From the human T2T-CHM13v2.0 reference genome, Homo sapiens: DNA of 64,000 nt. Under the pieces are notes generated by a model that saw only the letters and a program-made list of their open reading frames with translations, made no database searches and was not told where the DNA came from. Below, piece by piece: positions 1-64,000 of the stretch. Positions within the stretch are counted from its first letter, which is position 1; each line of letters starts with the position of its first letter. Both the position numbers and the translations under genes were made by a program. Location of the stretch: the NCBI RefSeq assembly GCF_009914755.1, contig NC_060925.1; one strand, written 5' to 3'.

Positions 1-569
1 TACTCACCTAAGACCCTACTGAAACATTGTTTCTGTGTATTATCTTGGAAAATATTAAGAAACCAATTAAACTGATATTTTATATCTTTTAGACTAAAAA
101 TTTCAATTTCTGAAAAACCAACATCACTGACTTTTTAGACTACTGATGTCAGAGTGGTTTACAACTAAATATACGGTGAAAATGGCTAATTTTAACCTCA
201 AAAGTTCTGGTTTTCCCATCACTGTTGACTACCCACCTTCAGTAGAACAAAATTAAAAATGCAGTCTATAAGGTTGCTGAAAAAGAATTCAAAATGTAAT
301 AAGTACTAAGAAACTTAATTTTTCCTTATCTTGTTTTCTACCAGTAGATTTGTTTCTAATTAGTACTTTATTATCCTTTTATCTATAATTACCTTATTTA
401 ACCCAAATACTCTGCTAGGACCTGGGAATATAAAGTTAAAAAGAATCCCCAATGTCACCAAACTTAAAATCTTGTAAGAAAGATGAAATAAAAAGAAATA
501 AGAGGAAAACTGATACCTTTTCCAAAAAACTTGCCCCAAATATATTTATCATAGAAAATGTGGTATAGT

Positions 570-870
570 GGCCAGGTGGTGGCTCACGCCTGTAATCCCA
601 GCACTTTGGGAGGCCAAGGCAGGCAGATCACTTGAAGTCAGGAGTTCGAGATTGGCCTGGCCAATATGGTGAAACCCCATCTCTACTAAAAATACAAAAA
701 TTAGCTGGGCGCAGTGGTACACGCCTGTAATCCCAGCCACTCAAGAGGCTGAGGTAGGAGAACTGCTTGAACCTGAGAGGCAAAGGTTTCAGTGAGTCAA
801 GATTGCGCCAGTGCACTCCAACCTGGGCGACACAGTGAGACTCCATCTCAAAAAAAAAAAAAAAAAGAAA
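570..870 (+). mobile_element. AluS
   Basis: Full dimer, poly-A tail, TSD AGAAAATGTGGTATAG. Confidence 0.9.
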
Positions 871-2231
871 GAAAATGTGGTATAGCAAGGATCTAGGAAT
901 TATACTCTCTCTAAATTGATTTATCCATCTTTAAAGTGATAGGGGGGCCAGGAGTATTATTTTCAGTATTCTTAAAACAGAAAATGAATATCTAAAAGAA
1001 ACATTTTTGTGAAAACTCAATACATAAAACAGATAAAAAAGAAGGCTGTTCTGGTCAACGGGAAGTGTGTTTCCATTTTGTTCCCCCATCCCTTGCTGAT
1101 CTGGCTTCTAAGCTGCTTCCAAAGAACCCTAGAGCTTAGTAGAAGACAATCTAAAAAAGTATTGGCAGGACGACTTTTACCTTCTAATGCTGATACGCTG
1201 AAGTTCTAACCAATTACTTTGAAGACAGGATTTTTCAAATATAAATCTCAAAGCAAATTATCTTCTTGCCCAAAAATAAAAAACAAAAAATAACATGAAA
1301 CAAAACAAAAAGTTTAGAAAATAAAAAATAAGGGGGCGACTCTTTTTAACTCTGGAGTTGGAGAATTTCCAAATGGAAAAATAAGATATGCATATCAAGG
1401 AAAGCTAAAACCTTCTATTGAATGCATGGAGATAGGATAGGCATTCACTGAGTTAATATGCTGTGGCCTACTAGTCTTTGCCACATTCTCTATGTCACCA
1501 TCAACTTTCTCAGGCCAAGTAAATGCACCTCGTCTACTTGATTTCTGCCTTTTCTTGAATTCAACAGCAGGTGATTGACAGGGTAAAACTGTTGTTTCTT
1601 CTCAACTTTCTGCCCTGTTTTTTGTCTGAGGTACTACAACTAAAGAAAAATAACAGGTTATAGAAAAAGGAGCAGTTATTTTTAAAACCACCAACACAAA
1701 TCTTTGGAATAAGGTGCTGTACACTAGGAATAGTTGTTTAAGGCTGTCTTTAGAATACGGTGAATTTGAAATCTGAACCTGCTTTTTCTATAACACAAGA
1801 TATACATTAAGTTTCTTCTCTCAAACCCAAAACTAAGGTGGCTACTATTACAAAATAATAAAATGACCTTAACCTCTGGCACAGAATAATTAATAATCAT
1901 AACAAACTCAGGCACTGACAATAAACTTAATGGTATCTCCAGGGAAGCAAGTTTTCATTTGTGGTAATGACAAGATGGCTTTCTCCCAAATTCTTGGTGT
2001 TTATTAGAATTAAAGCTGTTCTAGAAAAAGGAGACACAGTTGACACTCTGAAAGATCCCTTATGTTGGGCATCAAATGCTGAAATTAGCTCAATTACCCT
2101 GAGAATCTTGATTCAGGGTTTTAAAATAGTTAAAATAACATTCTAATTCAGTTAAAACATGAATTAGAATAATTTTTAAGCCGGCATTTAAAAGAAAGTA
2201 AAAGCTTTAACTTTCCAAATTTTAAAGTTGA

Positions 2232-2510
<279 letters not shown>

Positions 2511-2567
2511 TAACTTAATTTTTAATTCACTTTAAACGATGAAATCAAGCATTCTCTTGTACTTTAA

Positions 2568-2569
<2 letters not shown>

Positions 2570-2605
<36 letters not shown>
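2570..2605. repeat. (TA)n microsatellite
   Basis: About 17 perfect TA units. Confidence 0.95.
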
Positions 2606-2606
<1 letters not shown>

Positions 2607-2619
2607 CAAAAGAGTAACC

Positions 2620-3450
2620 AAAGACATTGACTGAGTGCTCACTTTGTGCTAAACATTTTGCTCATTGCCTTAGATGCTTTATCTCAATCTTTACAACAAC
2701 CCTGAGGCAGGCATGATTTAGAGAGGAGCAAACTGGGAGTTGAAGAGGTTAAAGTTTTTGTCGTAGCCCATCCTGCTGGCAAGTGCCACCATCCAGATCT
2801 GAACCCAAACCTGACCCCGGGGCCAAGCACGGTTACTAGTGTGCTCTACACTAAACACCAAAGTACTTCACACTTGGTCCCATGCAGTGTGGGGTGAGAG
2901 TAGCAGGGGTTACTAAAATCTAAGAAAATTTTGAAATTTAAATGCAGTGTCCTTTATAGAATGTCAAATTAAACACATATTTCTTTTAACTCTGAAATTA
3001 CATCAGAGATAATTAGGAAAATATTTGTCAGTCTTTAGTTATTGATTGAAATAAGGATTGGATAAGAAAGATGGAAAGGTCAAGGGTAATTCCCAATTTA
3101 AGCTGAGATAATTTGACTAATGACCATGAATGCAGTTAAAGACGTAAAGAAGAATTGATTTAAGGGGAAAAATGAATTCTGCTTTATACCGGTTGAACTA
3201 AAAATGAGAAGAGTAAATAAATTAGTGTTTATTGAGTCTCTATTACATGTCAAGAGCTACACTGAGCACATTACATACACAATTTTTAAAAATCCTAATA
3301 AAAATCTATAAACATATTATTAAATCCATATGACAAAAGATGATACAAGGCTCTAAGACGTTAAGAAACCAACCCAAGGTCAGATTGCTAATAAGTGGTA
3401 CAACCAGGATTTAAATCTAGATCTGACCAAGTCTAACATGTGCACATTAA
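2620..3450. mobile_element. MIR remnants (about 2620-2850 and 3220-3450) around L2-like decayed sequence
   Basis: MIR-like core motifs (tttacaacaaccctgaggcagg; ccaaggtcagattgctaataagtgg). Confidence 0.55.
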
Positions 3451-3649
3451 TCTACATGCCTACAATGTCATCAGCAAAGGCAGAAAACATTTAAATGAAA
3501 AAAATCTAAAGGGCAGGTATCAATTCACAACATTTTGAAAAAGCAAAATCTAGAAGAGTTTCTTCAATCATATATGAGCATATTTAATGATTAGTTAATT
3601 CAAATACCCTATCATTGAAAGTGAAAAACATTTCCATAGAATCATTTAC

Positions 3650-3881
3650 CTGGCCAGAGTTGGAGTAAGTAATGAAGAACTTCAATGTGTTTTTTAAAAT
3701 CCAAAGCACTTGCAAGTTCTTCTGAATCAGTAAAGACTCTGTTGTTATGGGTGGAAGGCTCTTGCCTCTGACTTAATAATACTGGTCCAAAGCACACAGC
3801 CAAATTCTGGCACGTCATCTTATTCACTTCATGATAGGAAGCCACCAATTTCAAATGATCCAACAACATCTTTAGGGTTGC
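3650..3881 (-). CDS. SYDE2: SYDE2 coding exon 6 (RhoGAP C-terminal part); the terminal exon is outside the window
   Basis: Acceptor tttaatttAG; [36 protein letters not shown]...LQLWP (NKMxxxNLAxxFGP motif); donor CAG|GTAAAT; 232 nt, ends in phase 1. Cumulative CDS is 3085 nt from ATG 40111. Confidence 0.95.
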
Positions 3882-4076
3882 CTAAATTAAATTAAATTTC
3901 AATTAATATAGTCATAAAGAGGCAAATTCAAGGACACAATTTATAGCAGGAAATACAGATAAGCATCTTGTCACTTTTAAAAGGATTTTTTTTAAAGATT
4001 TGCGTATAAATTGGATGTTTGGAACCTAGAACATAGTTTCTAATAGAAACATTATATGGGGCCTAAATTATGTTCC

Positions 4077-4363
<287 letters not shown>

Positions 4364-4989
4364 ATTATGTTCCAACAACACAATTTAATCCATTAAATGG
4401 TTAAAATATACATTCTTTATAAAATACTTATGAATGCATTCCAAATTTCAGCTGGAATCCCTGGGAAAATGCGTCCATTACCTCTTTCTCTTCTAACATG
4501 GCAACAGCAAAGGCTGTGATGAAAAGGGGATTAGGGTAAGAATGTTCATTTTTAAGTACAGATAAGTCCTGTAGTTGTAAGTTGTAATCACTATCATGCT
4601 TAAATCTAGGAAGCTAACCATTCCGGAACATGGCCAGGTTCTATAATGATTTGGATTATGAAAGACATGTTTAAAAGGCCAATATGCTTCTTAACTAATA
4701 TACATATAAATAAATAAATAAATATATATATGTGGTAAATAAACCTTAAAAAGAAGAATAGTACAGTTAGAAATGAAAGAAAAAAATTACCAAAAAAAAT
4801 ATTTTTTAATCCTTAAAGAAACTAGTAAGGGGAGTTGGCTCAAAAAGTGGAATGGTTATTTAGGTTTCAACAGTTATGGAAAGAAATGATGTTTTTTGAT
4901 GTAGTGGCATAGGATCAATCATTTAACAAAATGAGTAATTTTTTCTTCAAAACTGTATTGAAGACATTGATGCCAATTAAAAACTTTAA

Positions 4990-5517
4990 TTTTTTTTTTT
5001 TTTTTTTGGAGACAGGGTCTCACTCTGTTGCCGAGGCTGGAGTACAGTAGCATGATCACAGCTCACTGCAGCACCGACCTTCCTGGCTCAAGCAATCTTT
5101 CCACCCCAGCCTCCCAAGTAGCTCGGGCTACAGGCATGCGACACCATACCCACTAATTTTTAAAAATTTTTTTGTAGGCCAGGCATGTGGCTCTTGCCTG
5201 TAATCCCAGCACTTTGGGAGGCCAAGGCAGGTGAATCATCTGAGGTCAGAAGTTCAAGACCAGCCTGGTCAACATGGGAAACCCCGACTCTACTGAAAAT
5301 ACAAAAAAATAGCTGGTGTGGTGGTGCACACCTGTAATCCCAGCTACTCAGGAAGCTGAGGCAGAAGGATCACTTATTCTGGGAGGCAGAGGTTTCAGTG
5401 AGCCAAGATTGTGCCACTGTACTCCAGCGTGGGTGACAGAGCAAGACTCCGTCTCAAAAAAAAAAAAAATTTTTTTTTTTTTGTAGAGACAGGGTCTTGC
5501 TATGTTGTCTAAGCTGG
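4990..5517. mobile_element. Nested Alus: AluJ (-) interrupted by AluS (+) at 5177-5468
   Basis: AluJ right arm 4990-5176 resumes at 5469-5517; AAAAATTTTTTTTGTA-type TSD flanks the inner Alu. Confidence 0.85.
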
Positions 5518-6041
5518 TAAAAATCTTATTTAAAGAAAAATCAAAATAACATTATTTCTGGAGCCAAAAGCGACAAATGGATTTGCTGGTCAGAAGGCCA
5601 TTTAATAGCTGTGGCAAGAACAAGTCCAGCAAGATGAGGTAGGAAGCCAGATTACAATGTGCTGAGTAGTAAATGAGTGATGAAGAAGTGATAACAGCTG
5701 GAATAAATAGCCCTTCAATGTTTGGCTATGAAGGGAAGGAATGAAGAGAGAATGAAAACTAGAGAAGAATATGGCATTTTAAATCAAAACAAGTCAAATA
5801 TATGAATCATATTTCTTTTTTAAATTCATAATTATTTCCTAACACAACTCCATATACATTGGCCTCTTAAGGGTATTTCCAGCAATAATTGTGATCATAC
5901 ACACACACAGACACAAACAACACACTACACCTGGTTAAATATATGTTCAATCTCAATAGCAAGCAAAGGAATGCAAATTTTTTTTGACTACTAAATAAGA
6001 TAAGCCAAAAAATGTAATTGTCATGTTCCTTTTGAAAATTA

Positions 6042-7248
<1,207 letters not shown>

Positions 7249-8160
7249 TTTTACCTAGTGTTGGGAAACCAGTATCTCTACTTTTTCCACCCACCCCCTT
7301 AAACTTCACCCCACCCTTGTGCTTCTGCACTCTTTAGCTGTTCCCTTCCCCTAATCCAAAGGAGGAGTAACTGTTAATCCAACTGGACAGAGCACAGGAC
7401 ATTCAGGGGACCACAGTAAACTCGCAAGTCAAGTTACTGGACTTACAGTTTCTACCCACTAATTCTTGCTCTTTCTGCCCCAACATGATAAAAAATGTAG
7501 GCAAATTTAGCCTCATCTAGACAAGCCCAGTCATACATTTCTCCTATTTTCCCTTCTATTCTAAGGAACAACAGATAAAGTTAGGCTAAGGCTGGTTCTG
7601 AAGACCTACCTATCCTTCTCTCTCTCTCCTACAGGCATAGCTGAGGATGCTGGTCTGAAGATTTTGGAGAGGGGGTGAATGGAAAGGATAAGGAGGAAAA
7701 AACGAGGGGAGGGGCTTTTGTTTGTCTTAAAGTTAAGCCATGTACACCAACACAGTTGTTGTATCTAAAAAATACTAAAAGGAGACACACCAAAATGTTA
7801 ATTATAGCTGCCTCTGGATATTGATGATTGCAATTTTATATTCTTCTTTTCTGTATCTTTTCAATATTTCTATAATGAACAAATATTATTGTAATAATAT
7901 TTTAACAATACAATTAAAAAAACTTCAGTGAGTATTCATGCTTGGGCTAAAATCACATATAGAAAAGATAAAACTGTTTTCTAGATTTATTCTGTTTAAG
8001 AAGCTTTTACAGACTTAGGCTGTTTAAAGGCAGTAATGGCAGAGCTTTTAAATCCATGAGTGCCACAAATGTCAAATATCTAAAATTATTTGTAGCTCTG
8101 GAGGTAGGTATACAGTTCATTAACTGGCTTTCAGGAAAAATGTATACTGGTAATGCTTAC

Positions 8161-8342
8161 CTTCTCAATCTCTGGCAGACAATCCAGCAGGTCAACAGTG
8201 TACTTAGAGTCACCTGGGTCATTCTCACAACCATTTGATGACATTTTCAAAGGACTTTTTGCCATTGCATCTAATACAGCCTCATAAAGCTGCTTTGTTA
8301 TCAGAGGAGAAGGGAGTTCTCTTAAATAATCCTTAAGAACAC
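8161..8342 (-). CDS. SYDE2: SYDE2 coding exon 5 (RhoGAP)
   Basis: Acceptor gttttttaaAG; [16 protein letters not shown]...LPEIEK (canonical LKxYLRELP RhoGAP motif); donor AAG|GTAAGC; 182 nt. Confidence 0.96.
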
Positions 8343-9231
8343 CTTTAAAAAACAAACCGCAGACAGTTGGTGATTGGACTGCAGAGTGAAATAAAGAACT
8401 ATGGTCAATTTTTTAAAATTTAAGTATTATAGCCAACTTTCAACATTTTGAAAACAATAAAGGCAACAACATAAAAAGAATTATAAAATACTAGCATTTT
8501 GTATTCTTTTAAGTTGCCTTGGTAATTGACTTGTTTTGAAAGCATGCTAAAAATGTACACATAATTTTCAGTTACCACACGTTAGGTTTGTTAATCATAA
8601 AGTAAGCTATTCTTGATACATATACCCTTATTGATTCTGCCCCCTATAAAAAGCTTCTCTAAATGCATGTGAAACAGAAGTTAAGAAAGCAAGGCATATT
8701 TATGTTAATTATGAATTATTCCAATTACACAAATTTTGAGTTTCTAGACTTTAAATTGATAATGAAAGAGTACCAATTGTCTGAAACCCTTGGAAATAAA
8801 TACATTTCCTCTTTAACACTGGAGAAATGTCTTAAACCGATATATTGGATGGCTGGATAATTGCTAATGCTACACTATCATATGCAAGAAAAAATCATTC
8901 CTAAAACCAAACAAATAAAACCAAAAGCTAAGAACAGAAAACATCAGACGTGTCACTATAATGGGAATGAGGAAAGTCAATTGCAAACATTCCACACGTA
9001 GTTTTGAACTAAGAAATATTACTTATAGTAGAGGAAACTGGAAAGAATAGTGGTTGTTATATATAAGTAAGGTAGGTAAGATACAAGCTAAAGGCTGGCA
9101 TGTGATCACAAAGGAAAACAGGAGATACTCCTAACACCAAAACCTAAATATATACAATATTGATCCAGAACATGCTCTCAGCCTTGCTTAGTTTGAACTT
9201 AAACATGATTCTATACGAAGCTTCCCATCTC

Positions 9232-9510
9232 TTTTTTTTTTTTTTTTTTTAATTGTGACAGGGTCTCGCTCCATCACCCAGGCTGGAGTACACTGGTAAC
9301 CTCAAACTCCTAGGCTCAAGCAATCCTCCCACCTCAGCCTCTTAAGCAGCTAGGACTACAGGTGGTTGCCCCCACACCTGGCTAATTTTCTTATTTTTTG
9401 TAGATCAGTGTCTCACTATACTTCCCAGGTTAGACTTGAATTGCTGGCCTCAAGTGATCCTCCCACCTTATTCTCCCAGAGTACCTGGCATGAGACACTG
9501 TGCCTGGCCC
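9232..9510 (-). mobile_element. AluJ
   Basis: Diverged reverse Alu with poly-T. Confidence 0.85.
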
Positions 9511-9606
9511 CAAGTTTTAAATATTTAATAGTAACATGATTCATTAGTTTCTTATGCATCCTTCTAATGTTTATGCAAATATAAATATGATTTGTCTCCC
9601 TCATTG

Positions 9607-9790
9607 AGAGTTGAGTATCCTTAGTTTAAAAATCCAAAATGCTCTAAAATCCAAAACTTTTAAAATGCCAACATGATGCTCAAAGGAATGCTCATTAGAG
9701 CATTCTGGATTTTTGATTTTTGGATTAGGCATGCTAAACTGGTACACATAATGCAAATATTCCAAAACCCAAAGAAATCAGAAATAAGAA
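9607..9790. mobile_element. Tigger4/MER46-like DNA transposon fragment
   Basis: gttgagtatcc...aaatccaaaatgctc...atgatgctcaaaggaatgctcattagagcatt pattern recalled from MER46/Tigger4a. Confidence 0.65.
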
Positions 9791-10119
9791 ACCTGCATAT
9801 GCTATTTTGTTTCTTGCTTTTTCATTTAACATCATATCCTTGAGATCTTTTCAGGCCATAGAGAGCTTCCTTAATCACTTTTATAGCCACATTATAGTAG
9901 TTCAATGTAAGGATGTCCCATAGTCTTATCTATTCAGTCTCTTACAGATGGATACTAGAATTGTTTCTTATCTTTTGTTTTTCCAAAACATGCTACAATT
10001 AATAACCTTGCACACAATCACTTTGTATATATGCAGGTATGTCTGTAGGATAAATTCTTAAAACAGGACTGCTAAGTAAAAAATGCATTTGCAATTTTGA
10101 GGAAAAAAGAGGAATAAGA

Positions 10120-11400
10120 ATGTTTCTTTCCTAGGCTTGGAACTTGAGTATCTAGGTGGATACTAGTGACACTATTTCAAATAGAGAACGCAGGAGGAAA
10201 ATCATGTTTTAGGGGGTAAAGAGAAGAGTTTCATTTTGAACATATGGAGCTTAAGGTATCTATGGGGCATTCAAGGCTGCTGGATATAAAAATCTGAGAT
10301 GAAAGAGATGACTGGAGACACAGATTTAAGAATGATCAACTTAAAGATAACTGGATCTTGGGAATGATTATCAGGGAGACATACAGAGTGATTAAGAGAA
10401 GGCTCAGAAAATAACCCTGAAGAACATCAACTTTCCAGGGGTCATCAGGGAAGAGGATCTTCCAGTTGTGACTAAGGAAGAATGGCAAAAGATGTATGTA
10501 TGGTGAGAGGAGGTGGGGATGGGGCGAGAGGAGAGTGGCAAAAGTGAGGCCAAGTCGAGGAAAAATGTTTCAAGAAAGAGTCTATGATATCTAATGATAC
10601 CCAAACAATAGTTGGGTTAGATAAGAATAGTGTTAAATATTGCAGAGAACAGTGTTTTTTCAAAATTGGCTGCACACTGAGGCTTTAAAAAAAATTAGAT
10701 TCTGGAGCCCCATGCCAGCCATACTAAATCATAATGTACAGAGGTCAGAGCTCCTGTCCCAGTATTTTTAACAAATTTGTCTTATGTTTAGACAATGGGG
10801 TTTTGTAACCAGGTATAGAAAATAATGATCTAGAGACAATTTAAGAACCCAAAAATGTCCACCAGAAAAGGAAGTCAGCAACCTTGGCAAGCACAGTTTC
10901 AGGAAAATAAAGGACACTGAACTCAAGTTGCAGTTGGTTAGGAAGTAAATGGGCATTAAAGAAATAGACAAAGAAATGCACACAACCTGTTCAAGAAATC
11001 TGGCTTTGAGAAAAGTAGATAACCACAGAGAAGAGGGGAGGGCGGGGGAGAAACAAGATCAAAGTGGAGATTTTTCTTTAAAAACAGGAGACACCTAAAC
11101 ATTTCAATGGTAATGTAAAGGAGATAGTAAAAAAGGTTTTCAAGGTTCAGGAGAGAGGAAATATGATCAATTGAGCAAAGTCCCTAAGAAGAAAGAAGAA
11201 ACTTCTGAGTACACATGAAGGAATTAGAATTTGTCCAAGATGTAAGGAAGATCATTTCTCTATTATTACAGAAAGGAAGTGGAAAGAATGTATGCCAAAG
11301 AAGGCACATTGATAGGCTGGGTCACAAGAAGTAGAGCAAGTTCCCATCTGATGGCTTCTGTTTTCTCTGTGAAGTTAGGAGGCAAGGTCGTCTGCTAAGA
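10120..11400. mobile_element. Decayed L2 with MER5-like insert (about 10650-10770)
   Basis: Purine-rich L2-type motifs (gagtttcattttgaacatatggagcttaaggtatctatgggg). Confidence 0.55.
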
Positions 11401-11619
11401 GTGACATGGGTGAAATGAGGTTTGAGGGGAGTGAGAAGATATTAAGTAGACACTCCAGAGTATAAGAGAGCTGATAGGAAAACATACAATTATTAGGCAC
11501 CATTCACAGCCTTCTAATGACTTTGAAGTACATGGATTAATACTGATACCAAATAATATTGATTTTTTTTTTCTCATTGCAATCAGTAACCCAGATACAG
11601 GCTAGAAAGGCAGACCAGT

Positions 11620-13575
11620 GTTTCTAGGCAAGATGGAGCAATAGGGACTAGATTTACCTTCCTGCTTGCAACAACTGAAAATGCCAGACAAAATATCTGA
11701 CAATACTATGTCTAAGACATTGGACATCAGGCAAAGGACAAGGATCCCTGAGAGATGGGAACCAAATGAAGTGTGCCCACAACAACCACAGCTTATTGCC
11801 TGGAGAGACTTTGCAGGTCGCAGTAAGGAAATGAAAACCCAGGTAAAGCCCGACAGTTGAAGGGGAGCTAGAAATTCAAGGAGGCTAAAGCTGCTAGACC
11901 TTGCAGGACAGAGCACTTGAGAGTAAAGGGCTGCCTAGACATGACTCAGGAAATCAGCAAGGAGTCCCAAGTGTTCATCTGAGTACTAATCAGCACACGC
12001 AGGTGGGGCAACTCCCCAAGGCTGGAGAAAGAACCAGCCAAACAGATTAGAGAGAACAATTCTTGGAGTTTTCATAGTGTGGGCAATCACTCTCGTTCCA
12101 TGCAGCCAGAGTGGAAAACTTCATAATTCATGGGATATGGGTACAGCACTATGTTGAATTGTGGCCCCCACCCCCAACCAAAAATAAAACATGTTGAAGT
12201 CTGAACTCCTAGTACCTCAGAATAGGACCTTATTTGGAAAGAGTCTTTACAGAGGTAATCAAGTTAAATGAGGTCACTAGGGTGGGCCCTACTCCAATAT
12301 GACATGTTCTTATAAAATGGGGGACACAGAGAGAGAGCAGATGATATGAAGAAACACAGGGAGAATGCCATGTGAAGATAGAGTATTGGAGTTATGCATC
12401 TACAGGCAAAGAAAGGGCTGTCAAAGGTTGCCAGCAAACCACCAGAACTAGGAAGATGCAAGGAAGGATTCCCCTGCAGGTATCAGGGGGAGCAGGGCCC
12501 TGCTAATGCTGATTCTGAACTTCCAGCCTCCAGAACTGTGAGAAAATACATTTCTGTTGTTTTAGCCACCAAGTTTGTGGTACTTTGTTATGGCAGCCAT
12601 AGAAAGCTAATATAAGTACACAGTATATAGCAGAGTTTTGCTTCAGTAGAGAATCAAAGAAATAGACAAAGAAGAGCCTTATTTAAAAGCAGTTCACATT
12701 CTGCCTAATAAAGCTTAAAAGCAAGACTAAAAAAACTCTTTGCAAGTAACGTACTTGCATACCAAACAACAGAAATATCCAGCACCCAAGAAGGTAAAAT
12801 TTACATTTGATGTCCAGTAAAAAATTACGAGGCATATAAAGGAGGAGGCAAATATAACCTATAATGAGGAGTAAAATCAATGGAAACCAACCCAGAAAAG
12901 ACATACACAATAGAATTAGTAGACAAGAACATGAAAACACTTATTATAACTGTATTTCATATGTTCAAGAAGCTAGAATAAAGACTGAACATATTAAGTA
13001 GAGACATGGAAAATACTGAAAAACCCATATCGAACTTCTAGTAGTGAAAATTAGGGTGTCTGAAACTAAAAATGCAATGAATGAAATTAATATCAGAAGA
13101 CAAGACTAATATAACTTGAAGATACAGCAATAGAAACAATCTAAAATGAAACGAAGTATGGAAAAAGCTGAAAAAAAAATACATTATCAGTGAGCTGTCA
13201 CATAACGTAAAATGGCCTAAGACATGCTTAATTGTAATCTTCAAAGGCAAAGTAGTGGCAGTGGGTAGGTGGGGTGGAAACAAAAACAGTTTGAAGAAAA
13301 AATAGAGAAAAACTACAATTATAGTTGAAGATTTCAACACGCCTCTCAGTGAGTAGAAAGAAAACAAAGATGTAGAAGACAGGGACATTATTAATTAACT
13401 TGACTTTATTGATAGTTACAGCACAATTTATTAATTAACTTGACTTTATTGATAGTTACAGCACAATCTGTCCAAAACCACCAGAATATACATTCTTTTC
13501 AAGAGCTCAAATGGAACATTTACCACAAAAGACCATATTCTGGGCTTCAAAATAAGCCTAAATAAATACAAAAGC
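11620..13575 (+). mobile_element. Old L1M 5'UTR/ORF1/endonuclease remnant interrupted by an MLT1 LTR
   Basis: caagatggagcaataggg start, A-rich ORF1-like region, gaatatacattcttttcaagagctcaaatggaacattt (L1 EN region). Confidence 0.7.
12145..12613 (+). mobile_element. MLT1B/C MaLR solo LTR
   Basis: gaccttatttggaaa...ccagcctccagaactgtgagaaaatacatttctgttg...tttgttatggcagcc...ctaatata. Confidence 0.85.
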
Positions 13576-14335
13576 ATTTAGGACCTATGAATCAGAAGAC
13601 TGAATATGCACATATACAAAATGAGAATCATTCTCTCACATACAAAACTTATATAGGTAGTAAAGATACAGTTGATTAGGTAGATTTGAATGTTGAATCA
13701 CTGACATTTCCTGAAGGTAGAGCTACAAATTACTTTTTTAAATCCACTAACCCACCCCCACCTTACCTCACTTACTCTTTTTGGCCTTACCACCTACTTT
13801 AGTCATACCCTATACATGTTACTCAGACCAAATGGCTCTCATAAACAATCTCAGTATATGTGGGTTGCTAAGTCTATGACCATTCCTCAACATTTAGCAT
13901 TCCTTGGTGCTTGCACAGTTTTGACATCTACATGCAATCTAGGTAAAGGAAAACGGAAACAATTTGTGAGTTAATGTTCCAGAGGTCAGAGAACATATAA
14001 TATGTATGGTAAGAAAATGTATAGTATGTACAAAAAAGATAAATATTAATGTTTTCAAGATCATTTACTTATATTCTGATAAAGTTTTCCGTGAATGGCA
14101 AATAGGACAAAAATGACTATGGTAGGATTAAAATCATAAAAAGGCATGGTCAAATGAACTTTCAGGTACTGAACCTAGATACTGATTATGTAGCACTGAC
14201 ATGAAATCTATTTTACAGTAGTTAGATATATGTAATCCTCATCAGAAGACTTATTTTTAATAATCACTAAACAATAGATGACTTTTAAAAAGCCTTCTGT
14301 TCTTTGGTAATAAGCCCTATAAAGAATTATGAATA

Positions 14336-14620
14336 GGCTGGGCGCAGTGGCTCACGCCTGTAATCCCAGCACTTTGGGAGGCTGAGACGGGAGGATCTCC
14401 TGAGTTCAGGAATTCGAGACCACCCTGGGCAACACGGTGAAACCCTGTTTCTACTAAAATACAAAAAACTAGCTGGGCGTAGTGGCGTGTGCCTGTAGTC
14501 CCAGCTATTCGGGAGGCTGAGGCACAAGAATTGCTTGAGCCCCAGAGGTGGAGGTTGCACCACTGCACTCCAGCTTGGGCTACAGAGTGAGACTCTTTCT
14601 CAAAAAGCAAACAAACAAAA
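14336..14620 (+). mobile_element. Alu
   Basis: Dimer with an internal deletion; TSD AAAGAATTAYGAAT. Confidence 0.88.
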
Positions 14621-15809
14621 AAGAATTACGAATGGATTTTATACCTAAAATTTTGCACTTGATTTAAAAAAAAACTGGTTCGTCTGGAGTATTTCATTCC
14701 ATGCTCCAGACAAACCAACTACTAAAAACACATTAAACTGTGAACAAAATCTGTCACTCATTTCATTAATTTCTCATTTTTTAGACCTACTGAACTATTA
14801 ATCATATTTCAAAGTTTACTCAGAAATGTGAGTTCATGAGGAACAAACACATTAAGCATCACTGTCACTGGCTAACTCCTCAAATCAACAATACCCTTTA
14901 TTTTTAGCCATGAAAACCTTGTGTCATGCAATTATTTTGCAGACAAATCTTAAATCATTTCATTGCCTTTTTATCAAGAAAAAAATAGTTCTAAATTCTT
15001 CTGAAAAACAGCTTTACCCAAATGGAATAGTACAAAGAATTGAGCCAAGAAATATCCAATTTATAAATTACAGAAACTCTCAATTTTAGGAAAGAATGCT
15101 GTAAATCCAATATTCATTGACCTATTGTTCATATCTTCTGCATATGCTGCCAATTTCCAAAACTAGGAACCCTTTCTTCACTTCATATTTTAAAATTATA
15201 CATGTTTAACATAATTTTTATTTATAAGACAAAGCTTCACCAAGACCAAATCTATTTTTATTTATAGAGTGTACTTGCTGGAAATTTGTATTTATAAAAC
15301 TTCTCTTTCATGGATTCATAAAATGAGTCTTTTGCTGATTTTGTTAATTACACATTAACAAGGAAAGAACATTCTTCAGGTATCTCAATTTTTTGTAGAA
15401 ATATGCCTCTTCCTATATAAAAATTAAAAGGAACCATTATTTCTGATTTGTTAAAATATGTAAGAAAAAAGTGACAGTTTGTTTTATCTTACTAAAATGC
15501 TTGGAATCAAAGTTTTGATTATCCAAGAGTTATATATTAAATACTTGATGAAAATACAGTCATTCAGCACTCAAAGGGTGGGAAGCTCAATTATTCAGAA
15601 AGCCTCAATCCTAAAAGTAAGCTTTAAGGATTTTCACCAACAAAATTCTCTTAAATACGTACAAGATGAACCTTCCTCAAATTTTAACCCAAACAATTAA
15701 TTTTGAGTAAAAATAAGAAAGCAAGTTATAAGAGAAAAATTAACACATTACAGCAAGAAAAAAATGGCAGTTGTCAGTAGAGAGGAGAAAGAACTACCAA
15801 AATACACAG

Positions 15810-17140
15810 AAGATCTGGAGATACACACTGAAGCATCTATAAATGAAAGGATACGTCTGAGATTTTCTCAAAATAATCAAGGGTTGAGAAGAAGCAAATG
15901 GGGGGATGAATGAGACAAGTCTGTTCATGTGTTGATATTATGGAAACCAGGTGACAGAGAGGATTTTTCATAGTATTCTCTCTACTTTCGCATATGCTTG
16001 AAAATTTCAATAATTAAAAAATTAAAACGACAAAAACAAATATGGAATTATTATAAACCAGTAGCTCCTGAAGGTTACCAATAAGGTTATGAGCCATTTC
16101 TTAATGGCCAAATTCAAAGGCCCTTTTCTTTTCTCATATAATCTCTCCATAGAATGACTGTATCACACCTTTGCTTAATCTCTGTTGTCTCTTATTTCCC
16201 AAACATTCTGACTCCTTTCCTCTCAATCTCTTTAGGTGTTTCTTCTTTCTTTGCCAGCCTCCAAAGTTTGGAGACCCCCAAAGTTCTTTCTTTTCAAACT
16301 TTATGGACAATTGCAACACTTTACTACACATATATGCCAATGACTCTCTTTCCACTCTTATCTTTCAGGGGTAATAGAAGTATATTTCCAATGCCATACA
16401 TTGAATTACAGTCACCACTTGGGTAAATAAGAGATCCCTCAAATTCTACTGCATCCTCTTCTTAGCTGCAGATGAGCAGTTTCAACTTTGCTTGATCTAC
16501 CCATTTAGATCTCCTACTAGCACTTCAAATTCTATATATCCAAAGCCCAATTCATAATCTTTCTTGACACTTCCCCACCAAAAGCAGTAGCTCTCCCTGA
16601 AGCTCTCTTTTTCTGCTAATGGTACCCAATCAACCATGTCTCAAAGTCATATCTGTCTGGGCTCCTTCTTTCTCCACCTCCTTTCAATTCTACTTCTTCC
16701 TATTTCTACTGCTACAAGCCCCTTTAGCTCTTACTACCTCTTTGCCTGGACTACGGCCAAGGCTTTCTAATTGGTTTTCCTTCCTCTGGTCTCTTCTAAT
16801 TTCAATCCATCACATAGAGTTGCCAGATTAATATTCCTGAAAATAATCTCTATGATATCACTCCCCCACTCAAAAAATCTTAATGGATCCCCTCTGGCTA
16901 GTAAATAAATTTAAATTCTCTAACCAGATAGTCAATACGCTCTATATCACCTAAGTACCAGTCAAACTCAACTTCCAAAGCATTTTATTTATCCCTCTAT
17001 GAAGGTACCTTTTTCTTTCTGCTAGCTACTATAGCTAACTTAAAGTAGGTCTTACTTCCCTTCATCATGTCAGCTGTTTGTGGGCAAGGGACCATAGCTT
17101 AATACCTTCCCATAGAAAATAACACAGTAAGTAATGTTTG
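15810..17140. mobile_element. L1M 3' end fragment (about 15810-16030) followed by decayed L2 (about 16080-17140)
   Basis: tacacactgaagcatcta...tttcgcatatgcttgaaaattt (L1M 3'); pyrimidine-rich L2 motifs (cctggactacggccaaggctttctaattggttttcc). Confidence 0.55.
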
Positions 17141-17263
17141 TGAAGGAAGAAAAGACTTCAGAATAAAAACAAATTAAATTTCAGCTACAAACGTATTTCA
17201 GTTATCTTTCTTGCAGATGTAGTCTTTCCAGAAAGAGTACATAAAATAAAATCTATTTATTAC

Positions 17264-17390
17264 CTGTTATTACATTTATATCTGGGTACTGGTTTTCACA
17301 CAGACCAACAGCTTTGCTATCTCTCTCAAAAGCCTCTCGCAGTTCTTTCTTGACTGCTGCCGAACCACATAATCGATACAGGCCTACTAC
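17264..17390 (-). CDS. SYDE2: SYDE2 coding exon 4 (RhoGAP arginine finger)
   Basis: Not in the ORF track; read by hand. Acceptor ttttattcctAG; [42 protein letters not shown]; donor CAG|GTAATA; 127 nt. GLYR carries the catalytic Arg. Confidence 0.95.
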
Positions 17391-18299
17391 CTAGGAATAA
17401 AATTATGGCCACATTACAGTAAATTTGATAAAGGGAAAATATAATTGCATTATAGATCACATGAACTTTGCAATCAAATATGTTCTGATGTCATTTAATT
17501 TTAAATACCTCAAATATAGCTTTTGAAGTCTCATTATATACTATGTTGATTAGTTTAATAAAAATATCCTATTCTTTCATTTAAATTCAAACAATACACT
17601 ATCAGTTCGGTAATGCTGGCTACCTATCTTAAGCAAAACACAATCCCTTCTTTTCAGTTTTATATGCTCAATAAAGATCTCCATGCCCCAGGAATGTGCG
17701 CCCTTTCACATCTTTTGTTCTAGACTGAAGTAGTACAGCACAGACACTGAACAAGGGTTTTGGAGTCATAAAGCCCCACTGCTTGCTTCATGAATTTGGG
17801 CAAGTTATTTAATCTCTTTAAAACTCAGTTTCTTTTATCCTTAAAATAAGTATATAGTTGAAATAAGGTTCTAGTATACTATATAAAACTTTTTAAGAAA
17901 AAAGATTCTCAGGAAGACCCAGAAGCAAACCTAGGGTGTTTTTTTTTTAAGTTGTCAAATTAATTGATTATAAAGTGATGGAGGAAATTTAAAATAATAT
18001 ATTAAAGGTAAAATAAAACCTCTACTTCAAAATTTATATAAGATGCACAGACACTACCCATCCCACCAACCTACATTGAAAAGATTTGTCTTTAAACACT
18101 GTCATACAGGTTCTAAAATATTAAGTCTTAAGTTATTCACTATAAATTTACTTAGAATAAACATGATCTCTGTAAAGAGAAAACACGCCTGATTAAGCTA
18201 TCAAAGTTCTTTGAAAGAATAAAACTTCAAAAAAACTTGAGGAGAGAATAAGTGATTGTCAGCCATACTTCCACATCTAAGACTATTTAGAAAGCTCAG

Positions 18300-19100
18300 T
18301 CACTTTGAACTGAAGGAAAAATTTTGGAGAAATAAACTATTTAAAGACAGAAATAAAGTAAAAGTAATCTTCCAGGATTTGAATTAGGAATCACTGTAAA
18401 ATGCAATAAATGATCTAGAGGAAGAAGTATACAAATGAAATTTCCAGGGTTACTTATGATACTAATCTCTTCTGACTCATTAAAAAACTGATAGAATACA
18501 CTATAAGGTGGGTCTCAATATGAGAAAGTGTCAATAGATACAGGGAAATATTATCTAAAATATTTGAGATGATAAGCTATAGGTATTAATTGAAAGATAG
18601 TAAAGAACCTAAAACTATTTCCAAGAGGTGATAATGCAAGGTGCTGCTACATTCAAAAGGATCAAGATAATATGGGAAACCAAGAAATAGGAAAAAAATT
18701 CAAATTTCCTACCCTGATCCACATTCATGATGCATTCACATTGAGAATGGAATGAGTTATGCTGATCACATCATCTCAAGAAAGACACAGTAGAAATGTA
18801 GACAGTTCAGAAAATGAAACTAAAATATTAAACAGGATCAAAGGAAATGCTACCACAACAGAAGAAACGAACTTGATTATAGCCCTGCTGGTGTGAGCAC
18901 ATTTAAGTGTCATAAAGTACCATACAAACGATGTATCCCCTTAAACTTGAGAAGAAGATGAGCCTAGAACAACTTAAAGGAAGTACTACTTAACTAGTAC
19001 ACAATAAATTAATGGGATATTTTACCCCCAAAAGTTGAAATCACAAATATAATTTTTTAAAAGATGAAATAAAGGAAGGAAGATCTACTACAGGTACTTC
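18300..19100 (+). mobile_element. CR1/L3 LINE remnant
   Basis: gatcacatcatctcaagaaagacacagtagaaatgtagacagttcagaaaatgaaactaaaatatt resembles the CR1 ORF2 C-terminus as recalled. Confidence 0.45.
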
Positions 19101-19527
19101 AAGGAAAAGATATTTTAGGATATATCCCTACTTTCTGATGATGATATCTTGAATCAAACCCTTGAAGTACATGCTCGATGCCTCTATGAAAGACAGACCA
19201 TAAGTATGATCTCCATAGCAATTTTTCCCGTTTTAAGCAGGAGATGGGTGGTAGTAGCACTCAAAGCATTTGGAAGATGCAAAGACCCATGCCACAAACT
19301 CTTTGTATATGACTATCAAAGCCTATTTTCATGTTTACAATAAAAACCCAATAATACAAGAATAATTCCTGACTAAAAGGGTAAACAAAATTTAAGCAGT
19401 ATGCCAGTCTGTAAAATACAAGCACAATAAGCCTCTCTCTACTGGGGGTGGGGAAGAGGGGAGGGCAAGTGAGGGAGAAAGAAGCAGGGGAAACAAAACA
19501 AAAATGTCTTTAAAAAGTACAGTTCTA

Positions 19528-20579
<1,052 letters not shown>

Positions 20580-21210
20580 TAGATACAAGCAAGTAAGACC
20601 CACAGAGATTAAGTGACTTGCCCAACATGACACAGCTAAGTAATAATGGAGGAGAAACCAGAATCCAGGTATTCTGTATCTTAATGCAAAATTCCATTAA
20701 CTTAGGCTGTTTCTATAGTTTCCATGTTAAGCTTAAGTTTATTAAATAAATATTTCAGATTTTATAATATTTACTCATTGTCTTTTAACTTAACTTTTCA
20801 ACCAATATTATAAATTCAGATAGTACTAAAGCAGAAATAACTCAACGTAATTTTTAGTCTTAATATGTATCACAAAAATTAGTATAAAGAATCAATATCC
20901 TTTGCCTATGTTATCAGCTCTGACTTTTCCTTTTAATGCCATTTTGAAGCAATCCTGATTTCTAATTATAAGACCCATGAAGCTCTGTGTTGCAATATAA
21001 ATTTGTGGAATCATCTAGCATGCTCTCAATAATGGACAACATGAGTCAAGTTAAAAATTATACCCTAAACAGTAATGGAATAAAAATAAAGAATAGGAAT
21101 GGTAAAATATCTAAATTTGATTTTTTTACATTACCTTGAATTCCTTCCCCCAAGACTTACAATTAATCAATCAATAAAGGAAGTAGTAGGGAACCATAGT
21201 AAGATAATAC

Positions 21211-22313
21211 CTGACAGCCTCTCTTTTCAATTTCCATAATACATTTCTGTATCAGAAGGGGCACCATCAGTCCTATATTTTCTTTCTCTACAACTTTTTG
21301 AATATCAACTCCAAATATTATTGGTTCTTGGTTTATATCTAGTCCATGAAGAGAATTCTCCCACTGTTCCATAAGAGTCACTTTCACATAAATAAGACCT
21401 CTAGGTTCAAGTTTGACAGCCAACTGATGAGTCTTTGTCACTCTAAATAAGGTGGGAAGAACAACAGTTCCATGACAACAAACTCGATTTTTTCTTGGAG
21501 TGGGTTCCCAACTGAATACTACTAGTTTCAAATGTTGTGCATTTTCAATTTCTATGTTGAAAGTGTGATCCATGTCTAAAAATGTTGTTCGGCATGTGAG
21601 CAAAGCTGTTCTTGCTTTGTTTACTGAATCTACCTGAATTGCACAAAAGACGTCTTTTGAATCTATCCGAGGTGGTTTTAAATCCTCAGCACCATAGAAA
21701 TGTACACTCATGAGCCCAGATATGTACTGTGAACACTTAGGTTGATCAGAAAAGCTATAATGCCTAAAAGCATCAATGTCTATTTCATTCTTGCTACAAC
21801 TATTTGAAATTATTTCTTTTCCTTTTCCAAATTTGTTTTCAGATCCATGTTTGCTAGCTTTAGTTGTAAGTTCAGGTGAGTCTCCATCACTAAGGTAACC
21901 ACCTTTGCAGGAATACTTAGAACTCATAGAGTTTTTCTTCTGGTAGCTCTGCTGGGAGGATACACTGGTATCAAGATGGTATCGGCTTATAACATTCCTC
22001 TTAGCAGCGGTGGTTGTGTTCCCAGAGGGCAGAATATCAGTATGATGAATTTCTCGGCAGTTATATTTAGACAAAGAAGGAGTATTATCTGGACTGTTTA
22101 TATAATTCAATGTTCCCTTAACGCTTAGCTTTCGGCTAAATTCTGGCAACTTTTTCATTTTCATGGAAAGTTTCCTCACAGTTCGTGGAGATTTTATTTT
22201 ATCTGGCAATGACCAATTAATTGAACTGCCTTTTTTCACAGGGCTAGGATTTGGAGAAGATGGTTCCATAATTCCCAATTCAGTACTATTTGTAGCAGCC
22301 AGGATCCCAGAAC
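21211..22313 (-). CDS. SYDE2: SYDE2 coding exon 3 (C2 domain and start of RhoGAP)
   Basis: Acceptor ctttcttttaAG; [20 protein letters not shown]...IEKRGCQ. Motifs [20 protein letters not shown] and [10 protein letters not shown], a C2-like beta region, and IFGVDI...VPLLIQKC (RhoGAP start). Donor CAG|GTATTA; 1103 nt, ends in phase 0. Confidence 0.96.
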
Positions 22314-23719
22314 CTTAAAAGAAAGAAAGAAAAACACGTTATAAAGCAATATGTTTTGATTTCTTTTATTCTTATTTTATAAACCATCAACTAAACAGGC
22401 TTTCACATAGGCAGAAATTCTTCTCTTATTTCATCTCAATGGGGAGATTTCATTAGAAGTTCAGGTCAACTTCCATCATGATATTCAAGCAGAATACTGC
22501 ATTATCCCAATTATTTAAAATTTAATTTAATTTTTCATACTTTATTCCTTATAGAGAAAGATCTAATAACCTCACATCAAAAGCTAATGTATGTAACACA
22601 ACATTTCACAATTAAAATGAGAAAAAGTGTTTATTCATTTTAAAAAACAACAAATGACCTTTCTTTAAAAAGTATTAATATTCTCCCTCCACCCCTATGT
22701 GTCCTAATGACAAATAAGTAGTTTCTTTATAGAGAAAAAAACTATTTTAAGTATGCCTACAGGGCTTTTCTATTAAGAAGATAATAGAAAATGGAGTGTT
22801 TGATAAACTGGATAAAGCATCCCCTTGTACTAAAATTATAGTACAATTCTACTGGCTTACTAGTTTGAAACATTCTAGAGTTAATCGGGGTCCTGCTTCA
22901 GTCTATAAACATCAATCTGTCTATTTTATCACAGCCTAGAAAAGCTATCCAGTATATTAAATTGCTTTAGATTAAATACATTATCACATAAAAAAACTGA
23001 CTCTTTTTACATACTGTAAGTAAATAATTTCTACTGAAGTCCTTAACTAATTATTAAAATGAAATACTGTACATGATAGCAACTTCTACTGCAGATAAAA
23101 CTGAATTTATTAAAGCCAAAATGCTTTGTTTTTATAAAACCCAAGAGTCAAAATATTACCAAATTCCACAGTCGCTTAAAATTAAACTACAACTATACTA
23201 ATCAAATCACATACTATCTTTAAAAAGAAGGTACAAAATAAAAATCTTTAAATATAAATTTATGAACTAGGCTAGAGTCGAGTGAAACTGGCACACTCCT
23301 TCAGCACCTAGAACAGTAACTGGTACATAGCAGGAACTCAATATTTAGTGAATAAATGAATAACCAATTGTTAGTTGCCTTGTAAACTGGCAAACTTTGT
23401 AGAAAATGCAACATAGAAATTAACAATAATAATTACCAGGCATAAACACCAAGTAATGATACTGGTAATTGATCTGAGTGAAGTAAAAAACATTATGAAG
23501 ATCACTGCAATAGCACTGGAAACAATCTATCAACACCTAACATTAAGGAAACAGTCAAATAGATTAGGGCACATCAACGCAGTTAAATACTGTACTACAA
23601 TGCTTGAGAAACAATACTACCCTACATGTAACAATGCAAGATGAAGATACCAAGTAAAAACAGCAAAAATCAAAAATAAAGTCCACTATGATTACAACTA
23701 GATAAAAGATACATATATA

Positions 23720-24010
23720 TCATGGTGGCTCACTGTTATCCCATTAACTTTGGGAGGCTGAGGCAGATAGGAGTTCAAGACCAGCCTGGACAACATGGCA
23801 AAACCCCATGTCTACAAAAGATACAAAAAAATTAGCAGGTGTGGTGGTGTGCTATAGTCCCAGCTACTAGGGAAACCGAGGTGGGAAGACTGCTTGAGCT
23901 GGGAAGGTCGAGTGTTTCTCAGGCTGGGAGGCTACAGTGAGCCGTGATTGTGCCACTTGCACTCCACCCTGGGAAACACAGAGATACCCCGTCTTAAAAA
24001 AAAAAAAAAA
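23720..24010 (+). mobile_element. AluJ
   Basis: Diverged Alu, poly-A, AAAAGATACATAT flanking duplication. Confidence 0.82.
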
Positions 24011-24511
24011 GATACATATGTATCTGGGAGTTAATGAGGAAAAAACAAGTCATAATTGTATTAGGATGAATTAGCTTTCCAATTCTCTGATCAAAAATTA
24101 TTTTGAAATTCAACCATTTTCTTTGCCAATTTCTCAACAGCTTTCTGCCAATACTGCTAAGAAATAGATCACTTTAGGTAACGGTTTTTCCACCAAAATA
24201 AAACAACAAAAAAAGATGACTTATAAATAAACTGTCTAAATATTTCCTTTGGTCAATTTAGGATTTTTGACCAAAAAATATTTTAATTATATATTATCAT
24301 ATATTTTACAATATTAAATGTAAATATTTAATATTTATAATATATATTTATATTATTTTATAATTATAAATATATTTTAATTATATATTTATGAGAAGAA
24401 TGACAGTAAAAAAGGAGATAGTAAAAAAAGCAGATATAGCATACTTTTAAGTTGTGTTTTTAAAAAAATGTCTGTTAGTCTTTCCAGGTTCACAATTTGC
24501 CACAAACATTA

Positions 24512-27143
<2,632 letters not shown>

Positions 27144-27639
27144 AAAAAAAAAGTTTAAGGATAGTCACTTAAATCAAGGTGTGTGTCACTTCATGAACAC
27201 CAACTTTCTATCTTTGCTCTTATCCTTACACTCTCTTGCCTTCTCTGAACTATTCTATATCCGTCGCTATCTGTGATACTATAGCCTTCCCTATCACTCC
27301 ACCCTGATCACAATCTGCATTCCAAATTACTATTCTATATAGTATTTATTTCTTTCCCCATCCAGATTACAAAAGCAGCACACATTTGCTCTGGAGAATT
27401 AGCCTATAATTAGAAATGCACAAAGAAAAAAATTTAATTACCTTCAATCTCAACACCCAGAAAAAAATAAAAACAAATAAAAAAACACAACATTTCCAGG
27501 ACATCTTTCAGCTTTTCTTTCAAAATTGCCATCATACAGTACACATTGTTTTGGAACTTCCTTTTTCTCTTAATATACATTTACTCCACCTTCCTATGTC
27601 CCTGAGAAAAGGTTTGTCCCTGAGAAAAGGTTTTAAATG

Positions 27640-28010
27640 TAAGTAGTTTATTTGCAAAGTACAGAAACATCAGCGAGGGAGCTGAGAAAATTCAGGGGAA
27701 AATTCAAGCTGAATTATCAAGCCTGCTATCACTACGGGCAACTGGAGCTTGACCTCATGAGAAAACTCTGGGAAACAACATAGAATATAAACTCAGAATT
27801 ATTCTGCCCAAGGGTTGAGGGAGATGACGTAGTTCTATACCAGCTCTTGTGAGTCACTGGTTGAGAGGCACGCCGAGGCTGCCCTGCAGAGATTCTCTAA
27901 GACTTCAGAGAAAGTCCTTAAGCAGAGGTGAAGATGTTGGTGGCTGGAAATAGGCTTCTCCCATTTAAATAGTAATAAAACCCAGGGGATATAAGACAAA
28001 GCACTGACAG
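27640..28010. mobile_element. ERVL LTR33-like remnant containing an AP-1 site (TGAGTCA 27850-27856)
   Basis: gcaactggagcttgacc...aaactctggg...tataccagctcttgtgagtcactggttgagagg matches my recollection of LTR33. Confidence 0.5.
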
Positions 28011-28661
28011 CATCTCCTATACCCCACATCTTTAAATATTCTGCATCATTTGAAATTCTGTAAATTAAAATGACTTGATATAAAACAGAACTGCTTTCTA
28101 TTCTACATTTGATATTTGCAAGCAAATGTGCCTTATGTTCTGTTTCCTGGGTAGTGTGTCTGGGACTAAAAGAAGCACATCAGAAAATTAAAGGCAATTT
28201 TTGTACATCAAAAACTTTTGAATATTCACAATTTCAAATGGGTCAACCTAATATACATAAAACTTCAATTATTTCATTTTTACGTTCCATAACTACTGTA
28301 GCACTTATTTTCAAATGGGTCAACCTAATCTACATAAAACTTCAATTACTTCATTTTTCAGTTCCATAACTACTGTAGCACGTATTTGCAAGGGACTTAC
28401 TTCTACTTCTCATTTCTTTCTCTCTTCTTTCTTTTGCTCATGAGGAAACTTACACATAAAAAACACAAACTAATGACCACTGGTACACTAAAAACAAAAC
28501 TTTTCAGCTGTGGCCAGGCCAGGTGTGAATGAATGAATGAATGAAGCAAAATAAGACTTACTTTTTCTTCAACTCCCTATGATTTCTTGCTTCCAACTAA
28601 TAGGCAAGCAATTACTGTCTCAAAGGATTGACATATTAAAGCACACCAGATTATAAAGTCA

Positions 28662-28965
<304 letters not shown>

Positions 28966-29171
28966 AATCAAGTCTGTGATAGTAATAATTAAACCAGCGT
29001 GTACGTTAAAATGTTTATAAAACTTTTTGAGTTTTATTTTCATGAAAATATATTCACTTCACAAGAAAAAGTACATGAATATAACAAACATCTTTTATAT
29101 TTAGTTTTAGCTATTATCAAATAATTCAAAAATGGAAGAAGAAAGAAAGACACATATATGATCATTTTTAC

Positions 29172-29867
29172 CTGCAAAAGGAGATTTCAACATGGGACTG
29201 TCCTCCACCATTATACCTTCTTGTGTCTTGTGTCCTAGCTTTTGCTTGTACTGCTGCACAAATTCTGTGGAATGGGCAGGATGTATAGGATTCATTCCAT
29301 TTGACCGTGTGGTCTGAATATCACCTGCATGTTCGGAAGAGCACAGTGAGTCTTCAGTATGCCGCTCTGCTTTCATCAGGTCACTGCCAGACAACATGCT
29401 CAAATTGACAGCAGGGAGCTTCAGAACAGCAGAGTCGGCCTCACCAAAACTCAAGGCACTTGATATACCAAGGTCATCATCCTCAGGAATGGGATTGTAC
29501 CATATTTCTCCTTCATCATCTGCATCATTTTCCTCATTAAAATCTAAAGCACAGTTTTTCGATAATGAAGAGTTTGTAGCGTTACATACCACATATGTAC
29601 AGTACTCTTTAGATGATTTGAGGAAAGACTGTGATAGCTGATGTTTAGGTAGAGACACAGGTGAGATGGATAAATGACTTCTATCTTGGCATTTCTTATT
29701 TTCTTCTTCCAGATTAAGAGGCCTCAGAGTACTCTGATATAGCCAATTGCGTTTCTTTGAAACAGTGATGCTGTTAAGTGGCTTATGACCTCTGAATTCA
29801 ATATTATCCTTCAGCTCTTCAAGTTCTCTTCCCTTCATTGAAGACCCATAGGCATTTTCAAATAAAT
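29172..29867 (-). CDS. SYDE2: SYDE2 coding exon 2
   Basis: Acceptor tctttgcaacAG; G+AT gives [18 protein letters not shown]...KSPFA; contains the [11 protein letters not shown] motif shared with SYDE1; donor CAG|GTAAAA; 696 nt, phase 1-1. Confidence 0.95.
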
Positions 29868-30533
29868 CTGTTGCAAAGATAGAATAGAAGGTAGAATATA
29901 ATGGCTGGTATATCAGAAAGACATGTCACTTCAGACCAGTTATTTAAAAAAATTTTTTTAAACAAAAAGTAACAACAATCACATTCAGAGACTAAAATTG
30001 AACTAGAAAAAATTTGAATTTTACATATAAATATGATTTATATTATTTAGAAATCAAACTGCTAGTACAAGTGTCAAAGAATTCTAAGAAAAAGGATATA
30101 CAAACTCTGAGCCTGCCTTTATAAAAACTATAGTGCTAACAAAGCCTTACCCTAAGCAAAACATACCTTATAAAAAGTTTATCTAGAATGCTTTATTCAT
30201 AGTATACCTCTAATCAATATTTGAATAAGTTTCAATTCATTATTACAAGGACCAGAAGTCCTTAGAAATATAATATTCCTCCTACCCTTTTCACACAAAG
30301 ATTAACTTTCAAACCTAACAAGAAACTATGCCTTACTAATATTAAAATGTCAACATAACATTGGCTTCCTATCCACATAACACAATGGCACCTTATGTAG
30401 GGTTTAAGTTCTAAATATCTAGGGCAGAACTAAAAACAAAAATCCCTTCAGAAGGCCCCAGATTAGAAGCAGGTATGCTGTCTCACAGTATGCACTACAC
30501 AGCTATTATTTTTTTTGGCCAGGCACAAACTTA

Positions 30534-37068
<6,535 letters not shown>

Positions 37069-39366
37069 AGCAATTACTTTTTAAAATGTCTTTAAACCCG
37101 GCCTAAGATTCTCCCATCTTCTTTGCAACTTTGAGGAAGTTACTTACCCCGCTATGCCTTGTTGAAATTCACCCATATCCTCAATCCAAGCAATTTAATA
37201 GAATTAATTGGATCAGACCTTTAAAGAACTCTAGAGTCTCTGATCTTATGTAAACAGGGGCTTTTTTCAAACTCATGACGCCTTGGGTTTGAATCCACAT
37301 AGTAGTTTGAATCCATACACAGGTACCAACTGAGTGATCTTGGGCAAACTGCTTAATCCCTCTGTTCTTTTTCTTGTAGCTGTTGTTAAATGACAGCATA
37401 TCTCCATTTTGGGGGCTATAAAAATTGTATGAGAACCACCTAATGTATCCAGAATGGACTTAGTAAGACCAACTAAACTTCATGAAAAATAATTTTTTTA
37501 AAAAGCTCTCCAAATCTATACTAGATATGTAAACACTGCACAAATTATTTTCATCTCTCCTGAAAAATGAATTAGTGGTTTAAAAGGAAGTAACATCTGA
37601 GAGTTGTTTAAACCAGAGATTATGGTAGCTTTGGCTTAGATTTCTCATAAAATATCTAAAATATTATCACATAATAATTGTTTCATTTTAATTTCTAAGT
37701 TAGCAGTTTCATTTAATTAGTTGCTTAATGCAAAAATCAAATTCATTCTTAAAGGAACTATATTTATTACTTTAAAAATCCTTGAATGTTTACTACTGAG
37801 GGCATTAAAAGCCATCACATGGTAAGTGTTTTAGCTCTGTGACAAAAGGGTGAAAAATATTTGACTATTTTTTGTTATGGCTGAAATTCAACTATGGTAC
37901 CAAGAGTTAAAACTAAGCCAAAGGGGGGGGAGGTAAAAATATTGTGGCAATAAAATATAATAAATGATTACAAATTACTCCTGGAAATGCATGTTTAATA
38001 TGAACTTAGTATAAAGTACACCTCTCAACAAAGAATTTACATTCTATTATCCTTTTGTTCAAGTGAAATGGAATATTTAACCTTGAGAATAAAATTTGAC
38101 AGGTGTGTATTAGAGCCGTATAGACAGGAAAAAACTTTGCAAGTTGGCACACACTTTGAATGAATCATTTGATTTGTCTTCATTGTTTGATAAGAAGTTT
38201 TGTGAACTTTGTTTCTCCCCACTGTTGTGTGTTTATTGGTTAAACAAAGTTAATGTGTATAAATCCAGTCCTGTAGGATTTATAATTACTACCAGAGAAA
38301 CCGCCAAGTACTGTGAATACCTTTTACATTTCAGGATTTAATGTTTTCCAAATTATTCCTGACTTATAAGTCTTTATGATCACTAAAAATTTTTATATGT
38401 AAGAGTATTCAAAAGACCATGTTGTTTTGGCTCACTTTGAAGATATTATACTCCTTTCAGGAAAGATATTTTGATATTTACAACATAATTGACTGGTTTC
38501 TAGAATTGATAACCTAAACCTTCAGTGATAGTTAAAAATCATGCACATACAAAATAGGGAGCTTAATCCTATTATAAGGATCAATATACTTTTTAAAAAA
38601 CTAATTTACTTCTCTTATAAATAGGATTTAAGTTTGCAAATGACTGCTTTAAAAACAAAACTACCTGAGGAACATTTTTCTTTTGATTAAAATGTTAGTG
38701 TCCTTGATTTTTCACAATAAAAAGATTACTTTGTTGAGGTTTCTTTGTCGGGGGGAGGCAGGTGGAGAGATGGTGTATGTGAAATACTACCTGACTAAAA
38801 AATTCTACTTATGGTAGGGTTTTTTTTGTTTGATTTGTTTGGGTTTTTGGTTGTGTGTATGTATGCATGTGTGTGCGTGCCTGGGAGAGGCAAAAAAAAA
38901 AAGTTGTAATGAGTAAAATGACAGTTTATGAAGCCTATAAAATCTACCTTGAATCAAATTCAAATTTACAAACTCCACAAAAGTCTACGGATTTGCCTAG
39001 AGCTACAAAGAATAAAAATCAAGACAGTGCCGCCCATCTGTAAACCTACTAAAAGTGTGTTATACTTAACCTTTACTCCTTTAGGTAATACTTAGGGAAT
39101 AGACACACTGGTTTTTCGAGAAGAAATCACAACCTCAATTCTTCATGCCATTGTCTGATTAAAAAGAAAAAAAAAAGCAAAACGAGTAAATGCATTACAT
39201 TAAGTAACCCCGAAATTACTTTAAGCTGCCACTTACATGACACTTACTTTCGCCCGGTAACGTACCTGTCGCAAAAACATAACTTTTTCTTGGCTCTTAA
39301 GACAGAAGCCCAGTCGGTAAACAGTAAGGCTCGCGGTGCTAGCATTTTCATCGCAAAGTATCCTAC

Positions 39367-40111
39367 CTGTCAGCGTAATTCTTTGGTCTGGAGGCACCGA
39401 CAGGACACGGTTTTCACGCACTTTCAAAGCGCCCACATTTGGGGAGGCTGCCTGCGTTCCTGTGACTTTGGGAGCCGTCCCACGGGCACGACCCTTCATT
39501 CCCAGGGACAGCAGACGCCCTTTGTACATCCACTTCTGCAGCTTCTTGACTGTCACTGCCGGCGGCCTGAGGAAGGAGGGGCCTTCCTGGCGGTCTCCTT
39601 TGCCACTGCGTATCACAGAGGACCCCGCTGGATCCCTGAAAGGGCTTCCCGAGGAGCAGCCGTGGTCCTTGCAGCCTGGAGGCTGGAGGCCGGTGGGTGC
39701 AGCCGCCCGGGCGCGGTCCCCACTCCAGCCGTCCATCCTGCCTCCACGTGGCGGGGGCTCGTCCCAGTCCCGGTGCGCGCCGCACCTGATCCAGCTGTCG
39801 CTCGGCCACCGCTGGAAGGGAGGCGGCTTGGCACCCACCCGGAGGCTCTCGAGGCTTCTGCTGCAGGACGGCCGCATCCGAGGAGTCCGCAGCTGGCCTC
39901 CCCGCGGCTCCCTCTGAGGCGACCGGGGCGGGGACACCTGCTGCCGAGGGCGTCCGCCGCCTCCCCGCTCCCCGTCCCGGGGGCAGGCTCGGCGGTACGC
40001 GGCGCCGCGGGAAGGCGGCTGGCCCGGAGCCCGGGCTCCCGCGGGGAAGCTGTGATCCGCCAAGCCCCTGCCGCCCCGCCGCGCGCCCGAGTCAGGGGGC
40101 AGGTCGTGCAT
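39367..40111 (-). CDS. SYDE2: SYDE2 coding exon 1 from the MHDLPPDSG start (see findings for the upstream in-frame extension to 40702)
   Basis: ORF reads [14 protein letters not shown]...DQRITLT, which I recognise as the human SYDE2 reference N-terminus. Donor CAG|GTAGGA at 39367/39366; 745 nt, ends in phase 1; lies in a CpG island. Confidence 0.93.
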
Positions 40112-41250
40112 GGCCTGGATCAGCAGATAATAGGCCTCTCGCAACTGGGTCCGCAGCCTGCCTGTCTCCAGGCGGCCGCCCTCCGCCCCCAGGGAGGAGC
40201 CCGCCGCTGGGGGAGGCGGGGGACGCCGTTCCGCCTCCGCCCCCTCAGGCTCGGGCGCAGACTGCGAGCCGCCGGGCAGGTTTTCGTAGTAGTCGGCGTC
40301 GTAGTCGTCTTCGTCCTTGTCGTCTTCCTCCTCCTCTCCGCTGCCCTCGGAGCCCTCCGGGGAGTGCGGAGGGGCGTGAGCGAGCCCATGGCTCTGGGGG
40401 GCGGCCTCCTGCCCGCCGCGCGGCCGAGGCCCGAGCGCCCCCAACTGCTCCGGGTGCCCTCCGGGGACCCGCGCCCCGGGACCCCACGCCTCAGGTGACG
40501 GCGAGGGCTGCTGTAGGCTCCGCCCGTGTCCCCCGGCGTGCTCACGTGGGAGGGTGTCTGCGGCACCCCAGGCGTCTCCCGCGGCTGCCGAAGAGGCCGC
40601 CACCGCAGCTGCGGCTGCCGCCCGGAGCCCTAGCCCCCCGGTGCCGCGGGGACCCCGCCTTCCCCGGAGCCTGGACAGCGTCCTCCTCAGAGGGTCCGCC
40701 ATCCCCTCTGCCTTAGCCGCGAGGCTCACCCCCGCCAGGGGGAGAGGTCGGAGCCCCGCTGGGGAGAAAACCGCGCTCGCGGAGGCGGAGGCGGAGGCGG
40801 CGGCGGCTCCCCATGACCGGCGCTGGCCCTCGCCGGCTCCTCACATACTTGGCATAACTCTGCCGCGGGAAGGCGTGGGGGAGGGCGGTGGCGCCGCAAC
40901 GCGCATGCCCCGGAGCCCCGGGCCGCGACGGGGCGCGCGGGCCGGGGGCGGCAGAGGTGGGTTCTCGGGGTGGGCGAGTGGTGCAGGTGGAGGCGGAGGG
41001 CGCGGGCCGGTAGGTTGAGTAGTAGGTCGGCTGAAGCTGACCGACGGAAGCAGGGGTGGGCGCACAGAGCGCGAAGGGTGCGGGGAGAGTTGAGGCAGGG
41101 GAAAGAAGAACGAGCAGGAACGTGAGTTTGGGCTGGTGGCTGCAAAGTTTTGGTTAGGGAGCCCGAGAAAGGGAAAGTGCCCTCCTGGCTGTCACCCCAG
41201 CACCTTCACCGCCACCGCTGCACGAGGTGTGTCTTAGGCACAGCAAGTCC
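39400..41250. promoter_or_regulatory. CpG island / SYDE2 promoter and first exon
   Basis: Abrupt switch to very high GC with dense CpG. GC boxes (GGGGCGG near 40945), a GCGCATGC NRF1-like core at 40901-40908 and a GGC/GGAGGC repeat at 40781-40807. No TATA box. Confidence 0.9.
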
Positions 41251-42191
41251 TAGCTTGAGAGAAAACAAAGATTGTTTTGACGGACAAAGTACGAGTGCAG
41301 GTGTATCTCGGTGCATGTGTTCTAGAAATGTATCAATCATTTTAATCGCCCAGAGAGCTAGCTAGCTAAAAGAAATTTGCAGCGATTCCTTTTCTATAAG
41401 AGTTCTTTTATCAAAAACAAAACAAAACCCACCCACCGATGTCTCTTTTAAGTCTGTTTTTCCTTCTTTATTTCAGTTAATGCATGCTAACAAAATTATT
41501 ACATCAGCCAAAACTTGTAAAATGGAGCCACAAATATTATGTCCCTCATCACCCTACCTACAAGATTATCATACAGGTTTGCAGCTTTCTAATATAAAAA
41601 AGTTAACACTTCATTTTAATTTAAATAGTGAGTTGAGAAGCAATTGAATTGAAGTTGAGACACAGTGTAATCTAGAAATACCGGCTGTCTCCCAAAAACG
41701 TTAAATTCCAGGTTCTGGGCAGCAGTTGCAAACTCAAGTACCCCTCGTTGCCAGAGATTAATTGATTCAGTGACTGATAAGAATCAGTCGTGCTATCATC
41801 CCTGATTTGAGTTACTTTTTTTAGTGTTTACATAGTAGAAAGGGCCTTTTTCTGAGTTACTCATAAATATGCTGACACCTAGCACAGTGCGTGCACTTAG
41901 TAGATACTCAAATACTTAAGAAAATATTTGTTGAATAAATAAATGTTTGCATTACTGAATAAAATGAAATAATTTTGCCCTAATTTACCTTATTTGCAAC
42001 TGCAGTATATTTTCCTATGTCAGTTGTTTTCTTGTTGTCCAGTGGCTCCAATCTCTGAATGTGCTTTGACTATACTACCTTTATTAGTACCTAGTCTCTG
42101 CTTTCTGGAATAATTGTTACCTGCATCTGAGATTTGCAGATAAGAGAGAATATTTGCAGAAATCTTACCCACTCTCTAAAACTCTGCTCTA

Positions 42192-42515
42192 GGCCAGGCG
42201 GGGTGGCTCATGCCTGTAATCTTAGCACTTTGAGAGGCTGAGATGGGCAGATTGCTTGAGCCCAGGAGTTCAAGACCAGCCTGGACAACATGGCACAACC
42301 TGGTCTCTACGAGGAACAAAAACAAACAAAAAAAAAAACACAAAAAAAATTGGCTAGATGTGGTGGTGTGCACCTGTAGTCCTAGCTACTCTAGAGGCCG
42401 CGGTGGGAGGATCACTTGAGCCTGTGAGGCTGAAGCTGCAATGAACCGAGATCATGACACTTCATTCCAACCTGGATGACTGAGGGAGATTCTGTCTCAA
42501 AATAATAAGAATAAA
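42192..42515 (+). mobile_element. AluJ
   Basis: Diverged dimer; TSD AAAACTCWGCTC. Confidence 0.85.
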
Positions 42516-44405
42516 ATAATAAAACTCAGCTCAACTGCCTTCTTGTTTATGAAGTCATCTCTGATCTCCCAGACGGGAACTCAAGTTCTAAACTTCAATA
42601 TTACTTTATTCCCACCCATAGTATAGTTACTGTTTTTTGTTTTATACAGTTTGTATACATGTCCTTTCTCCTTTACAAGAAAATTCATAAACTCCCTAAG
42701 GGCAGAAACTGTTTATAATTGACCTTTATATTCTCCACAGGAGTATAACTTTAGCATCTTATATATTGTGCATGATGAATAAACATTTTTGAATTAATAT
42801 CAATTTTAATTTAGAGAGAACAAGTGGCTTTAATTCCAGTCTATTGCCTAACTCTCCACTAGACCATGCTATATTAGTGTTGTTTTAAAATTCTTTCTGC
42901 GATGAGTAAGAGACACAGTTTGTTAAATAATCTTAATTCGTATCTAAGAAAATGCAATGAAATGTGATGAAATATTACACTATAATTTGCATATATTGAT
43001 ATTTGTAGTTCTACAATATTTTCATTCCATGGGCCCCAGGCTATTTAATGAATAGTCAAGGCATAAAACTATGTCCCAGTGAAATATTCCCACAGGAAAT
43101 GACTGATAGCAAAGTTGCCAATAATGGTTCTATAAACACAATTTGATCTCTATCTCAGAAATTGTTTCCATTCCAACTCTGTTGCAAAATCTTTTTATGC
43201 TTTGTAGTTAACATAGCTGTTAAGAACACTATAAGCTGCATATATATCTATATGCAGATAGATATATATGAGTAGAAAAATATAACCTTGAAGATCTGGA
43301 TTGAACTTCATCCCGAATTCAGTTTATCCACTTGTTCAGGAGTTATAAAACATTGGTTATTGGCCAATATAAAATACTATGCATTGTTCTAGGCGTTACT
43401 CAGAACTAAGTTTGATGCAGCATACCACGACTGAACTTAATGCTTCTTTAAAGTTGAGAATGTTCTAACTCATGAATTCACAATTTTAATCATTTTGTGT
43501 CACAACAGAAATTAATAAGGCAGTCATGGCCATATGACACTATTTAAAGACCTTAATAATGTAAATTCCACTTTTCTGTATGTGCATTACACATCAATAA
43601 AAAGTTGGTAAAAATGTAATTCTAAAGAGACAATGCCCACAAAACTTATATTATGCCTAATATAATTAAGATAATGACAAGATATGAACATAAACTATAC
43701 TTTGTAAAATCTTTTTTTACAATTTGTATCCTATTCCCTCACTTATCTCAATTTTCATATCTTTCTAATCCATAGATTCCCATGAAAATTAGGGGATGGG
43801 AATCATTTTTCAGTGTTTATACTTGTTTCTCAGTGACTGGGAAATAATTTTGATGCCCCATCTATTACTAACTATGTGTTGGCACTGTCACAAAAGATAT
43901 AACAACTACGGGATAACAGGGCTCCAGTAAGGCAGGGATCCAAACTAGGGATGGAGTAGCACTGACTCAATCTGGGAGGAGGGGGAGAAAAGCAGGGCAA
44001 GTTGAGGCAGAGGGCTAGGTTTAACAGTAATAGAAGGGAAGTGTTTAGGTATGTTATGGTTATTTTCTAGTCAATTTAGAGTGCATTTCTGTCTCACTGA
44101 TGTTCAGTCTTCCATTATACTCTTAGTGGAACCAAAGGCAAATTTAGCTCTACCATTTGTCCAGTATTGTCTCCCTAAACTGCCTTACAGGGATGTCCTG
44201 GAGTAGACCTCCCTCGTCTGCCATGCAACTCCGTTAGTATGGAGTAAAATATACTTCAGCCTAAAGCTGACCACGCTAACACTGCACTGAGAATCAAAGA
44301 TGGCATGTTCTCAGTACAGCAATTTGTACTATTTCATAATTAATATCTGGCAATTTGCAATATTGCTTAACCCATCCCCACCCCCATCAAAGTAATAAAA
44401 AAGAT

Positions 44406-45000
44406 AGGCTGGGCCTGGTGACTCACGCCTGTAATCCCAGCACTTTGGGAGGCTAAGGTGGGCAGATCACTTGAAGCTGGGGGTTCAAGACCATCCGGGC
44501 CAACATAGAAACTGTATCTCTACTACAAATACAAAAATTAGCTGGGTGTGATGGCTCACGCCTGTAATCCCAGCTACTTGGGAGGCTGAGGCATGAGATT
44601 CACTTGAGCCCAGGAAGTAGAGGTTGCAGTGAGCCTAGATGGTGCCACTGCACTGCAGCCTGGGTGACAGAACAACACTCTGCCTCAAAATGCAAACAAA
44701 GGCCGGGTGCAGCGGCTCACGCCTGTAATTCCAGCACTTTGGGAGGCCCAGGCGGGCGGATCACGAGGTCAGGAGATCGAGACCATCCTGGTTAATACGG
44801 TGAAACCCTGTCTTTACTAAAAATACAAAAACAATTAGCTGAGCATGGTGGCGGGTGCCTGTAGTCCCAGCTAGTTGGGAGGCTGAGGCAGGAGAATGGC
44901 GTGAACCTGGGAGGCAGAGTTTGCAGCCGAGATCGTGCCACTGCACTCCAGCCTGGGTGACAGAGCGAGACTCTGTCTCAACAAAAAAAAAAAAAAAAAA
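44406..45000 (+). mobile_element. Tandem Alus: AluS (44406-44700) with an AluY-like element (44701-45000) inserted at its tail
   Basis: Two head-to-tail dimers with no spacer. Confidence 0.88.
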
Positions 45001-45699
45001 GGGAAACAAAAACAAAGTAGTAAAAAAGAACTTTTGTTAAGTGCATGTGTATTTTGTGATGTTTTAGAAATGTATGCTTTAGAATAGTCACTGATATTTC
45101 AGAATCTCTTATTATATTAATATACTTGGGATATATAGAACAACTTGCCCAAGCTCAGCGTAATAAGAAGAATTCAAATCCCATCTGTCTGATTCCATAG
45201 GCACTACACTCCTGTGTTATTTCTTTGAATAGAAAAAGAGACTAGACAGTTGATGTAATAATCCTTGCACTGGCTTGAACCTTTGTTTTTATAAATTATT
45301 TAGTTGGTCACCTTTCAGAAAAGAGTTTAATAGTTTATGAACTTTTGTGAAATGCATCTGAACGTTGGGAAGCTGCTTGTTAAACATTTGAATGCTTCTC
45401 AGTACAGTCCAACTCAAGGGTGTTAGAACTAAATCCTATATTTCCATTTAGTGATAAATCTATTCATATTACACCACAATGCAAAAGTGCATCCTGAAAT
45501 GTACTCTGGTTTTAAACGTAGGACGAGCTTTAAATACATAAAAGACAAAATATACACTCAGATAAGCCTGTTTCAAAAGTAAATAGGCAGTGAGAAAAGG
45601 GAAAGTGTAGGCTGCCTTTCCTAAACCACATCATTGGACTTCAGGGTAACAAATTAGTTCATGAAGGGAACTTGCTCTGTTTCAAAGTTGTCAATCTAA

Positions 45700-49162
<3,463 letters not shown>

Positions 49163-49319
49163 TAAAAGAAAACGTTTTATTGGAACTTTTAAGAAAGGAT
49201 TGGAGATACAAATAGCTTGAAAGCTACTTCATTGGGTAATTGTTGTCAGAAATACTGTCACATTCCCAAATGCTAGTTTTTCAATAAAACCTTTGATTCT
49301 ATAGAGTTTTCATTCACTA

Positions 49320-49642
49320 CCCTCAGTGGATTGGTTCTAGAATCCCGCTCAGATACCAAAATTCACAGATGCTCAAGTCCCTTATATAAAATGGCATAGC
49401 AATTGCATGTAACCTAGGCACATCCTCCTGTCTACTGTAAATCATTTCCAGATTCCTTATAATACCTAATACAATGCCTACATATCATTTCATTCAAGTG
49501 GATTCAACACAGTACTCAGTGGATGGCAAAATCAAGTTTTGCTTTTTGGAACTTTGTGGAATTTTTTTTTCAAAATATTTTTAATCTGAGGTTGGTTGAA
49601 TTCATGGATGCAGAACCCACAGACATGGAAGACCAACTGTCT
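49320..49642. mobile_element. MER2-family (Tigger) DNA transposon
   Basis: ggattggttctag...gataccaaaattcacagatgctcaagtcccttatataaaatggcatag...ttggttgaattcatggatgcagaaccc. Confidence 0.85.
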
Positions 49643-50210
49643 ACTCAACAAATAAATACAAATGGCTTCTTAAAGTTCACTTTTCTCTATCAACTACCAA
49701 AGAACTCAAATACAGAACTACAAAATTAAACAAGACTTCTGGCCCCCTCAATCTCTCACTTCCACCAAGAAAACAAAAACATTTTCCAGCATTTAGAAAT
49801 AACAGCCTACTTTCATTTCCTGCTGGAAAGTCATGGTTCTTTCATGTAAACAAAACCAAAGGACATTACCCTTATAGCAAAAAAACTACCTGGAAAAACC
49901 ATAATTACACTGAAAAAGATAGGTAAGTAAACATATCTTTAGCCTTTTGTATTCTTTTACTGGATAATTTTCTCTAAGGTAGAGGGTGAGGAGCTATATA
50001 TTATGTAACATTTTAGAAATAGCAGAAAACCAATTAGGGGGAAGAACACAAACCAAAACTACCCGATAACTTCTTTCCTGATTAAAATTATCTTCCAACA
50101 ATTCAATTATATGTAAAGAGGGAACCGTGGCTACACACGTATTTATTAACTGTTTCTGGCGGTCCAGAGGAAGCTGGATTATTTTTACCATAACAAAATC
50201 AGTTATTTTC

Positions 50211-52588
<2,378 letters not shown>

Positions 52589-54429
52589 ACAAATAAATAA
52601 AATACAGTGGCTTCTTAATTAAAAGACAAGAGGAGACTACAGAGTCATCAGCAACACTGTGATGGTCACTGGAGAGGTCAGTACCCTATGGAAGCTCAGT
52701 AATTGCTCTGAAAATAAAAACCTAACGTAGAATTCATGCAAAGACAACTTGATTTTACACATCTACAACAGGATTCTAAACTCAGTGCCTACTGGGGCCA
52801 GGCAGGTCCTGTCAATGAGTGTTCAAGTCCAAACATAACCAGAGGACTTAGTAAAAAAAAGTACTTTCTCAGCTGAAAGAATGGAGAACTACAAAGAATC
52901 ATTCCCTCACCCTTTTCCCATGTTCCTTTCTTCCACCCTTTGGCTAAGGAAGTGAGTTTCACATTTTAAAATATACTACATAGGCTAACTCTGGGTGGGT
53001 CAACCAAATACATGTGCTAGTTGCTAGTTTTTGACCTCTGATCTTCAGGGAACAACACACAAAAATTTTTTCCAGAAGAAAGGAATGCATAATATCATAA
53101 TTTTAAATAATTTACCATTAGCCTCATGACTGAAAGGGTTAAGGTCTATGGTAATGATAAAAATTCCCTCTCTTGCCTTATTTTTCATCATTATAATCTC
53201 AGTATCAGCAGGAGCCTCATAATTGCACAGAATTTATGAGTAGTAAACTGTTTTTACTTTACCTCTTAGTCTGATTCTCACCAAAAACCTTTGGGAATAA
53301 ATAAGCAGAACAGAGATGATTGTAACCACATTCAGATGAGATAGCTGAGACCCAGAAGGGACAAGCCATTTAATCACGCTTATTCAGGTTTGAGGATGAT
53401 GCATCCCTAGTTTTCCAAGCTTCTAGTACAAGTATCCTCATTTGTAAAGCATGTTTAATCTGATGAAAGTGATGCTTTCTTTAAAATCATAGATAGCTTA
53501 AAAACATGGAAAAGCAAAGATAAACAAAAAGAAAAATCTCATGTAACCACTCCCACAGTCATAATTATTAAAATGGAATTCAGTTTTCAACTTCACGTGA
53601 AGAGTAGTTGCTGGAAACCGTGTTTTTCAATATTTCAACCTCATAAGTAGTACTAAAGTAATATTCTGGTAATACAGAACAATTATCTTAGAGTGTGATA
53701 TTTTATTGTAAACAGCATTGGTACTTGCTAGTATATTGGATGCAACATGTGTGAGGAAGGAAAAAGTTAAAAACTTATTTTACAATGAGAACATCAAATT
53801 ACCCAGTAGGAATGTCATTTCTACCAGGATCTCTGTGAAATTACTTTGGTGGTAAATGTTTTTCTTTAAATGTAGAAGAGGTTCACTAACCTGAAAACTT
53901 TTTTTTTTCACCATGCACGCCAGTCAGCAACCTCATAATTAAGTGCCTGAAGATTGTTCAAATAAAAAGGGAACAAAGCTCGCAACAGAGTTCAATGCCT
54001 AAGTCAAGACTGCCCTGAGGCATGAGAAGTTTTATGTCTCTGTTTACCCTAGAAGTAAATTAAATAAATGCGTATTTAATATATGAATCACAGTTATATT
54101 TGGTTCACATATTATAGACAAGGAGAAACGAGAATTCTTTTTCAGATAAAATTTCTTAATAAAAAGCGAACGTACACCCACGAGTCTGGATACTTCTCCC
54201 CAGAATGCAGTCATAACTAATGCAGTATAAAATAACTGCAAAGCCGAAAAGCAAACCAGCGTTTTGGGTGTTCTGGTTTTGGGTTTCGAGTGTTACATTT
54301 CTAATTATAAAATGTGGACAGAATGCACATGCAGCACCACACCTATTTGAAGACTCTGAAAGTGAATAGTAGAAGGTGGATTGTGGAAGATCAGCATTCA
54401 ATGGATGACCAAAATCATGATGAGTTTAC

Positions 54430-57940
<3,511 letters not shown>

Positions 57941-57979
57941 CAATGAAATTATTTGGTAGAATGAAGTGCATGTTTTTCT

Positions 57980-58960
<981 letters not shown>

Positions 58961-58964
58961 GAGG

Positions 58965-59250
58965 TGAATTAGCTATTGGTGCAATAATAACGGTATAATA
59001 AAAACAACCACAAAATATAAGGGGCATACAACAATGAATATTTACTTTTGGCTGATGGGTCTGCAGATCAGTTGGGGCAGCTCTGCTATCAGACTACAGG
59101 TCAGCTTGGCTACACATGCCTCACTCTGCTGCCTGGCTGAAGGAGCAGTGGCTACCTGTGGCATGCCTCTAAAGGCATAGGCTTGGAACTGACATGTCAT
59201 TTCTGCTGCCTTCTATTGGCCAATGAAAGCCACAATACCAAGGCTAAGGA
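58965..59250 (-). mobile_element. Old MLT1 (I/J/K-type) LTR remnant
   Basis: ttagctattggtgcaataa...aacaaccacaaaat...gggtctgcagatcagttggggcagctctgct. Confidence 0.55.
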
Positions 59251-60964
59251 TACACATATTCAACTTTTCTAATCCCTGTGCTTTGAATTTCTAACTAGTT
59301 CCTATGGGCTGACTTTAGTCTTCTGCAAACCTACTATTTATACTTGATACTACCTGGCATCCCACTTCTTTGGATAGCTGCAGACTGGGGTCCCTCCCTG
59401 ATCTCTTCCCATATAGAATCTAGTGAGGCAAAACTAACATTTCTGGAGATCCAAACCCGTGACAAGCACTAAGTCATATATCATCTCATTTATCCTCATA
59501 ACTCTGAGAAATAGGACTTGCTATCTCAACTTCACAGGCTCAGGGAGGGAAAGTAAGTCATCCAGGGTCACAGAAGTGGTAACTGACTTTTAGAATTCAC
59601 ATGAAAAAAAAAATCTGATTTGAAAGCTAAAGCTTTCCTTCTATATCTTACTAATTCCCCAAATACCTAGTTCTTTTACCCCCCACTCTAGCCACAGGCT
59701 TATCCCTTTGTTTACTGAATCTTGAGTTCTAGCTGTTGTCTTCGGAAAATCTGATCAGGTCATTTCATAGTCTTAGGAAAAATGCTCATTGAGAAATCAA
59801 ACAAAGACTTTTGATTAAAGGGTTCCAAAAAGATTCAGTGAAGGAGGCACGACCCAGATGTTGGCTGGTAGAGATGAGTGGGAAGGTATCCACCCTTGTG
59901 GAACAGCATGAACAAAGGCAGAGAGGTGGGAAAGTACACCGTGTACTTGGGAATAGCAAGGGGTCTGCTTCAAAAGAATGTGAGATCAACTCCTAAGTAA
60001 GACTTGGAAGAGGGAGAGGTTTAACATCCCATTCGGGGAAATGACTGCGGTGAGGTCGTGTGTGAAAGAGGAGTGAGTGCTTTTTCCCCAAAAGGAAATC
60101 ACAATGAAGTAGCAGTTACTGCCAAGACCTGTCAAGGCTGAAGGAAAGCAAGGATTTCATTCCATAGCATTATGTTAACAAATGAATAAGCCAAACTATA
60201 AACTAATTCTCCATGTAAACATTCCAGAACTACTGCTGGAGAAACACAGAGTATTTGGTATGCTAAAGAAAACGCGTGAATGAGGTCAATTACAGGCCAA
60301 GACAGAAAGGCAAAGAGGGACCAGAAAGATTAGTTATAACTGGAAAGCTTATCAATGGAAGAGCCTGCCAGAAATCTCCCTTTGGGAAGACATGGAGAAG
60401 ATGGCCATCAGTATAAGCAAGAAATGCAAAGGCTGAAATTGAATTCATAATTTAATGAAAGGTTTTTTAGAAACTCATAATGGATTTCTGCCCAAACACA
60501 AACATCCTATTAATATAAAATTCCATCCTGTTAATGTAATTCTTATTCATGGAAATAGACACTTTCACCATAAATGATCTCCCTGCACCCTTTAGAGAGG
60601 CAGTGATTTCTGAACCAATAAAAATAAGAATCACCAATGATTTCTAATTACCTATGGCCAGAGAAAAGGAAGGAGAAAATGATACTGTTCTGTGTCCTTT
60701 GAAAGACAACCAGTGGGTCAAAGTTGCTCACTTAGTTCATTTAATGTGTCCTCAGAACATGATAAATCCATTTAGAAAACATGCTTAATTTCACTGGCAT
60801 AGTGAAATGTTCTAAAGCTTTGGACTTTAGGGGCTGTCATTTAACTTTTGACTACTGACAAAATTTTAGTGCAGAAAACTGCTCAAGTTAGTTACCATAT
60901 CCATTTCCATTCAAAATTCTAAACAAGGAGCTCTTTCCTAAATTTTAACAATTTTTCCATAGTT

Positions 60965-61297
<333 letters not shown>

Positions 61298-61456
61298 TGA
61301 CACACTTGATCCTGAACACTTGTCCCCTTCACATCCCCAACTCTCTGCTGCTTAAGCCCTTCAGGGCCTTATTGCTTATAGAATACATTCCAAACCCCCT
61401 TCCTCAGCCTACGAGGGCCTGCACAATGCGGCTTCTACCTGCCTTTGTATCTTCAG

Positions 61457-61789
61457 TGTCTTAGTCTGTTCCAGCTGCTACAACAAAATACCATAAACTG
61501 GTGGCATATAAACAACAGAAATTTATTTATTACAGTTCTGGAGGCTGGGCAGTCCAACATCAAGGTGGTAGTAGATTTGGTGTCTGGTGAAGGCCCACTT
61601 TCTGGTTCATAGATGGCACCTTCTCACTGTGTCCTCACATGGTAGATGGGGCAAGAGACCTCTCTTGGGCCTCCTTTATAAGGGCACTAATCCCATTCAA
61701 AGGTCTCATCTCTTAATACCATCACTTCGGGAGTTAGGATTTCAACATATGGTGGGTTGGCAGTGGACACAAATATTCAAATCATAGTA
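61457..61789 (-). mobile_element. MLT1A-type MaLR LTR inserted in an L2 (about 61300-62195)
   Basis: tgtcttagtctgttccagctgctacaacaaaataccataaactg...cagttctggaggctggg...ataagggcactaatcccattc; the L2 resumes and ends in (ATGA)n at about 62170-62195. Confidence 0.85.
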
Positions 61790-62373
61790 TTCACTTCATA
61801 CCACTCTCCCCCTCCCCCTCCCACTACGCTGGTCACCTTTTTGTTTCCCAAACCTGCCAAAGATTTCCTGCTCAGGGACTTTGCACAATAGTTCCTTTTT
61901 GCAGATAATTCATGGCTCTTGTTCAGCCCTCTGGTCTAAGCTTAAATGTCCTTGTAACAAAGAGTTTCTGGTCATAACATATATCACAAACTGTAATTAT
62001 CTTCTTTGTTGATATATTTTACTTATTTACTGTCTGTCTCTCCCACTAGGATGTAAACTCCATGAGGGCAGAAAACAAGCACAGGTACAACCCAACTTAT
62101 CCTTCAAGTGTCAGCTCAAATATTGTTCTTCATATACGTAGGGCCTGGCACATAGTAGTTGGTGGATAGATGAATGAATGAATGAATGAATGAATGGAAA
62201 AGGAGTGAGGCAAAAGGCAGCGGCCTTAAAACAGACATATAAATCAGACTGAGGTTGTGCAAAAAAAGTATTTCTGAAACTGAGATACTCCACAAAATCC
62301 ATGGTGTCAATAATATAGTATCATTTATAGACCTTGTAATTATTTGTTTTAGGTTAAATAAACAGTGTCAATT

Positions 62374-62956
62374 TGATACTAGCGGGATAGGTGAGGTCCT
62401 GAAATGCTGGTGGGACCTCGACCCTGGCCAGTGTCCAGGTTCTTGACAACATGGTAAGAAGGAATTCAACGATGAATCAGAAAGTAGTGAAAGTACGAAG
62501 ATTTACTGCAAAGCAAAAAATACACACTCAAGAAAAGGGAGTGCAGGCATACATAAGAGAGAGTCACGTGCATGGGGGTTTGAGGTAGCTACCTTTAGGG
62601 TTTTCTTTAACTAAGGGGTGGAATATTCATGAAAATTCCTAGAAAAAGGTAGAGATTTCTCAGAACTGTTGTGTCAACCATTAACTATGGGTGTCCCTGG
62701 AACTGTCATGGCACTGATGGGTGATTTAGCATGTTAATGAGTATATAATAAGGTCCTAGGTGAAACTTAGATCAAATCTAGCACCATGTTGGGTCCAGTT
62801 GGGTCTTAGCCAGCGTGATCTACATCCTGGTTTTGGGGATCTTATAAGCCCCTAGCTTCTGTGGGTATTTCAACAGTTTCCTTTTCCTAGTCATGTGAAA
62901 CTGCTGCCTGGAATTTTCTATTCTCCTGCAGCCACCCCTGTATTATTTCTGTCTCA
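62374..62956 (-). mobile_element. ERV1-class solo LTR (subfamily not assigned)
   Basis: 583 bp bounded by TG...CA; gtccaggttcttg...aaggaattcaa, catgttaatgag and ctgtctca terminus typical of MER4-group/ERV1 LTRs; near-TSD AATT/CATT. Confidence 0.7.
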
Positions 62957-64000
62957 CATTAGTTCAGGTTGTTACAAAATAAATTGCCTCAAAGTTGTTC
63001 ATTTAATATCAAAATTGTGGCAATATTTTAAATTGGAAAACCTGGCAATTCTTGTCACTTTCATATCACAGAGCTAATTATGGAAGCAAATAAAGTTGAA
63101 AAGTTCTTCAGACTTGAATATATGCTACAAAATGATACCTTCAAAATGACTGTCCTAACTAAAAAAGAAAAGGTAAAATAAGTCATTGTTTAACATTGGC
63201 TATTTAACTATTGTCTACCACCATGGAGCCAGTTCTATTAAAGTATATCTCTCAAGAAAAGAGTACCTTGCCATATATATTAAATGCTAAATATGCTTTA
63301 AATAACTGGTAGTTATGAATATGATTTAAATAATTGGTATATATAGCTTCCGTTTTGCTTTATAGAATACTAACATTGAAAAGTTAATTAATGAAATGCA
63401 CATTAAGGAAGATAGTGTTTTAATAGTCTATATCATTCCCAATAACAAGCTTTGACTTGCTACTGTAGAACAGAATGACCAGGTGTTATTCTTCCCCACT
63501 TCAAAAGAAGAATGCTATTCTGATAAGGATTTTTGTTATTATTAAGTGCTAACTGCCTGAGATATTTTAAATATTTACATTATTTGGTGAGTGGAAGTCC
63601 TAATCTCTCTTCTAATTACATTTTTCTGCAAGCATCCTGCCAAACAGCCTTCAAAACAACTTACATTTAAAGAGCTCTTTGCATTTTTTTTACCCAATCT
63701 GTCCCAATTTTTAGGAATAAAACAGCAAATCTTAGCTAGGAATTTACTTTTCAACTGTGAATGTCAAAGATTACACCAATTTTAAGGAGGTTTTTTTTTT
63801 AACTTTTACAAATTGAAAATAGTTCTCTGAACTATCAAGAAAAAACTAAAAATTGAAATCTGTTTCTTAATAGAAGCATTAAGATCATAAATCATGGCAG
63901 GCAGAGGGGAGAAGTCATCTCAAAAGGGTAAAGTGCAATCCCCTAAGAACAGAACACTTGAGCTCAGCCTAAAGGGCATATCTTCAAATTGCACATGTTG

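What the first reader, a model, noticed from the sequence alone, without database searches (positions are those of the whole stretch)
40112..40702. 197-codon in-frame N-terminal extension of SYDE2 starting with an SYDE1-like [15 protein letters not shown] motif
Seen: the frame is open for 591 nt upstream of ATG 40111 (MHDLPP; context gccATGc). ATG 40702 is the first in-frame ATG after the in-frame TGA at 40841-40843 and has a stronger Kozak context (gggATGG). Recalled knowledge: the human SYDE2 reference protein starts MHDLPPDSG, and the paralog SYDE1 starts [16 protein letters not shown], which closely matches [15 protein letters not shown] here. A likely amphipathic helix [20 protein letters not shown] runs across the shorter start. 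Inference: 40702 is the ancestral start and the reference protein may lack 197 aa.
Basis: partly seen in the sequence, partly recalled or inferred. Interest (0 to 1): 0.85.

Follow-up and report, generated by a model that had tools for sequence, protein, structure and literature searches.

The report
Missing N-terminus of human SYDE2
The human reference SYDE2 protein appears to start 197 amino acids too late: the upstream stretch is conserved coding sequence from sharks to apes and begins with the same short motif as its sister gene SYDE1, though whether human cells mainly make the long form still needs transcript and ribosome data.

Summary
On the minus strand the SYDE2 frame is open from TGA 40843-40841 to the annotated ATG 40111. 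ATG 40702 (GGGATGG) is the first in-frame ATG and adds 197 codons.

Openness alone proves little at 71-79% GC: 1095 of 20000 shuffles stay open. Conservation is the real evidence.
- 60 of 89 mammal, reptile and frog SYDE2 models start with the same motif, and 75 of 89 hold sequence upstream of MHDL.
- 110 of 120 shark, fish and amphibian models also start with it.
- The extension is as conserved as the accepted rest of exon 1.
- The best-conserved block, residues 176-205, is a confident AlphaFold helix (177-199) that the annotated Met198 cuts off.
- SYDE1 exon 1 in the same genome starts [16 protein letters not shown], and the profile match has E 2e-7.
- Upstream of ATG 40702 the frame is not conserved, and human has stops in all three frames.

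No human transcript, ribosome or peptide data could be reached. RefSeq starts all five human transcripts at 40131, so a real internal start site remains a live rival.

Verdict: an ancestral coding extension (near certain) that is probably missing from the human reference (about 0.7). This is an annotation correction of a known kind.

The parts
40112..40702 (-). 197-codon in-frame extension of SYDE2 exon 1, proposed true residues 1-197
   Evidence: The frame is open. It is conserved in frame in 75 of 89 tetrapod models and 110 of 120 fish, shark and amphibian models. Mean identity to human is 0.61, against 0.67 for the accepted rest of exon 1.
40700..40702 (-). Proposed start codon ATG, context GAGGGGATGG (G at -3, G at +4)
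   Evidence: It is the first in-frame ATG after the stop at 40843. M1 is invariant in 40 of 40 aligned sequences.
40655..40702 (-). Residues 1-16, [16 protein letters not shown]: an N-terminal signature shared with SYDE1
   Evidence: Mean identity is 0.90 over 39 orthologues. SYDE1 exon 1 reads [16 protein letters not shown]. hhalign gives probability 93.6% and E 2.1e-7, confident only over these residues. The helical hydrophobic moment is 0.70-0.75, against a mean of 0.29. AlphaFold gives a weak helix at 5-10, pLDDT about 58.
40274..40294 (-). Residues 137-143, DYYENLP, at the end of an acidic run ([26 protein letters not shown])
   Evidence: D137 and N141 are invariant. Y138, Y139, E140, L142 and P143 are at least 90% conserved. 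An acidic YYxN block is present in 118 of 120 shark, fish and amphibian models.
40106..40174 (-). Residues 177-199: a conserved helix ([21 protein letters not shown]) whose last two residues are the annotated Met198-His199
   Evidence: AlphaFold2 predicts helix 177-199. Block pLDDT is 87 for residues 181-190 and 90 for 191-200. It is the only high-confidence element in residues 1-375. Block 176-205 has identity 0.92, with 21 of 30 positions at least 0.9 identical. Invariant residues are R182 L183 Q186 L187 E189 A190 Y191 L193 L194 A197 M198 D200.
40109..40111 (-). Annotated start codon of NM_032184.2, context CAGGCCATGC, 20 nt from the annotated transcript start at 40131
   Evidence: Hub annotation. 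The Met is invariant in 40 of 40 sequences, but it sits inside the conserved helix.
40841..40843 (-). In-frame TGA that closes the frame upstream
40703..40906 (-). Likely 5' leader. It holds upstream ATGs at 40906, 40855 and 40846 (in frame, all closed by TGA 40843) and at 40814 (out of frame, closed at 40715). It also holds a GCGGAG repeat at 40779-40806.
   Evidence: Upstream peptides of hippo, cetacean and three unnamed genomic ORFs match the human leader best in a different frame from the CDS (scores 160-259 against 42-145). The DNA is therefore conserved but the frame is not.
40120..40389 (-). Out-of-frame 89-codon ORF from ATG 40389 (AGAGCCATGG), ending 9 nt before ATG 40111
   Evidence: On a long-leader mRNA, ribosomes that skip 40702 would meet this ATG before 40111 (inference).
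39367..40111 (-). Accepted coding part of SYDE2 exon 1 (reference residues 1-248 plus one base of the split next codon; proposed residues 198-445)
   Evidence: Hub annotation.

Best explanation
Window 40112-40702 (minus strand) is genuine SYDE2 coding sequence. It is the ancestral first 197 codons of exon 1.

Proposed mechanism. Transcripts that begin upstream of 40702, probably near the upstream edge of the CpG island around 40850-41000, are translated from ATG 40702. The product is about 1391 aa.

The new N-terminus carries three conserved elements.
1. A 16-residue basic, leucine-spaced motif shared with SYDE1.
2. An acidic DYYENLP motif.
3. A 23-residue helix.

The reference model NM_032184.2 (Q5VT97, 1194 aa) starts its transcript at 40131 and its protein at Met198, two residues from the end of that helix. 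It most likely reflects a 5'-incomplete transcript model in a 71-79% GC exon.

Shown here: the open frame, and conservation of the start, the frame and the motifs from sharks to apes. Also shown: paralogy of the start motif with SYDE1, the confident helix, and loss of frame conservation upstream of 40702.

Inferred: the position of the human TSS, actual translation in human, and what the N-terminal elements do. By analogy with SYDE1, whose N-terminal disordered region binds Munc18-1 and liprin-alpha2 and is proposed to autoinhibit the GAP domain, they are probably partner-binding or autoregulatory elements.
For: Open frame and contexts.

Orthologues. One search returned 89 SYDE2 hits (E <= 1e-3, lengths 780-2225).
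- 60 start with the motif at residue 1 (58 by regex, plus P0034 and P0036 read).
- 9 have the motif internally, after an even earlier start.
- 6 start inside the extension or are partial.
- 14 start at MHDL.
- There are 33 different motif-Met to MHDL-Met distances among 67 models, all keeping both ends in one frame.

Deeper taxa. One search used a shark SYDE2 N-terminus: 156 hits, the best 120 listed. In one search, 110 of 120 start with the motif, 115 of 120 have the helix block (at residues 135-433) and 118 of 120 have the acidic YYxN block.

Alignment A1 (40 sequences). There are 15 invariant columns in residues 1-197 against 18 in residues 198-445.

- 36 of 197 positions are at least 0.9 identical, against 47 of 248 in the accepted part.
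- Block 176-205 has identity 0.92.
- Human departs from a consensus of 85% or more at 0 positions.

AlphaFold2 on A1 predicts helix 177-199 at pLDDT 87-90.

SYDE1. Exon 1 in the same genome starts [16 protein letters not shown]. 11 SYDE1-type and 8 SYDE2-type representatives start with the motif. hhalign gives E 2.1e-7.

Boundary. Human has stops in all three frames within 141 nt upstream of 40702. The leader frame is not conserved between lineages.

Unspliced genomic ORF calls from 15 unnamed contigs also cover extension sequence continuous with exon 1.

How the error could persist.
- The Methods of the MANE paper say the automated TSS update used CAGE clusters overlapping the first exon or within 500 nt of its first base (PMC9007741, passages). 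Base 40703 is 572 nt from 40131.
- The annotated 5' UTR is 20 nt. UTRs of that length favour leaky scanning (PMC13219423, passages).
Against: No human transcript, CAGE, Ribo-seq or mass-spectrometry evidence could be reached.
- The RefSeq RS_2025_08 table given with the finding lists five human transcripts, none reaching beyond 40131.
[quoted passage not shown] The model starts at an A preceded by a pyrimidine, as a CAGE-set end would.
- 14 of 89 orthologue models start at MHDL.
- Met198 is invariant in 40 of 40 sequences, which is compatible with a conserved alternative start.
- The human open frame alone is not significant.
- If the TSS lies upstream of 40814 or 40906, upstream ATGs precede 40702. 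One uORF ends only 10 nt before it, which could depress its use.
- Orthologue models are mostly automatic predictions that prefer long ORFs, so they are not independent proof of translation.
- No nucleotide-level test (PhyloCSF, dN/dS) could be run, because no vertebrate DNA other than this genome was available.
Confidence: 0.72

Rival explanations
1. There are two real isoforms. The extension is ancestral coding sequence, but in human an internal promoter or TSS near 40131 dominates. The 1194-aa protein starting at the invariant Met198 would then be the main product. The long form would be minor, tissue-restricted or developmentally restricted.
For: - All five RefSeq human transcripts start at 40131 (hub annotation).
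- MANE 5' ends were set from FANTOM CAGE (PMC9007741).
- GENCODE calls almost all MANE TSSs accurate.
- Met198 is invariant in 40 of 40 sequences.
- 14 of 89 orthologue models start at MHDL, some in species that also have a long model, such as Cercocebus P0004 against P0068.
Against: - Met198 lies two residues from the end of a confident, nearly invariant helix. The short form would lose a conserved structural element.
- A 20-nt leader is a poor context for initiation.
- The MANE search window of 500 nt would have missed a TSS upstream of 40702.
- Exonic CAGE tags are common (recalled knowledge).
- Several MHDL-start models are older 'PREDICTED' or Ensembl-derived entries and may copy the human model (inference).
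Confidence: 0.2
2. The extension is a relic in human. It is ancestral coding sequence that still happens to be intact, but it is no longer transcribed or translated in the human lineage.
For: There is no human model with it in RefSeq (hub annotation). An intact frame at this GC content is weak evidence on its own.
Against: - Human is 96% identical to orangutan over 260 residues.
- Human departs from a consensus of 85% or more at 0 of 445 positions.
- The start codon, all three motifs and the frame are intact.
- Apes and monkeys have long models.
Confidence: 0.05
3. It is a chance open frame in a GC-rich 5' UTR or promoter, with no coding function in any species.
For: 1095 of 20000 shuffles stay open. 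Other frames in the island have open runs of 169-332 codons.
Against: - The start motif, the acidic YYxN block and the helix are conserved in frame from sharks to human, despite many length changes between them.
- The start motif is paralogous with that of SYDE1.
- Conservation equals that of the accepted CDS.
- Frame conservation stops exactly at ATG 40702.
Confidence: 0.02

Closest known systems
Human SYDE1 N-terminus (chr19 paralogue)
   Same: Both begin with Met-Ala-Asp/Glu-Pro-Leu-(Leu)-Arg-Arg/Lys-Thr-Leu/Phe-Ser-Arg-Leu-Arg-Gly-Arg at residue 1. The profile-profile match has E 2.1e-7. Both are followed by a long disordered region, then C2_SYDE and RhoGAP domains.
   Different: Beyond the first 16 residues the extension has no detectable match to SYDE1. 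A genome-wide search with the 197 aa found only itself; the next best hit had E 0.045 and was not on chr19. The hhalign confidence is high only at residues 1-16. The AYYLLI regex, a proxy for the helix block, matched only SYDE2-type representatives and none of the SYDE1-type ones; the DYYENLP block was not searched for in them.
Long SYDE2 models of other vertebrates, such as Pongo abelii isoform X2, Microcebus murinus isoform X1 (1390 aa), Balaenoptera (1372 aa), Tiliqua, Hyperolius and Heptranchias perlo
   Same: They have the same start motif, acidic block and helix in the same order and frame. In Microcebus C2_SYDE is at 875-994 and RhoGAP at 1028-1186. In Pongo they are at 876-995 and 1029-1187. 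This is the numbering the human protein would have with the extension.
   Different: Those are mostly automatic predictions for other species. The human reference lacks the region. The middle of the extension (residues 17-130) is poorly conserved, with identity 0.47, and varies in length.
Human reference SYDE2 (NM_032184.2; UniProt Q5VT97, 1194 aa)
   Same: It is identical from Met198 onward (hub annotation).
   Different: It lacks residues 1-197 and starts two residues before the end of the conserved helix. This is the form used in the SYDE family analysis PMC8918327 (passages). A 2026 preprint (10.64898/2026.08.31.748432, passages) uses mouse A0A0G2JEY9 as 'full-length', with a bacterial SYDE2 fragment spanning residues 507-944. 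Long rodent models have C2_SYDE at 800-945 and RhoGAP at 953-1137. If that fragment spans the C2 and RhoGAP region, as I assume and the passages do not say, that construct is also N-terminally shorter (inference).
Invertebrate-type SYD-1 (PDZ-C2-RhoGAP)
   Same: It has C2_SYDE and RhoGAP domains. 3 representatives with a PDZ domain start MQW[RK]K.[FL]TRLK, loosely like the vertebrate ...[RK][RK]T[FL]SRLRG.
   Different: It has a PDZ domain and an MLCCGRRKE segment that vertebrates lack. The resemblance is short, untested statistically, and seen in only 3 unnamed representatives.

Membership tests
SYDE (vertebrate SYD-1 homologue) C2-RhoGAP family | C2_SYDE (PF25336) followed by RhoGAP (PF00620) in the same gene | tested here: met
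   C2_SYDE is at window 21361-21720. Long orthologues carry both domains. RhoGAP was not itself scanned in the window's later exons.
SYDE (vertebrate SYD-1 homologue) C2-RhoGAP family | N-terminal signature MA[DEQ]PL(L)[RK][RK]T[LFI]..[RK]LRG at residue 1 | tested here: met
   - Human ATG 40702 gives [15 protein letters not shown].
- SYDE1 exon 1 gives [16 protein letters not shown].
- 19 vertebrate-type representatives start with it.
- 60 of 89 and 110 of 120 orthologue models start with it.
- hhalign gives E 2.1e-7.
- The signature is my own definition from these calls, not a curated family feature. Pfam has no model for it: 0 families on the 445-aa exon-1 product.
AUG-initiated N-terminal CDS extension missed by a 5'-incomplete reference transcript | Uninterrupted frame from an upstream AUG into the annotated CDS | tested here: met
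AUG-initiated N-terminal CDS extension missed by a 5'-incomplete reference transcript | Start codon and reading frame conserved across species, with amino-acid conservation like the accepted CDS | tested here: met
   M1 is invariant in 40 of 40 sequences. 36 of 197 positions are at least 0.9 identical, against 47 of 248 in the accepted part. Conservation reaches sharks.
AUG-initiated N-terminal CDS extension missed by a 5'-incomplete reference transcript | Coding signature ends at the proposed start (leader not conserved in frame) | tested here: met
   Human has stops in all three frames at 40843, 40728 and 40715. Other lineages' upstream peptides match human in a different frame.
AUG-initiated N-terminal CDS extension missed by a 5'-incomplete reference transcript | Nucleotide-level purifying selection (PhyloCSF, dN/dS) over the extension | not testable with these tools
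   No vertebrate DNA other than the window's own genome could be fetched. Only protein models were compared.
AUG-initiated N-terminal CDS extension missed by a 5'-incomplete reference transcript | Human capped transcripts that include the upstream AUG | not testable with these tools
   No CAGE or long-read data were available. RefSeq lists none (hub annotation). The MANE method looked only within 500 nt.
AUG-initiated N-terminal CDS extension missed by a 5'-incomplete reference transcript | Ribosome footprints or peptides from the extension | not testable with these tools
   No data were available. The supplements of PMC5834625 list only a downstream SYDE2 variant peptide, S422L.
Chance ORF in a CpG-island 5' UTR | No cross-species conservation of frame or residues | tested here: not met
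   Conserved in frame from sharks to human.
Alternative-promoter pair of N-terminal isoforms | Downstream start codon conserved | tested here: met
   Met198 is invariant in 40 of 40 sequences. However, it lies in a block where nearly every residue is invariant, so this is not specific.
Alternative-promoter pair of N-terminal isoforms | Two separate TSS clusters in human | not testable with these tools
   No TSS data were available.

The most novel reading that the evidence does not exclude
The 16-residue N-terminal motif is an ancient regulatory element of the whole SYD-1/SYDE family, perhaps reaching invertebrate PDZ-type SYD-1. It could be an amphipathic basic helix that autoinhibits the GAP domain or docks a partner or membrane. 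Human SYDE2 would switch this motif, the DYYENLP motif and the 177-199 helix on and off through alternative TSS use. The 1194-aa 'reference' protein used in all functional work would then be a naturally or artificially de-regulated short form.
Probability: 0.2. Interest if true: 0.65.

Novelty: new member of a known kind. Interest (0 to 1): 0.5.

Why it matters
If the long form is the real human protein, about 14% of SYDE2 (197 of about 1391 residues) is missing from the MANE Select, RefSeq and UniProt reference. That has several consequences.
- Peptides from this region cannot be identified in standard proteomics searches.
- Motif and interaction analyses have worked on a protein without its family-defining N-terminus and without a conserved helix (PMC8918327; preprint 10.64898/2026.08.31.748432).

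It also shows a systematic blind spot. When the true TSS lies more than 500 nt upstream of a 5'-truncated model in a very GC-rich exon, an automated CAGE-based end correction cannot reach it.

Tried and rejected
- Human-only statistics (shuffles, stop frequencies, codon-position GC) show the open frame alone is not informative.
- A genome-wide six-frame search with the 197 aa found no paralogous copy. The best non-self hit had E 0.045 on C14. I did not follow hits L002-L004.
- Pfam finds no family in the 445-aa exon-1 product.
- A near-length protein search gave 15 hits. 14 come from unnamed contigs and one is a named Zalophus record (P0248). In the 8 where my regex found the exon-1 end, the ORF continues into 'GR...' intron-like sequence. 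They are therefore genomic, not cDNA, and give no transcript evidence.
- Literature searches:
  - 'SYDE2' plus 'N-terminal extension' gave 0 papers.
  - 'SYDE2' plus 'start codon' gave 1 irrelevant paper.
  - A badly formed OR-type search listed no SYDE2 paper among the 20 shown.
  - The Mudge 2019 PhyloCSF supplements have no SYDE2 in the 9 files searched; 3 files could not be searched.
  - The Zhu 2018 proteogenomics supplements have only a downstream variant peptide.
- No DNA from other vertebrates could be obtained, so PhyloCSF or dN/dS was not possible.
- AlphaFold gives no fold for most of the region (mean pLDDT 46.5), so no fold search was run.
- The idea that Ser10 is a conserved phospho-acceptor is weakened, because muroid rodents have Gly there. 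It is dropped as a claim.
Full report
**What is in the sequence**

- On the minus strand, the SYDE2 exon-1 frame has a single stop between 41100 and the exon end, TGA at 40843-40841.
- The first in-frame ATG after it is at 40702 (GAGGGGATGG). The annotated ATG is at 40111 (CAGGCCATGC). Between them lie 591 nt, or 197 codons.
- The translation begins [15 protein letters not shown] and reads ...[25 protein letters not shown] across the annotated start.

**Is the open frame more than chance?** Not by itself.

- The region is a CpG island with GC 0.71-0.79 from about 39650 to 41000.
- 1095 of 20000 mononucleotide shuffles of the 591 nt stay open.
- The island's own stop-trinucleotide frequency gives P = 0.23 for 197 open codons.
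- Other frames in 39500-41200 have stop-free runs of 169-332 codons.
- Weak internal support comes from two points. The other two sense frames each have four stops in the interval. GC by codon position is 0.81/0.64/0.81, which resembles the accepted exon-1 CDS (0.69/0.66/0.76) more than the leader (0.80/0.78/0.74).

**Cross-species evidence in tetrapods**

A search of the large protein collection used residues 1-260 of the extended exon-1 product against longer proteins. It gave 89 hits, and all carry C2_SYDE and/or RhoGAP in the precomputed Pfam column. Reading their N-termini and counting them gives:

| Start of the model | Number of 89 |
|---|---|
| Motif at residue 1 (58 by regex, plus P0034 and P0036, which have Lys at position 7) | 60 |
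| Motif internal, because the model starts 33-70 residues further upstream (cetaceans, hippo, Saimiri) | 9 |
| Starts inside the extension, or partial | 6 |
| Starts at MHDL like the human reference | 14 |

- The long models cover apes, Old and New World monkeys, lemurs, rodents, rabbit, carnivores, bats, ungulates and whales. They also cover elephant, xenarthrans, pangolin, tree shrew, marsupials, four squamates and a frog.
- Among the 67 models that have both landmarks, the distance from the motif Met to the MHDL Met takes 33 different values, from 119 to 318 codons. Many length changes have therefore occurred while both ends stayed in one frame.
- These are mostly automatic models that favour long ORFs, so the count is biased toward open frames. 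Even so, 75 of 89 contain sequence upstream of MHDL.

**Cross-species evidence in deeper taxa**

A second search used the N-terminal 420 residues of a shark model (P0090, Heptranchias perlo). It gave 156 hits, with the best 120 listed: sharks, sturgeons, gar, bichir, many teleosts, caecilians, salamanders and frogs.

- 110 of 120 start with the motif. Two of the ten 'misses' are near-variants, namely P0328 (a regex miss) and P0325 (which starts inside the motif).
- 115 of 120 have the helix block, at residues 135-433.
- 118 of 120 have the acidic YYxN block.

The three elements and their order therefore date to the base of jawed vertebrates.

**How well conserved is the extension?**

I aligned human with 39 of the 89 tetrapod hits. 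I chose roughly one per genus and only models that start at the motif. I left out MHDL-start, partial and redundant isoform rows.

- Invariant columns in residues 1-197 are M1 P4 R13 D137 N141 R182 L183 Q186 L187 E189 A190 Y191 L193 L194 A197. That is 15, against 18 in residues 198-445.
- Mean identity to human is 0.61 in the extension, with 36 of 197 positions at least 0.9 identical. In the accepted part it is 0.67, with 47 of 248.
- Conservation is patchy, as expected for a disordered region with short motifs:

| Residues | Mean identity |
|---|---|
| 1-16 | 0.90 |
| 17-130 | 0.47 |
| 131-145 | 0.73 |
| 176-205 | 0.92 |

- Human departs from a consensus of 85% or more at none of the 445 positions.

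**Structure**

- AlphaFold2 on this alignment predicts mostly disorder (mean pLDDT 46.5).
- There is one confident element in the first 375 residues: helix 177-199, with block pLDDT 87 and 90.
- The annotated Met198 is the second-to-last residue of that helix. The reference protein would therefore begin just after removing a conserved 23-residue helix.
- A weak helix at residues 5-10 (pLDDT about 58) overlaps the start motif. That motif's helical hydrophobic moment is 0.70-0.75, against a mean of 0.29 and SD of 0.16.

**Paralogy with SYDE1**

- The C2_SYDE Pfam model located SYDE1 on C19 of the window's own genome. The exon upstream of it reads [23 protein letters not shown].
- An exhaustive search of 1.84 billion representatives with the SYDE2 C2 domain gave 209 hits, with 150 listed.
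- 22 of the 150 start with the motif: 8 SYDE2-type, 11 SYDE1-type and 3 with a PDZ-C2-RhoGAP architecture.
- Among the 55 listed proteins of at least 600 aa that begin with Met, 20 have the motif and 35 do not. Of the 35 without it, four that I scanned (P0148, P0152, P0156 here and P0132, which does not begin with Met) are PDZ-type, and P0094 has the helix block but a different start; the rest were not classified.
- hhalign of the SYDE2 N-terminal profile against a SYDE1 N-terminal profile gives probability 93.6% and E 2.1e-7. Its confidence is high only over residues 1-16.
- The rest of the extension has no paralogue in the genome.

**The boundary at 40702**

- Human has stops in all three frames within 141 nt upstream, at 40843, 40728 and 40715.
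- In hippo, cetacean and three unnamed genomic ORFs the frame stays open further upstream. Their upstream peptides match the human leader best in a frame different from the CDS, with scores of 160-259 against 42-145. Saimiri matches in yet another frame.
- The leader DNA is therefore conserved but its frame is not. This is the pattern of a 5' UTR. Coding-type conservation begins at ATG 40702.
- Those upstream-starting models also suggest, though they do not prove, that mRNAs in those species include the equivalent of human position 40906.

**What could not be shown**

I had no human CAGE, long-read, Ribo-seq or peptide data.

Points against the long form in human:
- All five RefSeq transcripts start at 40131 (hub annotation).
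- MANE ends were set from FANTOM CAGE (PMC9007741, Methods passages).
- GENCODE says almost all MANE TSSs are accurate (PMC11701607, passage).

Points for the long form in human:
- The same Methods say the automated step only considered CAGE clusters overlapping the first exon or within 500 nt of its first base. A TSS upstream of 40702 is at least 572 nt away from 40131.
- The resulting 20-nt leader is in the range that favours leaky scanning (PMC13219423, passages).
- On a long-leader mRNA, the next AUG after 40702 is an out-of-frame one at 40389 in a strong context. Its 89-codon ORF ends 9 nt before 40111. ATG 40111 would thus be hard to reach by scanning (inference).
- The GC-skew sign change near 40850 fits a TSS near the upstream edge of the island (inference from general knowledge of CpG-island promoters).

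**Mechanism proposed**

- Transcription starts upstream of 40702, and translation starts at 40702, giving a protein of about 1391 aa.
- The new N-terminus supplies three elements:
  1. A basic motif with Leu at positions 5, 9 and 12, shared with SYDE1.
  2. An acidic DYYENLP motif. Its Tyr-x-Asn fits the Grb2-type SH2 consensus (recalled, not tested).
  3. A conserved helix.
- In SYDE1, the N-terminal disordered region binds Munc18-1 and liprin-alpha2 (PMC8918327, passage). The N-terminal tail and C2 domain are proposed to autoinhibit the GAP domain (preprint 10.64898/2026.08.31.748432, passage).
- By analogy, the SYDE2 extension probably carries partner-binding or autoregulatory functions. 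This step is inference.

**Novelty and score**

- The extension is already present in public models of many species.
- It is absent from human RefSeq RS_2025_08, from the Q5VT97-based family analysis and from the papers searched. The partial supplement checks are.
- I could not inspect current Ensembl or UniProt.
- This is a new case of a known kind of annotation error, not a new kind of biology. It matters for variant interpretation, proteomics and all functional work on SYDE2.
- Interest is 0.5.

Noticed in passing
window 40120-40389 (-): An out-of-frame ATG at 40389 in a strong context (AGAGCCATGG) opens an 89-codon ORF that ends 9 nt before the annotated ATG 40111. On a long-leader mRNA it would intercept ribosomes that skip 40702.
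   Followed up: partly
window 40703-40906 (-): The leader holds four upstream ATGs. Those at 40906, 40855 and 40846 are in frame and closed by TGA 40843. The one at 40814 is out of frame, and its uORF ends at 40713, 10 nt before ATG 40702. The leader also has a GCGGAG x4.7 repeat at 40779-40806, whose length sets the frame relation. In Saimiri the 40814-equivalent ATG is in frame with the CDS.
   Followed up: partly
P0145, P0173, P0178 (unnamed representatives): Three PDZ-C2-RhoGAP (invertebrate-type) SYD-1 proteins start MQW[RK]K.[FL]TRLK, followed by MLCCGRRKE. This is loosely like the vertebrate ...[RK][RK]T[FL]SRLRG start motif and hints that the motif may predate vertebrates.
   Followed up: partly
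P0009: The long Callithrix jacchus SYDE2 protein (A0A8I3W407) is titled 'Mucolipin TRP cation channel 3' in UniRef. This is apparently a mis-naming.
   Followed up: no
P0248: A Zalophus californianus record named 'translation initiation factor IF-2-like, partial' (362 aa) carries the MADPL motif at residue 215. The GC-rich extension seems to have been split off there as a spurious separate gene.
   Followed up: no
window 40274-40294 (-) and SYDE2 exon 2: hhalign placed DYYENLP opposite the IWYNPIPE motif of SYDE1, at moderate confidence. SYDE2 also has its own [13 protein letters not shown] in the next exon (consensus). The two may be related short motifs.
   Followed up: no
P0240-P0254: The large protein collection holds prokaryote-style ORF calls on unnamed short contigs that are plainly mammalian SYDE2 exon-1 genomic DNA. 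One of them, P0240, is 99% identical to human over the extension. Where the exon-1 end could be located (8 of 15), the ORF runs on past it into intron-like sequence.
   Followed up: partly
L002 (G000:C14:67081743-67082114): This was the best non-self genome hit of the 197-aa extension (E 0.045, 30% identity, one TGA inside). It is probably low-complexity Ala/Gly/Pro similarity.
   Followed up: no
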